Source: Escherichia phage BF17. From it: a stretch of 64,000 nucleotides of DNA. The stretch lies in the sequence record MW822008.1, one strand, 5' to 3'. Shown piece by piece: positions 1 to 64,000 of this stretch (positions within the stretch are counted from its first letter, which is position 1; each line of letters begins with the position of its first letter). A program made the position numbers and the translations under genes. The notes beneath the pieces were generated by a model that saw nothing but the letters and a program-made list of their open reading frames with translations, was not told the origin of the DNA and searched no databases.

Positions 1-276
1 TTGTATATCCAATACGCTACGGTTGATGCTGGAGAATATCTCTACAGTGAAATCTATCGTTCGGTATGGATAAAGTTTTTGGATGAATTACATGAATATT
101 ACCATGATTTGTGCATAGTTCGTGATAATAAAATATACAAATTCCGCGATATTGTTAGTCATAGCGGTAAGCTACGATTGGAATTAAGTACTGATAGTGA
201 TGTTGATTGGATTGGTGTAAATTTACTGGAGTTGGAGAATGAAAAACAACTTAAAGGAAATACAAGTATTTTATAA
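1..276 (+). CDS. hypothetical protein, 5' end outside window
   Basis: ORF open from window edge; no start visible upstream. Confidence 0.4.
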   Translation: MYIQYATVDAGEYLYSEIYRSVWIKFLDELHEYYHDLCIVRDNKIYKFRDIVSHSGKLRLELSTDSDVDWIGVNLLELENEKQLKGNTSIL

Positions 277-523
277 ATTCTTATACTTGTCATATGTAAA
301 AGATGAGTACTATGAAAGTGTGTATTATTTTTTATGGCAACATTACCGTACTATAGTAAGAGATTTATATATAGGAAAATCTATCATATCCAATGGTGAA
401 AAATGTATATGTACGGATGTAGTTAGTTTTAATGGTTCTTTAACACTGTGTTTCAGATGCGATAATAATAGTGGGTCATTTTCATTAAACGTATATCAGT
501 TAGAAGGAATAAATTTTGAATAA
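239..523 (+). CDS. small hypothetical protein (YIGK-x-V paralog family)
   Basis: 94-aa ORF; contains LYIGKSII motif shared with other small ORFs in first 12 kb. Confidence 0.45.
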   Translation: MKNNLKEIQVFYKFLYLSYVKDEYYESVYYFLWQHYRTIVRDLYIGKSIISNGEKCICTDVVSFNGSLTLCFRCDNNSGSFSLNVYQLEGINFE

Positions 524-716
524 ATGTCCATATTGTAACAGTACTCAATTAGCTCGTTTCCGTTTAGATTCAGACTGGGCGACTGGTGCTGGTGATTTCT
601 TCCCTATTAATGATGATGCGGAATACACCGAAGAACAGCACAAAGATTTTGATAAATCATGGCGACCTGACATTGAGTGCATTTATTGCCTTAATTGTGA
701 GCGTGTTCATGACTAA
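516..716 (+). CDS. small zinc-ribbon protein
   Basis: 66-aa ORF with CPYC ... CLNC pairs of cysteines. Confidence 0.45.
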   Translation: MNKCPYCNSTQLARFRLDSDWATGAGDFFPINDDAEYTEEQHKDFDKSWRPDIECIYCLNCERVHD

Positions 717-972
717 AGCTGAACTAATAGTTCATACATATAAAATGATATCAAGTACTGAGTTATCATATAGTGCAGATAATCCAGTACTGGATTATTT
801 TGTTGAATTATTGAAAGAGCATTATATTGGTAAATCACTGATTCTTAATAATATTAATTTCACGGTAAAGGATGTAGCACCTGGAAAAAACGTACTAATA
901 GTATGTGTTACTTCATCTGATAACCCAGTATACCCAATATCAATAATTTTTGAGATATTAGGAGATTTATGA
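709..972 (+). CDS. small hypothetical protein (YIGK-x-V paralog family)
   Basis: Internal ATG of ORF 586..972 overlapping upstream stop (ATGA); motif EHYIGKSLI. Confidence 0.45.
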   Translation: MTKAELIVHTYKMISSTELSYSADNPVLDYFVELLKEHYIGKSLILNNINFTVKDVAPGKNVLIVCVTSSDNPVYPISIIFEILGDL

Positions 973-1259
973 ATATCATTTTAATGCAGAAAACATATGC
1001 TATATTGGTGAAAGATTATTCCATTACTTTCGATTCACAAGAAAGTGCTCTACATAACCTATACAAAAACGTAACACAAGAATACAGAAATATGTTTTCT
1101 GACTTAGTAGTAGGAAGGTATTTCAGTACTAGAAAATACCCAAAACTTCAAATAGTTGATGTTTCTTTTTATTTCAATGGTCATATTACTATTCATAGTT
1201 TAGACCAAGATTCAACAACGTACTTAAACTTTTCATTTGATGAGGTAACATTTTTATGA
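969..1259 (+). CDS. hypothetical protein
   Basis: 96-aa ORF, start overlaps upstream stop. Confidence 0.5.
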   Translation: MNIILMQKTYAILVKDYSITFDSQESALHNLYKNVTQEYRNMFSDLVVGRYFSTRKYPKLQIVDVSFYFNGHITIHSLDQDSTTYLNFSFDEVTFL

Positions 1260-1432
1260 GAACAGTATTTTTTATCTGGAGTCTTTTTTCATTGGCAGTA
1301 CTGACAGTATGTGGGATTTGTTTCCTTTCATCAATTAATACTTGGTATATCAATTTACTATTTCCATTTGTCGGTGTTGGTTTAGGGTTTACTTTGCATA
1401 GTGTATGTAAGGATTACAATGAGAACAAATGA
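1256..1432 (+). CDS. small hydrophobic membrane protein
   Basis: 58-aa ORF not in track (below length cutoff); ATGA overlap with upstream stop; GAGGT upstream; predicted 2 TM helices. Confidence 0.35.
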   Translation: MRTVFFIWSLFSLAVLTVCGICFLSSINTWYINLLFPFVGVGLGFTLHSVCKDYNENK

Positions 1433-1697
1433 AGTACTTATTGCTGAAACAATGAAGATGATTTACAATATCACGTCAGCACAGAATATGCCCTATCCAA
1501 CTAAGTCTTTATTGAGGACTGTGTATCTGGGGATAGTACAGGAGTACTACAAATCCAAGCACCGAAGCATTATTAGTGTTTATCGTGATTATGAAAGGAT
1601 TCGTATTTTATTCTGGAACAAGAATCGAGTACGTTCTGAATGTGACCTAGTGGACTTTAAATTAGAGAATCTTTATTGCTATAAACAGGGACAATAG
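1419..1697 (+). CDS. hypothetical protein
   Basis: ORF 1401..1697 trimmed to internal ATG preceded by AAGGA. Confidence 0.4.
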   Translation: MRTNEVLIAETMKMIYNITSAQNMPYPTKSLLRTVYLGIVQEYYKSKHRSIISVYRDYERIRILFWNKNRVRSECDLVDFKLENLYCYKQGQ

Positions 1698-1755
1698 TTT
1701 AATTCATGATATAATAATGGGTAAGGAACAATAATTAACACAAGGAGTGTGTGAA

Positions 1756-2484
1756 ATGCTTGACCGTATCCGTTTCGCTACAGAGATGGCGAATGAATTA
1801 AACATGGCAAATTTCCAAATGTTAACATCAGTAATGGCTGAACATGCATGTGCTTATTCTGTAAGTGGTGTGCAGTGTGGTCAGGAGAATATGTTAGCAG
1901 ATGTTTATAGTGAAGTGCAAAGTAAGCAATATAGTGTGAAGACATATAAGGATAAGTTTGTTAGTCTTTATATGAACGAAGATATTGCCGAAGACCGCAA
2001 ATTCACTGATTTTATTATTGAACGCCGAGTATCAGGTGTATCTAATCCTAATGCATCAAGCGAGGAAGTTTTTGCAGAAGTACTGAAAGATATATACGAA
2101 AATGAATTAAAAAGTAAGAATCATTACAATGTACGTGAAACTAACACAGTGCTCTTGGGATATGATGAAGACGAAGAATACTATTATTTTCGTATGACTG
2201 AAGTTCCTTTTGAATACAAATCTCCATATACAACTACAGTGAAAGAATTTACTGAAAAAAGTAAAAACTTCATGAAGCATGAAGGAAATCGTTGTAGTAT
2301 AAATGGTTATGACGAAAATGGCATTCACATTTATGAGTGGGTTCACCCAAATTGTCAGACATACACTCGTTGCTTGAAAAAACGTTATAATTTAGAAGAG
2401 CATGAATCATTCTATTTTAAAGTTAAGAAGCAAGGTTATACTCGCCCCGCTGATTCTGAATTGTTGGGTATGATATATTTCTAA
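1756..2484 (+). CDS. hypothetical protein
   Basis: ORF 1747..2484; ATG at 1756 preceded by AAGGAG. Confidence 0.55.
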   Translation: MLDRIRFATEMANELNMANFQMLTSVMAEHACAYSVSGVQCGQENMLADVYSEVQSKQYSVKTYKDKFVSLYMNEDIAEDRKFTDFIIERRVSGVSNPNASSEEVFAEVLKDIYENELKSKNHYNVRETNTVLLGYDEDEEYYYFRMTEVPFEYKSPYTTTVKEFTEKSKNFMKHEGNRCSINGYDENGIHIYEWVHPNCQTYTRCLKKRYNLEEHESFYFKVKKQGYTRPADSELLGMIYF

Positions 2485-2494
2485 GGAAACGGCT

Positions 2495-2776
2495 ATGGAT
2501 TTTTATCTACACACATGGACATACGAACAATATATTACATTATATCTTGAAATTATTAACACAGAACCTAGGTGTGGTTGTTGGTTCGCAGATATCATAA
2601 AAGAGTATGCTGACGAGTTCGAGTTTGTGTATCTTGGGTCTGATATATTTGTAAAAAGTGTAGGTAAAACCGGACGAATCACTGATATAGATTACGACAC
2701 TGTTAGTGTTAATTTCTATGTTGATTTTCCTGATACTGGCGTTGATGGTGTATATTGTCTTTATGAAATAATTTAA
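2495..2776 (+). CDS. small hypothetical protein (paralog family-like)
   Basis: 93-aa ORF; motif FVYLGSDIFVKSVG; followed by terminator. Confidence 0.5.
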   Translation: MDFYLHTWTYEQYITLYLEIINTEPRCGCWFADIIKEYADEFEFVYLGSDIFVKSVGKTGRITDIDYDTVSVNFYVDFPDTGVDGVYCLYEII

Positions 2777-2783
2777 ATTCTTA

Positions 2784-2808
2784 GGCCAGCGTTTGCTGGT
2801 CTTTTTTC
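2784..2808 (+). terminator. rho-independent terminator
   Basis: GCCAGC-GTTT-GCTGGT hairpin followed by TCTTTTTT. Confidence 0.6.
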
Positions 2809-2820
2809 GCAGGTACAAAG

Positions 2821-3123
2821 ATGTTCAGTATAGATTTAATTAACAGTACTATCAAAATGTTGGCTGATTTGGTGAGACAATCCAATGGAACTTTATATCC
2901 ATCAATGTATAAAATGTTTGACCGATACATCAAGGATTGTAACATATCATTATATGGACTTACTGTTGATATAGACGATTACTATGGAATTAATACTTCA
3001 TATAAAACAGGAATTTTAATTGGTATTAATATAAAGATGGGGTATTTCCCTTATTACTGTATAGGATTACCAGATAATACTTTGGTAGAATATCCAGCCA
3101 GTACTATTAAATTAAGAGGATAA
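2821..3123 (+). CDS. hypothetical protein
   Basis: 100-aa ORF. Confidence 0.5.
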   Translation: MFSIDLINSTIKMLADLVRQSNGTLYPSMYKMFDRYIKDCNISLYGLTVDIDDYYGINTSYKTGILIGINIKMGYFPYYCIGLPDNTLVEYPASTIKLRG

Positions 3124-3130
3124 AACTAAA

Positions 3131-3709
3131 ATGAATGTATTAGAATTAAGTACTAAGCTGATTAGTATGCGTAATGAGTGGTACGATTGGTTTTATAATG
3201 GTACTGATATGAATTTTTCAAAATATCCATTTATGGAATCAGGATGTGATTCAAGATACCGCTGGTTGAGCAAAAGTGATTCTGGTTTACATATTAGAAT
3301 CGATGATAGTGGTCGAGGAATTATACACGATTTACTTCAAGTTGATCAATTCGTCCATGACAATTGGTGTGATAACGATCCATACCTTGGAAATATGATT
3401 TATATAAGTGAAGATGATTGCGTATTCGTTATCCAGCGACATGGTAATTCTATGTTTTATGTAGCAGACAGCAGTACACCAGAAGGTGCAGCAGCCGATG
3501 GACTTATGCCTAAGATTGATATATTGGAATTTGGATTACCTGAGCACTTCCAGATTAGTACTTTATACGATATTCCACCACTTGAGTTCTTTGAAGAATT
3601 TAAATTGTACTTCAATGATCTTCAAAAATTGAGTACTGATAGACGCATTGAAATAACTGTTAAGTACATGGACGGAACGAAATTAACCGATACGGGGATA
3701 GAATTTTGA
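3131..3709 (+). CDS. hypothetical protein
   Basis: 192-aa ORF. Confidence 0.55.
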   Translation: MNVLELSTKLISMRNEWYDWFYNGTDMNFSKYPFMESGCDSRYRWLSKSDSGLHIRIDDSGRGIIHDLLQVDQFVHDNWCDNDPYLGNMIYISEDDCVFVIQRHGNSMFYVADSSTPEGAAADGLMPKIDILEFGLPEHFQISTLYDIPPLEFFEEFKLYFNDLQKLSTDRRIEITVKYMDGTKLTDTGIEF

Positions 3710-4395
3710 TTAAAGATTTAGATAGAATTTTATATGTACTAAGGGGTGTAATTACATTACATCCACAAATCAATCGAATTGAAAGTACATTTCAGTTGGA
3801 GTCAAGAGAAACTCCATATTCACATATATCAAATGTAGTTGGTTCACTCAGTACTGAAGACTCGTCTTACGATATTTGTGTATGTGAAGTACAACCAAGT
3901 TCGGATCTTGGATTTGCTATTTTTGATAAAAATCAAAATCTCATTAGTATGTTTCAGTGCAATAATCCTTTTTGGAAAACATGCCTGTATCCAGAGTGGG
4001 CTATGCTTGATCCAACCAAGAGTACCATTAAAGTTTATGACTCTAAAAATGATGAAGTCGTTATTGATTTAGATGAGTCAATGTCAGAGGAAGAACACTT
4101 TCAGCTAATGATGATGCGTGCTATGCCTGAATACAATGCAATGATTAACACAGTGCAATACATTAAGGATACCATGCCAGCGTTGCGTACACATGAGTTT
4201 TGTCATCCGGTATTGTATGAACATCTAGATTTAGACTTCAGTACTATTAAATTTAAAGATAGTGTTAAAAAATATATTCAAGAGAATGTTAAATTTGATT
4301 TTATTAGTACTATGAACAATAATCCAAAAACTAATTTTAGGCATCAGTACAATGAATCTTTGTCTAATGGACGTGATACCAGTTGGTGGAAATAA
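3706..4395 (+). CDS. hypothetical protein
   Basis: 229-aa ORF, ATGA overlap with upstream gene. Confidence 0.55.
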   Translation: MIKDLDRILYVLRGVITLHPQINRIESTFQLESRETPYSHISNVVGSLSTEDSSYDICVCEVQPSSDLGFAIFDKNQNLISMFQCNNPFWKTCLYPEWAMLDPTKSTIKVYDSKNDEVVIDLDESMSEEEHFQLMMMRAMPEYNAMINTVQYIKDTMPALRTHEFCHPVLYEHLDLDFSTIKFKDSVKKYIQENVKFDFISTMNNNPKTNFRHQYNESLSNGRDTSWWK

Positions 4396-4396
4396 T

Positions 4397-4660
4397 ATGA
4401 ATATTCAAGATAGATTACAATTACTGTACACACTTGAACAGGCTGCTTATGATCTTGTTCGAAAAATCTCAGATGAACTACCTAAAGGAACTAAAGTTCG
4501 TGTACGTGAGATGAATTATTTTTCTGGAGTAATTGAAGAACAAGTACTAACAGTGAATAAAGTAACATACTATGAATCTGAGTTGTCTATTCAGTGTGAA
4601 TCTGATGATGGATTAATATCATATTATGGAACTGATGTAGATATAGAGGTAATAAAATGA
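4397..4660 (+). CDS. small hypothetical protein (paralog family)
   Basis: ORF 4352..4660 trimmed to ATG after upstream stop; motif GTKVRVREM. Confidence 0.5.
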   Translation: MNIQDRLQLLYTLEQAAYDLVRKISDELPKGTKVRVREMNYFSGVIEEQVLTVNKVTYYESELSIQCESDDGLISYYGTDVDIEVIK

Positions 4661-5799
4661 CCCTTTTGCAAATATATGAAGATTTAATGCACTTATGTAA
4701 TACAAACGATGCATTCTTTTATGTGGATCATAAAAGTCCTGCTGGTGGCACGTATCGTGTATTCAGTTATCGTCTAGCATCATACACTGATTTCATGCAA
4801 CCAAATGCGTTGGAAACCCGTGGCTCTATGTGGGAAATTGATGAAGAAGGTGACATGATACGTTGTGCAGCACGTACAATGAAAAAGTTCTTCAATGCTT
4901 ACGAGAATCCTGCTACAATGTTCCCTGCTAACACCACATGCGATGACATTGCGGTAGTGATGCCTAAGTTGGATGGCTCGATCATCAGTACTTATCGTGA
5001 TAATGATGGTGAGATTCGTTGTAAATCACATACTGCATTGTATTCTGACCATGCGATTAACAGCACTCGACTTATTAACGAGAACCAGAATTTGTATCAG
5101 TACATCGACGAAGCGGAACGTTTAGGTTACACAGTTAATATGGAGTATACAAGCCCAGAGTACCGAATTGTATTACCATATCAGGTAGAACAACTGTTTG
5201 TACTGAACGTTCGTCATCGTGTGAGTGGTGAGTTGCTTTGTGGTAAAGCACTACGTGATAAGTTTCCATGTCTTGCACAGTACAGTACTAATATGACTGG
5301 AAAAGATATTCATCACACTTTTCCGGTACGAAATACCTTCCGTGAAAGCGTGGAGGAAGTTCATAAAATGCTTGATATTGAGGGTTTTGTGTGCATCCTA
5401 AATAATGGGACAATGTGTAAAATAAAGACTGACTGGTACAGTTCATTACATCTTACAAAAGATAGTATTATTATTGATTCTCATTTATATGAAGCAGTAT
5501 TAAATGGTTCAAGTGATGATTTAAAACAATTGTTCAGTACTGATGAATATGCTATGCAAAAGATATTAAGAATGGAACAATTGGTATTTTCGTGCTATAA
5601 TGCATTACAAGATGAAGTAGAAAGCTTCGTCAAGGAACACAAGCACTTGGAGCGAAAGGAATTCGCAATGAAGGTTCAGGAGTGTTTAACTAATGAACTG
5701 AATCGTCAGGGCTTGGCCTTTGCAATGTATAACAATAAGAAAGTTGATTACAAAGAGACTCTTATAAAATACATGAAAATTGTACTAAAGGATTTTTAG
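4657..5799 (+). CDS. rnlA: RNA ligase 1 (T4 RnlA-like)
   Basis: 380 aa; N-terminus, FFY, YRVFSY, LE.RG and KxDGS nucleotidyl-lysine motif align with T4 Rnl1 (recalled from memory). Confidence 0.85.
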   Translation: MTLLQIYEDLMHLCNTNDAFFYVDHKSPAGGTYRVFSYRLASYTDFMQPNALETRGSMWEIDEEGDMIRCAARTMKKFFNAYENPATMFPANTTCDDIAVVMPKLDGSIISTYRDNDGEIRCKSHTALYSDHAINSTRLINENQNLYQYIDEAERLGYTVNMEYTSPEYRIVLPYQVEQLFVLNVRHRVSGELLCGKALRDKFPCLAQYSTNMTGKDIHHTFPVRNTFRESVEEVHKMLDIEGFVCILNNGTMCKIKTDWYSSLHLTKDSIIIDSHLYEAVLNGSSDDLKQLFSTDEYAMQKILRMEQLVFSCYNALQDEVESFVKEHKHLERKEFAMKVQECLTNELNRQGLAFAMYNNKKVDYKETLIKYMKIVLKDF

Positions 5800-5829
5800 T
5801 ACTATCTAGCCTAAGCACAAGGAGAAGTG

Positions 5830-6084
5830 ATGGCTAAACCTAAGTATAAAAATGACGGTTCCCTTTCTCCGACTGAGTTCAGGAAAATACAAGAAGAAAT
5901 CGATGAATTACAGCACAAACGCTCAATGAAAGGTGTGAAGATAAGTAAGAAACGAATCGAGAATACCTTCGGATGTAGTAGTACTGAATACAAGAAGAAA
6001 AGGAAACCAAAAGGTGTTAAGCCGAGAATACATGATGTAACTCGCTATACATCGAAACGTGAAAATAAATTTGATCCACTATAA
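5830..6084 (+). CDS. small basic protein
   Basis: ORF 5827..6084; ATG at 5830 after AAGGAG; K/R-rich C-terminus. Confidence 0.5.
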   Translation: MAKPKYKNDGSLSPTEFRKIQEEIDELQHKRSMKGVKISKKRIENTFGCSSTEYKKKRKPKGVKPRIHDVTRYTSKRENKFDPL

Positions 6085-6093
6085 GGAGTTCAT

Positions 6094-6330
6094 ATGAAAG
6101 TTGAAGTTCAGCATAGTATTGTTCAGGATATGTCAGTAGTTAAATTTCTTTCTCTGAAAGATTACTTCAGATGTATCAAGTTCCTAGAAGAATCTCAATT
6201 ACAGTGGACCCCATTAAAGTACAGTTCATCCAATGATACTGCTAGTATTCGTTGTGATGAATCTGTACTTGTGAAAATCTCCAAGCGATTTGGAGTTGGG
6301 AAATATAATGATAAACAATGCACAAAGTAA
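6094..6330 (+). CDS. hypothetical protein
   Basis: 78-aa ORF. Confidence 0.45.
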   Translation: MKVEVQHSIVQDMSVVKFLSLKDYFRCIKFLEESQLQWTPLKYSSSNDTASIRCDESVLVKISKRFGVGKYNDKQCTK

Positions 6331-6619
6331 TTTACTATATATAAAGTCAGTAGAAGCTGAAATTAAAAATTCAGTACAAACTATCGTCGATGAAATGATT
6401 GACAAATACAAGAGCAATCTTATTGGGAAGAAAGTCAGATGTTGGGATTACACATTCAAACACTGGTACGATTCCGAGATTGTGAAAGTTGATGTGAATA
6501 CTGATAGTAATGGTCTAATTAATGGTATTGCGTATATTGGTGTTTTAATACGCAAGGGAACACCACAGGAATGGCTAACTTATCATAATATAGAGCATGT
6601 TAAATTTTTAGAGGATTAA
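6308..6619 (+). CDS. small hypothetical protein (paralog family)
   Basis: ORF 6290..6619, internal ATG; motif NLIGKKVRCWDY. Confidence 0.45.
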   Translation: MINNAQSNLLYIKSVEAEIKNSVQTIVDEMIDKYKSNLIGKKVRCWDYTFKHWYDSEIVKVDVNTDSNGLINGIAYIGVLIRKGTPQEWLTYHNIEHVKFLED

Positions 6620-6622
6620 AGG

Positions 6623-7555
6623 ATGCCAACTATCACACTAACAGTTGGATTGCCTGGGTGTGGTAAAACTACATGGGCAGTGCAAGAGATTAAAAACGCC
6701 AAATCCAAGACTATCAACATCAACCGTGATGATATTCGTGAATCTATGGCTGGGTCACATGATGCTTACAAATTCAACGATGCTAATGAGCAGTACGTAA
6801 CTAATTTACAGTTCAGTGCAGCAAATTCAGCAGCAGAGAATGGTTGGAACATCATCATATCCGATACAAACCTTAAACAACATTTCCGTAATCTCTGGAA
6901 AGTATGGGCTAAAGATAATGGTTATGATTACAAAGAAAAGAACTTCTATGATGATTTTGTACCTAATGAAGACCGTGGTGCAGATGTTCATGAATTCTTT
7001 AAGATTAAAGAGTTCGTAAAACTTTGTAAGAAATATAACCTCCAGCGTGAGCGTTCAGTACAAGATGATATCATTGACACAATGGCAGATACGTACTATT
7101 ATAGTAAGGCATTACACATTGGTTACTATGGTAATTCACGCGAAGCTGCTATCATCGTTGATATCGATGGAACTCTTGCTCATAAATGGGGTCGTAATCC
7201 TTACGATGAAAGTACTGTTCTTCAGGATACACCTGATGAAGAAGTTATTTTGTCTATTATCGCTGAAGCAGTTTTTCATAAACGCAAGATTATCGTCATG
7301 AGTGGGCGTACTGAAGGGTGTCGTGCTGATACCGAACAGTGGCTTAAGAATTGGGGTGTTCCTTACGATGCATTGTTTATGCGAGATATCGATGATAAAC
7401 GTCCTGATGATGTTGTAAAATTCGACCTGTACATGAAAAATGTGGTTGATCATTACGATGTTAAAAAGGTATATGATGACCGCGATCAAGTTGTATTCAT
7501 GTGGCGTAAGCTACTTGGGTTGAAAGTTTTCCAAGTGGCTGAAGGAAATTTCTAA
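6623..7555 (+). CDS. pseT: polynucleotide 5'-kinase/3'-phosphatase (T4 PseT-like)
   Basis: 310 aa; P-loop GLPGCGKTT, NINRDD, HAD phosphatase motif VDIDGTLA, C-terminal WQVAEGNF closely match T4 Pnk. Confidence 0.9.
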   Translation: MPTITLTVGLPGCGKTTWAVQEIKNAKSKTININRDDIRESMAGSHDAYKFNDANEQYVTNLQFSAANSAAENGWNIIISDTNLKQHFRNLWKVWAKDNGYDYKEKNFYDDFVPNEDRGADVHEFFKIKEFVKLCKKYNLQRERSVQDDIIDTMADTYYYSKALHIGYYGNSREAAIIVDIDGTLAHKWGRNPYDESTVLQDTPDEEVILSIIAEAVFHKRKIIVMSGRTEGCRADTEQWLKNWGVPYDALFMRDIDDKRPDDVVKFDLYMKNVVDHYDVKKVYDDRDQVVFMWRKLLGLKVFQVAEGNF

Positions 7556-7562
7556 TACAAAA

Positions 7563-7590
7563 GGGATCATATATTGGTCCCTTTTTCTTT
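7563..7590 (+). terminator. rho-independent terminator
   Basis: GGGATC/GGTCCC hairpin with G-U pair, then TTTTTCTTTT. Confidence 0.6.
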
Positions 7591-7622
7591 TAAGGTACAT
7601 TATAGTGAATGTAACAACACAG

Positions 7623-7781
7623 ATGTTATTACAAAAAGACTACTTAGAAAATATAGAACGATACTATAGATTGTCTTTGTATGAAAATAAGCATAAAAAT
7701 TATAGTTTTGATAAACTACTAAATTCCAGTACTGATGATTATCTATTTTCATCAATGTTTTATGTGAGAGGTTTATTATAA
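7623..7781 (+). CDS. possible small ORF (52 aa)
   Basis: ATG ORF ending in TAATG overlap with next gene; not in track; weak. Confidence 0.25.
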   Translation: MLLQKDYLENIERYYRLSLYENKHKNYSFDKLLNSSTDDYLFSSMFYVRGLL

Positions 7782-8041
7782 TGGATAAATTTCACACAGA
7801 TATAACACAGATAGGTAATCTTATCAATAGTCTAATTACTGATTTAGAAGAAAAGTACTTAGGTCGAAATGTATACGTAGAAATGTATGAAACATATGGT
7901 GTTATTGATATGATTTATTACAGTGCATTGAAGTGTGAAATACGTTTAACAGTATGTTTGTTTGAAAAAAATACATTCAACAGAAGTACTGCAATTCGCC
8001 AAGTTGGAGTTGATGATATAGAATTATACGAGGAACAATGA
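7781..8041 (+). CDS. small hypothetical protein (paralog family)
   Basis: 86-aa ORF; motif EEKYLGRNVYVEMY. Confidence 0.5.
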   Translation: MDKFHTDITQIGNLINSLITDLEEKYLGRNVYVEMYETYGVIDMIYYSALKCEIRLTVCLFEKNTFNRSTAIRQVGVDDIELYEEQ

Positions 8042-8292
8042 TGTTTGAGCAGGACTTAGAGATATTCAAAAGTCATATTGATTACTTGACTATATTAGAA
8101 AATGATTTAACTACAAAGTACAAAGGCATTCGTGTTCTGTGCTGGTATGATGATTGGGATTATAAACGTGAACTCACGATTGATCGAATTTATTTCAGTG
8201 ACGGTGTACTAAATGTACATGGTGTAAATGATTTTGGTCATTCATATACATATTCTAATAATGCTAAATTTAAAAGGATCTACAATGAATGA
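8038..8292 (+). CDS. small hypothetical protein (paralog family)
   Basis: 84-aa ORF; motif TKYKGIRVLCWYDD. Confidence 0.5.
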   Translation: MMFEQDLEIFKSHIDYLTILENDLTTKYKGIRVLCWYDDWDYKRELTIDRIYFSDGVLNVHGVNDFGHSYTYSNNAKFKRIYNE

Positions 8293-8587
8293 ATATTATC
8301 ATAATTTATTCGATTACATAAAACTAATAGATGATCTTTCTTTTGAATTTCTCAGTACTGAAAAAGTTCTTGAACCTCTCTATTATGATTGTATTAGTTC
8401 ACTATGTTTAGATGAAAAAGAGATATTAGCAAACAACTTACCATCCACGGTCTGTACAATCAATGGTTCCAAGGCATTAGTGTGCGAGGTTAATTTTCAT
8501 AAATCACTTAATACAATTGTTTACAAGTTCGATAACACTTGGGTAAATCATGTAACCAGTAATATTAAATCTGTGAGATTTTTATGA
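8285..8587 (+). CDS. hypothetical protein
   Basis: ORF 8228..8587 trimmed to ATG overlapping upstream stop. Confidence 0.5.
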   Translation: MNEYYHNLFDYIKLIDDLSFEFLSTEKVLEPLYYDCISSLCLDEKEILANNLPSTVCTINGSKALVCEVNFHKSLNTIVYKFDNTWVNHVTSNIKSVRFL

Positions 8588-8880
8588 ATATAAAAAAATT
8601 ATTTGAACAAGTAAATTTATTGTACTGGTGTTCAGACGGTTCAGATAAGGAATATAGTGAAGTTTATTTAGAACTGTTTAGAACTGAAATTCATCAAATT
8701 CGAAGATACCTAATTGATAACAAAACTAAAGTACAAGTAAGATACCATAACGGTACTTTAAAGAATGGTGTAATTATTGGATTGATAGTTACACGAATGT
8801 CTAATAATATTAAAGTTGCAGTTAGATTAATGACTGATGATGGTGTCTACACAATAGAAGCTAGTGAGATTATATATTAA
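8584..8880 (+). CDS. hypothetical protein
   Basis: 98-aa ORF, ATGA overlap. Confidence 0.5.
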   Translation: MNIKKLFEQVNLLYWCSDGSDKEYSEVYLELFRTEIHQIRRYLIDNKTKVQVRYHNGTLKNGVIIGLIVTRMSNNIKVAVRLMTDDGVYTIEASEIIY

Positions 8881-9186
8881 ATGGATATACAAACATTCAA
8901 TAAACTTAAGTACTATGATGATGGTTTTGCATTAATAATTAACGAACTTGATGGAATACCATACGAATATCATAATCAAGTAATGAAGATAATAAAATGT
9001 ATATGTGAAGAATTAAAAAGTATATTTAAAAATGAATATGTTTATGATTTAGGTAATAATAGCAAAAAACTATACATAAAGAAATTCTGGGGAACGCATT
9101 GCGGTTTGATGGTCGATTTAGGTTTAAGTTTAGACGATAATTCTGAATCATGTTCATTATATATAGATGAAATGCGAATATCATGA
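8881..9186 (+). CDS. hypothetical protein
   Basis: 101-aa ORF directly abutting upstream stop. Confidence 0.5.
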   Translation: MDIQTFNKLKYYDDGFALIINELDGIPYEYHNQVMKIIKCICEELKSIFKNEYVYDLGNNSKKLYIKKFWGTHCGLMVDLGLSLDDNSESCSLYIDEMRIS

Positions 9187-9212
9187 GACGTATCAGAATT
9201 CGGTGATATAAT
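9184..9212 (+). promoter_or_regulatory. candidate early promoter (extended -10)
   Basis: TGAGAC ... 17 nt ... TGATATAAT; -10 lies inside GGTGAT/ATCACC inverted repeat. Confidence 0.35.
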
Positions 9213-9243
9213 TTGATTACATCACCAATAGGGAGAAGTTGAA

Positions 9244-9570
9244 GTGAATGGTTCGTTTTTAACAATATTAGAAAAGACAACCGAGATGCTTTCTAGCTCG
9301 TTAATGCAGATTTTCAGTACTAATAATTTATACAATACCCAGGTGTTAGATTCAATTAATAATAACTATGTGGTAAGTATATCTGATGAAATATGTCCAT
9401 TTAATGCGTATTCAATTTATAGTGTAGAAGAGTTTCATATATCCGAGATTCGATGTGGTTTTGGTGCTTGGTTAGTTCTAAATGAACGTTCAGGGTTGTC
9501 TTTATACATCGAAGAAGTTAGTAAATTTATATACAAAGGAGTAGAATATGTTAACCCCAATTATTCTTAG
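9244..9570 (+). CDS. hypothetical protein (GTG start)
   Basis: 108-aa ORF, GTG start preceded by GGGAGAAG. Confidence 0.45.
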   Translation: MNGSFLTILEKTTEMLSSSLMQIFSTNNLYNTQVLDSINNNYVVSISDEICPFNAYSIYSVEEFHISEIRCGFGAWLVLNERSGLSLYIEEVSKFIYKGVEYVNPNYS

Positions 9571-10201
9571 CAGTGCATATGTAATCGGTATTATTATTTC
9601 TGGTATGCTTGCATATAACTATAACCGAAGTGTTCTAGGTTATGTAGTACTTGGTACAGTACTAAGTCCAGTGATTGCCATTGGTCTTCTTGTTATGCTA
9701 GGTGAGAAAAATACAAGCTTCTTTATTACTAAAGAACTTGATAAAATCACTCCAGCACCAGAAACAGTTATTCCAGAAGTTAAAGAAGAAGTTAAAGAAG
9801 AAGTTAAAGAAGAAGTTAAAGAAGTTGAAGTTCAAATGCAAGTTAAAGTGTATAATACACTTGAAGAAACTGATCCTAAAGTTGTAGTGAATGTAGTTCC
9901 AGTCGTTGAAGATGTGAAACCAAAAGCTCCTAAAGTACAGAAAAATACTAAAACTGCAAAGAAAGCTCGTTACACTAAAGGTAAGAACAAAGGTAAATCT
10001 AAGGATGAACCACAACTAGGTGTTCATGACCATACTGCACAAATTGCAACGGCAGCGACCGCAGCAGCAATCGTAACATCACCAATCTACAACAATGATG
10101 ATTACAGTGATTATAGCCGTCACAGCAGTTCTTCCTCTGATTCTTGTTCCTATGATAGCTCTAGTTCTGATTCAAGTTCATCGTCTGGAAGTTGTGATTA
10201 A
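9548..10201 (+). CDS. membrane protein with EVKE repeats and Ser-rich C-terminus
   Basis: 217 aa; two N-terminal hydrophobic helices; (EEVK)x4 from 12-bp tandem repeat; C-terminal SSSSDSxS tract. Confidence 0.55.
   Translation: MLTPIILSSAYVIGIIISGMLAYNYNRSVLGYVVLGTVLSPVIAIGLLVMLGEKNTSFFITKELDKITPAPETVIPEVKEEVKEEVKEEVKEVEVQMQVKVYNTLEETDPKVVVNVVPVVEDVKPKAPKVQKNTKTAKKARYTKGKNKGKSKDEPQLGVHDHTAQIATAATAAAIVTSPIYNNDDYSDYSRHSSSSSDSCSYDSSSSDSSSSSGSCD
9779..9824 (+). repeat. 12-bp tandem repeat (GTTAAAGAAGAA) about 4 copies, in-frame
   Basis: Direct reading of sequence; encodes VKEE repeats. Confidence 0.8.
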
Positions 10202-10530
10202 TGTCAATGAAACCACTAATTCAACATAATATTTTTTATAGGTCATTATTCAAAATTCAAGATGATTTTTATCAGACGTTGAGTAATGATCTTATAGGTA
10301 AAACTGTACGATATTCGGAACAATACATCAAACGTATGACAAGTGAGTATATTGACCCTGAATACGAATACGACATTGAACACATTAATCCCAATACTAG
10401 AATGAAAATCATTGAGATATTTAAGAATGGGAGAACTATAGGTGCTGAAATTGAGTACTTGAATTGTGATTGTTACATAGATACCGAGTTAAGTTTGGAT
10501 TATCTTGTTTTAGTGGATGATGAGGAATAA
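10201..10530 (+). CDS. small hypothetical protein (paralog family)
   Basis: 109-aa ORF; motif NDLIGKTVRYSEQY; TAATG overlap. Confidence 0.5.
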   Translation: MSMKPLIQHNIFYRSLFKIQDDFYQTLSNDLIGKTVRYSEQYIKRMTSEYIDPEYEYDIEHINPNTRMKIIEIFKNGRTIGAEIEYLNCDCYIDTELSLDYLVLVDDEE

Positions 10531-10532
10531 TT

Positions 10533-10748
10533 ATGATAACATTTTTTGCAATATATGGTTTTGTAGCATTTGTTACATTTATAACCAACTTTCTAGTACT
10601 TAATTGGGGTTGTTTTAAAGATGAAATCATGATTATCATGAATCTCCAAACAGCAGCACTGATGGCTATTATTTGGCCTGTAACATTAGTATATATTTTT
10701 ATTTCACTTACCCAAGATATTATTAACAAATATAAGAGAAAGAAATAA
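10533..10748 (+). CDS. small membrane protein
   Basis: 71 aa, two hydrophobic helices, KRKK C-terminus. Confidence 0.5.
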   Translation: MITFFAIYGFVAFVTFITNFLVLNWGCFKDEIMIIMNLQTAALMAIIWPVTLVYIFISLTQDIINKYKRKK

Positions 10749-10999
10749 TGTTCAACACTGACTTATCACATTTGCGATATCTTATGTCTTTGGCTGATGA
10801 TTTTATAAATGATCTGAAGCCAAAATATATTGGTCAAGAAGTACGATTAATAAACTCCAGAGGGTATGGAAAGTATATTATTACTGATATGTATATTAGT
10901 GGTGGTGAATGGCGTTTTAAAATTAATACTTATCTTAAAGATGGTTCTTTTGCTGGAACACAAGTTACTAAACACACTAATATTATATGGTTGGAGTAA
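10748..10999 (+). CDS. small hypothetical protein (paralog family)
   Basis: 83-aa ORF; motif KPKYIGQEVRLI. Confidence 0.5.
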   Translation: MFNTDLSHLRYLMSLADDFINDLKPKYIGQEVRLINSRGYGKYIITDMYISGGEWRFKINTYLKDGSFAGTQVTKHTNIIWLE

Positions 11000-11001
11000 T
11001 A

Positions 11002-11745
11002 ATGAAACACTTCTTAGAAGTAACTGTACCTGATGATAAAGATTTATACATTGTAGGTGATTTGCATGGTAATGGTAAACTATGGGATGCTACAGTGAAA
11101 GAATTTGGTATTACACACAATGATTATGTTTTCAGTGTAGGTGATATTATCGACCGTGGAGAACAAAATTCAAAGCTCCTTTTTGAATTTTTGTTCGGAG
11201 AAAATCGTTACATGATTGCGGGTAATCATGAGATGATGTGCGTTGATTCGGAAACACTTCGAGATTGGTATCATTGTTGGATAAGTAATGGTGGTGATAA
11301 ATTCCTTGATGAAGTTGGAGGAACAGGCATTCAATTCTTTCGTCAGTACTTAAAGGATCTCCCTATGATTATCCAAATCAATCACCGAGGATTGAAGATT
11401 GGGTTAGTTCATGCTGGAGTTCCGTTGGAATATACAACATGGGAACGATTTGTTAATGGGACAAAATCACTTAGTGCTGATATAATTGATAAGTGCTTGT
11501 GGGATAGAAAAACATTCGATTATTGTAGAACTAATAATACATATTATGCACCTAAGTTAGATGGAGTGCATTGTGTCTTTAGTGGACATACAGCAGTTAC
11601 AGACCCACTCATTTACGGTAATCGCATTTGGATTGATAGTCAGTTCTTGACGGGTGACTTAACTCTCGCTACTCCACAAAGTGGTGGGATGAGATACTTA
11701 CGTAAAGAAAAAGATGAGTACTCATTCAATCGTTTCAAAAGGTAA
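11002..11745 (+). CDS. Ser/Thr protein phosphatase (PPP-family metallophosphatase)
   Basis: GDLHGN, GDIIDRG, GNHE motifs of calcineurin-like phosphatases. Confidence 0.75.
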   Translation: MKHFLEVTVPDDKDLYIVGDLHGNGKLWDATVKEFGITHNDYVFSVGDIIDRGEQNSKLLFEFLFGENRYMIAGNHEMMCVDSETLRDWYHCWISNGGDKFLDEVGGTGIQFFRQYLKDLPMIIQINHRGLKIGLVHAGVPLEYTTWERFVNGTKSLSADIIDKCLWDRKTFDYCRTNNTYYAPKLDGVHCVFSGHTAVTDPLIYGNRIWIDSQFLTGDLTLATPQSGGMRYLRKEKDEYSFNRFKR

Positions 11746-11750
11746 TAATT

Positions 11751-12020
11751 ATGCATGATGTAGTTAAAAAATATTTGAATGATAGATATATTATGAAAAA
11801 ATCTATTAATTCTATCCTAAAAGACCATGCAAATCAAATACGTGAGATTCTATCAAATAAACTTATTGGTTGTTCAGTTGAGTTCAACTACAAAAAGAAT
11901 GTCGTGAAGGTTGGAGTTATTAAACGTGTAGTTGCTGTTTATGACCAAGATGTATATGTTGAAATAGAATATGATGGTAAATTATCACAATTAAGTACTG
12001 AAGATTTAACATTTTTATAA
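11751..12020 (+). CDS. small hypothetical protein (paralog family)
   Basis: 89-aa ORF; motif NKLIGCSVEFNY. Confidence 0.5.
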   Translation: MHDVVKKYLNDRYIMKKSINSILKDHANQIREILSNKLIGCSVEFNYKKNVVKVGVIKRVVAVYDQDVYVEIEYDGKLSQLSTEDLTFL

Positions 12021-12030
12021 GGAAATAGAA

Positions 12031-12258
12031 ATGAAAGTAATTCAAGTTATGGTAGAAAAATACCAAACTGAAGATGGTCGTATTTTTGATTCAGCTAAAC
12101 AAGCTGAACACCATGAACGTATTATTTCTGGTGCACGTAAAGTATGTCCTACATGTAATGGAACACAACAAGTACCGTCAGAAGATTACCGCAGCTTTTA
12201 TGCTTGTCCACACTGTGATGGGAAAGGCTACGTAGAAAAACAAGAGGTATGGAAATGA
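12031..12258 (+). CDS. small zinc-ribbon protein
   Basis: 75 aa; CPTC ... CPHC. Confidence 0.5.
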   Translation: MKVIQVMVEKYQTEDGRIFDSAKQAEHHERIISGARKVCPTCNGTQQVPSEDYRSFYACPHCDGKGYVEKQEVWK

Positions 12259-12668
12259 AATTGTATTGCTTAACTAATATGTACTGCCAAGGTGTCCAAG
12301 CTGGTATTCAAGCATTCCATGCTGGTGTTAAACTAATTAAAGAATATGAAGGTACTGCTTTCAGTACTATTATTGATGAATGGTACTATGAACACGAAAC
12401 TATTGTAGTACTAAATGCTGGTGGACATGATAAGTTAAATTCTTATTATAACAACCTTAGCAAACAGGGAAAAGTTCCGTTTGCCAAATTCAATGAAGCT
12501 GGATTGAATGATGCTATTACCTGTGTAGCAGTACTGTGTACGTCTGAAATGATTGAAGACATGGCTGTTATGCGTATGAATCTTCCTGCTGGTGATCAAC
12601 TAATGCAAGTAAAATATGGTGCATTGTTTGACACATTAAAAGCAATCAGCACAATGAGGACAATTTGA
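12249..12668 (+). CDS. hypothetical protein
   Basis: 139-aa ORF overlapping neighbours by a few nt. Confidence 0.5.
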   Translation: MEMKLYCLTNMYCQGVQAGIQAFHAGVKLIKEYEGTAFSTIIDEWYYEHETIVVLNAGGHDKLNSYYNNLSKQGKVPFAKFNEAGLNDAITCVAVLCTSEMIEDMAVMRMNLPAGDQLMQVKYGALFDTLKAISTMRTI

Positions 12669-13867
12669 TGGATTTTCCAGAGAAGTTATTTGTTGCACGT
12701 TCCTATGTAAACCACAACCAAGTTGATGGTTTTATTATCGATGCAACAAAATCACATACAAAAGCGTTTGAAACAAAGAAAGAGAGAGCAGAGTACTGGG
12801 CAAAGAAGAACAATCTTCCATCGTTATATATTGACAACGTTCCAACTACGGGATTTTGTGTAGTTGATAAATTAACAACTCATGCACGAGAAACATATTT
12901 CACGATCCGTCACCCAGAAGGATTTGAATTTATGATTAGTGCAAAAAACATGAATGATTTAATTATCAATAACGATATAATCAAAGGTGTTTTTGTAGAC
13001 CCAATGTTTTTCAACAATAACTTAGAATTAATTAATGGTAAAACAAAAACGTTTGCTAAGTTAGTTGAAAAAGAAAATAAAAAAGAACAACAAAAAGAAA
13101 CTGTAGCAGGTCTTAAAGTTGGTGATGGTTTCACTTATCTTAAAGAAGATTACTATTACTGCGGTAAAGTACATGCAATTTGTATAAAGAAAACTAAAGA
13201 ATTTGCATATCCCGACAAAAGTTCAGTTTATCATTTACTTTTTAACAGTACTCGTGGAACTTATGCATTGAATCAACGTTTGGATAATTACAATCTTGAA
13301 CCTCGTGCACTCTTGAATAAGAAGACTACGGCAGATGAAGAAATTAAACTTGCTAATGAATTTTGGCAAAGCTATAGAACAAACAGACATAACCCATTAG
13401 GTGAATCTAACATTCCAGTACTGGTACACAATAAATCATTTAAAGCAAAAGACCTTAAAATTAAATACGAAGAAATAAATGTTGATGATCTTATGAATAA
13501 TGGACGTTTCAACGAGAACGTACCATTTATGACTAAAGATAATGAACAAACATATCGCGTATTTTTTGGTGTAAGTAATAATACAACGCGTAGTTATTAT
13601 GGGCGTAGTGGAGATTATAATATCCATTATAATGATAAATTTGAACGCTTTAGTGCATATCCAGTTCAAATTGATGATAATGGGATTATGGTAATGGATG
13701 TTGATATTAATGAACACTCATCATTTAGTACATGGAATGGCTATCGTTCCCCATTCTTCCCACCAAATGAACGCAAAACATCAAGCACTCGTTACTACCA
13801 AGACAAACCATGTCACGTTCAACTATCAATTAGTAATCCACTTTATATTGGAAAGTATTATCTATAA
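12665..13867 (+). CDS. hypothetical protein (400 aa)
   Basis: long ORF, ATGA overlap; no motif recognised. Confidence 0.55.
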   Translation: MMDFPEKLFVARSYVNHNQVDGFIIDATKSHTKAFETKKERAEYWAKKNNLPSLYIDNVPTTGFCVVDKLTTHARETYFTIRHPEGFEFMISAKNMNDLIINNDIIKGVFVDPMFFNNNLELINGKTKTFAKLVEKENKKEQQKETVAGLKVGDGFTYLKEDYYYCGKVHAICIKKTKEFAYPDKSSVYHLLFNSTRGTYALNQRLDNYNLEPRALLNKKTTADEEIKLANEFWQSYRTNRHNPLGESNIPVLVHNKSFKAKDLKIKYEEINVDDLMNNGRFNENVPFMTKDNEQTYRVFFGVSNNTTRSYYGRSGDYNIHYNDKFERFSAYPVQIDDNGIMVMDVDINEHSSFSTWNGYRSPFFPPNERKTSSTRYYQDKPCHVQLSISNPLYIGKYYL

Positions 13868-13878
13868 AGGAATATACA

Positions 13879-15297
13879 ATGAGCATTTTAGCAATTCTTG
13901 AAAGCATTAAAAATACTAGCAGTACTCTGGGCAAAAAGGCTATTCTTGAACAAAATAAAGATAATGTAACTTTACAAAAAGTACTGAAATATACTCTAGA
14001 CCCTTCTATCGTTAGTGGCTATAAGAAGCTCCCTGCCGCTGATGACGTATATCAACATATGACGTTAGATGAAGCAATTGATAAGCTAGAATGCATTTAC
14101 AAGCGTGATGTGACAGGAAATGCGGGGCGTGATTTCATTGCTTCAGTACTGGGTTCTGTATCTGAAGATGATCAGGAAGTTCTACGTAGAATGCTCACTA
14201 AGAACCTTGATTGTGGTATTCAGGAGAAGAACTGCAATGATGTGTTTGGTAAAGGATTCATCAAAGACGAACCATATATGCGTTGTTCTTTGATTGACAA
14301 AAAGACTGCAAAGAACATCAACTTCAAAGATTATGGTTACGCTATATCAGAAGTGAAAATGGATGGTCAGTACTTAAACCACGTTGTCATTAATGGTTCA
14401 TTAACTTCTACATCCCGTAATGGTAAACTATACGACTTCCTGGGTTGTCGTGATGGTGAGATGGCAGGTCTTGCTCACATCATCCAAAGTAAAGATGAAC
14501 GTTTTAGTAGTGGTGTAGTCTTTATGGGGGAAGGTGTAGTACTGGACAATGATGGAGAAACCATTCTCCCACGCACTACTGGCAACGGTATAATTCAGAA
14601 AGCTGGTAAAGATAGCATCAGTCAGAATGAAGCAATGCGTACTGTATTCGTTCTATGGGATGTTGTTCCATATGATGCATTTTGTGAAGGTGTATGGGAT
14701 GTAAAACGTAAAGAACGTCGCGAGATCTTAGTAGATGCAATTAACGAACTCAATAGTGATTTTGTTCGTATGGTTGGATTCCGTAAAGTTCTAAACATCA
14801 AAGAAGCATTTGAGTACAATAGTGAACTAATGAACGAAGGTGAAGAGGGTTCAGTACTGAAATGTGAAGATGGTATCTGGAAATCTCATACTTCACCTAA
14901 GCAGTTGAAAATGAAATTGAAAATGCAACTGGACTTACGTATTGTTGGTTTCAATGAAGGTGAAGGTAAACGTAAAGGAAGCCTAGGTTCTTTACAACTG
15001 GAAAGTGCTTGTGGTTCATTGAAAGTTAATGTGGGTACTGGTATCAAAGAGAAAGATGCTGAATGGACATTTAAAACCATTTGGGAAAGAATGCAAGAAC
15101 TTATTGGTAAAGTGGTTACAGTTGAGTGTAATGACATTGTATTCGACAAGCGTACTGGTGAGCCATCACTGTTCTTACCAGTGTTTATTGAATTTAGATT
15201 TGACAAAAACACTTGTGATGATTATACTCGTATCTTAGAAATTCGTGAGAGTGCTGTTGAAGTGTTCTCAAACAGTATTATTGACGCATTAGGTTAA
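13879..15297 (+). CDS. ATP-dependent DNA ligase (T4 gp30-like)
   Basis: 472 aa; N-terminus (ILxxL, KAILEQNKDN) and adenylation-lysine region (KMDGQ) align with T4 DNA ligase. Confidence 0.9.
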   Translation: MSILAILESIKNTSSTLGKKAILEQNKDNVTLQKVLKYTLDPSIVSGYKKLPAADDVYQHMTLDEAIDKLECIYKRDVTGNAGRDFIASVLGSVSEDDQEVLRRMLTKNLDCGIQEKNCNDVFGKGFIKDEPYMRCSLIDKKTAKNINFKDYGYAISEVKMDGQYLNHVVINGSLTSTSRNGKLYDFLGCRDGEMAGLAHIIQSKDERFSSGVVFMGEGVVLDNDGETILPRTTGNGIIQKAGKDSISQNEAMRTVFVLWDVVPYDAFCEGVWDVKRKERREILVDAINELNSDFVRMVGFRKVLNIKEAFEYNSELMNEGEEGSVLKCEDGIWKSHTSPKQLKMKLKMQLDLRIVGFNEGEGKRKGSLGSLQLESACGSLKVNVGTGIKEKDAEWTFKTIWERMQELIGKVVTVECNDIVFDKRTGEPSLFLPVFIEFRFDKNTCDDYTRILEIRESAVEVFSNSIIDALG

Positions 15298-15316
15298 CCA
15301 TTTATTGGAGGTGATT

Positions 15317-16108
15317 ATGAAATTTGTTGTAACATCTGATGTACACGGTGGGACTGATTACCTCCATAGTGGTGATTACAGTGATACAGTACTGATTATT
15401 GCTGGGGACTTCGATGAAGTTAAACGCAGTCGTTACCGTACTGGTATAGAATCACTATGTAAGCAGTTTAAGAATGTAGTACTGGTTCCAGGCAATCATG
15501 AATATTATGGTTCCAATATCCACAAAACGCATAAAGTACTGTCCGATATGCAAGATGAGATTCCAAATTTCATCTTTTTGCAAAACAAATTTGTATGGCT
15601 GGACGGAGTACTGCTTGTTGGTAGTACTCTGTGGACAGACTTCGATAAAGGTAATTCTTTGACGAAGTTTGATGCTCGTCTGAAGATGAACGATTACAAA
15701 CATATCCGTCATGGAACAACATCAGAGCCTTGGCGTAAGAAACTGACACCAGATGATACTGAGTTTATGCATCACAAAGATAAACAATTTATCAAAAATT
15801 CTATTGACACAGTTCGCTTTATGCATGATAATGATTTCAAGGTCATCGTGGTTACCCATCACGCACCAAGTTATCAAAGTGTTTCACCAAAATATAAAAA
15901 TGATTCACTGAATGGTTGTTACTGTTCCGATATGGATCAGTACATTGAAGATTTGGGTGCTGATGTTTGGATTCATGGTCATGTTCATAGTAGTTTTGAC
16001 TACCACATTGGTAAGACACGTATCATTTGTAATCCACGAGGCTATGAATCATACAGTGGAGCTTGTGAGAATTTTGATTACAATCCTAAATTTGTATTTG
16101 AAATTTAA
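15317..16108 (+). CDS. calcineurin-like metallophosphoesterase
   Basis: SDVHGG, GNHEYYG, VTHHAP, GHVHSS motifs; ATG after GGAGGTGA. Confidence 0.7.
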   Translation: MKFVVTSDVHGGTDYLHSGDYSDTVLIIAGDFDEVKRSRYRTGIESLCKQFKNVVLVPGNHEYYGSNIHKTHKVLSDMQDEIPNFIFLQNKFVWLDGVLLVGSTLWTDFDKGNSLTKFDARLKMNDYKHIRHGTTSEPWRKKLTPDDTEFMHHKDKQFIKNSIDTVRFMHDNDFKVIVVTHHAPSYQSVSPKYKNDSLNGCYCSDMDQYIEDLGADVWIHGHVHSSFDYHIGKTRIICNPRGYESYSGACENFDYNPKFVFEI

Positions 16109-16120
16109 TGAGAGGATATT

Positions 16121-16504
16121 GTGTCATTAATTTATTTTGAACTGCCAGAATATACCAATTATCCAAGCCGAGTTATTTGCTCAGTTTATAGTAATGCATA
16201 TCATCACTTGTTAGTGAATAGTAATAAAGCTGTGCATTATTATCGAAATAAAGAACCACGTACATTAAAGAATCGTTATGGGTTTGACCCAACTAACACT
16301 GAAGTTGAACTCTGTGATCTGTTCGGGGAAGTAATGGTGGTATTGAAACGAGATATTCATCTTTTCCATACATACAAACTTAATCAGTACTTTATGGAAA
16401 CACTGTCTATACGTTCCCATGCTCCGATGATTAAAGTTGATTTGAATTATGTTGATGATAAATTGAAATATGATTTCATTAATTCACTTGTTTATTTGGA
16501 GTAA
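16121..16504 (+). CDS. hypothetical protein (GTG start)
   Basis: 127-aa ORF. Confidence 0.45.
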   Translation: MSLIYFELPEYTNYPSRVICSVYSNAYHHLLVNSNKAVHYYRNKEPRTLKNRYGFDPTNTEVELCDLFGEVMVVLKRDIHLFHTYKLNQYFMETLSIRSHAPMIKVDLNYVDDKLKYDFINSLVYLE

Positions 16505-16505
16505 T

Positions 16506-16910
16506 ATGAATATACGTTCAGTACGAATATTTTCATTTGTTGATATGAATAAAAAACACTCTTATGTGTTTGAAAATGTCAATAAGTTAAATCCTCATAC
16601 GGCAAAAATGATTGAAACCATGAAGAACTTGAGTTTACATATAGAAGTTTACTATCTTCATGACGATTCTGTTTATGTATATGATGATGGATGGTATGAC
16701 GGTGTGTTTTATGATGACATTAGCACTACTGCTGATTACTACTTTCTAGTGAGTAATCCACTATTCAGTACTAAAACTTTGTTTGACATTACCGATACAA
16801 GCGTGTATGATACAAGTCATGTTGAGTTACTTAAGTTTGATCCAGTATTATTCAACAAAGAGACGGCGTATTGGATGACTGATTTCTTTTCAAATATTCC
16901 AGTAAAATAG
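16506..16910 (+). CDS. hypothetical protein
   Basis: ORF 16470..16910 trimmed to ATG after GGAG. Confidence 0.5.
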   Translation: MNIRSVRIFSFVDMNKKHSYVFENVNKLNPHTAKMIETMKNLSLHIEVYYLHDDSVYVYDDGWYDGVFYDDISTTADYYFLVSNPLFSTKTLFDITDTSVYDTSHVELLKFDPVLFNKETAYWMTDFFSNIPVK

Positions 16911-16911
16911 T

Positions 16912-16940
16912 TTGGACATTTTAAATCTTAGTGATATAAT
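16912..16940 (+). promoter_or_regulatory. sigma70-type early promoter
   Basis: TTGGAC - 17 nt - TGATATAAT upstream of clpP-like gene. Confidence 0.55.
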
Positions 16941-16974
16941 ACTCACAACAACGAAATAATAGAGGAAATTAATA

Positions 16975-17670
16975 ATGGTTGAACAATTCATGTTTGGTGG
17001 TTATGCTAATGGCGAAGTACGTAACATTTCTATTCCTTACGTAGTTGAGAAAGTTAATGGTTCAGAACGTACATATGATCTAGCATCTCGTATGATGCAA
17101 GACCGTATCATTTTCCTTGATACTGATTTCAATGATCAAATGGCACATATCATCAAACAACAATTGGTATGGTTAGACTCACAAGGTGATTCCCCTATTA
17201 CATTCTACATTAGTTCACCGGGTGGTTCAGTACACGCAGGTTTGGGTATTGCAGATGTTGCTAAGTCTTGTATTTCGCCAATTCGCACTGTAGTAATGGG
17301 CTATGCAGCATCAATGGGTTGCTATACACAATCTGTTATTGGGACTAAAGGTTTCCGTTTAGGTGGTAAACGCTCATACTTCATGTGTCACCAAGTAAGT
17401 TCTGGTACACAAGGTCTAATTACAGACCAGAAGATTTCCCTACAACATTCTGATGCACTGAATACATTGTTGACCAAAGAAATTGCAGAAGCTGTAGGTG
17501 TATCACATGAACAATTACTAAAAGATGCTGACCGCGATTTGTGGTTAAATGCAGAAGAAGCACTTGAATATGGTGAACATGGTTTCATTGATGGTATTAT
17601 TCTTGGTCCACGTAACGAAGAAGGCAAGTACTTAGTTAAGCGTCGCGGTGGTGTAGAAGAGTGGGTGTAA
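16975..17670 (+). CDS. clpP: ClpP-family serine peptidase
   Basis: 231 aa; RIIFL, SSPGG, GYAASMG (Ser), MCHQ (His), RD..L.A.EA.EYG align along the whole length with bacterial ClpP. Confidence 0.8.
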   Translation: MVEQFMFGGYANGEVRNISIPYVVEKVNGSERTYDLASRMMQDRIIFLDTDFNDQMAHIIKQQLVWLDSQGDSPITFYISSPGGSVHAGLGIADVAKSCISPIRTVVMGYAASMGCYTQSVIGTKGFRLGGKRSYFMCHQVSSGTQGLITDQKISLQHSDALNTLLTKEIAEAVGVSHEQLLKDADRDLWLNAEEALEYGEHGFIDGIILGPRNEEGKYLVKRRGGVEEWV

Positions 17671-17718
17671 GATAGATTTTGATGCCTCAATATGGGGCAT
17701 CATCTTTGTGGAGATTAT

Positions 17719-18009
17719 ATGAAAGTACTAGTACGTAATAATACGGAAGTAGCAAATGTATTAGAAGATTCCGATTTTATTAATGTTGCGTTCGATCAAA
17801 TTAGTGCAGTAGCACTTGAATTAAAAAATGTAGATGAATCTGAGCGTGTGCTGAATGGTTTTGCAATTGTACTTGAATTAATGAATGAAGTACTAATTAA
17901 AAAGAACATTAATCCAGTTGATGCGGTTCAACATGCAGAAGCTGTGCGTAAAGAACACGGTACATTCTCTGACAAAAAATACATTCAAACTGATGAGGTA
18001 AAAGAATAA
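17719..18009 (+). CDS. hypothetical protein
   Basis: ORF 17692..18009 trimmed to ATG after GGAG. Confidence 0.5.
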   Translation: MKVLVRNNTEVANVLEDSDFINVAFDQISAVALELKNVDESERVLNGFAIVLELMNEVLIKKNINPVDAVQHAEAVRKEHGTFSDKKYIQTDEVKE

Positions 18010-18010
18010 T

Positions 18011-18457
18011 ATGTCCAATGCACAATATAAAGATGGTTATGACGCATACAAAGCAAAAGTAGTTCTAAGTGCTGAACAGCTAAAAATGCAGCATCCATTA
18101 TATCGTCAGGGCTATCGTGCAGCACAAGCAGAAGCAATGAAGAAAAATAATGTAACTTTCCCTACTACACTATATGATATTCCAAAACGTCCACACATTT
18201 TTAAAGCTGAATGGACTGATATTATGGCAGCGACAAAGCGTCCACGCTTTGCTAAATTACACACCGATGAAGGTCGCTGGTTGCTAATGGGGATTATGAA
18301 AGCAGTTGAGAATCAATCTCATAAGATTGTTCGTTATAAAGATGTTGTTGCTATGGTTGATAAAGCATTTGACCTTGTACTTCAATATGGTTATGATGAA
18401 GGTGTTCTAACTGTTTCTGATTGTGAAAAATATCAGTACACCCCATATCAAAAATAA
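18011..18457 (+). CDS. hypothetical protein
   Basis: 148-aa ORF followed by terminator. Confidence 0.55.
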   Translation: MSNAQYKDGYDAYKAKVVLSAEQLKMQHPLYRQGYRAAQAEAMKKNNVTFPTTLYDIPKRPHIFKAEWTDIMAATKRPRFAKLHTDEGRWLLMGIMKAVENQSHKIVRYKDVVAMVDKAFDLVLQYGYDEGVLTVSDCEKYQYTPYQK

Positions 18458-18467
18458 TATTGTGAAA

Positions 18468-18497
18468 AGGAATCCTATCATGGGATTCCTATTTTTA
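18468..18497 (+). terminator. rho-independent terminator
   Basis: AGGAATCC/GGATTCCT 8-bp stem, then ATTTTT. Confidence 0.65.
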
Positions 18498-18583
18498 TTG
18501 CTGTATATCAATTTTCCATTGATCATATTTTGATCTATATGAGCTAAATACCCAAGGAATCATTGTTACTAGGGTAGGTGAAT

Positions 18584-19132
18584 ATGCAGCAATATAATTT
18601 AACTGAAGAACAAAGTGATATTTTTTACCATCATATGTTTTTAATTGATGAATTTGCTTTAAAAATTAATTCTGAAGCAATTGATATATTGAAGAAATGG
18701 TATAGTTGTTATAATAAAAACAAAAAGTGGTATTGGTTTAATAGAAATATAAAATCATTTCTAAAAACAATCACATACACTGATAGTATTGAGTTAATAC
18801 ATAGTTCTATTGGATATAGTTACTTAACTAAACACAACAGTACTATGATGTTATCAGGGTTTAAAGTTGAAAGAATTTCCAAGTTAACAGGTTTGTCATT
18901 AGAAACAATTCTATATGATATTGAGAAAATTTGGAAAACTATAGAATTAATGCATAAAAATATGTCATTCATATATAGAAATTATGATATATTCACTGAT
19001 GTACGACAATATCATAATAAACCGTATGTATTGGATGAAAAGTACTATAATCATATGGAAGTTTGTTCTAAACTCGTTGATGATTGGAATCTAGAGGGAC
19101 ATAATGAAATACACACACCTAAGTATAGATGA
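18584..19132 (+). CDS. hypothetical protein (very AT-rich)
   Basis: ORF 18578..19132, ATG at 18584. Confidence 0.5.
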   Translation: MQQYNLTEEQSDIFYHHMFLIDEFALKINSEAIDILKKWYSCYNKNKKWYWFNRNIKSFLKTITYTDSIELIHSSIGYSYLTKHNSTMMLSGFKVERISKLTGLSLETILYDIEKIWKTIELMHKNMSFIYRNYDIFTDVRQYHNKPYVLDEKYYNHMEVCSKLVDDWNLEGHNEIHTPKYR

Positions 19133-19628
19133 TACTAATATCTGGTTAGATAACATAATCAAGACATTAGAATTAATTAAACTTACATTACAAAAAACTA
19201 CTGATATTGAAATTAATATTAAACAAGAAATATTAAACTATTATCATAGAAACAAATATAGCACGTTTATCTCTAAATTAATTTATGGATTATATGATAT
19301 TGAAGATATTTGCATCGGTTACAGTACTGGTATTTGCTTCACAGTTAATGGTTTAAAAAATGATTTAAATTTCAGACTTTCCGATGAAGAGCAAGATTTT
19401 CGTAGATTTTGTGATAATATTATGGATACAGATAAAATTACATTTGTTATTGAATTAAATCAAACGTGGTCTACATATGCAGATAAACCATTTGAAATTA
19501 ATGAAACAGATGTGTTAAACTATATTCGAGTTATGAAAATTCATGATTTGTGTAAAAACGCATTGTTAAGTATTGGAGCTTATAATGAAACATACGACTT
19601 GGTTGAAGATAGCAGAAGTAGTTGCTGA
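19104..19628 (+). CDS. hypothetical protein (very AT-rich)
   Basis: 174-aa ORF overlapping upstream gene by 29 nt. Confidence 0.45.
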   Translation: MKYTHLSIDDTNIWLDNIIKTLELIKLTLQKTTDIEINIKQEILNYYHRNKYSTFISKLIYGLYDIEDICIGYSTGICFTVNGLKNDLNFRLSDEEQDFRRFCDNIMDTDKITFVIELNQTWSTYADKPFEINETDVLNYIRVMKIHDLCKNALLSIGAYNETYDLVEDSRSSC

Positions 19629-20064
19629 GGAAAGTAAATGTATTTCACAAAAAGTTGGTTGTGTTATTGTTAAAAATAACCGAGTATTGAGTACTGGATA
19701 CAATGGTACTCCATCAAAACAACCAAATTGTTGTGATGTGAATCAACACTTAGTCAATGATGGACGTTTTCAAGACTGGGTTAGTGATGAAGCAAAGCAT
19801 GAACATCATGAGTGGAGTAATATTCATGAAATCCATGCTGAAATGAACGCTTTACTCTATAGTTCTCCTACTGAACGTCAAGGTGCTACTCTTTACACAA
19901 CACTACAACCATGTTATACTTGTTCTAAGTTGATCGCAGGTAGTGGAATTTCACGTGTAATTTATCTCAAAAATTATCCTCGTACACCACCAGAAGCTAT
20001 TAAAGTACTGGAAGATGCTGGAATTATTGTTAATTGCATTTATGATAAGGGTCTTGATAAATGA
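19585..20064 (+). CDS. cd: dCMP deaminase
   Basis: HAEMNAL and PCYTCSK zinc-binding motifs of the cytidine/dCMP deaminase family; size fits T4 Cd. Confidence 0.85.
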   Translation: MKHTTWLKIAEVVAEESKCISQKVGCVIVKNNRVLSTGYNGTPSKQPNCCDVNQHLVNDGRFQDWVSDEAKHEHHEWSNIHEIHAEMNALLYSSPTERQGATLYTTLQPCYTCSKLIAGSGISRVIYLKNYPRTPPEAIKVLEDAGIIVNCIYDKGLDK

Positions 20065-20318
20065 CAGTAATAATTATTATTGCTTTTCTAATAACAGTGT
20101 TTTTCATTTTTATGTTATATATAGTTGCTATGGATGAACCTAATACTTCTTTTCGAAATTATGAAGTTCGTTTTTCTGCACAAAATAATAAGTACTATAT
20201 TGTAAACTGTATACACCGTAGTGAGAAAAGGGTAACAAGTAGATTTGGATTTACCATTTATTATAAAGACCGAGTAGAAGCTGATATGATTTGTCAGAAG
20301 CTTAATACTGTAGAATAA
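20061..20318 (+). CDS. small membrane protein
   Basis: 85 aa, N-terminal hydrophobic helix. Confidence 0.5.
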   Translation: MTVIIIIAFLITVFFIFMLYIVAMDEPNTSFRNYEVRFSAQNNKYYIVNCIHRSEKRVTSRFGFTIYYKDRVEADMICQKLNTVE

Positions 20319-20348
20319 AAAAAAGGAGCCGTATGGCTCCTTTTTTTG
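20317..20348. terminator. bidirectional rho-independent terminator
   Basis: A8-GGAGCC-GTAT-GGCTCC-T7 between convergent genes. Confidence 0.7.
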
Positions 20349-20726
20349 TTAACCAGGGAGGTTACAATAATACAAATCCCAAGGGTGATATTTCATCGCA
20401 CCAGTACTCAATTTAATTTTATGAAACTGGAATGATTCGGCAAATGCACTATCGTCAATCTTAATACAAAAAGTGTTTTTGGCTAGAGTTGGTGCAATTT
20501 CCAATGCTGTTTTAGATGCATCTAATCTAATTTTATCTTTATCATAACTAGTGATAGTTACAAAACGATAAACATTAAAATCAGTATCAATGAGATCGTA
20601 AACACAACTAGAACGTTGATTAAAGATGTTCAAGTTATATTTCAATTCACCGTTTATATTAGCTGCGGTTACACAAAACCCGCCGATATTGAATGGTAGT
20701 TTACCTTGTGCTGCGATAGCTTTCAT
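20349..20726 (-). CDS. hypothetical protein (only convincing minus-strand gene)
   Basis: 125-aa ORF on - strand with AAGGAAA SD-like sequence upstream of ATG; convergent with cd operon. Confidence 0.55.
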   Translation of the reverse strand: MKAIAAQGKLPFNIGGFCVTAANINGELKYNLNIFNQRSSCVYDLIDTDFNVYRFVTITSYDKDKIRLDASKTALEIAPTLAKNTFCIKIDDSAFAESFQFHKIKLSTGAMKYHPWDLYYCNLPG

Positions 20727-20795
20727 ATTTTATTTCCTTTTTAAATATAAGTATGAAATATATTTGTTTTTTACATCAGATGCACCATGAACTAG

Positions 20796-20824
20796 TTGAC
20801 AAAACATCAGTGGTATGATATGAT
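20796..20824 (+). promoter_or_regulatory. sigma70-type promoter
   Basis: TTGACA - 17 nt - TGaTATGAT. Confidence 0.5.
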
Positions 20825-20885
20825 CTGTTATAAACTGTACACCTTAAGTTTTATTTTTAAAAATTTGAGTTAAGTACAGAAAAAG

Positions 20886-20914
20886 TTTGACTTAAGTGTT
20901 TAAGTACTATATTA
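20886..20914 (+). promoter_or_regulatory. sigma70-type promoter
   Basis: TTGACT - 17 nt - TATTAT, 37 nt upstream of ATG 20951. Confidence 0.5.
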
Positions 20915-20950
20915 TTTATATCTTCCTAAACAAAATTGAGGACTTGTTAT

Positions 20951-21559
20951 ATGAAAAGACTATGGCTTGAAGTGATACAAGCAGCAATGTTTCTATTGTT
21001 AATAAATTTTCCAGCCAGTGCTGGTATTGAAAGTAAAAATGTGATAAAGTATAATCCTGAAACCCGAAATGTATATTTCATATCAGATATTACAGATGGG
21101 TCACTCAAGAGAATGATAGAGTTGTATGATAAAGAACACTATGATACCATCACAATTACATCTCCTGGTGGTGATTTTGATGCAGGTATTCGAATGGCAA
21201 ACTTTGTTAGAGACAATGGGATAAATTTAATTGTTTCTAGGTATTGCAATTCAGCATGTACTGTGGTATTCTTTAGTGTATCTCCCGAAAAGCGATATAT
21301 GACAAATCGCTCAGTACTGGGTCTTCATAACATTTCGATTAAAAGTAATGTTACTGATGGTGATAATTCATTTGTGTCTGTAAGACAGTTATCAACTTTT
21401 ACCGAAGAAATGGCAACAAAGGTAGGTTTCCTTTTTTCACTATATGCAGCAAATGGAATCCCACCAGAAGTTCTATTTAGAGTTAGTCGTTCTCGTGGTG
21501 AAGATGTTGTAATATTAACAAAACCAGAACTGGTTTTTTACGGTTCAGTCAAACAATAA
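20951..21559 (+). CDS. secreted ClpP/S49-fold peptidase-like protein
   Basis: N-terminal signal peptide (hydrophobic core then ASA); ITSPGGDFDAG, CNSAC, KRYMTNRSVLGLHN align with ClpP Ser/His region. Confidence 0.5.
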   Translation: MKRLWLEVIQAAMFLLLINFPASAGIESKNVIKYNPETRNVYFISDITDGSLKRMIELYDKEHYDTITITSPGGDFDAGIRMANFVRDNGINLIVSRYCNSACTVVFFSVSPEKRYMTNRSVLGLHNISIKSNVTDGDNSFVSVRQLSTFTEEMATKVGFLFSLYAANGIPPEVLFRVSRSRGEDVVILTKPELVFYGSVKQ

Positions 21560-21629
21560 AAATAATTAAAATAACAGGATGATTATGATGTACTTCCTTT
21601 GTTATTAATTATATTGAGATTATATAACT

Positions 21630-21890
21630 ATGACAAACATCCAAAACTTGACATCTATTATTTTTTATGCTACTGTAGTAATGTATGCTACAGTTATTTT
21701 TCTAACAGTTTTCATTTACAAAGATTATCGTAATGGCTTTATTGATTCAACTACAATGAAGTTCAATTCAAAATTCGAAGCAATAATTTATTATGTACTA
21801 TCAACTTCATACTTGGTGTGCCTAATGTTGTTAGGAGCACTAATTTATATCTTATACACAACATTATTTGCAATTGGAGCTATTTTATGA
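21630..21890 (+). CDS. membrane protein (3 predicted TM)
   Basis: 86-aa hydrophobic ORF. Confidence 0.5.
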   Translation: MTNIQNLTSIIFYATVVMYATVIFLTVFIYKDYRNGFIDSTTMKFNSKFEAIIYYVLSTSYLVCLMLLGALIYILYTTLFAIGAIL

Positions 21891-22480
21891 CCTGTATTAT
21901 TGCACACACTAACGGAGTAAGTTCTTTTATTGCTGGGGATAAGTTAGGAAGCAATGGATTTACAAAAACTGTTCAAACTGAACCAAAGGTATTCGAGAAA
22001 GAATTTATCAAGTTACATGATGATGGACTAACTAGAACTAAAGAAGTAATGGCATTGGGTTATACTACATCATTTCGTATGGGTCAGTTGTTAAATTATA
22101 ACCTTAATTTACCTGAACAAGATGCTAGTCAAACATTTTCACAATATTTGGTTCTTAAAGTTATTCCAATTATTCGTCAAATGTTTAAAGAAGAATGGGG
22201 TGCACGAGATGCATCACAAGATGTAGGTGGTGGACAATTTATCATTCTCCACAATCATACAATCTATGAAGTTCAAGAAGACTTTTCAGTACTACAACCT
22301 AAAACAAGAATTACCGCAGTAGGTAGTGGGACATATCATGCAATTGCAGCAATGCAAGCATATATTGAAGTTGAGAACGAATCTAAAAAACCACTACACG
22401 AACGTATCAAATCAATTTTTAAAATTGTTAGTGATAATGTAACAAGCGTAAGCGAAGAGTTTGATGTTTTAAAATATTAA
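21887..22480 (+). CDS. HslV-like Ntn-hydrolase (proteasome beta-type peptidase)
   Basis: ORF 21818..22480 trimmed to ATG overlapping upstream stop; begins M-T-CIIAHTNG..IAGD and has AVGSGTYHAIAAMQA, matching HslV TTIVSVRRNG..IAGD and AIGSGGPYAQAAARA. Confidence 0.6.
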   Translation: MTCIIAHTNGVSSFIAGDKLGSNGFTKTVQTEPKVFEKEFIKLHDDGLTRTKEVMALGYTTSFRMGQLLNYNLNLPEQDASQTFSQYLVLKVIPIIRQMFKEEWGARDASQDVGGGQFIILHNHTIYEVQEDFSVLQPKTRITAVGSGTYHAIAAMQAYIEVENESKKPLHERIKSIFKIVSDNVTSVSEEFDVLKY

Positions 22481-22507
22481 AAGTACTAATATTATAAGAG
22501 AGAATAG

Positions 22508-22702
22508 ATGATGGCATACACAATTTATGAATGGGTTTTGAGTTTTTTTATAGTTTTTTCTATTGTTGTAATTTATAACAATACTAAATGCTTATATAGG
22601 GACTTGAAATCCAATGGTTATCACAAAGATAATAATTTTATGTATGCCTATCATATTGGAATCATTCTGTTATTATCAATATATTTAATTGGTTTTTTAT
22701 AA
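22508..22702 (+). CDS. small membrane protein
   Basis: 64 aa, two hydrophobic helices. Confidence 0.45.
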   Translation: MMAYTIYEWVLSFFIVFSIVVIYNNTKCLYRDLKSNGYHKDNNFMYAYHIGIILLLSIYLIGFL

Positions 22703-22705
22703 GGA

Positions 22706-23464
22706 TTGAATATGATATCAGAAAAATTTATAAGCAATGAAGGTAAAAAGCGATTACTGATTATATCAGGTGCAGGACTTTCTGTTGAAAGTGGTATGGA
22801 ACCTTTTCGATTTGATGATGGTTTGTGGGATACATTTAAAATTAATGATGTATGTAACATTGCTAGTTTAACTACAAAATATCATGTTGTTCATTCTTTC
22901 TATAATACATTACGTGTAAAATTGGGACAATGCGAACCGAATGCAATGCATTATTTTATAAAATCGTTAGAAGATCAATATGGTGATTGCTTCCTTCATA
23001 TGACTTCTAACATGGACGATCTTTATACTCGTATTGGTGGTCATGAGCTTAAACTTCATGGAAACTTGTGCGAAGTTATTGAAAATTATAGTATCAATTC
23101 CGATGATTATAATGTTATTAACTGCGGATACGAACCATACATACCAAAACATGATGTTTTTGCTAAACCAAATGTAGTAATGATTGGAGAATATCATCGT
23201 TATGTTGATGGTATTCGCTTACCAATTTACGAAGAACGAAATAATGTGTTGAAATCTCTTAATGAAAATGATACAGTTATTGTAATTGGTAGTAGCGATA
23301 CAGTACTGGTATGGTCGAGATTAGCAGCAGCATTACCATGTTATAGTGTTAATGTTAACATTCGTAAAAATGATAATGATTTTTTGTTTAATGAAAAAGT
23401 TATCAAGCCAGCAACCAAAGCAATACCGCATCTAGAGACTATAATTAAGGAACGTATGAAATGA
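22706..23464 (+). CDS. Sir2-family (sirtuin-like) protein
   Basis: GAGLSVESGMEPFR NAD-binding motif near N-terminus, HG motif (LKLHGNL), C-terminal VIVIGSS Rossmann strand. Confidence 0.6.
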   Translation: MNMISEKFISNEGKKRLLIISGAGLSVESGMEPFRFDDGLWDTFKINDVCNIASLTTKYHVVHSFYNTLRVKLGQCEPNAMHYFIKSLEDQYGDCFLHMTSNMDDLYTRIGGHELKLHGNLCEVIENYSINSDDYNVINCGYEPYIPKHDVFAKPNVVMIGEYHRYVDGIRLPIYEERNNVLKSLNENDTVIVIGSSDTVLVWSRLAAALPCYSVNVNIRKNDNDFLFNEKVIKPATKAIPHLETIIKERMK

Positions 23465-24012
23465 GTGTTAAAGAAGTTCCCTTTGGTGAATATGGCACAC
23501 GTGCAAATTTTGTATTTTGTTATTTCTTTGCAAGAAAATGCAACCCTTACAAAAACTATGAGTTGAATGATATACCAGAAGTAAATTTAGTATTACTGCA
23601 ATTACGATGGGATGGTCTTCTTGGTGGATGTGGTGGAACCGTAGAAAGTACTGATATCTCACTAGAAGATGCGTTGCGTCGTGAAGTTCAAGAAGAAATG
23701 GATTACAATATTTTTGTTTCCCATCTTCGACCACTCAAAACTTTTGAAATTTACCCAGGTGCAAACAGTCACAGTTTTAGCTATGAAGTAACCTATGACG
23801 AGTTGAAACACATTAGAGATGGATACACTAATGCTAAACATGCAAGTGCAGAAGTTGCTGGTGTAAATTTATGTCATATTTCTCGTTATTCTAAGGGACA
23901 AAATCGAGAAGCGGGATATAATAATCTTATGACACAGAACTTCATCGGTACAGCAAAACAAGAATTGGAGTATCTGGTTCAAAAAGAAAACTTACTAATT
24001 AGTTATCTATAG
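23461..24012 (+). CDS. Nudix hydrolase
   Basis: Nudix box GGTVESTDISLEDALRREVQEEMDY (G-x5-E-x7-REVxEE). Confidence 0.7.
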   Translation: MSVKEVPFGEYGTRANFVFCYFFARKCNPYKNYELNDIPEVNLVLLQLRWDGLLGGCGGTVESTDISLEDALRREVQEEMDYNIFVSHLRPLKTFEIYPGANSHSFSYEVTYDELKHIRDGYTNAKHASAEVAGVNLCHISRYSKGQNREAGYNNLMTQNFIGTAKQELEYLVQKENLLISYL

Positions 24013-24021
24013 GAGTTTAAC

Positions 24022-24342
24022 ATGTCTTACTCAATGTTTTTGGATGATATTCGTGATGCAAATCTATATTATCCAAACCAAGATATGGTGGTATGTCGTG
24101 ACTTTAAAAGTGCATGTGAATATGTTATTGAAAATGGAATTCCAGCATTTGTATCATTCGACCATGACTTGGGTGATGTGAGCGAAGACGAAAAGACTGG
24201 ATATTCTTTTGCTAAGTTTCTTATTGATTATATGTTTGATAATAATATTAAAGAACCGTTTGAGTACTTTGTTCACAGTAGTAATCCTGTTGGTAAAATT
24301 AATATTGAAACATACTTAAACAATGGATTTAACGCATTATGA
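24022..24342 (+). CDS. hypothetical protein
   Basis: 106-aa ORF with conserved-looking acidic motifs (FDHDLG, HSSNPVG); no family assigned. Confidence 0.5.
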   Translation: MSYSMFLDDIRDANLYYPNQDMVVCRDFKSACEYVIENGIPAFVSFDHDLGDVSEDEKTGYSFAKFLIDYMFDNNIKEPFEYFVHSSNPVGKINIETYLNNGFNAL

Positions 24343-24641
24343 TTCAAACACACATCAAAAGTCTTATTTGTACTGTTCTGTTAGGTGCAGGAGTTCTTTG
24401 GTTCGGACAGTATCACGAGAACACTAAGCGTACCAACATTCACTACAATACCGCAGAAGTTGTTAGTTTAGGACAATGTAGCGAGTCCAAATGTTCATTT
24501 ATGTATAAAACCCAAAGTGGTGAAGTACGTAATGGACTATCAAGAGAACCAGTTTCAATTGGTCAACTTGTTTACCAGGAGTGCTGGGAAGAAAAGGTTC
24601 GAGGTTCACGTTGCTATGTTGAATACGAACCAAATATGTAA
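24339..24641 (+). CDS. hypothetical protein with N-terminal hydrophobic segment
   Basis: 100-aa ORF, ATGA overlap. Confidence 0.5.
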   Translation: MIQTHIKSLICTVLLGAGVLWFGQYHENTKRTNIHYNTAEVVSLGQCSESKCSFMYKTQSGEVRNGLSREPVSIGQLVYQECWEEKVRGSRCYVEYEPNM

Positions 24642-24701
24642 TAATCCGAGTCAATAACATTAGTCGAGTACAAGGATGTACTCATAACTCAAGGATGTTT
24701 T

Positions 24702-26141
24702 ATGAAAAAATATACAATTGACACAAACGTACTACTATCTGACCCGAATGCATCTATTGCTTTTGATGGTGCTGCAATCATTCTACCATTTACAGTACTG
24801 GAAGAATTGGATTCAATTAAGAGTCGTAATGTAGATGTTTCACGCGATGCTCGTGTTGCTATTCGTAACATTGAAGCAATTATTGCAGATGCATCACATG
24901 ATGAGATTAGTAGTACTGGTGTTAATATTGCTGATGTTCATACCAATATGAATCCTGATAGCAAATTGTTTGTTATTACAAACGAAGAAGCTGAAGCACT
25001 AATTCGTACTAAAGGTTCAGAAGAGAAAGTTCAAACCCTTCTCAAAAGCACAGTACCTGATGATAAAATCATTCTGGTAGCTTTAGCAACAGAATCAGTA
25101 CTGGTAACTCGTGATATCAACATGCGTATCAAAGCACTAAGTTATGGTGTCGAGGTACAAGATTATCGCCATGATATTGTTATTGGTGATAGTGATTTGA
25201 TTCACATTGGTCAACACCATTTGGAAATTAATTTTTGGGAAGTATATAGCAACTTATCCAATACTAATATTCAATCCGAACAAGTTGGTCGTCGTTTGTA
25301 TCATTACATTTCTAAAAGCTTGATTGAACATTTGCTTCCACAAAATCTATGCATCGGTGATTATCTATATGATGATGCAGACGTATTATTTGTGTACGAA
25401 GGTCAATCAGCAATTGAGGAAGATGATGGAACACTAACACCAGAAGATATTTTGGTATTCCAAGATATTGGACAATCAGTAGCTTTACGTGCTAAAGTAT
25501 GGGATATTAAAGCAAAGAATATCCAACAAGCACTCGCCATCAACAGTATTCTCGATCCTGATGTACATCTAACAGTACTGCTAGGTTCTGCTGGTACTGG
25601 TAAAACACTAATTACGATTGCTACTGCATTAGAATTAGTACTGGAAAAACGTAAATACGACCGAATCATCTTCTCTAAAACTCAAGACTCACAGTTTGAA
25701 GATATTGGTTTCTTGCCAGGTTCAGAAGCAGAAAAAGTGATTCCATTCTGTGGAGCCGCAATTGACGCGTTAGAGTTTCTTCATAAAGATGATGCTAACC
25801 CACAAGGTAGTATTGAAGAGATTATGAAACGTAATGTTATTCAATTTAAAGCACTAAACTTTGTACGTGGACGTTCATTCACCAACACTATTCTAGTAGT
25901 TGATGAATTCCAAAACATTACACCTGCACAAGCCAAAACAATCTTGACACGAGCAGGATTAAACTGTAAAGTAGTAATTATGGGTAACTTGAGTCAGATT
26001 GACAGTAAGTTTATTAGTCCTGTTAACAGTGGTTTGACATATGTAACTGAGAAGTTTAAAGATTGGGCAGGTTGTCGTGTCATCGAACTTGAAGGTGTTG
26101 TTCGCTCACCACTAGCTGAATTTGCTGAAGAAAATATGTAA
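24702..26141 (+). CDS. phoH: PIN-domain PhoH-like ATPase
   Basis: 479 aa; N-terminal PIN-like region (IDTNVLL), Walker A GSAGTGKT, Walker B VVDEFQN typical of PhoH/YlaK. Confidence 0.85.
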   Translation: MKKYTIDTNVLLSDPNASIAFDGAAIILPFTVLEELDSIKSRNVDVSRDARVAIRNIEAIIADASHDEISSTGVNIADVHTNMNPDSKLFVITNEEAEALIRTKGSEEKVQTLLKSTVPDDKIILVALATESVLVTRDINMRIKALSYGVEVQDYRHDIVIGDSDLIHIGQHHLEINFWEVYSNLSNTNIQSEQVGRRLYHYISKSLIEHLLPQNLCIGDYLYDDADVLFVYEGQSAIEEDDGTLTPEDILVFQDIGQSVALRAKVWDIKAKNIQQALAINSILDPDVHLTVLLGSAGTGKTLITIATALELVLEKRKYDRIIFSKTQDSQFEDIGFLPGSEAEKVIPFCGAAIDALEFLHKDDANPQGSIEEIMKRNVIQFKALNFVRGRSFTNTILVVDEFQNITPAQAKTILTRAGLNCKVVIMGNLSQIDSKFISPVNSGLTYVTEKFKDWAGCRVIELEGVVRSPLAEFAEENM

Positions 26142-26148
26142 TATTGTA

Positions 26149-26178
26149 TGGGACATTATGTCCCATACATGATATAAT
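26149..26178 (+). promoter_or_regulatory. early promoter with palindromic TGGGACA upstream element
   Basis: GGGACA - 17 nt - TGaTATAAT; 19-bp palindrome ATGGGACATTATGTCCCAT. Confidence 0.55.
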
Positions 26179-26209
26179 GTTGTTATCATACTACAGAAGG
26201 AGATATAAA

Positions 26210-26398
26210 ATGGCTAAACAACCTAAGAAAAAAGAACCAGTAGCAAAAGTTAAGAAAGAGAAAGTTATTCAATCTAAAGAACAACGTATGTACGAACAAC
26301 GTAAGAGTGAAACCCTATCCGGTCTACAAGCTCTACGCAAACAAGGTGTACTAACTCGTGCACAGTACCGTGAACTAGTAGCTCAGAAAGGTTTTTGA
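26210..26398 (+). CDS. small basic protein
   Basis: ORF 26144..26398 trimmed to ATG after GGAG; 62 aa, K-rich. Confidence 0.45.
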   Translation: MAKQPKKKEPVAKVKKEKVIQSKEQRMYEQRKSETLSGLQALRKQGVLTRAQYRELVAQKGF

Positions 26399-26502
26399 TT
26401 CATTTGAAGACATATTGTGGAGTTCTTAATAAATACTTTTATAAGAATAATAATACTTTTTATTAAATTAAAAAGAACTCCATGTGTTATTTCAGTTTTT
26501 CG

Positions 26503-26530
26503 TCCCTGTCTTTTGGCAGGGATTTTTTAT
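26503..26530 (+). terminator. rho-independent terminator
   Basis: CCCTGTC/GGCAGGG stem then ATTTTTT. Confidence 0.55.
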
Positions 26531-26624
26531 ATCTATATCTTGACAAAAGGAACAAATCATGAGAACATGTATTAAAGGAAGAATGACTTTCCATTAGGTT
26601 ATTTTAACTTAAAGGAGATTTCAT

Positions 26625-27182
26625 ATGTTTTTTGACCAAACATTTACGTTGTATCACGATTCTGGTAAAGTTGAGATTATTGATAATCTGTTAGAGTACA
26701 TTGCGGAACATGACGGTATAGACCGTTTCCACAGTAAGATGAAATTCGATTTAGCTGAATTCAACAAAAAGAATCGTGAAACATTTTGGAAGAACCGTTT
26801 CTATTACGAAATGTATCCAGAAAAGTTCGTAGGTTATTATCTTTGTACTGAAAAAGGATTACTTGTATCTCCTGATTTACTTATGGGTGAATACATGATA
26901 CTCTATAATGAGTACTGGGAACATAAACGTAAAGCTCGTGATAAGGAATGGCGACATAAGCGTTCGTATATGTACAAACATAACCACTCCCGATACAAGC
27001 GTCCTAAGACTCAGCAAGAGCGTCGTATGGCTTGTGCAGTACTGAAGGATGAGGGGGAACCTGAAATACGTGGAAGACGTAAGATGCGTTCATTACCATC
27101 GTATTGGGACGATATCAGAACAAGACACAGTACTGGCTGGAAATACAGTACTAAACGTAAACATCAATACAAAGGGAGCTAA
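26625..27182 (+). CDS. hypothetical protein, basic C-terminus
   Basis: 185-aa ORF; AAAGGAG upstream. Confidence 0.5.
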   Translation: MFFDQTFTLYHDSGKVEIIDNLLEYIAEHDGIDRFHSKMKFDLAEFNKKNRETFWKNRFYYEMYPEKFVGYYLCTEKGLLVSPDLLMGEYMILYNEYWEHKRKARDKEWRHKRSYMYKHNHSRYKRPKTQQERRMACAVLKDEGEPEIRGRRKMRSLPSYWDDIRTRHSTGWKYSTKRKHQYKGS

Positions 27183-27209
27183 TGCTCCCTAATTTTATAG
27201 GTGAACTTT

Positions 27210-27539
27210 ATGAACAAAATTGACGTTACTGTAGTGATTGGTTATATTGAAATTGAACCGTGTGGCATTGATACCTTTATTGACACTCTTAATAAGTATC
27301 GTGCTGAATATAACGGTCCCATTAGTCTTTCACCCGACGGTGGTTACGGCGGTTTTCATGGATACAATGTAATTTGGACCAGAGAAGAAACTGACGAAGA
27401 ATATAATACACGAATTGAAGCTGAATCTAAAAAATGTGAAGAAATTGAACGTCAAGAAATGAAACACTTAATGAACAAGAAATCATTAAGTACCGAAGAG
27501 AAATCTAAACTGCTAAAATATATCAAGGATTACATGTAA
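27210..27539 (+). CDS. hypothetical protein
   Basis: ORF 27201..27539 trimmed to ATG. Confidence 0.5.
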   Translation: MNKIDVTVVIGYIEIEPCGIDTFIDTLNKYRAEYNGPISLSPDGGYGGFHGYNVIWTREETDEEYNTRIEAESKKCEEIERQEMKHLMNKKSLSTEEKSKLLKYIKDYM

Positions 27540-28189
27540 TGAAAAATGTAACTCAAGAAAAGATTCTGTACCTTGCAAAGTACAATGGTGGTTTCAATAT
27601 CATTAGCCGTGAGTACAGTGGTAATTTGGCTAAGTTGATTGACAGTTTGTTAGAATTTGATTTCATTAAATGGGAAACTAATGAACTTTGGTACGAATAT
27701 GCTGGTCAGAAATGGGAAAGTGATTATGATAATGCAATACATTCATACACTATCACCAAAGCAGGTGAAGTTCGATTAGCCATTATGCGTTGTGCATATA
27801 CTTACAAAAATCATAAAGGTGAAGAAAAACATATTCGCAGAAATGAAGAGCTATTACTTCTCATGGAAGCAGCAAAAGTTACAATGCATGATTTGTTCCA
27901 CCACCCACGTTGGTATGAAAATCTAACAAAAGCAGAGTACAAAGCTTTACGTTACATTGATGAACAAAACAACACCCCAGTTGAAGTTGATGATGTTAGT
28001 GATGATGAACTAAGCCTCAAAAATGTATTTGAAAGTACCAGTACTGAAAGTATTACAGACATTTCTGTACAGATGGCCCTAAAAGCAATGGAACTTTTCA
28101 AGACACAATATGAAGGACACAGTGCTGAAGAAGTAGAGCGTGAGTTCATCACACGCGTACAGATTGCATTGTTCCAATCGAAAAAGTAG
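27539..28189 (+). CDS. hypothetical protein
   Basis: 216-aa ORF. Confidence 0.55.
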   Translation: MKNVTQEKILYLAKYNGGFNIISREYSGNLAKLIDSLLEFDFIKWETNELWYEYAGQKWESDYDNAIHSYTITKAGEVRLAIMRCAYTYKNHKGEEKHIRRNEELLLLMEAAKVTMHDLFHHPRWYENLTKAEYKALRYIDEQNNTPVEVDDVSDDELSLKNVFESTSTESITDISVQMALKAMELFKTQYEGHSAEEVEREFITRVQIALFQSKK

Positions 28190-28215
28190 GATGATATGAA
28201 ATATGAACATCCGTG

Positions 28216-28397
28216 ATGGGTTATCATATAAAGAAGCAGGTAAAGATGGTGTCAAAGGTGAAGCTGTAGATCTTTGCATTTGTGCACTTGACATGTTCGC
28301 TTTGTAATGCGATAATATGAGTTCAGAAGAGATGGAACGTGAGTTCCTTACTTACATGAATGTTAAACTAGCCAAATGGCGTAAATCAATTCAATAG
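28216..28397 (+). pseudogene. decayed partial duplicate of 3' end of gene 27539..28189
   Basis: Two short reading frames split by a stop encode ...AVDLCICALDMFAL and MSSEEMEREFLTYMNVKLAKWRKSIQ, resembling upstream C-terminus ...DISVQMALKAMELF...SAEEVEREFITRVQIALFQSKK. Confidence 0.4.
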
Positions 28398-28406
28398 GTA
28401 TTTTAA

Positions 28407-29378
28407 ATGAAAACTAAAATTATTTCTGAACAAAAAATTGGCAATACTACAGTACTGAATCTTGAAGTTCAAGGTCTTAGTAATGTTCGTTCTCTTACGG
28501 TTTGTACTCAGAGAGATGATTTGACTGATTTCTATAGCTCAGAATACATGTCAGAAGAACCTTGGGATATGGGATGGTTGGACGGTAGTAGTTATATCAG
28601 TTCACGTTATAGTTTTGGTTCTCATGAAAATATTGAACAATTAAAAAATGAGTATATTAAACTCAGTGATACTATTGAAATGAAAGAAGAAGATTGTGTA
28701 GAACTTTTCATTTTTGAATTCGATGCCGGAAATGGTAATTCATTACTAGTAAGTAATATTGAAGAACATTTAATGTATCATGAAATTGAAGATGTAGATT
28801 TTGAAAGTATTAAAAATGTTGTTCATATGGTTGGTGGTAGTATTACTGATGATTCAGATATCGGTCATAATATTTCACTGTGCTTAATTTCTCATCCAAA
28901 AACTCGTGGTTTTAAAGTTCCACAAGATGAAACTTACGTGTCTGAAACTGCTGATGAAGGAATTTATCCTTGGAATGATTATGTAGAATACTATGGTCAT
29001 TTCTGTTCTGATACAAAAGAACTGAAAAAAGGCGAACAATATTTTGATATGTTCCGTGCTGCACAGCGTTTAGTACTGAATAATACTGAACTATTTCCTG
29101 ATCGCGGCGAAGAAAATATGATTGATATTATCTTCAAGAACTATGATTATGTACAGAACATTCCTGATAATGTACATTTGGAATATGTTCACAGTTCTTC
29201 AAACAAATTCTATAATATTGAATTGAATGCTCCAGTGTGTGAAGTAATTATTGAGTACGGTGCTATTGGTAAAACCAGTACTACTGATGGTGAAGAATTC
29301 GAAACTATTGAAGAAGCACGTAAGTTCTTCGAGAAGAAAGTAATTTCCAAAATTAAAAGTGGTTATAGCCCAAAATGA
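28407..29378 (+). CDS. hypothetical acidic protein
   Basis: 323-aa ORF. Confidence 0.55.
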   Translation: MKTKIISEQKIGNTTVLNLEVQGLSNVRSLTVCTQRDDLTDFYSSEYMSEEPWDMGWLDGSSYISSRYSFGSHENIEQLKNEYIKLSDTIEMKEEDCVELFIFEFDAGNGNSLLVSNIEEHLMYHEIEDVDFESIKNVVHMVGGSITDDSDIGHNISLCLISHPKTRGFKVPQDETYVSETADEGIYPWNDYVEYYGHFCSDTKELKKGEQYFDMFRAAQRLVLNNTELFPDRGEENMIDIIFKNYDYVQNIPDNVHLEYVHSSSNKFYNIELNAPVCEVIIEYGAIGKTSTTDGEEFETIEEARKFFEKKVISKIKSGYSPK

Positions 29379-29755
29379 AAATCACACGCTTTGGTAAAAC
29401 CTTTGAACTAAACATTGTTTCTGTTTATAAAAAAGGAAAATCAGGAAAGTTAAGCACTGATAATATTAGATTTGTTATTAGTGATTATTATGATATGTTT
29501 AATCAGGCATTTGAAGAAAATAAATTTGGTTTGATTTTATGTAAACCACAAAAACCGGAATTAGGTATTTTGGATTTAAGAACTGATAAGTCTGATTTTA
29601 TTGGTAATCTTGATATTATTGAATTTAAAGTTGATATATCAAAAGAACATTTTAGAGTTAAAAACTATAATTATTACAAAGTTGATATTAATTCTATCGA
29701 AGTACAAAACGTACTTGATGAACTTATCAGTAATAATTCGTGTTTTACTAAATGA
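29375..29755 (+). CDS. hypothetical protein
   Basis: 126-aa ORF, ATGA overlap. Confidence 0.5.
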   Translation: MKITRFGKTFELNIVSVYKKGKSGKLSTDNIRFVISDYYDMFNQAFEENKFGLILCKPQKPELGILDLRTDKSDFIGNLDIIEFKVDISKEHFRVKNYNYYKVDINSIEVQNVLDELISNNSCFTK

Positions 29756-29767
29756 GAAAAAAATATC

Positions 29768-30001
29768 ATGAAAAATATATTCATTACATTAACAATATTT
29801 GTATCCATTATTCTCTGTGGTTGTGCTCCTAAAGTTGATGAGATGGATGCTGAAATCATCCGTCAAGGTTTAACAAAACTAAATCACCAAGGAACACTAT
29901 ACGCATGTCATACTATGCGTCATGGGCAAGATCTTAATCTCATGTGCAGGAAGATTGTGAATCGCAAACGTCTTAATACTGTTCCGAAGGATGCACAATG
30001 A
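29768..30001 (+). CDS. putative lipoprotein
   Basis: Signal peptide ending in lipobox-like ILCGC. Confidence 0.5.
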   Translation: MKNIFITLTIFVSIILCGCAPKVDEMDAEIIRQGLTKLNHQGTLYACHTMRHGQDLNLMCRKIVNRKRLNTVPKDAQ

Positions 30002-30168
30002 AAGAAGTAATTGACTACAAATGTAAAAATTGTGGCAAAGATAAGGGTAAGCATTCAGTACAAGGGATGGCTTGCCCGAATCCAGGTCGTGGTAATTTCA
30101 GCGGGTTCAGTACTGAAAAGTCTTACGAACCGGATCATACCAAACCTGTAATGGGTTATAAATTATGA
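29998..30168 (+). CDS. small Cys-containing protein
   Basis: 56-aa ORF not in track; overlaps both neighbours at start and stop (ATGA); CKNC ... C. Confidence 0.4.
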   Translation: MKEVIDYKCKNCGKDKGKHSVQGMACPNPGRGNFSGFSTEKSYEPDHTKPVMGYKL

Positions 30169-30524
30169 GTGATTATGTAGCATTTCTTCATCGCTTTGGA
30201 GAAGCTAAAGAAAAACATATTATCCGTATGCCATTATATGGTGAAAAAGACTGGTACAAAAGTACTATAAGTGTAGGTGCATTTCGTGACCGTGAAGCTG
30301 GATTCTTTCTGGGTAAGCAACATGAACGAGAGGTACTTTGCTCACTGTGGCGTTTGGATGAATGGGATAGTGAGAACGTAAGAACTGCTGAATCAATGCT
30401 GGCTATTGTTGGTATTGCGAACTATCAGCACCCATATGACCTATTACCTACATTTGAACATGCTTCTTTGTTTGATTTTTACAAAGCAGTAGGGTATGAT
30501 TATAAAAAGAAACGTTACATTTAA
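30165..30524 (+). CDS. hypothetical protein
   Basis: 119-aa ORF. Confidence 0.5.
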   Translation: MSDYVAFLHRFGEAKEKHIIRMPLYGEKDWYKSTISVGAFRDREAGFFLGKQHEREVLCSLWRLDEWDSENVRTAESMLAIVGIANYQHPYDLLPTFEHASLFDFYKAVGYDYKKKRYI

Positions 30525-30570
30525 TATCAGTACTACCACAGTGGGCAGTACTTTTTAATTGGAGATTACT

Positions 30571-31185
30571 ATGACTACATCTGAAAAGTACTGGTGGATT
30601 TTGGCTCATCCTAAATTCATAAACAAAGATATGGTTCCAGCTAGGATTGATATAGAACCTCATGATGTGTGTCCAATGACAAATCGAATTGAAGATTTCA
30701 AAGCATTGAATACAAAGACTCAATTTTGGGTAGAATTTCTTTCACCAATGTATATTGAGCAAGACGACGAATGGGTACAAGCACATGATTATCAATTGGA
30801 TTGTGGTGGTGATACGTATGAAGAGGCGATTGATAAATTATACAAAAATGTGCTAAACACATATGGTGATTACACCCAACAAGAAGCAGATAACACATTT
30901 AATAAGATCCATGCATTCAAATCTACTCCATCAATTTTTAATCCTACTAAAACTGTTTGGGAGGAACGACACAGTTGGAGTTCATGTGTAATCGATGAAG
31001 AAACCAAAGAAAAAATCATCGATGATATAAAAAATTTAAAAAATACGATAGAAGCCTTGCGTGAATTCATAATGTCTTGTACAATAGAACAACAGAAAGA
31101 GGCAAAGATACATTTGGAGAGTGAAGAATGTAAACTTTGGGTTCTAGAGAAATCTATTGAAAAGGGTATAGACTTAGACTTATGA
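30571..31185 (+). CDS. hypothetical protein
   Basis: ORF 30559..31185 trimmed to ATG after GGAG. Confidence 0.55.
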   Translation: MTTSEKYWWILAHPKFINKDMVPARIDIEPHDVCPMTNRIEDFKALNTKTQFWVEFLSPMYIEQDDEWVQAHDYQLDCGGDTYEEAIDKLYKNVLNTYGDYTQQEADNTFNKIHAFKSTPSIFNPTKTVWEERHSWSSCVIDEETKEKIIDDIKNLKNTIEALREFIMSCTIEQQKEAKIHLESEECKLWVLEKSIEKGIDLDL

Positions 31186-31550
31186 ATAGTAAATTGGAGA
31201 AACTAATCGAAGAATTACGCCAGATGCCACCTATTGAACAAGTAGGAAATTACAAACGGTATCGTGTTATTGCTCGTGCACTTGATAAAAAAGGTAGAGT
31301 ACTGGCAACTCGCACAAATTCTTATACACAGACTCACCCAGTACAGAAGGGTTTCGCCATTCGTGCTGGGCGACCGCAAGGTGAGTTTCTTCATGCTGAA
31401 ATTTCATGTTTACTGGCTGCTCGTGCTGATGTTCATACTTTACTGATTGCACGGATAAGTAAAGATGGAATTCCTGTTCCGGCTAAACCATGTGAAATTT
31501 GCTCATTAGCAATAAAAGAATATGGGGTGAAAGAGATTATCCACACATGA
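31182..31550 (+). CDS. CDA-fold zinc deaminase-like protein
   Basis: 122 aa; HAEISCL and PCEICS (H-A-E ... P-C-x-x-C) zinc-binding signature of the cytidine deaminase-like superfamily. Confidence 0.55.
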   Translation: MNSKLEKLIEELRQMPPIEQVGNYKRYRVIARALDKKGRVLATRTNSYTQTHPVQKGFAIRAGRPQGEFLHAEISCLLAARADVHTLLIARISKDGIPVPAKPCEICSLAIKEYGVKEIIHT

Positions 31551-31768
31551 AAATTGAAAGATATGCTAAGCATACTGTTGGGTGTGTAAATGATATATTC
31601 TATTATTATATTTTTGCACCTGAACTACGTTTTCAAATCACAACATACAATGATGGCAGATTTAAAGATACAAACTTCCTCATAACCGACTTAGCAAAGT
31701 ATGCGAATACAGAACATTTTAATCATTTAGTATTTGTGTACTGTATACCAAACCCAAATAAAAAGTAG
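31547..31768 (+). CDS. hypothetical protein
   Basis: ORF 31499..31768 trimmed to ATG overlapping upstream stop. Confidence 0.45.
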   Translation: MKIERYAKHTVGCVNDIFYYYIFAPELRFQITTYNDGRFKDTNFLITDLAKYANTEHFNHLVFVYCIPNPNKK

Positions 31769-31778
31769 GAGATTAAAA

Positions 31779-32138
31779 ATGGCTAAAACAATTTCTTTAA
31801 AAAATGAAAATGTAGGACAACGCAAAGATGGTTTCTTTGGTTTTTCTTGGACAACATTATTCTTTGGACCGTTCCCTGCATTGTTTCGTGGTGACTTTAT
31901 TACGTTCATCGGTGCATTCGTAATTTACTTCATCCTCAACGCAGTGTCATTTTGGATTGTGGGTACAATTGCAATGGTTGTATGGGCATTTCTTTATAAT
32001 AAGTACTACACCGTGAATCTCATCAAGAATGGGTATAAATTCAATGGCACACATGAAGAAAATGCTGAAGCTGCAATGGCTTTGCAAATTGATTTGAATA
32101 AAAACAACACAGTTGATAAAAATAAAGATCCTGAATAA
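31779..32138 (+). CDS. membrane protein
   Basis: ORF 31734..32138 trimmed to ATG after GGAG; hydrophobic helices. Confidence 0.5.
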   Translation: MAKTISLKNENVGQRKDGFFGFSWTTLFFGPFPALFRGDFITFIGAFVIYFILNAVSFWIVGTIAMVVWAFLYNKYYTVNLIKNGYKFNGTHEENAEAAMALQIDLNKNNTVDKNKDPE

Positions 32139-32357
32139 ATGGAAAAATACGATATAATTTACGATTATTATGGTAAGGCTTATATGAAGTGTGGGCGTTA
32201 TGTTGAACTCTCTAATAGAGAATCAATAGACCCCCACACTCTTATAACAATTCATAATTCGTACTATAAAAAAGTTACAATAGCTAATTTTGCAACATAC
32301 GTAAATAATCCTTTATTTCCTTACATTATTCAGTACTACTGTAGAGTTATCAAATAA
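32139..32357 (+). CDS. hypothetical protein
   Basis: 72-aa ORF. Confidence 0.45.
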   Translation: MEKYDIIYDYYGKAYMKCGRYVELSNRESIDPHTLITIHNSYYKKVTIANFATYVNNPLFPYIIQYYCRVIK

Positions 32358-32368
32358 GGTAAAAAGAA

Positions 32369-32779
32369 ATGTTAGCTGATGAATTTATGTCACTAAGTAT
32401 CAAGATATTTGATATACTAGGTGATGAAACAGATTTCAATCTAAGCGACAAAGATATTCCATTGGAAGATGGTGGATACTTTTTTGCGATTGGAACTACG
32501 TATAATCTGGATCTTTCAAAGCCTATCAGTGATGATAGTGATTATAATGCAACAACATATTTTGATTTCCAGCTTGATGGACATAAAGAGCGTTTACTAA
32601 CGTACAGACGTAAAGGTAGTTTCAATAGAACCGAGATTACAATAATGGATTTTGAAAAACGCATTGAACTAGCTAAGAAACATCCATTCATCAGTACTCA
32701 TACATTTAATAGACTAATCGATCTATTAGATAATTATCCATATACAATCCGAGGGTCGTTACGTTTAAATGCAGAATGA
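32369..32779 (+). CDS. hypothetical protein
   Basis: 136-aa ORF. Confidence 0.5.
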   Translation: MLADEFMSLSIKIFDILGDETDFNLSDKDIPLEDGGYFFAIGTTYNLDLSKPISDDSDYNATTYFDFQLDGHKERLLTYRRKGSFNRTEITIMDFEKRIELAKKHPFISTHTFNRLIDLLDNYPYTIRGSLRLNAE

Positions 32780-32954
32780 AATCTTCAAAAAAGAATACGA
32801 TGGTGAAAGTCTCTATGATATTCAAAGAGACGTACATGAAGCATTCGATTCAAGATTTAACCCATTAGCTGAACAAATCCCACAAGATGAGTTTGGTTTT
32901 CAGGAAGGCACTTTCACAGTGACTATTACATGGAGTCCAGATGAGACTAGCTAA
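32769..32954 (+). CDS. hypothetical protein
   Basis: 61-aa ORF. Confidence 0.4.
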   Translation: MQNEIFKKEYDGESLYDIQRDVHEAFDSRFNPLAEQIPQDEFGFQEGTFTVTITWSPDETS

Positions 32955-33057
32955 ACTTGTCATAGGTTGTAGTGCACTTGCTGCATATATGCTTTTTTCC
33001 GCACCAACCAATGTATTACTGTTAATTTGGGCAGTTGTTATATTAGCAGTACTTTAA

Positions 33058-33080
33058 AGCACCCTAGTGGTGCTTTTTCT
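33058..33080 (+). terminator. rho-independent terminator
   Basis: AGCACC/GGTGCT stem then TTTTT. Confidence 0.55.
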
Positions 33081-33216
33081 ATTTGTGCAAATAAAAACCA
33101 ATGTGACTTTTCCTTGATATAGGTCAAGAGAAATAACCTGTTCTGACGCTATAATGTTGTCTGGTGATATTAAATATCTTCACCCCCAGATGATTTCAAA
33201 ATACAAGGAATGTACA

Positions 33217-35022
33217 ATGCAATTAGATAAATTATATACTGACGTAACGAATTTCCTCAATCAGAGCAATACTGATCTTACCAACGAAAATGCGAACAAA
33301 GATGCGAAATGCGTCAATACACACAGGGATTTACTTGCAGGTATCCTATCTAAGCATTATTCACAAGATGTTATTCCAAATGAGCTAATGCAGTGGCATA
33401 ATGATGGTTATGGTCATATTCATGATTTAGACTACTATATCAGCCCATTAACCAACTGTTGCTTAGTTAACTACCCAGATATGCTAAAAAATGGATTTAC
33501 CATTGGTTGTGCCAAAATTGAAGAACCAAAGAGTTTTAGTGTAGCATGTACAGTACTGACACAGATTGTACAAGCTGTAGCTAGTTCCCAATACGGCGGT
33601 CAATCGTTGGCTCACATTGATGTCGGTTTAGAACCTTACGTTCAAAAGTCATGGGATAAGCTGTTAGAAAAACAAAAGAAATATAATCTAAGTGATGAGT
33701 TCATTGAAGAAGAATTACGAAAAGAAGTATACGATGGATGTCAAACATTACTTTACCAGACTAATTCAATGATTAGCACTAATGGACAAGCTGCATTCAT
33801 TTCTCTTAGTTTAGGGCTTAATACTTCTAAATTTGGTAAATTAATCACTGAACAGTACTTAAAAGTTCATGAGAATGGTTTAGGTAAAGATAAGATTACT
33901 CCAGTGTTTCCTAAAGTAATTTTCTTTTTACAAGATGGTATAAACATGAATACCAATGATAGTAATTATGACCTTAAACAGTTAGCTATGCGTTGTGCAT
34001 CAAAACGAATCTACCCAGACTTTGTTTCAGTTCCATTAAATCACAAAGTGACGGGAAGTAGTAGTACTGCTGTAACACCGATGGGATGTCGTTCATTCTT
34101 AGGAAAATGGGAAGATTCAAATGGAAATGAACAATACAACGGTCGTTTCAATTTAGGTGTGGTTTCTATCAATTTACCTCTAATTGCTCTTGAGAGTGAT
34201 TCTGATGGAGAGTTTTTTGATAAGATAGACGAGCATATGAATATTGCATATCGTGCTCAGATGAACCGTGTGGAGCGTTTAAAAGGCACTAAAGCGAAGC
34301 AGAATCCAATTTTGTTCATGGAAGGTGCATTAGCACGTTTAGGTGCAGAAGAAACCATTGACAAGCTATTTTACAATGGTTATGCTAGTATTAGTATTGG
34401 TTATGTTGGTCTTGTTGAATGTTCAGAAATCCTCACTGGTTCTATCAGTAAGGAGTTTTGTATGTCAGTACTGAATTATATGAAAGTAAAATGTGATGAG
34501 TTCAAAAAAGAAAGTAATATTGCTTTTAGTCTATATGGAACTCCAGCAGAGTCGCTTTGTTATAAATTTGCACGTTGCATTGAAGCAAAATATCCTTCAG
34601 TACTAAAACGTGATTACATCACAAATTCCTTCCATCAACCAGTATGGGTAGAAAGTTCTCCATTTGATAAATGGAGTTATGAAGAAGGGTTTGCTTACCT
34701 AAGTAACGGTGGAAACATCAGTTATGTTGAATCTCCAAACTTAGCAAACAACATTCAAGCACTTGAAACATTAGTTAACTATGCGTACACTAAGATACCA
34801 TATTTTGGTATTAACCAACCAGTTGACCATTGTTATGAATGTGGCTTCCAGGGTGAGTTCAGTGTAGATAAACATGGTTTCCACTGTCCTGTATGTGATA
34901 ATCGTAATGAGAAGACAATCTCAGTGATTCGTCGTGTTTCTGGGTACTTGGGTAATCCTTCTTCGCGTGGCTTCAATAAAGGCAAGCAACAAGAGTGTTG
35001 TGAGCGTATTCAGCACAAATAA
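33217..35022 (+). CDS. nrdD: anaerobic ribonucleoside-triphosphate reductase
   Basis: ORF 33154..35022, ATG at 33217 after AAGGA; NENANKD, TNCCLV, C-terminal zinc ribbon CYECG...CPVCDN and glycyl-radical motif RRVSGYLG match T4 NrdD. Confidence 0.9.
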   Translation: MQLDKLYTDVTNFLNQSNTDLTNENANKDAKCVNTHRDLLAGILSKHYSQDVIPNELMQWHNDGYGHIHDLDYYISPLTNCCLVNYPDMLKNGFTIGCAKIEEPKSFSVACTVLTQIVQAVASSQYGGQSLAHIDVGLEPYVQKSWDKLLEKQKKYNLSDEFIEEELRKEVYDGCQTLLYQTNSMISTNGQAAFISLSLGLNTSKFGKLITEQYLKVHENGLGKDKITPVFPKVIFFLQDGINMNTNDSNYDLKQLAMRCASKRIYPDFVSVPLNHKVTGSSSTAVTPMGCRSFLGKWEDSNGNEQYNGRFNLGVVSINLPLIALESDSDGEFFDKIDEHMNIAYRAQMNRVERLKGTKAKQNPILFMEGALARLGAEETIDKLFYNGYASISIGYVGLVECSEILTGSISKEFCMSVLNYMKVKCDEFKKESNIAFSLYGTPAESLCYKFARCIEAKYPSVLKRDYITNSFHQPVWVESSPFDKWSYEEGFAYLSNGGNISYVESPNLANNIQALETLVNYAYTKIPYFGINQPVDHCYECGFQGEFSVDKHGFHCPVCDNRNEKTISVIRRVSGYLGNPSSRGFNKGKQQECCERIQHK

Positions 35023-35030
35023 GGTAAATT

Positions 35031-35363
35031 ATGGATTTAAAGCCAATTGTGGTTAACAAATACAAAGAACCGTATGATGTGTATATTGGACGTGGGTCTA
35101 AATGGGGAAACCCATTTACCCATATTAAAGATAAACAAACCAAAGCCGAGTTCATTGTTAGTACAAGAGAAGAATCAATTGAAAAATTCAGAGAATACAT
35201 TATTGAACGTATTTCTTGTGGAGAAGTTAAGATTGATGAATTACTTGAACTCGCAGGGAAACGCCTTGGTTGTTTCTGTAAACCAAAATCATGTCACGGC
35301 GATGTTCTTGTCGAAATAGTGAGTGCAATATTAGATGAATTACCAGACGATAATCAAGGATGA
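35031..35363 (+). CDS. DUF4326-like small protein
   Basis: IGRGSKWGNPF motif common in phage proteins of unknown function (name recalled, unverified). Confidence 0.4.
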   Translation: MDLKPIVVNKYKEPYDVYIGRGSKWGNPFTHIKDKQTKAEFIVSTREESIEKFREYIIERISCGEVKIDELLELAGKRLGCFCKPKSCHGDVLVEIVSAILDELPDDNQG

Positions 35364-35805
35364 TTTAGTAAATGGAGAGGGCGTTCGCTGCTCTTTATTT
35401 GTTAGTGGGTGTTCGCACGGATGTGATGGTTGCTTCAATGAAGAAGCATGGGATTACAGAAGTGGTCAATTGTTCAGTACTGAAACAGTTGAGATTATAC
35501 TACAGGAACTAAAAAAACCATATGTTAGTGGTTTGTCACTTCTAGGCGGCGATCCATTAATGAAAAAGAATATAGATGAAGTTTTAAATCTATGCAAAGT
35601 AGTTAAAGAAACTTATCCTAGTAAAACTATTTGGTGCTGGAGTGGGTATACTTTAGATGAGATTATGAAAAATCATGCTAAAGATATACTTCAGTACTTA
35701 GATGTATTAGTTGATGGTAAGTTTATTGAGTCCGAAAAGAATTTAAAATTACCTTTCCGTGGTTCAAATAATCAAAGAATACTATATAAAAATAAAGATT
35801 TTTAG
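35335..35805 (+). CDS. nrdG: anaerobic ribonucleotide reductase activating protein (radical SAM)
   Basis: 156 aa; cysteine cluster GCSHGCDGC near N-terminus; immediately downstream of nrdD. Confidence 0.85.
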   Translation: MNYQTIIKDDLVNGEGVRCSLFVSGCSHGCDGCFNEEAWDYRSGQLFSTETVEIILQELKKPYVSGLSLLGGDPLMKKNIDEVLNLCKVVKETYPSKTIWCWSGYTLDEIMKNHAKDILQYLDVLVDGKFIESEKNLKLPFRGSNNQRILYKNKDF

Positions 35806-35810
35806 CATAA

Positions 35811-35831
35811 GCACCCGTTGGGTGCTTTTTT
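35811..35831 (+). terminator. rho-independent terminator
   Basis: GCACCC-GTT-GGGTGC then TTTTTT. Confidence 0.65.
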
Positions 35832-35839
35832 ATTATGTA

Positions 35840-35847
35840 TATAAATA
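35840..35847 (+). promoter_or_regulatory. T4-type late promoter core TATAAATA
   Basis: Exact TATAAATA about 35 nt upstream of the first fiber-like gene. Confidence 0.5.
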
Positions 35848-35881
35848 CATTAACTAATATCTAATTTATAAGGGATATATA

Positions 35882-45930: not shown

Positions 45931-48720
45931 ATGTTAAACAATAATATTGATAATATTGTACAACTTCTTTATGGGCATCACAAATTTATTGAAAGAAATA
46001 CTGGTGATACAATAGACCCAACAGTACAACATTATGTGGTGAATAATCAGGGTGTTTTGGCGAACAACCGTCATTTTATTAACTATTCTGCAATGGAAGG
46101 TCAACCAAACGGTGACGGGACAACAGAAGGTCAAAGTCTATTAATTTTAGGATACATTTATGCGTATCTGGCAACAAATGATCCAATGTTTTTAGATAAG
46201 GCAAAGTGGTACTGGGACGCATATCATCAGTACTTTTATGCTGGACGTGAATTACCAGATCCACCTACACCACTACAATGTAACTGGATAGTTAATGCCA
46301 AAGAACCTATATTGGCTAACTGGCCTTTAGCTGATGATGGCTGGCCCACACATGGTGGTTTCAAGGGAGTAGAATTTACATTTACTAATGGTCAATGTAA
46401 AATACCACATGGTGCACCATATTATGGTCAGTTCTTGGATAAAGTGACATTTGCATTCAAAGGTGCGTTAGCATGGAACCAAATAAATGCTTCAGTAAAA
46501 GCATTATTACCAGATGGTAGTGTTGATTGGGATACACCAGGTGAACAATATGATGTTGACTGGATTATCGATTTCATGGGTAGAAAAATCGACTGGGATG
46601 GTAATATTTTAGAAGAAGGTTTTGACGAATCTGAAAAAGGAACTGTTCAATTAAAGAATACAACAATTAATGGTGTATATAAATTAAATTTTGCAAATCG
46701 TCAACCAGTAGAATATGGTGGTGTGATAATTCAACGAAATGAAATGCAACACAACCGCCCTCTTCATGTTCCAATTGATTTGGAATTTGCTGATAACGCA
46801 TCAGATGCAGAATTATGGTTTAGTGATGCTTCTTATTTGTTATATAAAATAACAAAAGAAAGAAAACATTATTTGGGTTGGAAATGTTCACTACTAACGT
46901 GTTATGCTTATGGTGATATTGACTCCAGAGATAAATTTTTCAGACAAAGTACAATTGTAACCACACCATTCACTGATGGTATTTCCTATGAATATTTTTA
47001 TCCTAGTGATGCTATTGCTAAGTTTGGTAGAAATTCTCTAGGATATATTACTATCAGGCAAGACCAAAGTGCACAAAGTACTATGGAACAACAAGCTATT
47101 TGGTTCAGGGTCAATGCTGATTCTAAATTACTTGTAGACTATGGTGGTGTATGTGATGATGGTAAGCCGTTATCATTTAAACCAGTACTGGAATTGTCAA
47201 AAACAAAAAATGACCATGATGTTGTTCGTTATCGTTGTGGCTTACCGGAAAGTAAAGACCAAAATATCACACATTCATTAACACCTTTAAGTGCATTTGT
47301 TAGAGAAAAGAAAGCAGATGGTTCCCCTTATATAATTGCTGATAGTAGAATTGTTGTTCCTTATGGTGCAGCTACGTCCGAAATGATATATAGTACTGAT
47401 ATATTAGTTACACGCCGCGATACCATTAATCAGTTAGTTTGTGGTGAAGATGATGGTGCTGTTATTGGATTTTGGCTATTAGCAACAAATAAGTCTGAAG
47501 TTAAATCTTTTACCTATCGTTCATATGAAGATGATTACAATATAAGAATTGTAGATGATAATGGTTGGAGATGGTGGTGGATGATTCCTGCAACACACGG
47601 GGAATGGACTACAATCACACTAAGTTCCGATACATTACGTTTATCTGGGTATCAGCCAAATCATCCAAGTTCTGACCCAAGACCAGATGCACCAGTTTAT
47701 AGTGAACTAGAAGATATTACTATTTTACCTGATACAACCCCAGTAGATGGTGTTGCTGCAATAATTGATTGGTATTGTATTAATGACATTCCAGAATTAT
47801 ACACGGATGCTGACGGTGATGACTATACTATGACATTTTCAATAACAATTGCAGGTGAATCACCATATACTGCACAGTTAGGGGATTGTGTAATCAAGGA
47901 TTATTTGTTAAACTCATTGCATTACACACCAGGAACAATACCATTTTCTAACATCACTGACCCGTATGCGAACCAGTATTCAGGATGGCGTGGTTTACCG
48001 TATCCAGGTTATCAATATCCTGTGATATATTGTTTTAAAGACCAGCCAGTAGATAACACACGCTTAGGAAACATGTTAAGCTTTATGAAAGATTCCCAAA
48101 CATGGTTTACTCAACAATTCGGTACTGTTGGTCCGTGTGCACAAGCATATGTTTGGAACCGCTGGGATAACTTAAAATATGGTGAACCAGATACATTTAC
48201 TATGCTACATTGGGGTGATCAAGCATGGAGTGGGTATGAACCACGTGCGTTCTTTGGGGCTGCCAGAGCATGGCAAGAACTCGCAGAGAGAGGAATTGAA
48301 CCACCAGCAGATCTTGTTGAATTTTGTGAGAATTGGATTCACTTTTTAATTCAATTTCAAAAAGATAATGATGGTCGTTCACCAACAATCTTCAATAAAG
48401 ATGGCACAGTTGAAGGTCCAGATTGGGACTTTACAGGTCATATGTGTGGGTTGTGGTTAGCTGGGGCTTGTGCTGCTGGATTGGCTGGATGTAAAATAGA
48501 AGGTCTAACAACACTCGCTGATAACTTAGTTCTCGAACTTCAAAAGAATTATGTTATTGTAAATCCAGGTTCACCAATGAATGGTTCATGGAGTCCAGCA
48601 GTTAGAGAAGGTACTGATAATGGTATGTTTTTTGGTTTCTGGGCAGGTGAGATTATGCGTGGATTGGGATTATACTCAATGTACCGCTTAAACACACCAA
48701 ATCGTTTCCGTGATTTATAA
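45931..48720 (+). CDS. large hypothetical protein (929 aa), possibly virion-associated
   Basis: Long ORF, W/D/G-rich; no motif recognised by eye. Confidence 0.6.
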   Translation: MLNNNIDNIVQLLYGHHKFIERNTGDTIDPTVQHYVVNNQGVLANNRHFINYSAMEGQPNGDGTTEGQSLLILGYIYAYLATNDPMFLDKAKWYWDAYHQYFYAGRELPDPPTPLQCNWIVNAKEPILANWPLADDGWPTHGGFKGVEFTFTNGQCKIPHGAPYYGQFLDKVTFAFKGALAWNQINASVKALLPDGSVDWDTPGEQYDVDWIIDFMGRKIDWDGNILEEGFDESEKGTVQLKNTTINGVYKLNFANRQPVEYGGVIIQRNEMQHNRPLHVPIDLEFADNASDAELWFSDASYLLYKITKERKHYLGWKCSLLTCYAYGDIDSRDKFFRQSTIVTTPFTDGISYEYFYPSDAIAKFGRNSLGYITIRQDQSAQSTMEQQAIWFRVNADSKLLVDYGGVCDDGKPLSFKPVLELSKTKNDHDVVRYRCGLPESKDQNITHSLTPLSAFVREKKADGSPYIIADSRIVVPYGAATSEMIYSTDILVTRRDTINQLVCGEDDGAVIGFWLLATNKSEVKSFTYRSYEDDYNIRIVDDNGWRWWWMIPATHGEWTTITLSSDTLRLSGYQPNHPSSDPRPDAPVYSELEDITILPDTTPVDGVAAIIDWYCINDIPELYTDADGDDYTMTFSITIAGESPYTAQLGDCVIKDYLLNSLHYTPGTIPFSNITDPYANQYSGWRGLPYPGYQYPVIYCFKDQPVDNTRLGNMLSFMKDSQTWFTQQFGTVGPCAQAYVWNRWDNLKYGEPDTFTMLHWGDQAWSGYEPRAFFGAARAWQELAERGIEPPADLVEFCENWIHFLIQFQKDNDGRSPTIFNKDGTVEGPDWDFTGHMCGLWLAGACAAGLAGCKIEGLTTLADNLVLELQKNYVIVNPGSPMNGSWSPAVREGTDNGMFFGFWAGEIMRGLGLYSMYRLNTPNRFRDL

Positions 48721-48721
48721 C

Positions 48722-48750
48722 TTGACATAGAAAAAGTAATTATGTATAAT
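48722..48750 (+). promoter_or_regulatory. sigma70-type promoter
   Basis: TTGACA - 17 nt - TGTATAAT. Confidence 0.6.
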
Positions 48751-48751
48751 C

Positions 48752-48782
48752 AGAGAACTTCATATGGAGTTCTCTTTTTTTT
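48752..48782 (+). terminator. rho-independent terminator
   Basis: AGAGAACT/AGTTCTCT 8-bp stem then T8. Confidence 0.65.
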
Positions 48783-48795
48783 ATAAGGTGATAAA

Positions 48796-49215
48796 ATGTT
48801 AAATGAACGTATTAAAAATGCACTACATGTATTGAACCAAGAAGTCAATTCTATTCATAAAAGTACTGACCGTTATAAAGTAATGCATGAAATCAAACAA
48901 GAATTGGAATCTATTAATAAGGGAGAGTGGTGGTATCTTCAGCCCGAATATCAAACTCGTGAATTAAACGATGTTGAAAAAGAAATTGTCAAATTCATCA
49001 CTACTCGTTATTGTGATACATCAGAGAATGATGTATCAGCGAACTTCAATCTTACTAAATTGGAAGTCGAAGAAAAATTCCATTTTGATTGGCTTGATTG
49101 GATTGAAATGGTAATGGAACTAGAAGAAAAATTCAATGTTGAAGTTGATGAAAAGTTCGAGAATAATGAAACTAAGCTGTATGAACTAGTAGAACATATT
49201 CAAAAAATGTTGTAA
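48796..49215 (+). CDS. hypothetical protein
   Basis: 139-aa ORF. Confidence 0.5.
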   Translation: MLNERIKNALHVLNQEVNSIHKSTDRYKVMHEIKQELESINKGEWWYLQPEYQTRELNDVEKEIVKFITTRYCDTSENDVSANFNLTKLEVEEKFHFDWLDWIEMVMELEEKFNVEVDEKFENNETKLYELVEHIQKML

Positions 49216-49268
49216 AACTATACAATTGTATACTCTAAATAATATCATCAACTATAGGAGATATTATT

Positions 49269-49643
49269 ATGAGTATGTTAGAAATAATTGTTTCAAAAAT
49301 TCTTATTCCATTTTGGAAACCAATTTCTTTTGTATTATTAATTGGCGGTTCAGCTTATGCTGGTTGGGAAGCTAATACTTATTACAGTGGATATCAACAA
49401 AGCATAGAGCAACAAATAGCTAAAAAAGTTGATACCGCCTTGGATAAAATGCAACAAGAAAATGCAAAAAATTACCTTGAAACTAAAAAAATCATGGAAG
49501 ATAATGCTAAAGTTATTGAAACAAAGGTTCCTTTTATTGTAGAACGTGAAGTTTATAAGAATGTATGTTTAGATGAAGATGGTGTAAAAGTACTGAATGA
49601 ACTAAAACAAAATTCTCAAGCAGCGAGGAATAAATTCAAATGA
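49269..49643 (+). CDS. putative i-spanin (Rz-like)
   Basis: N-terminal TM helix then charged coiled-coil-like region; overlaps next lipoprotein gene (ATGA). Confidence 0.55.
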   Translation: MSMLEIIVSKILIPFWKPISFVLLIGGSAYAGWEANTYYSGYQQSIEQQIAKKVDTALDKMQQENAKNYLETKKIMEDNAKVIETKVPFIVEREVYKNVCLDEDGVKVLNELKQNSQAARNKFK

Positions 49644-49948
49644 AAAAATTATTAGTTCCAATGATTTCTTTTTTAATTATAAGTGGGTGTGCCGAGCAAG
49701 TAAAACTACAATCCCCCGCACCAATTAAACAAGAAATTCTGTTAGAAAGATGTGATGATGATACACCTCTACCACAAAAAATTATGATTGACAAAAATGG
49801 TTTTAAAGGTTATGATGGTGCAGAAATTCTTAAAGTACTTACTCGTTGGGATGCAGTCTACAATGAATGTGCTTTAAAACACGACGCATTGATTAAAACT
49901 ATTCGTGATTTACAAGGTAAAGATATTAAAATCAATATCAAGGAATAA
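49640..49948 (+). CDS. putative o-spanin (Rz1-like lipoprotein)
   Basis: Signal peptide with lipobox IISGC; overlaps upstream gene. Confidence 0.55.
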   Translation: MKKLLVPMISFLIISGCAEQVKLQSPAPIKQEILLERCDDDTPLPQKIMIDKNGFKGYDGAEILKVLTRWDAVYNECALKHDALIKTIRDLQGKDIKINIKE

Positions 49949-49949
49949 A

Positions 49950-50561
49950 ATGAACAAATATCATGTTTACTATACGACAAAATTATCACTTCTTGAAGAA
50001 TTAAATCAACGAAGTACTAAGATGAAACGCTACACTTTAAATGGTATTACTTTTCGATATTTCCCACAAAAAGTTCTTACTTTTGTTAAGAATCCAAAAT
50101 GCGTGGCATGTGGGATTGAAGCTACTGAAGTACGCATTGAACGTTCATTATGTTCTGATCCAGTATATGGTAAACCACATTTAAATGTATATGCTGTATG
50201 TGGTCTTTATGAAGTTTTAATGACAGTTGACCATAATCATCTGGCATCTAAGGGTGGACCTGATTTAGAGTCAAACTTTAATACTATGTGCTCCAGATGT
50301 AATCAACTACGTTCGAATAAAACTGAAACAGTTGATGAGTTTCTTGAGAAAGTTAAAGGTCGTAATCTTCTCCAAGAACATATGAATAATTTCTTTAATG
50401 TACAAAAAAAGAAAAATAACATTGACAAGTCGAAACTACTAGAAGAACGTAGGTTACGTCAAGAATTATGGGAAACCGATCATCTATGGCATGTTCGAGA
50501 GTTTGGTCGTCATATGAAAGCTTTGAAAAAAGAACAGAAGAAATTGAATAAACATGATTGA
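49950..50561 (+). CDS. HNH endonuclease
   Basis: ORF 49905..50561 trimmed to ATG after upstream stop; DHNH ... N ... CSRCN motif with flanking cysteines. Confidence 0.6.
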   Translation: MNKYHVYYTTKLSLLEELNQRSTKMKRYTLNGITFRYFPQKVLTFVKNPKCVACGIEATEVRIERSLCSDPVYGKPHLNVYAVCGLYEVLMTVDHNHLASKGGPDLESNFNTMCSRCNQLRSNKTETVDEFLEKVKGRNLLQEHMNNFFNVQKKKNNIDKSKLLEERRLRQELWETDHLWHVREFGRHMKALKKEQKKLNKHD

Positions 50562-50574
50562 TATGATATTATAG

Positions 50575-50602
50575 GGACTTGAGTATTCAAGTCCTTTTTT
50601 TT
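50575..50602 (+). terminator. rho-independent terminator
   Basis: GGACTTG/CAAGTCC stem then T8. Confidence 0.65.
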
Positions 50603-50613
50603 GGAGAAAATAA

Positions 50614-50970
50614 ATGAAATCTAAAATCTTTTTACCACAATTAATGTGGCATCTAGCAGAGTTAGATGAAAATGATGAATATACTGACTATGGTGCATGG
50701 GATGACAGTACTGAAACTTTTAAACCAGATGTAAAATATAAAATCATCTGCAATGAAAGCAAAGGGCACAGAAGGTGGACTGAAGAATTTGATCTCGTAT
50801 TTCTTGACATGAGCACAAATAAGTTTTATCATTGTACTTATGAACGAGGTTTAACAGAAGATAGACCAGTACAACCATTCAGTACTGAAACTGATGGTGT
50901 TAAGTGCAATGAAGTTTCTGTTACCAGAGAAGAAATTATCACTTATCGAACTTTGTGGAAATATTTGTAA
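50614..50970 (+). CDS. hypothetical protein
   Basis: 118-aa ORF after GGAG. Confidence 0.5.
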   Translation: MKSKIFLPQLMWHLAELDENDEYTDYGAWDDSTETFKPDVKYKIICNESKGHRRWTEEFDLVFLDMSTNKFYHCTYERGLTEDRPVQPFSTETDGVKCNEVSVTREEIITYRTLWKYL

Positions 50971-50971
50971 A

Positions 50972-51370
50972 ATGCTTAAAGAATTAGATTTTTCAAACTT
51001 AGAAATTATCAGTGCTGTAAAAAACATTTCCGATATGGGAGATGAGAAAGCAGTTCTTGTTACTATTACTTTTGTAAAAGAAAAAGATAGCTATAGCCAT
51101 TTAACTGGCATTGAAGAACTAATTCATAAAACCAATCTTGAGAATGATGGTAAACTCATCAAGCTTCAGGCTTCCTATACGCAAAAAACGTCAAATTTTA
51201 TAGACCTAAATAATGTAGTCAAGGTGGTATACAATCATCCTGAACACACATATAGGAACACGACAAGAAATGAAAATGTTGCTAACGATTCGAATATTAT
51301 CGAAGATGTTGAATTCATAAACACAATTTTTGATCGTTGTTCTAAGGATTTAAAAAAAGTATACATGTAA
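50972..51370 (+). CDS. hypothetical protein
   Basis: ORF 50894..51370 trimmed to ATG after upstream stop. Confidence 0.5.
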   Translation: MLKELDFSNLEIISAVKNISDMGDEKAVLVTITFVKEKDSYSHLTGIEELIHKTNLENDGKLIKLQASYTQKTSNFIDLNNVVKVVYNHPEHTYRNTTRNENVANDSNIIEDVEFINTIFDRCSKDLKKVYM

Positions 51371-51399
51371 TGGGACATTATATGTTCCAATGATATAAT
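51371..51399 (+). promoter_or_regulatory. early promoter with TGGGACA upstream element
   Basis: GGGACA - 16 nt - TGaTATAAT; near-identical to promoter at 26149. Confidence 0.55.
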
Positions 51400-51676
51400 G
51401 TATATAGAAAATGACAACGGACATTGAAAAATGGACACTGAGAACCTACTTCTCTTGAAAATGTAAAGGATAGATGAGCTTTACCGTTGTAGCGAACAGC
51501 AGAAGAAACCTGTTAGAGTACTGGCATTCAAACAAACACGATGTAAGACCACGAATCACGGCGACACGGCTGTATAAAGAACTCCGATAAGCATACAGAG
51601 AGTTCCTAGATAGATGTATAAGGTTCGCACCTTACCAGATTTGCTAAGGGAGTTCAAGAATAGCGGACGCAATTTT

Positions 51677-51706
51677 TACAAGAAAGTTGCGTCCAAAATT
51701 TGAGAA
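51677..51706 (+). repeat. dispersed direct repeat copy 1
   Basis: TACAAGAAAGTTGCGTCCAAAATTTGAGAA, 27/30 identical to copy at 51829. Confidence 0.7.
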
Positions 51707-51828
51707 CAAGTACTACTTTGATCGAATAGAGTTAGTACTGAGTGCTGTTGATGAAAAGACCAGCGACCGTTGCATATGACTGCGATAGAGAGAAACCGAG
51801 CAACCCGCTTTCGCTCTCTAAATTTTGG

Positions 51829-51858
51829 TACAAGAAAGATCCGTCCAAAATTTGAGAA
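51829..51858 (+). repeat. dispersed direct repeat copy 2
   Basis: TACAAGAAAGATCCGTCCAAAATTTGAGAA. Confidence 0.7.
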
Positions 51859-51896
51859 ATTCGCAATTCGATAATATCCGATGCCATCATCGTCAA

Positions 51897-51921
51897 GAGA
51901 GACTTAATTGTCTCTTTTTTA
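51897..51921 (+). terminator. rho-independent terminator
   Basis: GAGAGAC-TTAATT-GTCTCT then TTTTTT. Confidence 0.55.
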
Positions 51922-52060
51922 TTACCTTCATTCCCCTGCGGGGGGATGTAATAGTCCTCAACAAATCCCGTCAAGTTTTTAAAGTACATTATCATTTTCA
52001 GAAGGAACTAGTTTACGAAGTAAACGCAGTGACTTCTTGAGTTACGAGAGAACGAAGTGA

Positions 52061-52489
52061 ATGAGTAACACAACGAAAATATCCGATAAATCCGAATTAA
52101 CACAAATGTTATTCAAAGAATATTTTGAGTTTCAGATAAAAGACGAACATCAATTACCACAGCAATATTTGAAAAGAATTAAAGATCCGTCAGTAATTAC
52201 TAAAGAAACTAATTTTTATAATAGTATTTTGGATTTCGTTAAATCAGTTCATACAACAAGACCTATTGTAGTTTTGTTTTTTGATAAATCTATTCCTTTA
52301 GTAGTTCCTGAAAATGTATTTTTTATTTCAGAAACTGATTTAAATAATCAAAGTACTGTAAGTAGATTAAGAAATTGCTTACTTGTAGTATGTGATTCTT
52401 CTTTGTATAATAACAGAATACTATGGGATAGAAGTAAACGCAATGCAGTTTCGGAAATGAATCCTGAAATTACCTTTATTATTAACTAA
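52061..52489 (+). CDS. hypothetical protein
   Basis: 142-aa ORF. Confidence 0.5.
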   Translation: MSNTTKISDKSELTQMLFKEYFEFQIKDEHQLPQQYLKRIKDPSVITKETNFYNSILDFVKSVHTTRPIVVLFFDKSIPLVVPENVFFISETDLNNQSTVSRLRNCLLVVCDSSLYNNRILWDRSKRNAVSEMNPEITFIIN

Positions 52490-52521
52490 ATAATAAGAGA
52501 ATAACTCTAAGGAGAGATATT

Positions 52522-52962
52522 ATGGAAGATATTAATGATTTACGACACGTAATGGACTTTATCGGAAGTACTGAAGAAGATAATTCATATGATGAAGTAC
52601 TATTAACTTTTATTGAAAATAGTTTGTTTTTAAGTTCTGCTGCACATAACTGGCACTTACAATGTCATTTTTATACAAAGCATTTACAATTAGATGAACT
52701 ATATAAAGAATTACCAGAATATGTAGACGCATTTGTTGAAGGTATCATGAATAATCGTGGTGCTTTGCAAGTTGGGACTGGTAATAGTTATCGTTTTACA
52801 CCAATTGAAGATTGTGTACCAATTCTTGAAGAATATGTTGAGCAATGCAGAGCAATTCATGATATGCTTGAAGAATCGGGTGATTACGGCAGTGTAAACA
52901 CATTAGAAGATATTATGAGTTTTGTTGAAGGAACACTTTACAAACTTAAAGTTTTACAATAA
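52522..52962 (+). CDS. Dps/ferritin-like four-helix-bundle protein
   Basis: AAHNWHLQCHFYTKHLQLDELYKELPEYVDAFVEG shows H-x11-H-x14-D-x3-E spacing as in Dps ferroxidase-site residues. Confidence 0.45.
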   Translation: MEDINDLRHVMDFIGSTEEDNSYDEVLLTFIENSLFLSSAAHNWHLQCHFYTKHLQLDELYKELPEYVDAFVEGIMNNRGALQVGTGNSYRFTPIEDCVPILEEYVEQCRAIHDMLEESGDYGSVNTLEDIMSFVEGTLYKLKVLQ

Positions 52963-52972
52963 ACTATATGGT

Positions 52973-52999
52973 GAGTCGCTATGACTCTCCTTTTCTTTT
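52973..52999 (+). terminator. possible terminator
   Basis: GAGTC-GCTAT-GACTC then TCCTTTTCTTTT; short stem. Confidence 0.35.
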
Positions 53000-53010
53000 G
53001 GAGAAATAAT

Positions 53011-53628
53011 ATGAAATCGCATGAGTTAGCAAAATTACTACTATCTCAACCAAATCTAGAAATTTATCATTATGATGCAGAGAGTGACTTGCATTATCAG
53101 AATTTTGATAATAGATTAATGGTTACACCATCTGGTATTTTCACAACGGTAAAACCTACATCAGTTTCTGAAAATGTACTTACACCATACGAAACCCCCC
53201 TCTTGGGTCATGTGCAAATTTTCTTTAAGGATGGTACTATTACTCCAAAATTGGAGGGTTCACATATTCAAACTGTTCTTAGCTTAGAATATGGGTTGGT
53301 ATTTAACATTCCTTATGAAAAGCCAATTGTTTTATTAGGTAAAAATAAATCAACACAATTCTCTAATCAACATGCTGTTTGTTATACATCTGATGATATT
53401 GATTTCATTTCAGTACTGACAGAATATGATCCTAATACTTGGCATGAAACATGGGAAAATATGTCATATGATGAAGCAATTGAATGTGGTAAAAATTTAG
53501 CCAAAATGTTATTTCCACCGAAAAAAGAACTTTCACAAGAACAAAATGAATCATTTTCTAAAGATTTTCCTGATTCTGAATTCAATGTTAAAGTATCACC
53601 TTCTATGATTGATAAAATTGAAAAATAA
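53011..53628 (+). CDS. hypothetical protein (paralog of 54364 gene)
   Basis: ORF 52981..53628 trimmed to ATG after GGAG; shares LAxLLL..P..E.YH ... TPSG.F motifs with 54364 gene. Confidence 0.5.
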   Translation: MKSHELAKLLLSQPNLEIYHYDAESDLHYQNFDNRLMVTPSGIFTTVKPTSVSENVLTPYETPLLGHVQIFFKDGTITPKLEGSHIQTVLSLEYGLVFNIPYEKPIVLLGKNKSTQFSNQHAVCYTSDDIDFISVLTEYDPNTWHETWENMSYDEAIECGKNLAKMLFPPKKELSQEQNESFSKDFPDSEFNVKVSPSMIDKIEK

Positions 53629-53640
53629 AAGAGGTTGAAC

Positions 53641-53994
53641 ATGAGTGATTACCGCGTAACATCTGGACTAATGGCACGTCTTATTGAAGCAGTTCCTGAA
53701 GATGATTATGAAGCTATTTCAGATCGTCTTTTTGACGCAGATTCTAAACTCCATATTACATATGATGGTGCATTGATTTACAGTACTGATATTGATATGT
53801 CTAGTTATGAATTTGAGATTTCTTTTGGTAACAAACTAACTACTGAAGAATTCGCTCGAAAATGTGAGCGTGAAGGATTCTGTATTGATATTAGTTCAGT
53901 TCAGCCATATACATCACTGTGGTATGATGGTGCTGATAGTCCAATGTCTACTACATCTTTACAGGATTTTCTAAATGCAAATCAAAAAGATTAA
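53641..53994 (+). CDS. hypothetical protein
   Basis: ORF 53635..53994 trimmed to ATG. Confidence 0.5.
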   Translation: MSDYRVTSGLMARLIEAVPEDDYEAISDRLFDADSKLHITYDGALIYSTDIDMSSYEFEISFGNKLTTEEFARKCEREGFCIDISSVQPYTSLWYDGADSPMSTTSLQDFLNANQKD

Positions 53995-54367
53995 ATTCCA
54001 CCAGCATTGTTCTATACATGAATGTGATGATTGTGGTATACAAATGAGTGACATTTATACAGTTTCCTGTAAAGGTTTCAAATTCACTCACGGTGAACCT
54101 GCTTATTGTTATGGTACAGAAGAAGGTGATATCGAAGTAGTACTGAAAGAATTGTTCCAGTACTTGCAAAGTGTAGGTCATGATGTTACAATACCCACAT
54201 ATTATGAAGATGATTATGATGCACATGTAGAAGAAAATACATATTATAATCAATTCGTTTATGGTAATGGTTTTATCACATACCTACATGAGAATGGTAT
54301 TGAGGTAAAAACTAAGTACACCAGTGATGATTATGATGATGATAATTCTATGGAGATTGTAGATTGA
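53975..54367 (+). CDS. hypothetical protein
   Basis: 130-aa acidic ORF. Confidence 0.45.
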   Translation: MQIKKIKFHQHCSIHECDDCGIQMSDIYTVSCKGFKFTHGEPAYCYGTEEGDIEVVLKELFQYLQSVGHDVTIPTYYEDDYDAHVEENTYYNQFVYGNGFITYLHENGIEVKTKYTSDDYDDDNSMEIVD

Positions 54368-54951
54368 AAGCAAAAGACTTAGCAGCACTGTTGTTGCAGA
54401 ATCCTGAAATGGAAGTGTATCATGAGCACATGCACATTGATGACATGTGTGACGCTTACTATTCACCAGAAAATGTGTCTGGTATTGAAATTACCCCTAG
54501 TGGAGTATTCATCAGTACTGAACATATTGATTTCGATTCCCAGCAAGAAATCAAAACTCCACATAATAAGCCTCGCATTGGTGCTATTGACCTAGTATTT
54601 CATCAGGACCGTTTGGTGGAATATGATGAAGACGATGGTACTACCCGAACTGATGTTGAGAACATTGTTTTTCCTTTTTATAATGCATACGGAGACTCAA
54701 CAACAGGTGAAGATTTCTTCAGTGAACTATTAAATGATGGGGAAGTTTATGGTCAGAATGGAACAGTTTTTGTACTAGATCCTAATTATGAGCCAGACCA
54801 TAATACATGGCAATTCTACACACCTGAAGATGTAATGGAAGTTAAAGTACTTACAGATCTTGACGATAATTGGAACCCAGTATATACTTCAATGACATTT
54901 GAAGAAGCAAAAAACCATTTCGTTTCTAAACTAAACATTACAAAAGAATAA
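54364..54951 (+). CDS. hypothetical protein (paralog of 53011 gene)
   Basis: 195-aa ORF. Confidence 0.5.
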   Translation: MKAKDLAALLLQNPEMEVYHEHMHIDDMCDAYYSPENVSGIEITPSGVFISTEHIDFDSQQEIKTPHNKPRIGAIDLVFHQDRLVEYDEDDGTTRTDVENIVFPFYNAYGDSTTGEDFFSELLNDGEVYGQNGTVFVLDPNYEPDHNTWQFYTPEDVMEVKVLTDLDDNWNPVYTSMTFEEAKNHFVSKLNITKE

Positions 54952-54955
54952 GGAT

Positions 54956-55246
54956 TTGAAATTTATGAAAATTGTCGCAAGTGCATGGATGAAACTACAA
55001 GATGGTACTACTGCTTTTGAAGAGTATGGTTTTGTTGAAAGTGTAGAAGAATTAAATCGTTTTAAACGTGAAAATGATGATGATGTATTTGACATTGTAT
55101 TCACCTATCACCATATTCCAAATGATACAGATTATGAACATTATTATTACAATCCAGATCTGCTGGAAACTCTAGTTTGCGACAATCAACATGAAATTGA
55201 TGAAAACACTGCTCTACTAATGCTGAGTACCGTATCTCCGGTATAA
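54956..55246 (+). CDS. hypothetical protein
   Basis: 96-aa ORF; start ambiguous (TTG 54956 or ATG 54965). Confidence 0.45.
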   Translation: MKFMKIVASAWMKLQDGTTAFEEYGFVESVEELNRFKRENDDDVFDIVFTYHHIPNDTDYEHYYYNPDLLETLVCDNQHEIDENTALLMLSTVSPV

Positions 55247-55254
55247 GGAGTTAT

Positions 55255-55734
55255 ATGTATAACCTTACAATTATCCGCGAACCAAATGATTATGAAGGTA
55301 ATACAATCTATGGTGAAGTTTTGGTATTTCAAAGTACTGAACAAAGTGGTATTGAACATAAATTAAAAGATTATTTACGTGATCATTTATATCTGCACCG
55401 TACTGATGCAAATTGTAATTATGGTGATATAATGTTTATTGTAACGCACAATGGTGCGGTAATTGAACATGTGAACATGACAAATGTAATGGATTTTTAT
55501 AATTACACTGACACTTCTTTTCCATTGGATAACTATTTCAGTACTGTTTTTGATGCGTTACGTAAGAACGTTGCTAAAAATGATAGATTCTGTACTAATT
55601 TTAGATTATTAGAAACAAATACAAGAAAGAATCTTTCTAAGAAGTATGATGAAGAACATAAGAAAAATCAGGAAATTCAACGTTTACATGAGTTAATGAA
55701 GAAATATCCCAACGAGGTCAAATATGGCTCTTAG
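55255..55734 (+). CDS. hypothetical protein
   Basis: 159-aa ORF. Confidence 0.5.
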   Translation: MYNLTIIREPNDYEGNTIYGEVLVFQSTEQSGIEHKLKDYLRDHLYLHRTDANCNYGDIMFIVTHNGAVIEHVNMTNVMDFYNYTDTSFPLDNYFSTVFDALRKNVAKNDRFCTNFRLLETNTRKNLSKKYDEEHKKNQEIQRLHELMKKYPNEVKYGS

Positions 55735-56062
55735 AGGACAAACTCAATATAAGTGTATTGAAGAAATCAGAAAGAAAGATGGAACACTTTTTGACAGGAA
55801 ATTAAAACAAGAATATAAAGACCTAAGAGATGTTATCCGAAATGAAAGTTTCGGTGGGAAGCGTAGGCAGAAGATTTATGAATTTCTGAAGAATGGTGTA
55901 GAAATTCAAGTCAATGGTCTTCATTGTGTACAAACCAAAAACGATCCAGATATTTTACGTCTTTTAAAAGAGGGTAAAATAGAAATGTTCAATATCCCAA
56001 TTTCATCCTATGGTAATAGATTAAAATGTAAGCACACGTACTTAAGGATTAAAAATGGGTAA
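55724..56062 (+). CDS. hypothetical basic protein
   Basis: 112-aa ORF. Confidence 0.45.
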   Translation: MALRGQTQYKCIEEIRKKDGTLFDRKLKQEYKDLRDVIRNESFGGKRRQKIYEFLKNGVEIQVNGLHCVQTKNDPDILRLLKEGKIEMFNIPISSYGNRLKCKHTYLRIKNG

Positions 56063-56639
56063 ATTAGTATATTACTATGGTAGTATGTCTAGTGGTAAAA
56101 GTACTCATCTTTTACAAAAAGCATATAACCATAAGAAAAATGGAATGAAGGTAATTTACTTAACCAGTGCACTTGATGATCGTTATGGAACAGGAAAGAT
56201 TACTTCAAGAATTGGCATCGAAGCTGTGGCTGAAGTAATTCCAAAAAATGACATTAGTGTTCTTCTTAAAGTTAAAGAAACACTCAAAAATGACGTTGAC
56301 ATTAACAGTATCTATGTTGATGAATGTCAATTTTTAAACAGAGAACAGATTGACCATTTAGCTGATATAGCAGATAATTATGGTGTTGATGTTTCCTGTT
56401 ATGGAATACGAACAGATTTTGAATCCAATCTATTTGAAGGTTCACAAAGACTGTTCGAAATAGCTGATGACATACATGAACTTAAGAACGTGTGTGAGAA
56501 TCAGAAGTGTGGCAAAGAAGCCACGATGAATGCCCGTATAGTTGAAAGTACTGATAAAGTCTTTATTGGTGGTGATGAATCATACAAGAGTCTATGCAGA
56601 ACTTGCTATATGGATTATATGAGGAATAAAAATGGTTGA
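56055..56639 (+). CDS. tk: thymidine kinase
   Basis: P-loop GSMSSGKST, VDECQF, C-terminal zinc ribbon (C..C ... C..C) typical of type II thymidine kinases. Confidence 0.85.
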   Translation: MGKLVYYYGSMSSGKSTHLLQKAYNHKKNGMKVIYLTSALDDRYGTGKITSRIGIEAVAEVIPKNDISVLLKVKETLKNDVDINSIYVDECQFLNREQIDHLADIADNYGVDVSCYGIRTDFESNLFEGSQRLFEIADDIHELKNVCENQKCGKEATMNARIVESTDKVFIGGDESYKSLCRTCYMDYMRNKNG

Positions 56640-56856
56640 TTCATTTATGAAACGCGTTTTGAATGATGTACTATCTGGATTTAAAAAAGCGACTAGTCTT
56701 ATTTTTAGTTCAGTAGTGATGGTTATTACCGTAATGGCATTTGCACTTGTACTGCATTTTGTACCATTCTGGTTAGTATTCATTGTACTCATTGTTCTTC
56801 TAGGTACGCATGTTTATTATGTTTACCGTGAAGCTTTGGATGATGATAACGTTTAA
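56632..56856 (+). CDS. small membrane protein
   Basis: 74 aa, two hydrophobic helices. Confidence 0.5.
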   Translation: MVDSFMKRVLNDVLSGFKKATSLIFSSVVMVITVMAFALVLHFVPFWLVFIVLIVLLGTHVYYVYREALDDDNV

Positions 56857-56864
56857 AAGTGTTT

Positions 56865-56888
56865 GACCTCACTATGTGGGGTCTTTTT
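56865..56888 (+). terminator. rho-independent terminator
   Basis: GACCTCA/TGGGGTC stem with G-U pair then TTTTT. Confidence 0.5.
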
Positions 56889-56899
56889 AAGGTATCTAT

Positions 56900-57343
56900 A
56901 TGCATAACGAAACTGAAGTCTTCAAACGTTTCATTGATATTTGTTTACACACGAATTTGGTATATTTGGGTCCAGGAGCAAACTTCAGAACTTTATCTTC
57001 AATTTTAGGATACACTGAACCATCATGCTTATATTGCGATGGGAACATGATCCATCTCACTGATGGTGATTTTAATGTTCAGTACATTTCACAATGTGAT
57101 ATGTATGTGTTTAATACGCCAGAATATAATATTATTATTGAAGAACGTACTAAAGATAATTACCCAACCCAATATGTAAGTTGGGATAGAACAGATTGCG
57201 TATATGCCACTGGTCCAGTACAGAAACCTATGAACTATCCTACTATTCATTTGAATGTTATCCATGATGAATTGAAAGATTACTGTAACAGTATTTCAGA
57301 TTCGGAAACAAAATACTTTCCTATTATATTTTTTAAGGTTTGA
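56900..57343 (+). CDS. hypothetical protein
   Basis: 147-aa ORF. Confidence 0.5.
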   Translation: MHNETEVFKRFIDICLHTNLVYLGPGANFRTLSSILGYTEPSCLYCDGNMIHLTDGDFNVQYISQCDMYVFNTPEYNIIIEERTKDNYPTQYVSWDRTDCVYATGPVQKPMNYPTIHLNVIHDELKDYCNSISDSETKYFPIIFFKV

Positions 57344-57735
57344 TTATGAGATGGCGTAAACGACATGTAACAAGATTTAATAAAATAATCAAAAAGTATT
57401 TCTCGCATAAGTTAGATCCAATCATACTTCAACTAAGAAGTAGTATGTTTGATAGACGTTTCCCACAGTGTTTAGAATCGTACAGTCGTAGACGTTCCAA
57501 GAATGAATACCTGGTATATCGTTATGATTTATCAGAATTCTTTTTGAATACTCGTGTATCTGTACCCATAAAACTGTACTCAAGGGTAAAACGAAGTAGG
57601 ATTCAAGATATCACGTATGGTTATCTTATGCTTGAAATCAGCGAACTAAATGAAAAAACAGGTAGAAATTTCAGTACTTTATGTCTGGAAAACAATGATA
57701 CCATAAAAAGAATTATAGAAGATTTGGGCAAGTAG
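57340..57735 (+). CDS. hypothetical basic protein
   Basis: 131-aa ORF, ATGA overlap. Confidence 0.45.
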   Translation: MIMRWRKRHVTRFNKIIKKYFSHKLDPIILQLRSSMFDRRFPQCLESYSRRRSKNEYLVYRYDLSEFFLNTRVSVPIKLYSRVKRSRIQDITYGYLMLEISELNEKTGRNFSTLCLENNDTIKRIIEDLGK

Positions 57736-57753
57736 GATTTTTTATGCTATAAT
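57724..57753 (+). promoter_or_regulatory. candidate promoter (extended -10)
   Basis: TTGGGC ... TGcTATAAT; lies very close to the SD of the next gene. Confidence 0.3.
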
Positions 57754-57764
57754 TGGAGATGAGT

Positions 57765-58109
57765 ATGAAATACATCGACAAAGGTACAGTTGAAACGCAG
57801 TACTGGAATATTCATATTGCTGGTGATATCCAAACAGCAAGAGAGTACACAAGAAAGTTCACATTCAATCTTGGTTTTTGTGTACAATTGATTCCGTGTG
57901 AATACATCTACACGGGTGGTCTTGAAAGTGGAATGTGTGCTCGTATTATTCAGTACCCACGCTTTCCAAAAGAAGAAGTATATCTCAACCGAGATGTATT
58001 AAACTATGCTAAGGGTTTAGCTGAAGAGTTGTGTCAAAAGAGTTTTACTATTGAGCGAAACAATGATACAATCTATTATGAAAGTGCCAACCCTTTACAC
58101 AAGAAATGA
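57765..58109 (+). CDS. hypothetical protein
   Basis: ORF 57753..58109 trimmed to ATG after GGAG. Confidence 0.5.
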   Translation: MKYIDKGTVETQYWNIHIAGDIQTAREYTRKFTFNLGFCVQLIPCEYIYTGGLESGMCARIIQYPRFPKEEVYLNRDVLNYAKGLAEELCQKSFTIERNNDTIYYESANPLHKK

Positions 58110-58120
58110 AAGGAAAATAT

Positions 58121-58252
58121 ATGAATGGACTAAAAAAGTTTGGTAAAGATTTTCTAAAGTGCATCCGTTATACATACGATGCCAACCCTGAAATGACTGC
58201 CATCGTGGGTGTGTTTATTACACTCGTTGTATTAAGCTTTATTGTGGTGTAA
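58121..58252 (+). CDS. small membrane protein (43 aa)
   Basis: ORF not in track; AAGGAAAA SD-like sequence; C-terminal hydrophobic helix. Confidence 0.4.
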   Translation: MNGLKKFGKDFLKCIRYTYDANPEMTAIVGVFITLVVLSFIVV

Positions 58253-58255
58253 AAT

Positions 58256-58459
58256 ATGATTGAAATTAATGCTGATGTATATTGTAGTGCATCACCCAAC
58301 TACTTCATTTATGCACTAAGTACATTTGGGGAAACTGAAGGTGAAACTTTTGTTTTAGTAGATAATACTACATGGTACAAAACAAGTAATAAAATTCCGA
58401 AAGATGTTTTGGAAACTTATGTTCGTATTGAAAATAAAAACATATATGTAAATTTATAG
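58256..58459 (+). CDS. hypothetical protein
   Basis: 67-aa ORF. Confidence 0.4.
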   Translation: MIEINADVYCSASPNYFIYALSTFGETEGETFVLVDNTTWYKTSNKIPKDVLETYVRIENKNIYVNL

Positions 58460-58466
58460 GTAAAAT

Positions 58467-58877
58467 ATGATTGAAATGGAAGGAACTCTGGTGTATGATC
58501 CAGATCGTGGCACTATGAAAAAGAAGAAGGACTTCTGGTTAGTACTACAACTTCCATTGCAGTTGGTTCGATACTACCAGTACTTCATCAGAACTAACTT
58601 ACATATTGATATTAAAGACCCACAATGGGGAGCACATGTCAGTATCGTTCGTGGTGAAGTGCCACCAAATCCAGAGTACTGGAAAAAGTACGATGGAATG
58701 AAAGTTAAGATTAAGTTCGATCCTTTCATCGAAGAAGTAAAAGACAATAAGAAACCTGGGTCATTCTTTATCATAGAGTTTGAAGATGATTTCATTGCAC
58801 AAATTCGTGATGAACTTGGTTTAGCATCTAAATATTTCAAATATCACATCACCATTGGTAGAACATACTACGATTAG
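58467..58877 (+). CDS. 2H phosphoesterase-family protein (two H-x-S/T motifs)
   Basis: 136 aa; GAHVSIV and KYHITIG motifs at the spacing expected for the 2H (LigT/CPDase) fold. Confidence 0.55.
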   Translation: MIEMEGTLVYDPDRGTMKKKKDFWLVLQLPLQLVRYYQYFIRTNLHIDIKDPQWGAHVSIVRGEVPPNPEYWKKYDGMKVKIKFDPFIEEVKDNKKPGSFFIIEFEDDFIAQIRDELGLASKYFKYHITIGRTYYD

Positions 58878-58900
58878 TGTGGATATTTGGTAAATAGGTC

Positions 58901-58928
58901 TTGATATAACTAAAAAGTATGCTATACT
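58901..58928 (+). promoter_or_regulatory. candidate promoter
   Basis: TTGATA - 16 nt - TATACT upstream of lysozyme-like gene. Confidence 0.35.
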
Positions 58929-59044
58929 ACTTAAATGTTCCAAAGAACAACTGAGTACTGTAGAAAGTCCAATGAGGCTTTTGCAAATGGCCTCTTTGCC
59001 CTCTTTGTGATTGCTCATTGTTAACAACCAACAAAGGAGGCGTT

Positions 59045-59971
59045 TTGAAAAAAGCGAAAAAAGCACTGAAAACTAAAATTGCCATAGGCGTGTTAGTTTC
59101 ATCAGCCCTATTCGCTGCGATTGGATTTTATGGTTTTTCTCAAAGTGATCGTGCATCATCATTAGACGAAAGTCAGGTGCATAATTTAAAACCACAAGTT
59201 ACGCAAATTCAAAAGCAGGAACTACCACAGGTATCAGTACCAAAAGCAGTTCCAAGCAGCGAGAAACATTATACGGTTCAACCTGGAGATAGTTATTATT
59301 CTATTGCACAGAAATTTAAACCTAAAAATGTACAGATTGAAGATTATGTCATTTTGTTGAAGAACATCAACTTAAATGCAACTCTTCATACTTCTCAGGG
59401 TATCTTTATCCCAACAAAAGAGGATTTGAAGAACGTATTGTTACCAGATGTGACTGTACTGTTTGATTATAAAGATCCAGAAATTGTCAATCACATCAAA
59501 GAAGCTGAAGGTTCTATTGAATTTCAGTCCAAGAACAAACGACGTTTACTTGGTGGGAAAGTTGGAGTTCCTTTCCACAATTCTAAATTTCATCCCTATA
59601 AGGACATGAAAGGTAATTATACAATTGGTTATGGGCATTATTTGGGTAAGAAAGATTCTGATGCAATGAAGTACAGAAACGGGATTACCAAAGCACAGGC
59701 CAACAAACTTTTAATGCAAGATATGAAAAGGACTTACGAGGACTTTACACTATTGATGCAGAAGAAAGATGCAGTTAATCTGACAAAAGAACAGCAGCGT
59801 ATCCTGTTTGAAATGTCATACACAATGGGCGTTGATAAGTTGGCAACATTTAACAAACTATGGAAAAGTGTTAAAATGGATAACCCTAAGAAATTCAAGA
59901 AAGAAATCATGAATTCCTTGTGGTATCGCCAAGTTACAAACAGAGCGGATTTGTTGTTAAGCTCACTCTAA
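59045..59971 (+). CDS. membrane-anchored LysM-domain lysozyme (T4 lysozyme-like, GH24)
   Basis: ORF 59018..59971; probable TTG start after AAGGAGG; N-terminal hydrophobic helix; LysM motif YTVQPGDSYYSIAQKF; catalytic region E...YKD..G.YTIGYGH like T4 lysozyme. Confidence 0.7.
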   Translation: MKKAKKALKTKIAIGVLVSSALFAAIGFYGFSQSDRASSLDESQVHNLKPQVTQIQKQELPQVSVPKAVPSSEKHYTVQPGDSYYSIAQKFKPKNVQIEDYVILLKNINLNATLHTSQGIFIPTKEDLKNVLLPDVTVLFDYKDPEIVNHIKEAEGSIEFQSKNKRRLLGGKVGVPFHNSKFHPYKDMKGNYTIGYGHYLGKKDSDAMKYRNGITKAQANKLLMQDMKRTYEDFTLLMQKKDAVNLTKEQQRILFEMSYTMGVDKLATFNKLWKSVKMDNPKKFKKEIMNSLWYRQVTNRADLLLSSL

Positions 59972-59986
59972 AAAGGTAGGTAAATT

Positions 59987-60319
59987 ATGCTAAATCTAGT
60001 TATCCAAGGTAATGTTGATATTACTCCAGCAATCAATGACGCAATTCATGCTGAAGCAAATGCACTAACGAAGTTTAGTGATTCTTCAGTACTGCATATT
60101 GGTGTTCATGTGAAGAAAGAGCATAAGAATCAATATTTCGTAACTTTAACATCAGGCGGTAAGAGTGTTACAGCCGATGATGCAGATTTATACAAAGCAA
60201 TTGGTGATTCATTTGAAAAAATGGAAACTGTCTTAGGTAAAGACAAAAGCATCAAATTGTATCGCCGTAACCACCCCGAACATCCAGTTCAAGAAGACTT
60301 GACTGAAGACGAAGAGTAA
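59987..60319 (+). CDS. hpf: ribosome hibernation factor / RaiA-like (S30AE family)
   Basis: 110 aa; I.GNVDIT, GG...A..DLY.AI pattern and acidic C-terminal tail resemble HPF/YfiA. Confidence 0.65.
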   Translation: MLNLVIQGNVDITPAINDAIHAEANALTKFSDSSVLHIGVHVKKEHKNQYFVTLTSGGKSVTADDADLYKAIGDSFEKMETVLGKDKSIKLYRRNHPEHPVQEDLTEDEE

Positions 60320-60327
60320 GATATAAT
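60299..60327 (+). promoter_or_regulatory. sigma70-type promoter
   Basis: TTGACT - 17 nt - TATAAT spanning stop codon of hpf-like gene. Confidence 0.5.
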
Positions 60328-60330
60328 AAA

Positions 60331-60358
60331 GGGACAGAGATTATTCTGTCCCTTTTCT
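60331..60358 (+). terminator. rho-independent terminator
   Basis: GGGACAGA/TCTGTCCC 8-bp stem then TTTTCTT. Confidence 0.65.
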
Positions 60359-60373
60359 TATGGAGTTTTAATT

Positions 60374-60790
60374 ATGAATTATGTTTGGGCAGATGTAGTA
60401 AAATCTCTCGTATCAACACATGATGTTGATTTACCAGATAGTCTGGTATTTAACAGATGGTACTATCCAAACCCAGAGGACTGTAACGTTGGAATTGGAT
60501 TTTTTATTAATGATAAATCTAATTTGTTTGGATTAATTGAAGATGAGACAAAATCCAACCTTATATTCTCGATTGAGTTGAATGCTGATCACATAAAATA
60601 CTACACCAATAAAATGGACGAAGACGATGGAGATGTTATAATCCCAGCAGAAATAGACGAAGCTTCATTTTTTCAGTTATCATTGATTTATGATCTATCT
60701 AACATTACTTATGATAATGTGAAAGACCTTTTTATATTGTACAATAAAATGTATAATTACTTTTTAAGACCTTTTTATATTGTACAATAA
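60374..60790 (+). CDS. hypothetical protein (3' end within tandem duplication)
   Basis: 138-aa ORF; last 7 codons supplied by second copy of 43-bp repeat. Confidence 0.5.
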   Translation: MNYVWADVVKSLVSTHDVDLPDSLVFNRWYYPNPEDCNVGIGFFINDKSNLFGLIEDETKSNLIFSIELNADHIKYYTNKMDEDDGDVIIPAEIDEASFFQLSLIYDLSNITYDNVKDLFILYNKMYNYFLRPFYIVQ

Positions 60791-60809
60791 AATGTATAAT
60801 TACTTTTTA
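60724..60809 (+). repeat. perfect 43-bp tandem duplication (2 copies)
   Basis: AGACCTTTTTATATTGTACAATAAAATGTATAATTACTTTTTA repeated head-to-tail. Confidence 0.9.
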
Positions 60810-60825
60810 TAACAGAGGAATTGTA

Positions 60826-61011
60826 ATGGAATATACCATATGTGTAATTGTATGTATCATAGCCTTACTCGCAGGAGTTGGTGTGATGATTTACTGTGAT
60901 GCGGAACCAAGTACTGAAGTAGGTACAACCATCACACTTAAACCTGGTGTTAAAATTAATGATACCTATTGCTACAATCCAAACACAAACCGCTATGAGA
61001 TTTGTTTATGA
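60826..61011 (+). CDS. small membrane protein
   Basis: 61 aa, N-terminal hydrophobic helix. Confidence 0.45.
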   Translation: MEYTICVIVCIIALLAGVGVMIYCDAEPSTEVGTTITLKPGVKINDTYCYNPNTNRYEICL

Positions 61012-61415
61012 GAACATTCAACATTGATTATATAATTGATTCGATTGCAGAACATATGAAAAACATAAGTAAAAACGAGCCTGGTTTTTACTTCAACTTA
61101 GATAAACTCCATCGCAATACCAATGTATCTAGTTTTAATCGTGCTAAGAAACTTTACATCCGTATACATAACCTTTGGTACAGTGACGATACGTTGATGA
61201 TAGATATTACTGTTGATGAAGACATAACATTAAGATACATTGACGATTTTAAATCAGATGATATTCGTGCTGGATCATTACCAATTGATGCTTCATATGA
61301 AGAATATCTGCAATACCAGTTCATTGATGACACATTTGGATTTGACTTTGATCTATATAATAGTATAATGAACGTATACCATATATACGAAAGGAATTTG
61401 AATGGACATTCGTAA
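61002..61415 (+). CDS. hypothetical protein
   Basis: 137-aa ORF. Confidence 0.5.
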   Translation: MFMRTFNIDYIIDSIAEHMKNISKNEPGFYFNLDKLHRNTNVSSFNRAKKLYIRIHNLWYSDDTLMIDITVDEDITLRYIDDFKSDDIRAGSLPIDASYEEYLQYQFIDDTFGFDFDLYNSIMNVYHIYERNLNGHS

Positions 61416-61824
61416 AATACCAAATTTCCACAGTACATTAAGGTTCTTTTCTGAACAAGAAATCAGTACTGAAAGACGTGGCTTGATTTCATACAATCAT
61501 CATCGTGTTATGTACACTAATCATTTCCAGGGTACAGTTCGTATTAAATTTCGTAATGCACTCGACGACAATGATGAATTGTTAATTTTACTACGAAAAA
61601 GTAAGATAGAATTGACATACGCAACTCACCATATTGAAAGTGAGTTGATGTGGCACACACTATCAAAAAAAGAAGGGTCATTACCAGTTGATGATAATGG
61701 ACCAGAAACACTTGATCAGTACATGTTCATTGATGATACATTTAGTATTGACTATCCATCATTTCAGTGTATACTAGCTATACATAAAAAATATTACGAC
61801 CGTCTACGTGACAGATTAATTTAA
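61402..61824 (+). CDS. hypothetical protein
   Basis: 140-aa ORF. Confidence 0.5.
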   Translation: MDIRKIPNFHSTLRFFSEQEISTERRGLISYNHHRVMYTNHFQGTVRIKFRNALDDNDELLILLRKSKIELTYATHHIESELMWHTLSKKEGSLPVDDNGPETLDQYMFIDDTFSIDYPSFQCILAIHKKYYDRLRDRLI

Positions 61825-61835
61825 TTGGAGGCATT

Positions 61836-61958
61836 ATGATTGCTATGTTAGAAGAAGATTGGGGTGTTTCCGAGCAAGGCACTGATGAATATGAATACCC
61901 AGAATATAAGCCTAAAGGCTTTTGGGAACGTTTGCGTGATTGGTTGATGGGGGAATAA
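61836..61958 (+). CDS. possible small ORF (40 aa)
   Basis: ATG 4 nt after GGAGG; fills gap before CCA-enzyme gene; not in track. Confidence 0.3.
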   Translation: MIAMLEEDWGVSEQGTDEYEYPEYKPKGFWERLRDWLMGE

Positions 61959-61959
61959 C

Positions 61960-63075
61960 ATGAAAAAGTATTTGGTTGGCGGTTATACGAGAGATCGTTT
62001 AATGGGCATCCGTGCAAAAGACAAAGATTATGTCATTGTCGGTGCATCCGAATCTGATATTAAGTACTTGCAAAGTATTGGTTATAAGCAAGTAGGTAAG
62101 GATTTTCCTGTGTATCTCAGCCCAGAGGGTAATGAGCACGCATTGGCACGTACTGAACGTAAAACTGGTACTGGTTACGGTGGTTTCGAAGTGAATACTA
62201 AAGGCGTAACACTGGAACAAGATTTGTATCGCCGTGACCTTACAATTAATGCAATTGCGTATGATCCAGTACTCCAGATTCACATCGACCCTTATGGCGG
62301 GAAAGCTGATATCAAGAACAAAGTACTACGACATGTATCAGAACACTTTAAAGAAGATCCATTGCGTGTTCTACGTTTGGCCCGTTTCGCTACACGTTAC
62401 TCAGACTTTACAATCCATGATGATACTATGACAATGTGTAAAGATATGGTTAGTACTGGTGAACTAGACCATCTAGTCCCAGATCGTGTTTTTGTTGAAT
62501 TCGAAAAAGCACTTTCTGAAGAAAACCCTTCCAAGTTTATCAAAACTCTGGTACAATTTGGTTATTACGAAAAGGCATTTACTACAGTTCCAGTTACCAA
62601 GAAACGTCTGGAATTAATTGATGCTATCGCTGCAAATTGTACAGAAGAATATAAACCATATTTCTTATGGACAGTACTTCTTGAAAATGAAGAAGTAAAT
62701 AATGATTCAGTACTTAACGGTTCCATTAAGGTTCCAGTTAAGTACGTGAAGTTTAGTAATTACATCAAGCGTTTCCGTGAAGATATTAAAACCTTCCGTA
62801 AGAAGACCCCAGTTGAAATGGGACAAATCTTACTGGATATGAATATCAAAAACAATGGTGGTGAAGATTTCCTTTACAAAGTACTGGAAAACTTCATTTT
62901 GAACAAAGAAATTGATTCTGATCTTGAAGATTTGATTATTAAAGTTTATGATCGTTATACTGATGTTGAATTACCTGATATTCAGCAGTTAGTGAAAGAT
63001 GGTGAACTCCAAACATCGGAGATTCGTGATTTTGTTGCTGAATTGCGTATTGAAGCAATCAAGCAAATGTTCTAA
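61960..63075 (+). CDS. cca: tRNA nucleotidyltransferase (CCA-adding enzyme, class II)
   Basis: 371 aa; GG.TRD..MG, DKD (catalytic Asp pair), RRDLTINA, DPYGG and EDPLRVLRLARFA motifs of the poly(A) polymerase/CCA family head domain. Confidence 0.8.
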   Translation: MKKYLVGGYTRDRLMGIRAKDKDYVIVGASESDIKYLQSIGYKQVGKDFPVYLSPEGNEHALARTERKTGTGYGGFEVNTKGVTLEQDLYRRDLTINAIAYDPVLQIHIDPYGGKADIKNKVLRHVSEHFKEDPLRVLRLARFATRYSDFTIHDDTMTMCKDMVSTGELDHLVPDRVFVEFEKALSEENPSKFIKTLVQFGYYEKAFTTVPVTKKRLELIDAIAANCTEEYKPYFLWTVLLENEEVNNDSVLNGSIKVPVKYVKFSNYIKRFREDIKTFRKKTPVEMGQILLDMNIKNNGGEDFLYKVLENFILNKEIDSDLEDLIIKVYDRYTDVELPDIQQLVKDGELQTSEIRDFVAELRIEAIKQMF

Positions 63076-63079
63076 AAGC

Positions 63080-63108
63080 TGGGACAAGTTAACATCTTCT
63101 GATATAAT
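63080..63108 (+). promoter_or_regulatory. early promoter with TGGGACA upstream element
   Basis: GGGACA - 16 nt - TGaTATAAT. Confidence 0.5.
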
Positions 63109-63181
63109 TACTAGTATCTGAACATCACTTGATGATAAAGAGATAAGATTATGCGTTATAGCTGTGGTATAATATTTTATC

Positions 63182-64000: not shown

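Follow-up and report, generated by a model that had tools for sequence, protein, structure and literature searches.

Why should a large phage that already encodes a canonical T4-type dCMP deaminase (Cd, gene cd) carry a second zinc deaminase of only 122 amino acids, and on what would this smaller enzyme act? We addressed this question in a window of 64,000 nucleotides of Escherichia phage BF17 (record MW822008.1), which is part of an Asteriusvirus-type (PBECO4/121Q-like) jumbo coliphage and holds both genes (Table 1). Around the small gene (window positions 30000-33200), identity is 99.8 % to phages SHEFM2K and phAPEC6 and about 92 % to 121Q. Several genomes already carry an annotation for the gene, which reads 'dCMP deaminase', 'CMP/dCMP-type deaminase domain protein' or 'TadA', and phage CBB was reported to have 'two CMP/dCMP deaminases' (PMC5259590); our literature search found no paper characterising the family or its distinct architecture. 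The annotation at stake is that of more than a thousand sequence clusters labelled dCMP deaminase, TadA or hypothetical.

Table 1. Position of the features discussed, in the window and in related loci
Feature	Record	Position	Strand	Basis or remark
Canonical T4-type dCMP deaminase cd, 159 aa, comparator	Window	19585..20064	+	PF00383 78 bits; PHROG_174 211 bits
Best sigma-70-like promoter match, TTGACA-17-GATAAT with TG, 11/12	Window	28288..28316	+	Consensus match only
WGR-domain protein, 323 aa	Window	28407-29378	+	PF05406, E 1.4e-10, residues 256-322
208-aa ORF	Window	30559..31185	+	phrog_16370, E 8e-101; stop overlaps deaminase start (ATGA)
122-aa minimal deaminase gene	Window	31182..31550	+	ORF, stop codon included
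Family-signature segment including N46, H52, P53, Q55	Window	31317..31346	+	Conservation counts, n=182
H71-A-E73, zinc ligand and catalytic Glu, start of helix 2	Window	31392..31400	+	Conservation in aligned family
R91 (end of strand 3) and 10-residue loop S92-A101	Window	31452..31484	+	Conservation; insertion relative to window cd by hhalign
P103-C104-E-I-C107, two Cys zinc ligands, start of helix 3	Window	31488..31502	+	Conservation in aligned family
73-aa ORF	Window	31547..31768	+	Start overlaps deaminase stop (ATGA); no Pfam/PHROG match
Terminator-like hairpin and T-run between deaminase ORF run and nrdD	Window	33056..33076	+	
nrdD, anaerobic ribonucleoside-triphosphate reductase, 1.6 kb downstream	Window	33154..35022	+	PF13597, E 1.6e-166
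DUF4326 protein between nrdD and nrdG	Window	35031-35363	+	PF14216, E 6e-24; overlaps nrdG start
nrdG activase	Window	35335..35805	+	PF13353, E 2.9e-53
Family member	Cyanophage S-SCSM1	223,330-223,716		
phiEco32-type set	L024	8111-11188		
phiEco32-type set	L026	4725-8248		
phiEco32-type set	L030	8051-12310		
phiEco32-type set	L045	32-2733		
tRNA-repair/translation cluster	L090	1872-2906, 7051-7209, 11755-13433		
224-aa protein with GGDEF / Cas10-palm-like domain	L088	9896-10570		
Mirror-image duplication	L087	272-8436 and 11627-19619		
Small-family deaminase	L077	5998-6309		
144-aa deaminase-like ORF	L077	11066-11500		27.7 bits on family HMM

Fold, active site and selection

The 122-aa protein passes the Pfam model PF00383 (29.0 bits, gathering threshold 25) and matches PHROG_174 'dCMP deaminase' at E 3e-13. 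Its AlphaFold2 model (pLDDT 93, pTM 0.86) runs in the order helix 1, strands 1-2, insert helix, helix 2 (HAE), strand 3, 10-residue loop, helix 3 (PCxxC) and strand 4, the extra helix (residues 53-61) lying inside a 25-residue insert; the chain ends at T122 directly after strand 4, with neither helix 4 nor strand 5. The protein has the three-layer alpha/beta fold and core four-stranded sheet of the CDA superfamily, together with its zinc site (H/C-x-E on helix 2 and PCxxC on helix 3), and both motifs are invariant in the family. The ORF, the Pfam match and the modelled fold bear out the original prediction, which had placed a second CDA-fold deaminase with HAE and PCxxC motifs here. Nor did the profiles assign it to a housekeeping deaminase family: among the NCBIfam equivalogs none came near its threshold, the best being cyt_deam_tetra (TIGR01354) with 13.7 bits against a cut-off of 113.65.

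The gene is under strong purifying selection. Its dN/dS is 0.03 against phage 121Q (33.5 synonymous and 4.5 non-synonymous differences) and 0.05 against RaK2, with an overall range of 0.03-0.09 among the comparisons; such low values indicate that the gene is functional and constrained. With its H/C/C zinc site and catalytic Glu intact, the protein is expected to deaminate its substrate hydrolytically.

Relation to the canonical deaminase cd

The window cd is 41 % identical to T-even Cd, and its sequence has GYNG, NGTP, the Cys/His insert, HAEMNA, helix 4 and strand 5. Aligned to it with hhalign, the small deaminase gave a probability of 96.6 % and 27 % identity over 92 columns, with the loop S92-A101 as an insertion; BLASTP between the two misaligned the motifs. 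The small deaminase is not a copy of cd, the kinship being at superfamily level only. The claim that it differs from dCMP deaminase holds both on this alignment and on the clade-defining features, which fail as described below.

Distribution and conservation of the family

Relatives of the small deaminase were found by tblastn in 196 phage records. All Rak2-like jumbo phages carry one (RaK2, 75 % identity; Munch, 63 %; CBB and GAP32, about 56 %; Serratia BF, 54 %), as do phiKZ-like phages (PHIKZ260, 32 %), Aeromonas Plateaulakevirus-type phages and 57 Synechococcus myovirus records. When 1.84 billion cluster representatives were searched exhaustively with the profile, 4295 matched at E <=1e-3 and 1004 at E <=1e-10, which puts the size of the family at no fewer than about 1000 sequence clusters. 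The best 150 of these matches were all single-domain proteins of 96-166 aa. Among the matches listed in a second, indexed search, 120 further members were again single-domain, and bore the source names 'deoxycytidylate deaminase', 'TadA' or 'hypothetical'; fused domains were seen in none of the about 270 listed members. PF00383 was matched by 60/60 tested members.

We further scanned for two family peptide patterns, taken from a 20-sequence alignment (a 60-sequence alignment was too diverse for this use). The scan confirmed 141 loci in IMG/VR and two in the genomes of 185,579 prokaryotic species (one genome each), a contrast that reads as a trend and not as a census given its limitation to two patterns; both prokaryotic matches sit on short MAG contigs. 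From its sequence distribution, the family looks essentially viral, and almost only of phages.

Conservation was counted over 182 aligned members. E73, C104 and C107 are kept in all 182, H71 and P103 in 181, N46 and R91 in 179, H52 in 172, P53 in 171, Q55 in 162 and G96 in 154. Position 51 is T or S throughout; position 50 is K in 134 members and Q in the window protein. Further conserved positions are A59, G63, L70-H71-A72-E73, A/S101, K/R102, P103-C104-x-I106-C107 and G115. Position 121, which lies opposite a Tyr of 4p9c in profile alignments, is His in the window protein, and in the family Tyr (105 members), His (46) or Phe (18). Three marks thereby set the family apart: the motif N-S-Y-x-K-T-H-P-x-Q, an Arg that follows strand 3 and a loop of 10 residues ahead of PCxIC.

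At the C-terminus, 61 of 149 representatives end after strand 4, like the window protein, and 81 have a tail of roughly 10 residues (Y-T-(T/N/D)-x-x-G followed by alternating hydrophobic residues). In one tailed member that we modelled (P0046, pLDDT 90.6), strand 4 (107-112), a two-residue turn and strand 5 (115-120) form a C-terminal hairpin. The family is basic: the pI exceeds 8.5 in 97 % of members (median 9.57) and reaches 9.67 in the window protein, versus 6.64 for the window cd. The conserved basic residues sit in loops predicted to surround the pocket.

Comparison with known deaminase families

The protein was checked one by one against the clade features given in PMC3239186 and PMC12088426. 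A single-sequence search of PDB sequences with the small deaminase returned only noise, and matches were obtained with profiles. Among solved sequences, the profiles place dCMP deaminases closest (T4 Cd, S-TIM5 dCD 4p9c, S. mutans ComEB 2hvv and human DCTD; E 1e-9 to 1e-5), with which the small family shares phage nucleotide-metabolism settings. Their structural-zinc Cys/His cluster is absent from the small protein, whose insert (47-70) holds one helix and no Cys; H52 alone is left of the zinc residues, and no Cys precedes strand 1. Also absent are the allosteric-site motif G(Y/W)N(A/G) (PMC12088426) and the NxxP at the end of strand 2 (PMC3239186): the small protein reads T-N46-S-Y-T there (family consensus G-x-N-S-Y), keeping the Asn of NxxP and missing the Gly-aromatic pair and the Pro at +3. 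The same holds for the 'NA' after HxE (HAEISC in the small protein, HAEI[AS]A in the family consensus) and for TxxxT in strand 3 (HTLLIAR). Helix 4 and the parallel strand 5, which define the Helix-4 division with its ring hexamer, are missing too, longer members forming the hairpin instead; we therefore predict that the small protein lacks both the hexamer and the allosteric dCTP/dTTP site. The sequence features listed are all present in the window cd. Relative to dCMP deaminases, the small protein adds the 10-residue loop before PCxxC with its invariant Arg.

The tetrameric cytidine deaminases (3dmo and B. subtilis 1ux1) usually have CAE and PCxxCR, whereas the small family has HAE, with S, Q or E at position 108, and a strand2-helix2 region 14 residues longer; the clade is described by C[H]AE (H being the minority form), PCxxCR, a strand 5 antiparallel to strand 4 and a terminal Glu (PMC3239186). 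The hairpin of strands 4 and 5 finds a likeness in the 81 tailed relatives, but the window protein has no strand 5, and the profile match to B. subtilis CDA is very weak (E 0.0076).

PBCV-1 bi-DCD and the 5-methyl-dCTP deaminase of phage XP-12 are viral DCTD variants with altered phosphate-level specificity. Both of them, like vertebrate CDADC1, have the full DCTD architecture (helix 4, strand 5 and oligomer contacts), unlike the small family, and profile similarity to bi-DCD (7fh4) is weak (E 2.5e-4).

As for TadA/Tad2, the hallmark EPCxMC and the two extra C-terminal helices (PMC3239186) are absent: the motif of the small protein is KPCEIC, nothing follows strand 4, and a long strand2-helix2 insert replaces the short loop of TadA. 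These motif tests weaken a TadA identity, as does the absence of A34 tRNAs in cyanophage S-SCSM1 (see below).

MafB19-like toxins (PF14437) agree with the small protein in N46, HAE and G115. They differ in the end of strand 3 (A-R and not V) and in the +xxCxxC motif, the basic residue of the small protein standing at -2 from the first Cys and not at -3. The PF14437 model gave 12.3 bits (cut-off 27) and is non-discriminating, because it scores the ordinary cd at 57.5 bits. MafB19-like domains sit C-terminally in secreted toxins that have an immunity gene next to their own, whereas the small deaminase stands alone. The anti-phage dCTP deaminase defence is host-encoded and involves a kinase-like fusion, the small family being phage-encoded and single-domain. 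PADLOC (E up to 0.01) returned no match for the small deaminase, while the canonical cd matched the dCTPase model PDLC02373 at 3.7e-26. With no such match, no immunity or secretion neighbours and no fusions, we set aside a toxin or defence reading.

The description that fits the family best is that of a distinct minimal clade, restricted to viruses, with a dCMP-deaminase-like catalytic core and a cytidine-deaminase-like or truncated C-terminus, and it shows how far the deaminase fold can shrink.

Genomic context

In the window, the deaminase gene lies within a run of co-directional small ORFs, with a sigma-70-like site before the run and a hairpin after it; the total of sigma-70-like matches in the region does not exceed the shuffled expectation (30 vs 35.3). 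Pfam and PHROG assigned no function to its immediate neighbours, and the window has no tRNA genes. The 208-aa ORF directly upstream, which is translationally coupled to the deaminase, holds this place in all three Rak2-like locus groups. Outside Rak2-like phages it does not adjoin the deaminase, and it may be a partner particular to that lineage. The 73-aa ORF downstream belongs to a cluster confined to the 121Q/RaK2 locus group and is no general partner; its presence in this one group rules it out as a 'missing' strand 5 supplied in trans.

The first ORF of the same run encodes the WGR-domain protein, the N-terminal 250 residues of which have no Pfam or PHROGs match; the WGR domain is characteristic of PARP-like and polyphosphate-related proteins and uncommon in the early region of a phage. 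Further downstream, a DUF4326 protein is encoded between the two reductase genes.

To compare loci, 80 IMG/VR loci and several phage and genome loci were arranged by deaminase identity into 29 locus groups. No partner gene is common to more than 5 of the 29. Recurrent neighbours are the class I/II reductase large subunit (4 groups), its small subunit (3), glutaredoxin (4) and NrdD (3, Rak2-like), and a Pfam census of 148 larger neighbours included DNA polymerase A (4), gp32 (3) and DnaB (3). In phiKZ, S-SCSM1, Aeromonas phage 4L372D and three metagenomic contigs, the surroundings are mostly unannotated small ORFs. No toxin-immunity pair, secretion apparatus or defence system was seen among the neighbours in the examined groups. 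PHIKZ260 has its own primary transcription start site in an early-infection transcriptome map (PMC8244752).

All 29 locus groups are AT-rich (31-48 % GC, median 38 %), and the window has 32-35 % GC. Cyanophage S-SCSM1 (228.8 kb, 36.8 % GC) has an annotated thymidylate synthase and nrdA/nrdB. A six-frame scan for the motifs, tblastn searches with two canonical Cd sequences and the family HMM together show that it encodes exactly one zinc deaminase, the family member. A34 occurs in none of its nine tRNAs.

Substrate and physiological role

The analyses above show that the small deaminase has the deaminase fold and an intact catalytic site, evolves under purifying selection and belongs to a distinct, essentially viral clade, and they show its genomic context; its substrate, absence of regulation and physiological role are what we infer in this section. 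We favour, with a probability of about 0.5, an active stand-alone zinc deaminase of free cytosine nucleotides (dCMP and/or dCDP/dCTP) that feeds thymidylate synthesis without regulation. Zinc held by H71, C104 and C107 would activate a water molecule and E73 would shuttle the proton, so that the C of the nucleotide becomes U. The resulting nucleotide would enter the phage thymidylate synthase pathway and yield more dTTP for a genome of 33-34 % GC in a host of 51 % GC. The small deaminase would work without dCTP/dTTP feedback beside the regulated T4-type Cd, because it has neither the G(Y/W)N(A/G) motif nor helix 4 nor the hexamer contacts; freedom from feedback could in turn explain why phages with a regulated Cd retain it.

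This reading is the best supported one on the strength of the reductase and replication context, the AT-rich carriers, the S-SCSM1 case and the pocket. In DCTD-type enzymes, the elements lining the pyrimidine/sugar pocket include the Asn that closes strand 2, the backbone of HAE, PC and, beyond strand 4, an aromatic residue (PMC12088426); the first three are retained here, and position 121 is aromatic or His in the family. In dCMP deaminases, the insert forms a cap that admits only soluble nucleotides (PMC3239186), and the small family has a conserved insert at the place of this cap. Additionally, both nearest structural neighbours act on cytosine nucleosides or nucleotides.

Several observations count against it. 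Rak2-like phages already have a canonical Cd, which would make a simple dCMP deaminase redundant, and most sequence features of the dCMP-deaminase clade fail. The reductase association is modest, many contexts being uninformative arrays of small ORFs, and the promoter-like and terminator-like sites suggest that the deaminase gene is not co-transcribed with nrdD. The basic pI of the family, compared with that of cd, suits a polyphosphate or nucleic acid ligand better than dCMP. In CDADC1 and the XP-12 enzyme, basic enrichment accompanies triphosphate substrates (PMC12088426), and dCTP or dCDP is as plausible a substrate of the small deaminase as dCMP.

The basic character would equally suit a nucleic acid ligand. 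A deaminase editing C (or A) in RNA, tRNA or ssDNA of the phage or the host comes first among the alternatives, and we hold it to be unlikely: nucleic acid would be held by its very basic surface, and the pocket would be left open by the loss of C-terminal elements, but it has none of the TadA hallmarks, and its long conserved strand2-helix2 insert is similar to the cap seen in enzymes of free nucleotides. Moreover, none of the about 270 listed members has an RNA- or DNA-binding fusion, the closest solved sequences are dCMP deaminases, the window holds no tRNA genes, and A34 is found in none of the nine S-SCSM1 tRNAs (0/9). We regard as distinctly unlikely a broader proposal, by which the family would comprise the smallest natural nucleic-acid or immune-signal deaminases (~100-122 aa, highly basic, virus-only), editing C/A in RNA/ssDNA or destroying a cytosine signalling or antiviral nucleotide as an early move of counter-defence; this would explain its retention by phages with a regulated dCMP deaminase. 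Should the substrate prove to be a polymer or a signalling nucleotide, no known natural deaminases would be more compact than these, which would be of relevance to phage-host conflict and to base-editor engineering.

Another small molecule, i.e. a modified or signalling nucleotide, a purine or a pterin, could also be deaminated, in counter-defence or in a special pathway and not for bulk dTTP. Candidates include 5-methyl- and 5-hydroxymethyl-dC nucleotides, immune signals of the cyclic CMP type and nucleotide-analogue antivirals. We consider this improbable, since no conserved partner gene points to such a pathway, PADLOC shows no relation, our literature search found no anti-defence paper naming the family, and the cytosine-type pocket residues are kept. 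Quite improbable is a role in pyrimidine salvage, in which the protein would deaminate cytidine or deoxycytidine as nucleosides, like a small tetrameric CDA in reduced form: it has neither PCxxCR nor the CAE usual there, its TIGR01354 score is far below the cut-off, the B. subtilis CDA match is very weak, and many conserved basic residues would be needless for an uncharged nucleoside. Finally, a catalytically dead or decaying remnant with a structural or binding role only, as a chain stopping after strand 4 in the smallest form of the fold might suggest, is scarcely credible when all zinc and catalytic residues are invariant, dN/dS is so low, the model is confident and the same truncation recurs in 61 of 149 representatives as a stable form.

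With respect to the roles first proposed for the gene, an ordinary one in the nucleotide pool is thus the most likely, and the suggestions of a toxin, of editing or of immune evasion are not supported by context, in the form of toxin, immunity or secretion neighbours, PADLOC matches or fusions; a polyanionic substrate is possible. If the free-cytosine-nucleotide reading is true, many large AT-rich phages (Rak2-like, phiKZ-like and cyanomyoviruses) would own a stripped-down, feedback-free route from dC to dU nucleotides, a simple override of host pool control that would also explain the uncommented 'second dCMP deaminase' of genome papers.

Additional observations at related loci

A phiEco32-type amidoligase/amidotransferase set (COOH-NH2 ligase, Amidoligase_2 and class I and II glutamine amidotransferases) was present in the Pfam census with 3 occurrences each, and lies a few kb from the small deaminase in 3-5 unrelated viral locus groups. 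On one metagenomic phage contig (L090), the deaminase is found among an RNA ligase, a ribosome modulation factor homologue, a CCA-adding enzyme (PolyA_pol + HD) and a PTH2 peptidyl-tRNA hydrolase, and on another locus (L088) the GGDEF / Cas10-palm-like protein is encoded 1.5 kb downstream of the family member. The record of Aeromonas phage 4L372D (L087) begins, at its left end, with an annotated mirror-image duplication of ~8 kb, in which one series of small genes runs first on the + strand and is repeated on the - strand; the record holds here either a large inverted repeat or an error of assembly. Lastly, an unrelated environmental phage contig (L077) carries a small-family deaminase and, 5 kb apart, the 144-aa deaminase-like ORF, which scores only 27.7 bits on the family HMM, so phages other than the Rak2-like ones may also combine two different deaminases.

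Follow-up and report, generated by a model that had tools for sequence, protein, structure and literature searches.

The stretch of DNA analysed here (the window, 64,000 nt in length) belongs to an Asteriusvirus (PBECO4-like) jumbo phage, and every one of its real genes lies on the + strand. The widest intergenic space in the window is a gap of 690 bases at 51371-52060, delimited by an upstream stop codon at 51370 and the next start codon at 52061. Neighbouring genes encode a DUF7325 protein, a 142-aa protein and an HNH endonuclease, the last being a 218-aa protein with HNH as its sole domain that is encoded 0.8 kb upstream of the RNA described below and is missing in other genera. The initial annotation had pointed to this gap as a GC-rich locus running from promoter to terminator and had offered three readings of it: a stable non-coding RNA, a pair of microproteins, or the remnant of an acquired element. 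The elevated GC content is confirmed, at 0.40-0.42 in the gap against 0.336 across the whole window, as is the lack of any + strand ORF of 60 aa, the longest between promoter and hairpin being at most 38 aa; a 71-aa ORF with a TTG start (51825..52040) crosses the hairpin at 51898-51915. Both of the hairpins that had been singled out were found as described.

The promoter (51372..51399, + strand) is made up of GGGACA at 51372-51377, a 16-nt spacer and an extended -10 element, TGATATAAT, at 51391-51399. It was annotated earlier as a TGGGACA-type promoter at 51371-51399 and is indeed present, matching the consensus at 10 of 12 positions and carrying the TG extension. The class is enriched, GGGACA-N16-18-TATAAT occurring at 6 sites in the window, all on the + strand, where 0.03 would be expected. 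Among members of the RNA family, TGnTATAAT is found 35-111 nt upstream of a conserved GAUGAG motif in 40 of the 46 that could be evaluated. Because the promoter matches the sigma-70 consensus, unmodified host RNA polymerase looks able to use it, timing aside. Judging from the promoter, transcription would start at about 51405-51407, and the putative RNA gene of ~570 nt (51406..51975, +) is given its 3' end at the point where cross-genus conservation stops, so that the transcript and both of its ends are read from sequence. No terminator was found after the conserved 3' end at ~51975 in a terminator scan of the window.

Homologues of about 70% identity occupy unannotated gaps of 600-900 nt in Rak2-like phages of several genera, and their flanking genes differ between phage genera. 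Each phage genome carries 2-4 dispersed copies. Phage 121Q has three paralogues, whose positions are all conserved from genus to genus; those named A and C occur across Escherichia phages, C also in PBECO4, and C is flanked by opposite-strand genes. One paralogue adjoins recombination and replication genes. No second copy was detected within the window by blastn or by covariance model. More copies reside in low-GC integrative islands of Enterobacterales, where all motifs are retained. A copy is present in 2 of 5,426 complete E. coli genomes, and PGAP leaves these E. coli copies unannotated. Several islands have a large serine recombinase gene immediately upstream of the RNA or a cI-like repressor gene running towards it, and one RNA-bearing island contains Lamassu-like genes. 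Searches of neighbouring genes against Pfam and PHROGs matched integrases, a cI-like repressor, LprI, ParB/RepB, Lamassu-like genes and domains of unknown function, and they revealed no protein family common to phages and islands as a candidate partner of the RNA. No tRNA genes lie near family members, except for tRNAs at least 9 kb off in one locus.

The distribution of copies bears on the suggestion that the locus is a functionless leftover of a mobile or acquired element, now in decay. A remnant might be expected from the raised GC content, the HNH endonuclease gene 0.8 kb upstream and the related copies held by bacterial islands. This explanation is nonetheless highly improbable, as the structure is under purifying selection across genera, the promoters are intact, and the HNH gene does not accompany the RNA in other genera. 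Comparison of the genomes shows that the locus is one of three syntenic paralogues per Rak2-like genome, which diverged anciently and are selectively maintained.

The secondary structure was derived from covariation among 61 non-redundant copies and consists of 17 helices, two pseudoknots and one long-range helix. Over these copies, 89.0% of the cells in paired columns are paired, compared with 73.5% in shuffles and 37-43% when partners are slid, and compensatory changes on both sides occur at 69 of 97 pairs, giving the check on homologous phage regions that had been proposed for this locus a positive outcome. The covariation score is 0.418, against 0.166 for shuffles and 0.06-0.10 for slid partners; such a signal is the same for intramolecular and intermolecular pairing. 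An independent RNAalifold prediction returned the helices of the core, in which 22 of 26 pairs are compensatory. Folding z-scores are -4.26 for the + strand and -1.91 for the - strand, and G.U pairs are frequent in the helices, which therefore identifies the + strand as the folded strand. Together with nucleotide conservation across genera, these data uphold the first of the earlier readings, and the locus is almost certainly a stand-alone structured RNA gene of ~570 nt.

In the model, the RNA adopts a compact fold with a 5' domain (closed by a long-range helix and holding an H-type pseudoknot), a core three-way junction and a 3' hairpin domain, all on the + strand. The 5' domain opens with P2 (51446..51473), in which helices 51446-48/51471-73 and 51453-56/51466-69 support the conserved loop GAAAAUGUA at 51457-65 and 7 of 7 pairs have changed on both sides. 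An additional helix predicted by RNAalifold, between ACCU (51444-47) and AAGGGAG, was omitted because it clashes with the covarying P2a and is invariant on both sides. Conserved GAUGAG and hairpin P3 (51478-80/51491-93) follow at 51474..51493, P3 being 99.5% paired with UA, CG and AU types, and P4 (51496-500/51569-73; 98.7% paired, 4/5 compensatory) then encloses P5 (51510-13/51558-61) and a variable insert at ~51514-51557 within 51496..51573. A hammerhead ribozyme, considered for the arrangement GAUGAG-stem-CGAA, was rejected: the consensus is (C/U)AG(A/U)UGAG, and the CUGANGA...GAAA core fails because the four positions that follow CG are variable and form helix P4 with 51569-73, with which they covary. 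The long-range helix LR1 joins 51562-65 with 51769-72 and has changes on one side only. Hairpin P6 (51579..51605; 51579-84/51600-05) is compensatory at 6/6 pairs, and its loop (51590-93) pairs with 51642-45 as pseudoknot PK2 (3/4 compensatory, 80% paired). The segment 51619..51652 contains hairpin P7 (51619-24/51629-34), the 3' strand of PK2 and invariant AAGGGA(G) at 51646-52 (columns A243-A248). The P8 stem (51652..51707; 51652-55/51704-07) carries the first copy of a repeated module as hairpin GGACGCAA/UUGCGUCC at 51665-72/51687-94; the base of P8 is only 50% paired in MAFFT alignment A1 because the region differs in length between copies.

The core begins with hairpin P9 (51709..51739), which has paired segments 51709-14/51734-39 and 51715-19/51728-32, is compensatory at 8/8 pairs and is predicted independently by RNAalifold. 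Its loop, UCGAAU at 51722-27, forms pseudoknot PK1 with AUUCGA at 51866-71 (6/6 compensatory, 99.4% paired). Hairpin P10 (51743-47/51761-65), also predicted by RNAalifold, is followed by invariant GACCGUUG at 51765-72 (columns G362-G369), the two together spanning 51743..51773. In the three-way junction (51781..51871), likewise found by RNAalifold, P11 (51781-85/51861-65) encloses P12 (51788-92/51808-12) and P13 (51815-18/51854-57), and these helices are 99.0%, 99.7% and 89.5% paired, respectively, with compensatory changes. P12 is capped by a 15-nt near-invariant loop, AAACCGAGCAACCCG, at 51793-807, while P13 carries the second module copy (repeat 51829-58). The modelled junction is locked onto the neighbouring hairpin through the 6-bp loop-strand pseudoknot. 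Hairpin P14 (51880..51894; 51880-83/51891-94), ending in CGUCAAG, is 89% paired but weakly supported because its changes are one-sided only. Pairing of CCCGC in the P12 loop with GCGGG of the 3' hairpin was considered and dropped, its partner varying without compensation. Near-invariant nucleotides of the RNA lie mostly in loops and junctions.

The 30-bp direct repeat reported earlier at 51677-51706 and 51829-51858 is present, its two copies being 93% identical and 152 nt apart. As a module it has the loop consensus UACAAUAUAG and a 3' strand AUCCGUCC..AAAAUUUGA. Among the 61 copies of the RNA, 23 carry it at site 1 only, 14 at site 2 only, 18 at both and 6 at neither, which suggests a swappable peripheral hairpin able to sit on either of two stems. 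This placement is as might be expected for a docking, oligomerisation or protein-binding module. In the suggested search for the repeat elsewhere, its core motif does not recur in the window beyond chance, the only matches in 5,426 E. coli genomes are the two chromosomal copies of the RNA itself, which leaves no separate host target for the module there, and plasmids gave no match.

The same repeat lay behind the proposal of two microproteins with a common C-terminus. ORFs 51614..51703 and 51751..51855 do exist, and both end in the repeated 30 nt. Their shared C-termini arise because the RNA hairpin module is repeated, and the start codon of the first ORF occurs in only 4 of 61 homologues; the first ORF is intact in 1/61 and the second in 2/61. 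Indels are not multiples of three, so that span lengths do not go in threes, and substitutions are governed by base-pairing rather than by codons. A coding function for the pair can be set aside with near certainty.

Downstream of P14 lies an optional internal hairpin with a U-run (51898..51920, +), in which AGAGAC and GUCUCU pair (51898-51903/51910-51915) and the Us extend to 51920. It is present, with compensatory changes, in 35 of 61 family members and missing in 26. A consensus terminator scan did not call it, perhaps because the stem extends into the T-run and leaves too few tail Ts. The initial annotation took 51897-51921 to be the terminator of the locus, and although the hairpin and U-run are there, they do not form its 3' boundary, as conservation runs 55 nt further to ~51975. 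This final stretch, the 3' domain (51922..51975, +), contains a hairpin at 51929-36/51941-48 (C-run, UGCG, G-run), the motif GAUGNAA and the conserved tail CCUCAACAAAUCCCGUCAAG, with invariant alignment columns G538-G541, A560-562 and C566. Copies without the terminator-like hairpin still keep it. Since 35/61 copies have that hairpin, the 3' domain is possibly not always included in the RNA. The heptamer CGUCAAG occurs twice, at 51891-97 and 51969-75.

A terminator-like hairpin after a large conserved fold in 35/61 copies, with a same-strand gene starting 85 nt past the end of the conserved region in the window, is what a very large cis-regulatory leader would look like, that is, a riboswitch or attenuator of the downstream gene with the hairpin at 51898-51920 as its expression platform. 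This reading is very unlikely given that the downstream genes vary between genera and paralogues and that opposite-strand genes stand on both sides of paralogue C. Furthermore, the repressor gene is convergent with island copies, and the most conserved 3' domain lies downstream of a terminator that 26/61 copies do without.

The RNA matches no known family. A scan of the 64-kb window with Rfam 15 (4,227 models, including GOLLD, ROOL, OLE, raiA, HEARO, RNase P, 6S, tmRNA, group I/II introns, self-cleaving ribozymes and riboswitches) gave no match at gathering thresholds, and at E <= 10 the region 51200-52200 had only chance matches to eukaryotic snoRNAs, miRNAs and lncRNAs, well under threshold. 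The RNA in 8 bacterial loci also had no Rfam match. The earlier failure to see a tRNA or group I intron core by eye holds up, ARAGORN finding 0 tRNA/tmRNA genes in the window and no Rfam intron model matching; by sequence UCGAAU in the P9 loop is T-loop-like, yet it covaries as the Watson-Crick pseudoknot PK1. A group I/II intron was rejected, as the flanking ORFs have their own stop (51370) and start (52061), the RNA has its own promoter and paralogue C is antisense to its neighbours. A ToxI-like type III antitoxin was rejected because the two repeats are non-tandem and the neighbours are the DUF7325, 142-aa and HNH proteins, as was a HEARO/omega-RNA of IscB or TnpB, the sole nearby nuclease being HNH-only. 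A model of the P9-P14 core, R1, is defined by the invariants GACCGUUG and CAACCCGC and by the PK1 pairing. Its only significant match in the window is 51705-51896 (159.8 bits, E = 5.8e-40), a score that is partly circular because the window sequence is in the seed, independent support coming from covariation. A second match at 28296-28472 (E = 0.27) is noise. In other loci R1 gave 57 matches of 127-169 bits. Literature searches on Rak2-like, Asteriusvirus and jumbo phages turned up no such RNA; overlap with unnamed candidates of a 10,006-candidate viral RNA survey is possible. By these comparisons it is a member of a family that had not been filed before.

What might such an RNA do? A scaffold or decoy is the default reading for a large folded RNA. 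The RNA may act in trans via its three-dimensional fold, whether by scaffolding a protein partner, by building an RNA-only assembly or by decoying a host or phage factor, and not through coding, antisense pairing or a role as leader of the next gene. Antisense targets in the window are no more than chance would give, namely one 14-mer and a few 12-13-mers. We give a trans-acting scaffold or assembly mechanism, the likeliest of the readings, even chances, and favour modestly the overall account in which a structured RNA gene and this mechanism are taken together.

Catalysis is a different use of the same fold. The invariant GACCGUUG, the GAAAC..GCAACCCGC loop, AAGGGAG and GAUAGA could form an active site for self-processing or other catalysis, and this would account for the undefined 3' end. 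A compact pseudoknotted core with invariant unpaired nucleotides, a conserved 3' end at ~51975 without a following terminator and the repetition of CGUCAAG are in line with a ribozyme. We consider it unlikely, since no ribozyme family of Rfam 15 matched even at the permissive threshold, there are neither flanking exons nor a split gene, and no known catalytic motif is present, GAUGAG..CGAA failing the hammerhead core.

The RNAs could also be replication-origin transcripts resembling ColE1 RNA II or T4 oriF/oriG, each copy marking an origin at which an R-loop near the G-rich 3' domain primes DNA synthesis, and islands with a copy being replicated during infection. The length of the RNA is near that of RNA II. 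Several dispersed copies per 350-kb genome, a sigma-70-type promoter, a 3' domain without a terminator after it, a C-run/G-run element at the 3' end, one paralogue beside recombination and replication genes, and carriage by mobile islands all speak for such a role. The window, however, has no AT-rich unwinding element or iterons 3' of the RNA, its cumulative GC skew shows no inflection at the locus, and many copies have an internal terminator ahead of the 3' domain. We also know of no origin primer RNA that needs cross-genus invariant loops and covarying pseudoknots, and regard the origin reading as quite improbable.

The trans-acting scaffold finds its closest parallel in GOLLD (RF01998) and ROOL (RF03087), which are large 'ornate' RNAs of phages and prophages and likewise pseudoknotted, multi-helix, 500-800 nt long and encoded as stand-alone genes. 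Cryo-EM has shown that both assemble into RNA-only homo-oligomers (PMC12286853), and the peripheral modules and loop-strand pairings of the present RNA could serve the same purpose. There is no homology to either in sequence or structure at E <= 10 in Rfam, however, and while GOLLD and ROOL come from Lactobacillales, rumen or lake taxa, the RNA described here is found in phages of Enterobacterales, with three paralogues per genome and further copies in chromosomal islands. The abundant RNA-seq-defined ncRNA001-004 of PA5oct (PMC7318152) and the ~800-nt transcript of ICP1 (PMC7567579) also fill gaps of 0.3-1 kb that lack ORFs in the genomes of large lytic phages, PA5oct sharing a broad clade with 121Q, PBECO4 and RaK2. 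Those RNAs are transcribed at very high levels and are known from their transcripts, with no covariation-supported fold reported, whereas the present RNA is known from its covarying fold. A comparison restricted to ncRNA001 and ncRNA002 of PA5oct revealed no conserved motifs by eye and no R1 match in that region. ColE1 RNA II and the T4 origin transcripts share with this RNA a promoter, a length of ~550 nt, defined folding and a functional 3' end without a terminator, and T4-type genomes have several origins each, but those RNAs are not known to carry cross-genus invariant loops or pseudoknots, and no origin features are visible at this locus. Finally, ToxI, phage pseudo-ToxI and RNA anti-CRISPRs are cases of a phage RNA homologous to an RNA of bacterial defence loci, which the sharing of this RNA between phages and islands with Lamassu-like genes parallels. 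In contrast to the ~36-nt tandem repeats of ToxI or the mimics of CRISPR repeats, the two 30-nt repeats here are separated by 152 nt within a fold of 570 nt, and the RNA has neither a toxin nor a Cas partner next to it.

A bolder and tentative reading, which we think possible yet rather doubtful, is that of a new class of large phage RNA, catalytic or forming a self-assembling RNA-only particle, that serves as currency between phages and hosts in conflict. Three specialised paralogues, expressed early by jumbo phages, would disable a host factor or keep it occupied, and integrative islands of Enterobacteriaceae, of the defence or satellite type, would have taken up a copy and turned it on those phages as a decoy or trigger.

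Bacteria and phages have few large, highly structured RNAs whose function is unknown, OLE, GOLLD, ROOL and raiA among them, and each of these four opened unexpected biology, the latest instance being RNA-only nanocages. Annotation currently leaves ~2 kb blank, or fills it with spurious small ORFs, in each of over 70 deposited genomes of jumbo phages. Natural variation is sufficient for a well-supported secondary structure that includes two pseudoknots, and the three paralogues provide material for comparative work. The island copies near integrases, repressors and defence genes offer a functional handle that is missing for GOLLD and ROOL. As the RNA is present in culturable phages of E. coli, Klebsiella, Serratia and Erwinia (PBECO4, 121Q, RaK2), genetics, RNA-seq and cryo-EM are directly feasible.

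All substantial ORFs of the 64-kb window lie on the + strand, and its largest gap, 690 nt from the stop at 51370 to the start at 52061, holds a conserved, pseudoknotted RNA gene (about 51406-51975) with its own promoter, one of three ancient paralogues. The 801 bases around this locus match Escherichia phage PBECO4 at 100% identity and about 30 further Asteriusvirus jumbo phages at 95-100%. Deposited genomes leave the gap empty or fill it with small ORFs on either strand, inconsistently between records. The upstream neighbor encodes a DUF7325 protein (50894-51370) called "structural protein" in the 121Q record, and two genes downstream lies a DUF5856, ferritin/Dps-like protein (52522-52962) that some records name DpsA or a starvation-inducible regulator. 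A free-standing 218-aa HNH endonuclease gene (49905-50561; Pfam HNH and HNH_5), 0.8 kb upstream of the RNA, carries an HNH annotation in phage A4, has no linkage to the RNA in other genera, and probably encodes a homing endonuclease. The hairpin GTTTAC-GAA-GTAAAC (52012-52026), in the space separating the RNA from the gene that follows, lacks a U-run and has a compensatory variant, GTTATC-GTA-GATAAC, in phage A4; it may be part of the RNA or of the downstream mRNA.

By sensitive blastn, the region is present at about 70% nucleotide identity in phages of other genera, including Cronobacter GAP32, Pectobacterium CBB, Xanthomonas XbC2, Yersinia fHe-Yen9-04, Serratia BF, Erwinia phages, Salmonella 7t3 and Munch, and Klebsiella RaK2 (core only). 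Every cross-genus match is in an unannotated gap of 600-900 nt or beneath small dubious ORFs, with flanking genes different from those of the window, and the conserved span of the alignment runs from about 51441 to about 51975. A pattern search with the most conserved stretch, GACCGTTG...CAACCCGC.TYCG (51765-51813), matched 35 stretches in IMG/VR, at 2-4 per jumbo-phage genome, 61 in metagenomes, and 8 in bacterial genomes. Phage 121Q carries three copies, all in unannotated gaps. Paralogue A (192.7-193.4 kb) has a hypothetical gene and a DNA methyltransferase downstream of it, neighbors that also accompany the copy near 30 kb in Serratia phage BF. Paralogue B (247.4-248.1 kb) is the window locus, while paralogue C (326.5-327.3 kb) is on the strand opposite to its neighbors, endonuclease VII and baseplate hub, which also accompany it in 7t3, Hallingskeid, and one metagenomic phage contig. 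Paralogues A and C occur throughout the Escherichia phages; that of PBECO4 at position C (304,727-305,562) is unannotated. As copies cluster by paralogue rather than by genome in distance analysis, the duplications are older than the genera. The initial annotation had also considered a remnant of an acquired element, and for a conserved RNA gene in three ancient paralogues such a junk reading is effectively excluded. Two much more divergent members, in the metagenome contig OERT01000393.1 (7163-7658) and in L115 (1077-1641), are at a distance of 0.39-0.50 from the window copy and keep the core and 3' hairpin with a different 5' half; their sequences hint that the family may extend beyond Rak2-like phages.

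The structured non-coding RNA that was the first option of the initial annotation proved to be the right one, on the evidence of covariation, cross-genus conservation, and strand-specific folding. Both the raised GC (0.40-0.42 versus 0.336 for the window) and the two hairpins it named are as described. A covariation scan, RNAalifold on sub-domains, and inspection gave a model with two pseudoknots and one long-range helix in addition to 17 nested helices, and this model was tested on a MAFFT alignment of 61 non-redundant full-length copies. The suggested covariation check, run on these copies, showed compensatory pairing above both controls: the model pairs 89.0% of cells (shuffled partners 73.5%, slid partners 37-43%), has both sides changed in 69 of 97 pairs (53 and 30-45), contains 875 cells with double changes (272 and 104-180), and reaches a covariation score of 0.418 (0.166 and 0.06-0.10). 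On every measure, all 500 shuffles fell short of the model. The strongest single element, pseudoknot PK1, joins the P9 loop UCGAAU (51722-27) to AUUCGA (51866-71), is compensatory at 6/6 positions and 99.4% paired, and appears as UUGUAU/AUACAA and UCAUGU/ACAUGA in other lineages. Each of the helices P3, P4, P6, and P9 to P13 shows several pair types and is paired in 89-100% of cases, and the second pseudoknot, PK2 (51590-93 with 51642-45), is compensatory in three of four pairs. The long-range helix LR1 (51562-65 with 51769-72) and P14 are weaker, with one-sided variation only, and scores are lower for P7, the P8 base, and the optional hairpin, in part because MAFFT misaligns length-variable regions. 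Blind RNAalifold on a separate core alignment recovered helices P9 to P13, and 22 of its 26 pairs are compensatory. Folding is 4.3 sd better than shuffles for the + strand and just 1.9 sd for the - strand; this difference, the common G.U pairs in the helices, and the promoter direction identify the + strand as the one that folds. Invariant nucleotides are located in loops and junctions, namely GAUGAG, AAGGGA (51646-51), GACCGUUG (51765-72), the 15-nt P12 loop ending CAACCCGC (51801-08), a G-run (51941-44), and AAA..C in the 3' tail.

The alternative of a microprotein pair fares poorly. The two short ORFs exist (51614..51703 and 51751..51855) but are not conserved: among the 61 homologues, the ATG of the first is retained in 4 and its frame is intact in 1, the second is intact in 2, and the span lengths fall in all three phases, so that a coding reading is effectively excluded. 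The 30-nt direct repeat that ends them (51677-51706 and 51829-51858) is real, 93% identical, and a portion of a hairpin module with loop UACAAUAUAG and 3' strand AUCCGUCC...AAAAUUUGA; the near-identical C-termini are a side effect of this repetition. The module sits on P8 (site 1 only, 23 copies), P13 (site 2 only, 14), both (18), or neither (6), with both sites occupied in Asteriusvirus paralogue B and most copies from bacterial islands. A search for the repeat found no further copies in the window, and among 5,426 E. coli genomes the sole occurrences are inside two chromosomal copies of the whole RNA.

The promoter claimed initially, GGGACA-N16-TGATATAAT, is present on the + strand at 51372-51399. 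Its class, GGGACA-N16-18-(TG)ATATAAT, has six sites across the window versus 0.03 expected, always on the + strand (1688-1715, 11458-11486, 23895-23922, 26150-26178, 51372-51399, and 63081-63108); the site at 26150 and the RNA promoter have an GGGACATTAT start in common. Across the family, 40 of the 46 copies that could be evaluated have TGnTATAAT 35-111 nt upstream of the GAUGAG motif, together with a -35 that resembles GGGAC or TGAAAC, and from these sequences transcription would begin near 51406. In the paralogue-A lineage (L019, L021, L027, L034, L110, and L049, the 121Q copy), a strong hairpin followed by 6-7 U stands between promoter and conserved body, within the first 45 nt or so after the -10 box (for example, GGACAGCAC..GUGUUGUCCUUUUUU). 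Missing from the window copy, it could be a protective 5' stem or an attenuator.

At the other end, the proposed terminator exists as a hairpin and U-run at 51898-51920, but it does not end the unit, as conservation extends 55 nt further and the 3' domain past it is conserved in all copies. A consensus terminator scanner did not call it, probably because the stem is able to extend into the T tract. Of the 61 copies, 35 have it, with compensatory changes, and 26 lack it. It is possible that it causes partial termination, giving two isoforms; alternatively, it may be merely a structural insert. Past 51975 there is no terminator. The heptamer CGUCAAG, which reads CGUCAG in many relatives, stands at the end of the core domain immediately ahead of the optional terminator (51891-51897) and again at the end of the 3' domain (51969-51975), and could be a processing or recognition site.

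The RNA also resides in diverse low-GC (about 0.30-0.38) islands of Serratia fonticola, Enterobacter chinensis, Silvania, Buttiauxella, and others. Directly upstream of the RNA, and in its orientation, several islands carry a gene for a large serine recombinase, and in several a cI/LexA-type HTH-S24 repressor gene is convergent on the RNA. One metagenomic island (L072 1172-4580, 8984-11014) encodes a 676-aa serine recombinase and a trio of Cap4-nuclease, small ORF, and SMC-like genes that we read as Lamassu-like, and the S. fonticola island (L058 106-3439) has two ParB/RepB-like genes. Full copies are present on two E. coli chromosomes, at 76% identity across 90% of the query. That of LR-29-1, left unannotated by NCBI's pipeline, is in an island between ffs and ybaA (L123 7573-17917) with IS3, integrase fragments, DUF4326, DUF488, and dual-OB genes. 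Iteron-like repeats (T)TATCGATCG (L123 12580-12640), which could be an origin or binding array, lie in an ORF-less 700-nt stretch about 0.4 kb downstream from this RNA. Island copies all score 142-167 bits with R1, the covariance model of the core domain (P9-P14), and mostly form their own clades; the closest phage copy is the paralogue-C-position RNA of a metagenomic phage, and the E. coli copy groups with one of the paralogues from Serratia phage BF. A plasmid search found none with the RNA. A copy in a 2.8-kb "Clostridium sp." MAG contig (DPOH01000171.1) falls tightly within the Buttiauxella/Enterobacter island-type cluster and probably reflects contamination during binning rather than an occurrence in Firmicutes.

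The RNA would act in trans through its fold, given its independence from neighbors, the paralogue antisense to its flanking genes, the unpaired invariant nucleotides, the swappable peripheral module, and a search of the window in which antisense targets did not exceed chance. A scaffold, assembly, or decoy role ranks first among mechanisms, with about an even chance. A ribozyme and, after it, a replication-origin transcript that primes replication are unlikely, and a cis-leader is very improbable. No protein is common to the neighboring genes of islands and phages, and since selection persists in islands sharing no phage protein, the partner would be a host factor or an infecting-phage product.

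No Rfam 15 family matched this RNA, here or in the bacterial loci, even at permissive thresholds, and ARAGORN found nothing in the window, in line with the earlier impression of no tRNA T-loop or group I intron core. An intron is ruled out by the separate promoter, the lack of exons, and the antisense orientation of one paralogue. Hammerhead, tandem antitoxin array, and omega-RNA were each rejected by membership tests. The related Pseudomonas jumbo phage PA5oct has four RNA-seq-defined ncRNAs (PMC7318152), two of them near 5% of phage reads; of the four, ncRNA001 and ncRNA002 were compared and have no homology to this RNA. Nearest in kind are GOLLD and ROOL, large phage-borne RNAs without known function that form RNA-only multimers by cryo-EM (PMC12286853), and likewise the abundant transcript of about 800 nt in ICP1 (PMC7567579). 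No description of the RNA was found in the literature; it may overlap an unnamed entry among the 10,006 viral RNA candidates of PMC10690425. The locus apparently belongs to an undescribed family of large structured RNAs. New as a family and familiar as a kind, this RNA is easily testable in culturable E. coli phages.

Follow-up and report, generated by a model that had tools for sequence, protein, structure and literature searches.

An open reading frame of Escherichia phage BF17 (MW822008.1), located on the + strand at 52522..52962 of the analysed stretch of 64,000 nucleotides (the window), encodes a protein of the DUF5856 / T4 RI.-1 family which very probably folds as a ferritin-type, Dps-like bundle with a conserved intersubunit metal site. 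Judged from its sequence, it is a widely conserved phage accessory gene with a genuine, non-random Dps signature. We somewhat favour the idea that the product is a phage mini-ferritin, a highly diverged Dps whose iron oxidation and sequestration would protect the infection. An earlier note on this DNA had proposed a phage-encoded Dps/ferritin-like protein and was right in outline, as indicated by the profile homology, the fold and the conservation of the ligand set.

The window protein is not new. A Dps-type label has been present in GenBank since the 121Q record, DUF5856 and PHROG 858 are catalogued, and phage Dps-like genes have already been reported (PMC2853527, PMC6669764, PMC8008677); for this window, the finding only re-derives an existing annotation. 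The combination of an identity between DUF5856 and T4 RI.-1, a remote homology to Dps with invariant ligands and a recurrence in virion preparations was not found in the literature searched.

Gene, family and inherited labels

The ORF comprises 146 codons with an ATG start, the stop codon being included in the coordinates, and the translation given in the earlier note matches it exactly. The coding sequence (52522..52962, +) was assigned to the DUF5856 / T4 RI.-1-family Dps-like proteins by ORF, Pfam and PHROG analysis. A strong Shine-Dalgarno sequence, AAGGAGAG, was read at 52509..52516 (+) with the ATG 5 nt downstream, and for this reason the 146-aa start is favoured over the Met11 start of the 121Q record. 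The long form is annotated in the phAPEC6 record, and the mass of 16.90 kDa in the corresponding MS table is that of the 146-aa protein. On the 3' side, a hairpin scan highlighted a terminator-like element at 52973..52997 (+), in which the hairpin GAGTCGCTATGACTC (52973-52987) is followed by the T-run TCCTTTTCTT. This element falls in the short gap before the next gene, whose probable start is 53011. Two such sites were found in the scanned region for 1.1 expected, so that the hairpin is weak evidence by itself; a terminator is annotated in the same stretch in the G17 record, and in the T4-like phage MP1 a terminator lies directly 3' of the DUF5856 homologue. The T4-type late promoter TATAAATA occurs only twice in the window, in neither case close to the Dps-like gene, and the 15 sigma-70-like promoter matches, for 13.2 expected, are not above chance. 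None of the ten neighbouring ORFs falls in a PHROG of known function, and no rI-like gene was found flanking the window gene when these neighbours were compared with PHROGs. An association with defence or anti-defence was considered and rejected, PADLOC giving no match for the window protein. The surrounding 6 kb shares 95-96% DNA identity with the Asteriusvirus jumbo coliphages G17, Sharanji, PBECO4, 121Q and phAPEC6.

The window protein matches Pfam DUF5856 (PF19174) with 99.8 bits for a cut-off of 34.6 (E 1.9e-28), the match covering model positions 1-94 of 94 and residues 45-142, and all 42 aligned relatives also match DUF5856. PHROG 858 is matched at E 1.9e-35 over profile positions 9-128 of 129, and PHROG 3636, 'DNA binding protein', more weakly at E 1.5e-6. 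The protein is 100% identical in 121Q (gp518), phAPEC6 (gp306c), G17, SHEFM2K and a Salmonella phage. An exhaustive HMM search of metagenomes yielded 770 clusters at 50% identity (E<=1e-3), and a search with a T4-like member detected the family in 1,449 of 50,697 phage genome records, T4 itself included. The gene is carried by T4 and other Straboviridae, by Ackermannviridae, by RaK2-like jumbo phages and by Aeromonas, marine and other uncultured phages. DUF5856 is an old, phage-specific lineage, the kinship of which with Dps is visible only by profile or structure comparison. The string 'DUF5856' was not found in papers by the literature search, and the phAPEC6, CBB, Sharanji and PA5oct papers make no mention of Dps, ferritin, iron or starvation.

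In the 121Q record, gp518 is named 'starvation-inducible DNA-binding protein' and annotated from Met11, and newer records call the protein 'starvation-inducible transcriptional regulator' or 'hypothetical protein'. Taken at face value, these GenBank product names and PHROG 858, together with the weaker PHROG 3636 match and the fact that some Dps proteins bind DNA, would make it a DNA-binding protein or a transcriptional regulator. We consider this very improbable, since the labels derive from the historical Dps name and not from experiments on the phage proteins. The window protein has a pI of 4.3, with 28 acidic residues for 8 basic ones, and its residues 1-30 contain 9 Asp/Glu for a single Lys/Arg, giving an acidic N-terminal tail where the DNA-binding tail of E. 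coli Dps is Lys-rich (a feature that is not universal among Dps proteins). The median pI of the family is 5.1, none of the 85 members exceeds a pI of 8, and the Pfam search of the window protein revealed no helix-turn-helix or other DNA-binding domain. Because both the protein and its family are acidic, 'DNA-binding protein' and 'transcriptional regulator' should be regarded as inherited names for unsupported properties. For the same reasons of charge (pI 4.3, acidic tail, family median pI of 5.1), the protection of replicating DNA evoked in the earlier note is unlikely to proceed through DNA binding.

Homology to Dps, fold and putative metal ligands

As a single sequence, the window protein gives weak matches in the PDB (E 2e-4 to 0.02), almost only with Dps chains. 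Pfam Ferritin (PF00210) is reached at E 0.0019 with 18.6 bits, below the cut-off of 24.5, and the NCBIfam Dps equivalog NF006975 at E 0.014 with 15.4 bits, far below the cut-off of 114; only 3 of the 42 relatives attain PF00210 at E<=0.01. A profile of the 42-sequence family matched S. aureus Dps in the PDB at E 4e-8, and a profile of 85 sequences, built from distant single-domain members, gave 24 PDB matches at E<=0.01, all of them of the Dps family, the best at 1.2e-8. These profiles are decisive and point to a remote but significant homology, specifically to Dps. The comparison with Dps/ferritin profiles, suggested beforehand as a check of the proposal, is thus in its favour, as the family profiles match only Dps proteins in the PDB (best E about 1e-8). 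Among known systems, bacterial Dps is one of the closest, e.g. the Dps proteins of L. innocua (1qgh) and S. aureus (2d5k), B. subtilis MrgA (2chp) and B. anthracis Dlp-2 (1jig). In an alignment, the segment GDYGSVNTLEDIMS pairs with GDYGTANIMDDIMS of Borrelia NapA.

AlphaFold2, run with the family alignment, produced a confident model of the window protein (pLDDT 85.2, pTM 0.79) with helices at residues 21-47, 51-79, 95-118 and 122-144 and a long crossover loop at 80-94, which is the ferritin/Dps topology. The A-B hairpin, the long B-C crossover and the C-D hairpin are disposed as in the four-helix bundle of Dps. When the model was compared with the PDB by Foldseek, nearly all of the top 50 matches were Dps subunits (TM 0.6-0.7, probability 1.00). 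The four-helix bundle predicted from the length of the protein is therefore borne out by the model and by the Foldseek matches; the structure obtained is of the ferritin type, the point on which the proposal could have failed.

In the AlphaFold2 model, helix A (52582..52662, +) carries H42 (52645-52647) and H45 (52654-52656), and helix B (52672..52758, +) carries H54 (52681-52683), D58 (52693-52695), Y61, D69 (52726-52728) and E73 (52738-52740). The B-C crossover loop (52759..52803, +), for which no helix is predicted, is followed by helices C and D (52804..52953, +), assigned from the model and from conservation. The conserved acidic residues E129/D130 are found at the start of helix D, and Y140/K141 are conserved in the family (145 and 141 of 149 representatives, respectively). 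The bundle is preceded by an acidic N-terminal extension, residues 1-20 (52522..52581, +), modelled with a short helix of low confidence at 7-14. This extension is specific to the jumbo-phage subfamily, where R8 and D12 are invariant, and is absent from T4 RI.-1 and from other short members.

The earlier note had started from the pattern H-x11-H-x14-D-x3-E, presented as exactly the spacing of the Dps ferroxidase site. Searched as H.{11}H.{14}D.{3}E, it is found once in the window protein, at H42/H54/D69/E73; across all six frames of the window, none of the other stop-to-stop segments of 60 aa or more (250 in total) contains it. By residue shuffling, 0.055 occurrences are expected in the whole window and 0.0015 in the window protein, so that the match is real and not due to chance. 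The spacing equals that of H31/H43/D58/E62 in L. innocua Dps, a numbering re-derived from the 1qgh alignment, the chain numbering of which agrees with published Dps ligand numbers. It also equals that of the E. coli Dps ligands H51/H63/D78/E82. The window protein contains in addition a second pattern, H45-x8-H54-x14-D69-x3-E73, and the alignments indicate that this version is the relevant one, not that beginning with H42.

Conservation was analysed in 149 alignable representatives from the best 150 hits, with a mutual identity of at most 50%. H45, H54 and E73 are present in 149/149 and both D69 and Y61 in 148/149, whereas position 42 is His in 95 and Trp in 48, and position 58 is variable (D 61, G 31, N 29, Q 16, E 10). 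The same picture was obtained with two further family alignments. Within the jumbo-phage subfamily (52-90% identity), H42, W44, H45, H54, D58, D69 and E73 are all invariant. The register to L. innocua Dps is the same in every profile alignment: H42, H45, H54, D58, Y61, D69 and E73 align, respectively, with His28, His31, His43, Asp47, Tyr50, Asp58 and Glu62, and the A-B loop of the window protein has 3 residues fewer. By alignment, the tetrad H45/H54/D69/E73 (148-149/149) is thus the Dps ferroxidase ligand set. H42 was rejected as the first ligand, conservation and the Dps alignments both pointing to H45; by alignment, it corresponds to the His of the Dps 'HxxHW' motif that is not a ligand, at -3. 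The apparent x11 identity arises because the deletion of 3 residues in the A-B loop offsets the 3-residue shift between H42 and H45. The argument from spacing consequently stands in part: the pattern is present and unique, and shuffling speaks against chance, but the homologue of the first ligand is H45 (x8) and the x11 identity, resting on the non-ligand H42, is partly coincidental.

In the model, helix A ends 2 residues beyond H45 and helix B starts 3 residues ahead of H54, so the two His should face one another across the A-B hairpin. Helix B runs without a break from H54 to D69, a separation of 15 residues or ~22 A; because of this distance, H45, H54, D69 and E73 cannot form a site within one subunit. 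We infer that, as in Dps, a second subunit related by two-fold symmetry must complete the site. In 24-mer ferritins and bacterioferritins, each bundle has its own internal di-iron site, with Glu and Glu-x-x-His on helices A-D. The window protein lacks conserved metal ligands on helices C/D as well as the fifth (E) helix. An intrabundle site of the ferritin/bacterioferritin type was rejected, no conserved Glu/His being found on helices C and D of the 149 representatives: position 103 is Glu in only 50/149 and position 113 is His in only 21/149.

The resemblance to Dps extends over the four-helix bundle with its long B-C crossover, a size of about 145-160 aa, and the His, His, Asp and Glu set on helices A and B, which implies a probable intersubunit site. 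It includes the equivalents of Asp47 and Tyr50 and the acidic residues at the start of helix D, where position 129 is D/E in 138/149 representatives and where Dps has pore-lining acids. Every significant PDB sequence match, like the top Foldseek matches, is a Dps protein. On the other hand, the identity is only 14-23%, with scores that fall short of the Pfam and NCBIfam cut-offs, and relative to Dps the A-B loop lacks 3 residues and the B-C loop, in all alignments, 6-7. The short B-C helix which lies at the two-fold interface of Dps has no counterpart in residues 80-94 of the model. Because this helix is missing and the A-B loop is shorter by 3 residues, the oligomer could differ from a dodecamer. 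Finally, the Trp that in Dps comes right behind the first His ligand is replaced by Leu in the window protein. Among the 149 representatives, 131 have Leu at position 46 and only 5 have Trp; in the window protein, W44 precedes H45 instead.

Proposed function and relation to T4 RI.-1

If the window protein is a mini-ferritin, antiparallel B helices at the two-fold dimer interface would complete the site as in Dps. Each dimer would then contain two di-iron ferroxidase sites, and the oligomer would probably resemble a cage. Fe2+ would be oxidised there with H2O2 or O2 and the iron sequestered, which would lower Fenton chemistry in infected cells, where the cell's own stress response has been shut off. 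In this way the phage DNA would be protected along with the machinery of biosynthesis, and infected cells would stay productive for longer, with no DNA binding through a basic tail. The abundance, stability and size of the protein, or its genuine packaging, would lead to its presence in purified virion preparations. The near-absolute conservation of the tetrad argues for this proposal, and the delayed collapse of lysis inhibition (LIN) reported for T4 RI.-1 fits a cell-preserving role (PMC2962797, passages on rI.-1). Against it are scores under the curated Ferritin and Dps thresholds, with 3/42 members at PF00210 E<=0.01, and the Leu which replaces the Trp beside the first ligand in 131/149 members. 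The conserved His/Asp/Glu residues could bind another metal or be structural.

The connection with T4 was established from its genome record. In that record, the antiholin gene rI is immediately followed by an ORF labelled 'DUF5856 family protein'; the 128 aa, 14.65 kDa and pI of 5.57 of its product match the published values for RI.-1. All key residues are kept when T4 RI.-1 is aligned with the window protein, and the RB49 and RB16 records name the homologue rI.-1. On these sequence grounds, the window protein is the jumbo-phage orthologue of T4 RI.-1. The T4 protein (128-129 aa, rI operon) shares with it the DUF5856 domain, the same conserved residues and an acidic character (pI 5.6). The two have 23% identity, T4 RI.-1 lacking the acidic extension of ~20 residues and having a shorter C-D loop. 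The T4 gene shares a transcript with rI; around the window gene, by contrast, there are no genes for lysis inhibition, and they are missing from its phage lineage.

RI.-1 of T4 is the only family member for which any experimental data are available (PMC2962797). Golec et al. 2010 describe an rI.1-rI-rI.-1 operon with an early and a late promoter, and report that RI.-1 expressed from a plasmid slightly prolongs lysis inhibition and delays its collapse in wild-type T4, synergises with RIII and relieves RIII toxicity, and is without effect in a T4 rIII mutant (PMC2962797). Only stable proteins can act in the assay used, and over-expressed RI.-1 is a stable, trans-acting protein. The phenotype is small and was obtained by over-expression only, and the authors' own reading is an interaction with RIII (PMC2962797). 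In the relevant passage of a 2019 review, the role of RI.-1 is 'as yet undefined' (PMC6832632). The lysis section of the RaK2 paper already recognises the orthologue gp015 as RI.-1-like, and its authors doubted a function in lysis inhibition on account of the absence of the T holin, RI, RI.1 and RIII (PMC3622015). No mention of Dps or ferritin was seen in the passages on rI.-1 of these three papers (PMC2962797, PMC6832632, PMC3622015).

These genetic data could also be explained by a dedicated modulator of lysis inhibition, a role that has been proposed for T4 RI.-1, acting through protein-protein contacts with RIII and indirectly on RI and the T holin to set the timing of lysis, in which case the conserved His/Asp/Glu residues would be structural or binding residues without a part in iron chemistry. 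The longer LIN, the RIII synergy, the abolition of RIII toxicity and the rIII dependence seen by over-expression in T4 (PMC2962797, passages on rI.-1) speak for it, and so does the co-transcription with rI in T4-like phages, where the family gene overlaps or abuts rI. We nevertheless regard it as improbable. The RaK2-like relatives have no T holin, RI, RI.1 or RIII according to the lysis section of the RaK2 paper (PMC3622015), and since the family persists in them, its core role should not be specific to lysis inhibition. The window gene has no rI-like neighbour, its neighbours belonging to PHROGs of unknown function, and the family is also present in Ackermannviridae, Aeromonas, marine and other uncultured phages. 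A partner restricted to T-even phages does not explain a Dps ligand set kept in 149 distant members. A cell-preserving antioxidant role, as proposed for the mini-ferritin, would account for the delayed collapse of LIN without a dedicated partner.

Other phage Dps-like genes have been described in silico in Campylobacter phages CP220/CPt10 (CPT_0123, PMC2853527), in Lactobacillus plantarum myophages (PMC6669764) and in 'Gratiaviridae' and other gut phages (PMC8008677). Like the window gene, these are phage-borne members of the Dps/ferritin superfamily, proposed to act against oxidative or iron stress (PMC2853527, PMC6669764, PMC8008677). They differ from it as recent acquisitions that are still recognisably host-like (e.g. 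30% identity to a Helicobacter Dps).

The DUF5856 family is common, yet Pfam gives it an unknown function, PHROG calls it 'transcriptional regulator' and the T4 literature, in the passage of the review cited above, an undefined role (PMC6832632). A candidate ferroxidase of the Dps type with conserved ligands offers a simple testable hypothesis for T4 rI.-1. If it is true, iron and peroxide management would be among the functions that large virulent phages supply for themselves after host shut-off.

Virion preparations and location

Unlike bacterial Dps, the family is encoded by virulent phages and its proteins are found in virion preparations. The identical phAPEC6 gp306c (16.90 kDa) is listed in Table 1, 'Structural proteome', of CsCl-purified particles with 6 unique peptides and 65.8% coverage, a coverage among the highest in that table (PMC7247149). 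CBB_169 of phage CBB (56% identity, DUF5856 E 2.7e-25) was detected by MS after a CsCl step gradient (3 peptides, 26.3% coverage), a result to which it owes its annotation as 'structural protein' (PMC5259590). In the T4-like Jiaodavirus phages ValerieMcCarty03/04, VMC263_108 (27% identity, DUF5856 E 5e-34) gave 26/27 PSM in CsCl virions, within the range of neck and baseplate proteins; the same table also contains non-virion proteins, namely an RNA ligase (18/17 PSM) and a helicase (PMC13119998). The main text of the RaK2 paper mentions the orthologue gp015 only in its lysis section, apparently not among the MS structural proteins (PMC3622015). The Eneladusvirus orthologues (pEa_SNUABM12_00164 and equivalents) are unnamed among the 89 proteins identified by MS in freeze-thaw ghosts, in which a 17.0-kDa 'putative structural protein' fits the expected 17.1-17.2 kDa.

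From the published virion proteomes it is clear that the protein is made in abundance and is stable. Its detection is compatible with packaging or with a large and stable, possibly dense oligomer that co-purifies, and leaves room for contamination. If packaged, the protein would be a virion component, inside the capsid or carried on the particle, that guards the packed 350-kb genome against metal-catalysed oxidation and/or is ejected with the DNA and acts at the start of infection. This would be compatible with a Dps-like chemistry and would alter the place and time of action. We hold it to be possible, though rather doubtful. Besides the phAPEC6, CBB and ValerieMcCarty detections, it would be in agreement with the label 'putative structural protein' given to the homologue in a Kuttervirus record, and with the late promoter also present in the T4 rI operon according to the passages on rI.-1 (PMC2962797). 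The conserved extra N-terminal peptide of the jumbo subfamily could be a targeting signal, and family members are encoded near a T4-type portal gene and near the gene of a giant protein.

Several observations argue the other way. RaK2 gp015 does not appear among the MS structural proteins in the main text of that paper (PMC3622015), the Eneladusvirus orthologue is unnamed but may be the 17.0-kDa entry that fits its expected mass, and the ValerieMcCarty data set includes the RNA ligase and helicase (PMC13119998). An oligomer of large size and great stability could plausibly co-purify as a contaminant, and would be denser if loaded with iron. Although the T4 virion has been studied intensively, no report of RI.-1 in it is known to us. 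In T4-like genomes, the family gene adjoins tk and lies among non-structural genes (tk, rI), and no T4-type late promoter TATAAATA is found close to the window gene. The DUF5856 fusion proteins are likewise without a capsid-protease or scaffold domain.

A wider proposal would make the DUF5856/RI.-1 proteins iron-oxidising, Dps-like assemblies of large myoviruses, produced late and carried in or with the virion, whose antioxidant action sets the duration of phage production; the delay of LIN collapse by T4 rI.-1 would thereby receive a biochemical explanation. We think it unlikely. If the association with the virion is genuine, it would bear on virion stability, e.g. in phage therapy stocks, and on the iron carried by particles. 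A carried, iron-oxidising protein would place a member of the ferritin superfamily in an HK97-fold capsid, by analogy with encapsulin cargo. Encapsulated ferritins form decamers of two-helix subunits and carry their targeting peptides at the C-terminus, and the comparison with ferritin-like encapsulin cargo is a functional analogy only, with no sequence relationship claimed.

Gene neighbourhood was considered as a clue to location and rejected as inconsistent across genomes: one divergent member lies 4 genes upstream of the T4-type portal gene (L007) and another two genes upstream of the gene for a giant multidomain protein of 5,647 aa (L008). A clue to a capsid site from gene fusion, namely the Dps-like folds present in BFVD in proteins named 'Prohead protease', was also rejected. 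In Pfam and PHROGs, no protease, scaffold or capsid domain was found in the long DUF5856 proteins P0179, P0237, P0242 and P0265, nor in P0231, P0138, P0173 and P0147. One long DUF5856 protein has a cytidyltransferase-like N-terminus.

Translation start of the Dps-like gene and its flanking regions

In the 121Q record, the Dps-like gene begins at Met11 (window position 52552) and encodes a protein of 136 aa. Both phAPEC6 and the window support a start at Met1 (position 52522, 146 aa), because a strong Shine-Dalgarno sequence precedes this codon, because R8 and D12 near the N-terminus do not vary among the orthologues and because the mass of 16.90 kDa listed in the MS table is that of the 146-aa form.

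Just downstream, two plus-strand ORFs of 205 aa (53011-53628) and 195 aa (54364-54951) both matched PHROG 18200, with E values of 7.5e-74 and 2.7e-84 respectively. These ORFs are a local paralogue pair with no assigned function. Upstream of the two-gene block, no convincing plus-strand ORF was found in about 690 bp (51371-52060), and this stretch may have a regulatory role or be non-coding. It contains a terminator-like hairpin on the minus strand (51816-51798) and a minus-strand ORF of 87 aa (51732-51995) which had no PHROG match and is annotated as gp307 in phAPEC6 and, in a shorter form, as gp516 in 121Q. A plus-strand HNH endonuclease ORF of 218 aa with a GTG start (49905-50561), annotated as such in 121Q (gp513) and in several relatives, is placed between the tail-fibre genes and the block carrying the Dps-like gene.

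Dps-like and DUF5856 regions in longer proteins

Among the BFVD structures, A0A6J7WIS1, A0A6J7XDU5 and A0A6J7WPK9 (432, 333 and 763 aa, respectively) are proteins of uncultured phages named 'Prohead protease', and each of them contains a Dps-like fold region (TM 0.62-0.69, 13-17% identity to the AlphaFold2 model of the window protein). Further entries titled 'DNA-binding protein Dps' are 290-498 aa long. These entries may represent ferritin-like domains fused to head-maturation proteins.

A large subgroup of the metagenomic DUF5856 proteins (P0067-P0105 and P0138-P0173), with total lengths of about 210-390 aa, carries a long C-terminal extension, for which no match was found in Pfam or PHROG. 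In a few metagenomic proteins of 336-832 aa the DUF5856 domain is itself C-terminal, and P0265 combines a cytidyltransferase-like N-terminal region with DUF5856 at its C-terminus. On the metagenome contig L008 (8001-8510 and 9989-16510), a divergent DUF5856 gene lies two genes upstream of the gene for a giant multidomain protein of 5,647 aa with Zeta-toxin, SNF2-related and helicase domains. Very large proteins of this kind are delivered together with the DNA by some phages.

The T4-type late-promoter octamer

The T4 late-promoter octamer TATAAATA is strongly avoided in the window: two copies were observed over the whole 64 kb, at 20913-20920 (minus strand) and 35840-35847 (plus strand), versus 12.8 ± 3.5 expected from dinucleotide-preserving shuffles (n = 100), all 100 of which contained at least 2 copies. 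Such avoidance would be expected if TATAAATA is a functional signal in this T4-related jumbo phage.

Follow-up and report, generated by a model that had tools for sequence, protein, structure and literature searches.

A standalone 2H phosphoesterase gene of an Escherichia jumbo phage, outside the Acb1 family and possibly concerned with RNA end healing

A short reading frame of Escherichia phage BF17 raises the question of what a small protein with the look of a 2H phosphoesterase does in a jumbo phage: does it heal broken RNA, does it destroy a nucleotide signal of host immunity as Acb1 does, or does it act on something else? The reading frame was analysed within a stretch of 64,000 nucleotides (sequence record MW822008.1; hereafter, the window), in which it starts with ATG, occupies positions 58467-58877 of the plus strand, stop codon included, and encodes a protein of 136 amino acids. 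A prediction made from the letters of the window (hereafter, the original prediction) had called the product a 2H phosphoesterase and had hedged between RNA healing and an 'Acb1-like' role. The source is a 121Q/PBECO4-like jumbo myovirus of E. coli, of the genus Asteriusvirus, and the region 57700-60000 is 99.0% identical to that of Escherichia phage vB_Ec-M-J. The counterpart in the latter, EcMJ_263, is labelled 'hypothetical protein', as is the gene in essentially all of the 76 phage records that carry it (see also below), and the PHROG that the protein matches (PHROG 12204, E 3e-65) is one without assigned function. No other member of the family turned up in the window, and no second one in TH47, a complete Asteriusvirus genome of 352 kb. 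A second reading frame of 136 codons, at 32369-32779, was considered as a paralog and rejected; it has no Pfam match and is absent from the profile matches even at E ≤ 10. A scan for promoters and terminators around the 2H gene gave nothing beyond the level expected by chance.

Both of the motifs that the original prediction had named, GAHVSIV and KYHITIG, are read in the 136-residue frame, as H57-V-S59 (codons at nucleotides 58635-58643) and H127-I-T129 (58845-58853), and the two His residues are 70 residues apart. In extended form, the proximal motif is H57-V-S59-I-V-R62 (HxSxxR; 58635-58652, plus strand) and the distal one H127-I-T129-I-G-R132 (HxTxxR; 58845-58862, plus strand); both are conserved in homologs and they fall on strands E57-59 and E126-132 of the structural model, respectively. 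The bare pattern of two H-x-[ST] motifs is weak evidence for 2H identity: a pair of them spaced by 55-90 residues occurs in 5 of the 91 plus-strand reading frames of at least 100 codons in the window, and the stricter pair H-h-[ST]-h in just one of the 91, the 2H reading frame itself. The observation is nonetheless solid because of conservation and fold. Both motifs are invariant in 25 close homologs (49-88% identity), and in an alignment of 176 homologs the proximal motif is conserved at H57 (100%), S/T59 (100%) and R62 (81%) and the distal motif at H127 (98%), T129 (97%) and R/K132 (80%); further conserved positions are G63, W72, R114 and G118, along with several aromatic residues, among them Y10, W24, Y36, Y37 and W54. 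The predicted structure is a two-lobed alpha+beta fold whose facing central strands carry the two motifs, and it does give the 2H fold on which the original prediction had staked itself; the nominal top structural match in a fold search was Acb1 (but see below). Conservation, structure prediction and fold search together bear out the 2H phosphoesterase call, and as modelled the protein is a 2H-fold phosphodiesterase with an intact conserved tetrad and a predicted activity. It stops nine residues after H127, which is also the median length of the tail past the second His in the family. At the other end, a segment formed by Y10-D11-P12-x-R14 and a loop (residues 10-24; 58494-58538, plus strand), in which Y10, D11, P12 and R14 are conserved family-wide and residues 11-20 are modelled with low confidence (pLDDT ~55), is a possible substrate lid; N-terminal lids occur in some phage 2H phosphodiesterases (Doherty et al., 2025 preprint).

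The family is large. When 1.84 billion cluster representatives were searched with a profile, 904 relatives were obtained at E ≤ 0.001 and 328 at E ≤ 1e-10, counted as clusters at 50% identity, and nearly all of them are standalone proteins of 130-170 residues. Among cultured phages, the family was found by tblastn in 76 records, and the records listed are of genomes of 310-635 kb, with a single exception, one 86-kb Klebsiella phage record. The carriers include enterobacterial RaK2-like phages as well as Xanthomonas XbC2, Vibrio 2.275.O, Agrobacterium Atu_ph07, Bacillus phage G, Ralstonia RsoM2USA and a 635-kb uncultured phage; of 69 IMG/VR loci, many are on contigs of 200-600 kb. The sole meaningful Pfam match of the query is PF22547 (2H-SAK), with 23.5 bits (E 7e-5), below the gathering cut-off of 27 bits, and over residues 90-136, that is, the C-terminal lobe only. 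One family member, P0068, exceeds this cut-off (29.8 bits), most homologs have a precomputed PF22547 match, and the ortholog from a Yersinia phage is named 'Swiss Army Knife 2H phosphoesterase domain-containing protein' in UniRef. 2H-SAK is the 2H phosphoesterase domain of the Swiss Army Knife RNA-repair proteins, which are multidomain proteins. Like 2H-SAK, the query family has two HxT/S lobes, keeps company with RNA ligases and nucleotidyltransferases, and would be expected to clear 2',3'-cyclic phosphate ends. Unlike 2H-SAK, it consists of standalone proteins of 130-170 residues and not of domains built into larger repair proteins, and among cultured phages it is almost confined to genomes above 300 kb. 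A metagenomic member of 335 residues, P0042, is a natural fusion in which the 2H domain (residues ~4-154) precedes a YqeY/GatB-like domain (E 4e-17) at the C-terminal end. A match of the query to DUF4909 was dismissed as chance, sequence searches of the PDB with the single protein and with two profiles (A1 and A2) gave chance matches and no related solved structure, and NCBIfam had nothing for the query, nor for T4 Acb1. Judged from sequence, the clade is one of minimal, standalone jumbo-phage 2H proteins related to PF22547.

A kinship with Acb1, suggested by the original prediction and by the top match of the fold search, was not borne out. The Acb1 family of Pfam, PF23474, gives no match to the query even at E ≤ 10, whereas T4 Acb1 (gp57B) scores 202.7 bits; BLASTP of the query against T4 Acb1 gave E 0.07 over 16 residues, which is not significant, and neither is the hhalign comparison with T4 Acb1. 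When the two families were aligned by hhalign (131 versus 19 sequences), a probability of 34% was obtained over 36 columns that are out of register, the distal lobe of the query family being paired with the proximal lobe of Acb1; this match reflects the duplicated lobe of the 2H fold and not family kinship. The query does resemble Acb1 (T4 gp57B, FBB1 Acb1) in being a small standalone phage 2H protein (136 versus 152 residues) with a similar distance between the His residues (70 versus 69), and its HxS/HxT tetrad recalls the HxT/HxT of Acb1, a feature common to the whole superfamily. In Acb1, however, C-terminal residues 145-152, including W147, close over the ligand as a lid, and E141 reads the adenine (Hobbs et al., 2022); E141 is invariant in our Acb1 alignment (A4), and the query has neither a C-terminal lid nor counterparts of E141 and W147. 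The Acb1 alignment also has a near-invariant Tyr five residues past each catalytic His (Y49 and Y118), where the query has R62 and R132, and the genomic surroundings of Acb1 differ from those of the query family. On these comparisons by Pfam, BLASTP and hhalign, which reject membership of the Acb1 family, we place the query outside it, and similarity of fold alone should not carry the 'Acb1-like' label onward.

The two kinds of 2H protein also occur side by side. In two environmental loci, L064 and L065, a clear Acb1 homolog (E 9e-21 to the Acb1 profile; 12793-13203 in both, on the minus strand, opposite to the 2H-family gene) lies 4.4 kb from the 2H-family gene, so one phage can carry both. 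Yersinia phage fHe-Yen9-04 has a 55%-identical ortholog of the query and, by naming only, an 'Anti-CBASS protein Acb1' in BFVD. This coexistence argues for a different job of the query family. No Acb1 was found in the window, nor in a six-frame scan of TH47 (352 kb), a negative whose sensitivity is only partly calibrated, by the match in L064 and L065, tblastn with T4 Acb1 having missed RaK2-like phages. The best match to the Acb1 profile in the window and the Asteriusvirus genome (E 0.015) lacks the catalytic His and was discarded.

The Arg of the distal motif brings the query closer to another branch of the superfamily. E. coli ThpR, which opens RNA>p to a 2'-phosphate, has the extended motifs HxTxxF and HxTxxR, and Arg130, in its distal motif, is essential for RNA>p hydrolysis. 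The ThpR/PH0099 subfamily keeps the distal Arg, which is not conserved in the Appr>p cyclic phosphodiesterases (CPDases; Tyr), CNPase (Cys), Usb1 or YjcG. The query shares the distal HxTxxR (H127-I-T-I-G-R132) with ThpR/LigT and with Pyrococcus PH0099. It differs in its proximal motif, HxSxxR, where ThpR has HxTxxF with a base-stacking Phe48, and it is some 40 residues shorter than ThpR/LigT and PH0099; no LigT-type Pfam family matches it at E ≤ 10.

What surrounds the gene was examined by calling reading frames in 75 loci (±8 kb), clustering them, verifying the recurrent clusters with Pfam and counting over 24 lineages defined at 60% identity of the 2H protein (single-linkage at 40% collapsed into one cluster and was discarded). 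In RaK2-like phages other than Asteriusvirus, the 2H gene is part of a module encoded on one strand: an RNA ligase (PHA02142 OB domain and PF09414) lies 2.2 kb upstream, a DUF2828/DUF7788 protein, annotated as 'RNA-binding protein', lies between the ligase and the 2H gene, and a LysM-lysozyme and then HPF follow downstream. Next in the module is a CCA-adding enzyme at +2.4 to +3.5 kb (over all RaK2-like loci, +2.3 to +3.6 kb), followed by NUDIX, glutaredoxin and YqeY, and a Macro gene lies at about +5.4 kb. The architecture of the DUF2828/DUF7788 protein may be Ro60/TROVE-vWA-like. Elsewhere, the arrangement is shuffled: a small PF09414 RNA ligase is found 0.7-4.7 kb from the 2H gene in lineages 1, 11, 12 and 18, RlaP near it in lineages 4, 12, 17 and 23, a Pnkp-like gene in lineages 1 and 8, and a CCA-adding enzyme within 8 kb in lineages 11, 20 and 23. 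YqeY, which is fused to the 2H domain in P0042, is a separate neighbour in RaK2-like phages, in two other lineages and in Atu_ph07, where it follows the 2H gene at 0.4 kb, Macro and NADAR lying on the upstream side. NADAR lies directly downstream (0.3 kb) in two lineage-1 loci, Macro is a neighbour in Bacillus phage G, PARG and NUDIX are neighbours in locus L009, and NUDIX is a neighbour in 7 of the 24 lineages. The recurrent neighbours are, in short, RNA-repair and ADP-ribose genes, not known anti-defence genes.

With the two syntenic RaK2-like lineages left out, at least one gene for an RNA ligase, a CCA-adding enzyme, YqeY, RlaP or Pnkp stands within 8 kb of the 2H gene in 12 of the 22 lineages. 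If the chance is taken as 4.7% per single-copy gene, for a genome of 350 kb, the binomial P for the 22 lineages in aggregate is 9e-5, 0.003 or 0.023 for 4, 6 or 8 partner families per genome, respectively. Without the RaK2-like group, no partner family reaches significance by itself (RNA ligase, 4 of 22, P 0.14). The association with RNA repair is real in aggregate and moderate, lineages drawn at 60% identity not being fully independent. Jumbo phages tend to cluster auxiliary genes anyway, which counts against arguing from the neighbourhood.

In Asteriusvirus itself the RNA-repair context is at its weakest: of the RNA-repair partners, only the CCA-adding enzyme is near. Missing are the RNA ligase, DUF2828 and YqeY genes that adjoin the 2H gene in relatives (the ligase and DUF2828 genome-wide in TH47); they were lost in the Asteriusviruses, and the interval 56000-58460, upstream of the 2H gene, holds small unknown reading frames where relatives carry the ligase and DUF2828 genes. 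For comparison, the corresponding segment of Yersinia phage fHe-Yen9-04 (L082:5284-8786) encodes the ligase (PHA02142 OB and PF09414) and a 508-residue DUF2828/DUF7788 protein just upstream of the 2H gene. Conserved downstream neighbours are the CCA-adding tRNA nucleotidyltransferase (61960-63075, plus strand; Pfam PolyA_pol and PolyA_pol_RNAbd) and a NUDIX hydrolase (63182-63595, plus strand; Pfam NUDIX), and a Macro-domain gene lies about 0.8 kb past the end of the window, at +5.5 kb from the 2H gene in 121Q. The original prediction had pointed to an RNA-repair toolkit and to adjoining tk and lysozyme-like genes. The toolkit is indeed in the window, and tk (56055-56639) and a LysM-lysozyme (59018-59971) do neighbour the 2H gene, but the ligase and the Pnkp gene are 52-53 kb away. 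The former, of the T4 Rnl1 type (4657-5799, plus strand; Pfam RNA_lig_T4_1 and T4_Rnl1_C), is the presumed sealing partner, at 53 kb; the latter, a T4 Pnkp-type 5'-kinase/3'-phosphatase (6623-7555, plus strand; Pfam AAA_33 kinase and HAD_PNKP), is the presumed end-healing partner. The window also encodes RlaP, an RNA-ligase-associated Pol-beta nucleotidyltransferase (43992-45224, plus strand; PF10127, E 6e-16), and a PTH2-type peptidyl-tRNA hydrolase (12249-12668, plus strand; PF01981, 25.2 bits, just over the cut-off).

The best reading is that the protein is a metal-independent RNA 2',3'-cyclic phosphodiesterase that serves the repair of breaks in tRNA or other RNA. It draws support from the 2H fold with its conserved tetrad, the PF22547 match, the RaK2-like module, the association in 12 of 22 lineages, the 2H-YqeY fusion, the HxTxxR motif and the phage's own Rnl1, Pnkp, RlaP, CCA-adding enzyme and PTH2, and on that support we hold it to be about evenly poised between right and wrong. 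We infer the activity, the substrate and the pathway as follows. By analogy with ThpR, H57 and H127 would supply general acid and general base catalysis, and the pentacoordinate phosphate would be stabilised by the Arg at +5 from each of them. The substrates would be the 2',3'-cyclic phosphate ends that arise when metal-independent host nucleases, anticodon nucleases among them, cut tRNA or other RNA. Once the cyclic phosphate is opened to a phosphomonoester, the end would be ready for the phosphatase/kinase Pnkp of the phage, which would remove the monoester; Rnl1, an ATP-dependent RNA ligase, would then seal the ends, and RlaP and the CCA-adding enzyme would restore lost nucleotides. T4 Pnkp removes 2'-PO4, 3'-PO4 and >p, and since a Pnkp of the T4 type alone heals RNA>p, a 2H CPDase would be partly redundant here. 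This weighs against the reading, as do the proximal HxSxxR motif and the thinned-out RNA-repair neighbourhood in Asteriusvirus. Iyer et al. (2021; PMC7824862) have predicted that 2H enzymes of jumbo phages clear cyclic ends for ATP-grasp ligases, their example being QDH83605.1, and a second study makes the same link, to KptA, Macro and NADAR (Iyer et al., 2022; PMC9503650). Jumbo-phage 2H enzymes of such a kind were thus already predicted, and the query is an unannotated addition to them. Between the two roles that the original prediction had left side by side, the evidence favours RNA healing, and for membership of Acb1 it gives no support.

The alternative that survives best, though we think it unlikely, is a role in anti-defence: the protein would be a phosphodiesterase that breaks down a soluble nucleotide signal of host immunity, Acb1-like in action and outside the Acb1 family. 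The signals to be considered are the cyclic di- and trinucleotides of CBASS, the cyclic oligoadenylates of type III CRISPR, 2'-5'-linked oligoadenylates and 2',3'-cNMPs. Many phage 2H phosphodiesterases that are not Acb1 do cleave immune messengers (Doherty et al., 2025 preprint), but two structural groups in that study were inactive on all 18 messengers, so the 2H fold alone does not predict messenger cleavage; none of the GenBank proteins listed there was matched to the query family, the Atu_ph07 entry being a different gene. The features that set the query apart from Acb1, that is, the lack of a PF23474 or other significant profile match and of the C-terminal lid, and Arg in place of Tyr, weigh against this alternative, as do the neighbours of the gene. 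The coexistence with Acb1 in L064 and L065 and, by UniProt naming, in fHe-Yen9-04 argues, together with the RNA-repair context, against simple redundancy with Acb1, and less against a different signal. In a variant that we likewise regard as unlikely, the protein would be a counter-defence enzyme with a substrate new to phage 2H enzymes, and not a plain healer of RNA ends. One candidate substrate is an ADP-ribose-derived cyclic phosphate, a signal or toxin, that would be processed together with Macro, NADAR and NUDIX; another is RNA>p or 2',3'-cNMP 'alarm' molecules that report an attack on the translation apparatus.

ADP-ribose chemistry could also be the substance of the pathway. The substrate would then be Appr>p or another cyclic phosphate derived from ADP-ribose, and the neighbouring Macro (Appr-1''-p phosphatase) and NUDIX (ADP-ribose pyrophosphatase) enzymes would finish its breakdown, the purpose being either to clean up after NAD-dependent removal of 2'-phosphates from repaired RNA or to destroy a host signal or toxin derived from ADP-ribose. 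The order 2H, Macro, NUDIX is that of the textbook yeast Appr>p route, and it has been proposed for phages by Iyer et al. (PMC7824862, PMC9503650); RaK2-like phages, Atu_ph07, Bacillus phage G, lineage 1 and L009 have Macro, NADAR, PARG or NUDIX genes no more than 8 kb from the 2H gene, and the only Macro gene of the TH47 genome is 6.5 kb from it. Outside the RaK2-like group, however, Macro/NADAR is found in 3 of 22 lineages (P 0.33), which is not significant enrichment. A phage-encoded source of Appr>p was also sought and rejected: KptA/Tpt1, which makes it, is missing from Asteriusvirus, from the RaK2-like phages and from all 75 neighbourhoods, so a host KptA would need to supply it. Moreover, the characterised Appr>p CPDases, yeast Cpd1 and the Arabidopsis CPDase, have Tyr past the distal HxS/T motif where the query has Arg. 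With these points taken together, we regard Appr>p or its kin as an improbable substrate. Finally, that the 2H fold plays no catalytic part or serves for binding alone, as in a sensor of RNA ends or nucleotides, is very improbable, given that both His, both S/T and the Arg at +5 are conserved over ~900 clusters, the signature of a selected active site.

Placing the gene in the 2H superfamily and in the RNA-repair and ADP-ribose neighbourhood of giant phages fills a gap in annotation, and it flags a large 2H clade (~900 clusters) known so far from computation. If healing of RNA>p is its role, RaK2/121Q-like phages would have a second route of 3'-end healing beside Pnkp; if a soluble signal is what it breaks down, it would count as a new anti-defence enzyme, separate from Acb1.

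Several other genes of the window deserve mention in their own right. The PTH2 gene, labelled only 'hydrolase' in the closest record, is a further translation-rescue function in the window. An HPF/RaiA-type ribosome hibernation factor (59987-60319, plus strand; Pfam Ribosomal_S30AE, E 3e-10) is encoded two genes downstream of the 2H gene, and it has the same place in other RaK2-like phages (g181 of fHe-Yen9-04). A Sir2-family gene, the stop of which overlaps the start of a Nudt16-like NUDIX gene directly behind it (together 22706-24012, plus strand), forms with the latter a possible NAD+/ADP-ribose or RNA-decapping pair. Neither of two adjacent, overlapping reading frames of 137 and 140 codons (61002-61415 and 61402-61824, plus strand), directly upstream of the CCA-adding enzyme, matches Pfam; they are paralogous (BLASTP E 5e-9) and have in common a C-terminal 'GSLP-D...Q-FIDDTF-D' segment. 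Lastly, three very large reading frames of 898, 939 and 929 codons (35882-38578, 39104-41923 and 45931-48720, all on the plus strand), each a 'hypothetical protein' in the closest record, flank the region of the RlaP gene.

Follow-up and report, generated by a model that had tools for sequence, protein, structure and literature searches.

A predicted membrane-anchored LysM–GH24 lysozyme of RaK2-like jumbo phages as a candidate tethered periplasmic muramidase

A 64,000-nt stretch of Escherichia phage BF17 (sequence record MW822008.1; hereafter the window) encodes a 308-aa protein that is a member of the GH24/T4-type lysozymes by profile, catalytic residues and predicted fold, and for which muramidase activity is predicted. 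Our leading reading, in which our confidence is evenly balanced, is that the protein is a non-virion, exported lysozyme of the RaK2-like jumbo phages that works as a Sec-inserted, N-in/C-out, tethered periplasmic muramidase and would serve lysis without holin-mediated export. The protein family and its unusual layout are already known and have been in print since 2017, and the public annotation is correct.

The window belongs to an Asteriusvirus jumbo coliphage and is 99% identical to phage vB_Ec-M-J, in which the counterpart CDS carries the annotation “lysozyme” and its product is 100% identical to the window protein over the aligned residues 15–308. The records of vB_Ec-M-J, UE-S1 and phAPEC6 annotate the same CDS, 927 nt long, the 308-aa product matches phrog_15410 over its full length (E = 1.5e-163), and gene 532 of phage 121Q underlies a match to window positions 58940–59047 at 89.6% identity. 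The family occurs only in RaK2-like jumbo myoviruses, where 11 clusters at E ≤ 1e-30 were found among 1.84 billion representatives, and 70 phage records contain a member. Buttimer et al. 2017 described CBB_187, 121Q gp532 and the RaK2 family as combining a transmembrane segment, a weak LysM and a lysozyme domain, reported a TMHMM transmembrane prediction for CBB_187, predicted this ortholog to be an endolysin and stated that its induction inhibits growth of E. coli, with the data not shown there (PMC5259590). The window protein shares with CBB_187, 121Q gp532, GAP32 gp180 and RaK2 ‘gp506’ (probably ORF029 in the numbering of the RaK2 paper, PMC3622015) the transmembrane segment, weak LysM, C-terminal lysozyme domain and mass of about 35 kDa. 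It shows no essential difference from the CBB_187 family and is an ortholog.

The catalytic region is recognized by the Pfam model Phage_lysozyme (PF00959) over aa 182–288 (E = 2e-11, 44.5 bits against a cutoff of 22.3), and the same model matches all 34 members of the family alignment. The motif ‘PYKDMKGNYTIGYGH’ occupies aa 184–198; in the profile alignment to T4 lysozyme (T4L) D187 corresponds to D20 and T193 to T26, and E155, D187 and T193 are invariant in the 34 sequences, down to 46% identity. The catalytic Glu lies in an h..hKEAEG helix, 31 residues before the Asp and not 8 as in T4L (E11), with a conserved insertion between the two. AlphaFold2 modelled aa 73–308 with a pLDDT of ~90, and a Foldseek search placed T4 lysozyme on top (probability 1.0, TM ~0.60–0.65 normalised to T4L). 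The Pfam LysM model (PF01476) matches aa 76–92 (E = 1e-4, 22.3 bits against a cutoff of 20.9), a match confined to profile positions 1–17 of 43; the model also matches 21 of the 34 family members (best E = 1e-6), and the predicted structure contains a beta-alpha-alpha-beta unit at aa 75–121 with a pLDDT of ~90 (strands at 75–77 and 119–121, helices at 84–91 and 98–108). In front of these domains, the helix core at aa 12–30 (IAIGVLVSSALFAAIGFYG) has a Kyte-Doolittle mean of 2.01, its residues A24, G27 and G30 are nearly invariant in the family alignment, and the anchor with its +6 N-tail is kept in 34/34 members. The linker that follows varies from 33 to 58 aa across the family, with indels. 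A first-pass annotation made from the sequence alone had proposed a T4-type catalytic domain preceded by a hydrophobic membrane segment and a LysM motif, and had on that ground set the protein apart from T4 gpe; each of these points is borne out. Coordinates are collected in Table 1.

Table 1 Features of the lysozyme locus and of the spanin genes in the window
Feature	Coordinates	Strand	Basis or detail
i-spanin, N-terminal TM, Rz-like	49269..49643	+	phrog_1152 Rz-like spanin, E 7e-29
o-spanin candidate, lipoprotein ORF, lipobox LIISGC	49640..49948	+	sequence; overlaps i-spanin stop by 4 nt
Sigma-70-like promoter candidate, TTGATA-16 nt-TATACT with TG extension	58901..58928	+	10/12 matches
Single-copy conserved non-coding element TGTAGAAAGTCCAATGAGGCTTTTGCA	58959..58985	+	alignment across 10 phages, several genera
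Short hairpin GAGGC-11 nt-GCCTC, over 3' part of conserved element	58974..58994	+	sequence and RNA folds
Shine-Dalgarno (SD) AAGGAGG	59034..59040	+	4 nt 5' of TTG start
CDS, 308 aa, TTG start, candidate membrane-anchored LysM-GH24 lysozyme	59045..59971	+	35.2 kDa, pI 9.7, no Cys
Predicted cytoplasmic tail, aa 1-11, MKKAKKALKTK, net charge +6	59045..59077	+	6 Lys, no acidic residue
Predicted hydrophobic transmembrane segment, aa 12-31, IAIGVLVSSALFAAIGFYGF	59078..59137	+	hydropathy
Disordered linker, aa 32-72, Q/S/V/T/K/P-rich	59138..59260	+	pLDDT <50 over aa 1-72
LysM domain, aa 73-122, beta-alpha-alpha-beta	59261..59410	+	Pfam and AlphaFold2
GH24 / T4-type lysozyme domain, aa 144-308	59474..59968	+	Pfam, conservation, Foldseek, T4L alignment
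Catalytic E155; D187; T193	59507-59509; 59603-59605; 59621-59623	+	alignment
HPF/RaiA-like (Ribosomal_S30AE) gene	59987..60319	+	PF02482, E 3e-10; 15 nt 3' of lysozyme CDS
Terminator-like hairpin AAAGGGACAGA-6 nt-TCTGTCCCTTT then TTCTT	60328..60355	+	sequence

The mechanically called ORF spans 59018–59971, and the TTG at 59045–59047 lies in the same frame. AAGGAG(G/A) is kept at 10/10 orthologous loci, and in other genera the orthologs start with TTG (five), GTG (four) or ATG (one, K64-1), each at the homologous residue and behind a strong Shine-Dalgarno sequence. Non-ATG starts are thus found in 9/10 orthologs vs 3/50 annotated neighbour genes. We rejected the upstream TTG at 59018, which some gene callers choose to give a 317-aa product, because it has no SD in front of it and the ATG and GTG orthologs initiate at the counterpart of the residue encoded at 59045. 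The originally suggested start, a TTG preceded by AAGGAGG, is retained.

For the proposed tethered muramidase, the Lys-rich N-tail and single helix would bring about Sec-dependent insertion and keep the N-terminus cytoplasmic, as the positive-inside rule predicts for such a tail. The LysM and GH24 muramidase domains would then be periplasmic, so that the substrate would be reached without holin-mediated export. Across the ~40-residue disordered linker, LysM may bind and the E155/D187/T193 site may cut peptidoglycan, either while the protein is still anchored in the inner membrane or once it has been conditionally released, and the enzyme would most likely take part in lysing the host, along with the two spanins encoded 9 kb upstream. 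Its output may be kept low or controlled by the persistent non-ATG start and possibly by the conserved 5' element.

Distant relatives bear on the nature of the helix, which in them is internal and lies behind an N-terminal domain of 47–95 aa. The helices of P0075 and P0077 are at aa 83–101 and 96–114, and their N-terminal domains are mutually homologous (BLASTP E = 6e-10), whereas the N-terminal domain of P0072 has no significant similarity to that of P0075. Hence only P0075 and P0077 provide firm evidence for a real cytoplasmic domain, and a helix that follows such a domain points, in these two proteins, to a stable N-in anchor and not to a cleaved signal peptide or a flip-out signal-anchor-release (SAR) helix.

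The first-pass annotation had likened the layout to a SAR endolysin, in which a weakly hydrophobic helix exits the membrane when a pinholin depolarises it, so that the enzyme is released and activated. The helix of the window protein does consist of 47% G/A/S/T and has a crude Hessa sum of +0.86, near P1 Lyz (+0.68) and R21 (+0.78) and unlike lambda Rz (-2.46), with provisional comparator sequences; in some homologs a Glu is tolerated within the helix, and the CBB authors themselves compared the family with SAR endolysins (PMC5259590). Family-wide, however, the crude Hessa sums run from -2.5 to +5.1 and the G/A/S/T content from 26 to 47%, so that several of the helices are strongly hydrophobic. 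The cytoplasmic tail carries +6 where a short, weakly charged one would be expected, and for Mu gp22 two tail Lys are enough for release to require a releasin (PMC9239132). Between the helix and catalytic E155 lie 123 residues including the linker and LysM, a gap too wide for the helix to fold back into the active site in the manner of R21, and with zero Cys in the window protein a P1-type disulfide caging is not available. The spacing E-x31-D-x5-T also departs from the E-x8-D-x5-T quoted for class II SAR endolysins (bioRxiv 10.64898/2026.09.09.750462), distant relatives have N-terminal domains of 80–95 aa before the helix, and no pinholin, holin or releasin family was found among the 10 small membrane ORFs of the 64-kb window. 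We therefore regard a canonical SAR endolysin as improbable and do not uphold the likening as it was stated.

The same helix might instead be a signal peptide, cut by signal peptidase after the conserved AA(A) to leave a soluble periplasmic LysM-lysozyme that is restrained by the energised membrane. Secreted endolysins restrained in this way (Lys44 type) occur in some Gram-positive phages. The positive n-region, the hydrophobic core and the nearly invariant small residues A24, G27 and G30 would fit such a peptide, and the distant member P0073 has a short, typical-looking one. Nevertheless, we consider secretion very unlikely, given that the hydrophobic stretch of ~20 residues is long for a signal peptide, that Phe occupies the would-be -3 position in the window protein and that the helices of relatives are internal.

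A virion-associated peptidoglycan hydrolase acting at entry, the other possibility raised at first, would agree with the paralogy between the catalytic domain and the tail-hub lysozyme and with the label ‘tail lysozyme’ in some GenBank records. Proteomic data speak against it: the phAPEC6 ortholog gp293 was explicitly undetected by virion mass spectrometry (MS), although the 96-kDa tail lysozyme gp241 was detected (PMC7247149), and CBB_187 is missing from the CBB virion MS data (Table 4 in PMC5259590). In the fENko-Kae01 record the ortholog ENKO_215 is without the note ‘identified with LC-MS/MS’ that a nearby gene has. An N-terminal anchor and a position outside the structural modules do not suit a virion protein either, and Pfam found no structural domain in the 308-aa protein. 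With gp293 undetected and CBB_187 missing, we give this proposal almost no credence.

As potential partners in lysis, an i-spanin and an overlapping lipoprotein ORF lie 9.1 kb upstream, in agreement with the initial observation of spanins 9 kb away, and both ORFs are annotated ‘Rz-like spanin’ in vB_Ec-M-J. None of the 10 small membrane ORFs of the 64-kb window matched a holin, pinholin or releasin family in PHROGs or Pfam; we accordingly rejected the presence of such a partner in the window, whether close to the lysozyme gene or farther off, and the first reading had likewise recognised no holin nearby. RaK2 is without homologs of the T holin and RI (PMC3622015), and a weak candidate for a T4-T-like holin appears in the supplement on fEgEco12 (HHpred E 2.6). 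The window phage itself has two paralogs of the 308-aa protein: a lysozyme of 162 aa, with 34% identity, and the C-terminus of the tail-hub lysozyme of 887 aa, with 29%. The soluble 162-aa T4-type paralog is found in every genome, in the baseplate module adjoining the tail-hub lysozyme, and its representative LysUE1 has been purified and is muralytic with EDTA (PMC12805682). It is a serious rival for the main endolysin role.

The neighbours of the lysozyme gene are 2H-phosphoesterase-like, HPF-like, tRNA nucleotidyltransferase, Nudix and thymidine kinase genes. The HPF/RaiA-like gene is probably co-transcribed with the lysozyme gene, the pairing of the two recurs in distant relatives, and UE-S1 has a terminator annotated at the place matching the hairpin downstream. 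We rejected an identity as an Acb1-like anti-CBASS nuclease for the 136-aa ORF upstream, given that the Pfam 2H-SAK match is sub-threshold and phmmer against the PDB returned nothing; the source of the Acb1-like claim is a single HHpred entry in the supplement on fEgEco12. The promoter candidate lies in the 167-nt spacer 5' of the lysozyme gene, and equivalent promoter-like sites can be read from the sequences of UE-S1 (TTGACT...TATAAT) and K64-1 (TTGACA-17-TAAAAT). Sigma-70-like sites are not more numerous in the region than in shuffles, and the promoter role of the candidate is putative.

Two observations sit awkwardly with a main role in lysis. A muralytic soluble paralog and a weak T-like holin candidate exist, so that a complete T4-style lysis set may be present without the tethered lysozyme gene. 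In addition, the genes around the lysozyme gene relate to nucleotides and translation, and a sigma-70-like promoter candidate precedes it, which could mean early expression and would be awkward for a lysis enzyme. An alternative is an accessory, tethered periplasmic peptidoglycan-remodelling enzyme that would be translated from a sigma-70-type transcript of the early or middle phase and would locally loosen or modify the sacculus during infection, while lysis is left to the 162-aa paralog, the T-like holin and the spanins. This would accommodate the shown activity of the soluble GH24 paralog (PMC12805682), the weak T-holin-like candidate of fEgEco12, the promoter-like site, the non-structural metabolism and translation neighbours with an HPF homolog probably in the same transcript, the stable-anchor features of the helix and N-terminus, and the low-efficiency start codon. 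However, the toxicity upon induction fits a lytic enzyme (PMC5259590), the location of the 162-aa paralog inside the baseplate module means that this paralog may instead be involved in assembly, and the candidate for a T-like holin is weak. We rate the accessory role as possible but doubtful. To our knowledge, there is no phage precedent for an accessory tethered wall-remodelling lysozyme, which counts further against it.

Upstream of the gene, the conserved 27-nt element is found by blastn at one place per genome, always before the lysozyme gene. Its 10-mer TAGAAAGTCC occurs once per locus, 83–99 nt 5' of the start codon (9 loci), and an exact 11-mer of the element is unique within the 64-kb window. 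In K64-1 the hairpin at the same place reads GTGGC/GCCAC, a compensatory change. A known RNA family was rejected, with an Rfam search giving nothing better than E 2, as was a reiterated phage promoter, given the single exact copy in 64 kb, the one place per genome and near-matches at chance level (20 found vs 12.5 ± 3.9 expected). An upstream mini-ORF (ATG at 58972) was likewise discarded: a 1-nt indel breaks its frame in UE-S1, and Munch and EJP2 have no ATG there.

T4 gene e is the model for an SD masked by the 5' UTR. For the window phage we rejected masking of this kind (fold z -0.67), and in a partition-function control with 50 vB_Ec-M-J genes the lysozyme leader ranked 33rd/50 (P paired 0.48, median 0.51). 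Among six orthologous leaders that were folded, the SD is sequestered in those of EJP2, Yen9-03, K64-1 and Munch (z -2.9 to -5.5).

Set against known systems, the window protein combines familiar parts in an uncommon order. Like the SAR endolysins P1 Lyz and phage 21 R21, reportedly described by Xu et al. in 2004 and 2005, it pairs a hydrophobic segment at the N-terminus, comparable to theirs in mean hydrophobicity, with a predicted GH24 muramidase of the E/D/T type, and Sec-dependent, holin-independent export is expected for it. It differs from them in its +6 N-tail, the ~40-aa linker and LysM between helix and enzyme, the lack of Cys, the E-x31-D spacing, the absence of an adjacent pinholin and the large N-terminal cytoplasmic domains of its relatives. 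The Mu endolysin gp22, which works with the releasin gp25, is likewise membrane-held, with a basic tail that blocks spontaneous release and no recognised holin beside it, but its catalytic family and architecture are unlike those of the window protein (PMC9239132). A DUF2730/releasin homolog was not found among the small membrane ORFs of the window. T4 gpe and the gp5 lysozyme domain share the fold (predicted here) and the catalytic triad, and both phages encode more than one further GH24 protein, among them one in the tail hub and a soluble one of ~162 aa; T4 is, however, without a membrane-anchored, LysM-bearing copy, and the E-to-D loop here is 22–23 residues longer. KZ144 and EL188, modular endolysins of Gram-negative jumbo phages (Briers et al. 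2007, cited in PMC5259590), also place a wall-binding domain N-terminal to the catalytic one, which is unusual for phages of Gram-negative hosts, but they are soluble, anchor-free transglycosylases with a PG_binding_1-type domain. The endolysin of Hafnia phage Enc34 resembles the window protein in having a transmembrane anchor that is not of the classical SAR type, although its anchor is C-terminal, its catalytic family is another one and LysM is missing (PMC8943055). Endolysins anchored in this way are cited as ‘CTA endolysins’ in a preprint (bioRxiv 10.64898/2026.09.09.750462).

A more far-reaching version of the tethered-muramidase reading, which we regard as unlikely, is that the RaK2-like jumbo phages alone have a distinct mode of endolysin deployment. 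Here, the muramidase would stay permanently in the inner membrane, with its reach set by the linker and LysM clamp, would be throttled in its expression by the non-ATG start and by a dedicated 27-nt cis element, present once and kept across genera at a set distance before the start codon, and co-expressed with a hibernation-factor homolog, and would serve holin-independent lysis or non-lytic remodelling.

The value of the present analysis lies in confirmation and in sharper questions, namely tether versus release, the division of labour with the soluble paralog and what the conserved upstream element does. If the protein is the real endolysin of the RaK2-like jumbo phages, these phages would lyse Gram-negative cells by an exported, wall-binding, membrane-tethered lysozyme. 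This would lie outside both the holin-dependent and the classical SAR schemes, would extend the known lysis strategies by a further variant and would provide a LysM-bearing Gram-negative lysin for enzybiotic engineering.

The gene at window 59045-59971 encodes a protein that begins MKKAKKALKTK and runs into a hydrophobic segment, IAIGVLVSSALFAAIGFYGF (Kyte-Doolittle 2.01). Pfam matches Phage_lysozyme at aa 182-288 (E 2e-11) and LysM at aa 76-92, the latter partially and barely over the gathering score; LysM is matched in 21 of 34 family members. The AlphaFold2 model, built on an input alignment of 34 sequences, has a pLDDT of ~90 from residue 73 to the C-terminus and <50 for residues 1-72, and it contains a beta-alpha-alpha-beta unit at residues 75-121. 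Foldseek against the PDB placed T4 lysozyme (T4L) at the top together with the T4 gp5 lysozyme domain (probability 1.0, ~25% identity), and E155, D187 and T193 are invariant across the family down to 46% identity, D187 and T193 aligning in the family profile with D20 and T26 of T4L. Everything in the first-pass description, including the T4-type catalytic domain, the LysM motif and the hydrophobic N-terminal helix, is present, and the observation is correct.

The TTG start proposed behind AAGGAGG also stands. Mechanical calling opens the ORF at an upstream TTG (59018); TTG 59045 is in frame with it, has AAGGAGG at 59034-59040, 4 nt ahead, and marks a start residue homologous to that of orthologs in other genera, every one of which is preceded by AAGGAG(G/A). 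Public gene calls of 317-319 aa (P0001, P0003, P0005) start at in-frame TTG codons upstream (59018-59044), where there is no Shine-Dalgarno (SD) sequence, and are over-extended versions of the true 308-aa product. The start codon is TTG in Asteriusvirus and Eneladusvirus, GTG in EJP2, Hallingskeid, Munch and fENko-Kae01, and ATG only in K64-1 among the orthologs compared. Of 50 annotated genes in the neighbourhood only 3 have non-ATG starts, so the weak start codon looks maintained, with the orthologs being non-independent samples.

Features of the lysozyme locus and related loci (window coordinates unless a genome or locus is named)
Feature	Coordinates	Strand	Remarks
Spanin pair	49269-49948		
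HNH endonuclease ORF	49905-50561	+	overlaps o-spanin gene end
48-aa protein	58106-58252	+	C-terminal transmembrane segment; phrog_37784
136-aa ORF	58467-58877	+	directly upstream of lysozyme gene
Sigma-70-like promoter candidate	58901-58928		in 167-nt spacer; better copies in UE-S1, K64-1
Non-coding element TGTAGAAAGTCCAATGAGGCTTTTGCA	58959-58985	+	27 nt
LysM-lysozyme ORF	59045-59971	+	308 aa, TTG start
HPF/RaiA-type ribosome hibernation factor homolog (PF02482)	59987-60319	+	15 nt downstream of lysozyme
Terminator hairpin	60328-60355		closes lysozyme-HPF unit
Adjacent ~140-aa ORFs	61002-61415, 61402-61824	+	common C-terminal motif ...LP(I/V)D...Y..Y.FIDDTF...
EcMJ_264 'lysozyme'	vB_Ec-M-J		counterpart of lysozyme ORF, same 927-nt CDS
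UES1_480 'LysM peptidoglycan-binding domain-containing protein'	UE-S1		counterpart of lysozyme ORF, same 927-nt CDS
gp293c 'lysozyme'	phAPEC6		counterpart of lysozyme ORF, same 927-nt CDS
gp5-like baseplate hub/tail lysozyme	UE-S1		887 aa; GH24 paralog
T4-type lysozyme (LysUE1)	UE-S1 300051-300539		162 aa; GH24 paralog, soluble
T-holin-like protein	fEgEco12 246852-247514		220 aa; weak HHpred match to T4 T holin (fEgEco12 supplement)
P0075	L013 23-1225		distant family member with extra N-terminal domain
P0072	L014 229-1446		distant family member with extra N-terminal domain
P0077	L015 6329-7513		distant family member with extra N-terminal domain

Escherichia phage vB_Ec-M-J matches window 58000-61000 at 99.2% identity and ~30 further Asteriusvirus jumbo coliphages (121Q, PBECO4, phAPEC6 and UE-S1 among them) match it at 84-98%, and 121Q gene 532 underlies a blastn match to the upstream region and start of the lysozyme gene. 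The ortholog CBB_187 (35.5 kDa; homologs GAP32 gp180, 121Q gp532 and RaK2 gp506) is a predicted endolysin that has been likened to the signal-anchor-release (SAR) endolysins P1 Lyz and phiKMV gp45 (Buttimer et al. 2017, PMC5259590). Because the CBB_187 family has been described, the LysM-lysozyme observation is a re-discovery, and the gene and its architecture, previously annotated and published, are already known.

By crude measures the helix of the window lysozyme, with 47% G/A/S/T and a Hessa sum of +0.86, is similar to the SAR domains of P1 Lyz and R21 and dissimilar to the anchor of lambda Rz. Hessa sums across the family run from -2.5 to +5.1, so the family has not conserved a weakly hydrophobic helix. 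The cytoplasmic tail carries +6, there is no cysteine, the catalytic Glu sits 123 residues from the helix, and the spacing is E-x31-D-x5-T, compared with the E-x8-D-x5-T given for class II SAR enzymes (bioRxiv 10.64898/2026.09.09.750462). For Mu gp22, two Lys in the tail are reported to be enough to prevent spontaneous release (PMC9239132). Hence, the SAR-type endolysin suggested in the first-pass annotation is not supported in its canonical form.

At E<=1e-30, an exhaustive HMMER search over 1.84 billion representatives returned no more than 11 clusters; all are LysM+GH24 proteins (289-405 aa), and four have the hydrophobic helix in an internal position (aa 48-66, 81-99, 83-101 and 96-114). 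Ahead of the membrane helix, P0075, P0072 and P0077 have an extra, presumably cytoplasmic, domain of ~80-95 aa that matches no Pfam family; those of P0075 and P0077 are mutually homologous (E 6e-10) and hence real coding sequence. With a cytoplasmic domain of 80-95 aa in front of it, a helix must be a stable N-in/C-out anchor, and from the internal helices we infer by homology that the window lysozyme is a type II anchored protein. Less probably, signal peptidase may cleave the N-terminal segment in short-tailed family members. The contigs of the distant clusters share synteny with the window, having a downstream HPF-like gene, or T4 gp13-like neck and 916-aa sheath genes a few kb on.

The other reading offered, a virion-associated hydrolase, is contradicted by the virion table of CBB, which passes from CBB_183 straight to CBB_201 and so leaves CBB_187 outside (PMC5259590), and by fENko-Kae01, in which a neighbouring gene has the note 'identified with LC-MS/MS analysis' and the lysozyme has none. 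By tblastn, each RaK2-like genome has three GH24 (T4-type lysozyme family) places; RaK2 has been described with three lysozyme genes and with T holin and RI absent (PMC3622015). In UE-S1 the 162-aa lysozyme gene directly adjoins the 887-aa hub gene in the baseplate module, with a gp25-like gene next. The window lysozyme is 34% identical to the 162-aa protein and 29% to the hub-protein C-terminus, and the Glu-to-Asp loop is lengthened in all three paralogs, most in the window lysozyme. Purified LysUE1 is muralytic on EDTA-treated cells (PMC12805682), and this soluble paralog is a serious contender to be the main endolysin. The spanins lie 9 kb from the lysozyme, as first noted, and the impression that no holin is near it is borne out by the absence of holin or releasin families among the window's ten small membrane ORFs. 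The T-holin-like candidate lies ~128 kb away, outside the window; together with the soluble lysozyme and the spanins it could make up a T4-style lysis set that does not depend on the window lysozyme. The spanin-to-lysozyme interval differs between the window and vB_Ec-M-J by ~0.6 kb of indel.

The spacer before the lysozyme gene is 167 nt (100-170 nt in relatives). Its element TGTAGAAAGTCCAATGAGGCTTTTGCA occurs once per genome, with a distance to the lysozyme start codon downstream that is always 83-99 nt. Its DNA sequence is conserved across several RaK2-like genera whose lysozymes share only ~50-57% identity, whereas the remaining spacer has diverged. Most relatives have a small palindrome in it, CAAAG-N3-CTTTG. 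No Rfam family matches the element, which may be an operator, an RNA element or a processing site. In T4 gene e the SD is masked by the leader; leader folding predicts such masking in several relatives, not in the window phage. The HPF-like gene is apparently co-transcribed with the lysozyme, and the pair recurs in metagenomic relatives 37-38% identical (L013, L014). The 136-aa ORF has a sub-threshold 2H-phosphoesterase (2H-SAK) match and no phmmer match in the PDB; its fEgEco12 ortholog is labelled Acb1-like (anti-CBASS nuclease) via HHpred (fEgEco12 supplement). The 48-aa protein keeps its position, with its gene 2-3 genes ahead of the lysozyme gene, in K64-1, Munch, pEa_SNUABM_50, Hallingskeid and fENko-Kae01. 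The adjacent ~140-aa ORFs look like tandem paralogs.

In the best-supported model, the window lysozyme would be inserted by Sec and act as a periplasmic LysM-GH24 muramidase tethered to the inner membrane, reaching the wall without holin-mediated export. The linker, which varies in the family (33-58 aa) and is rich in Q/S/V/T/K/P, would give the LysM-lysozyme module access to the sacculus, and the enzyme most likely has a role in lysis. The residual interest is modest and lies in the mechanism of the lysozyme and the conserved upstream element.
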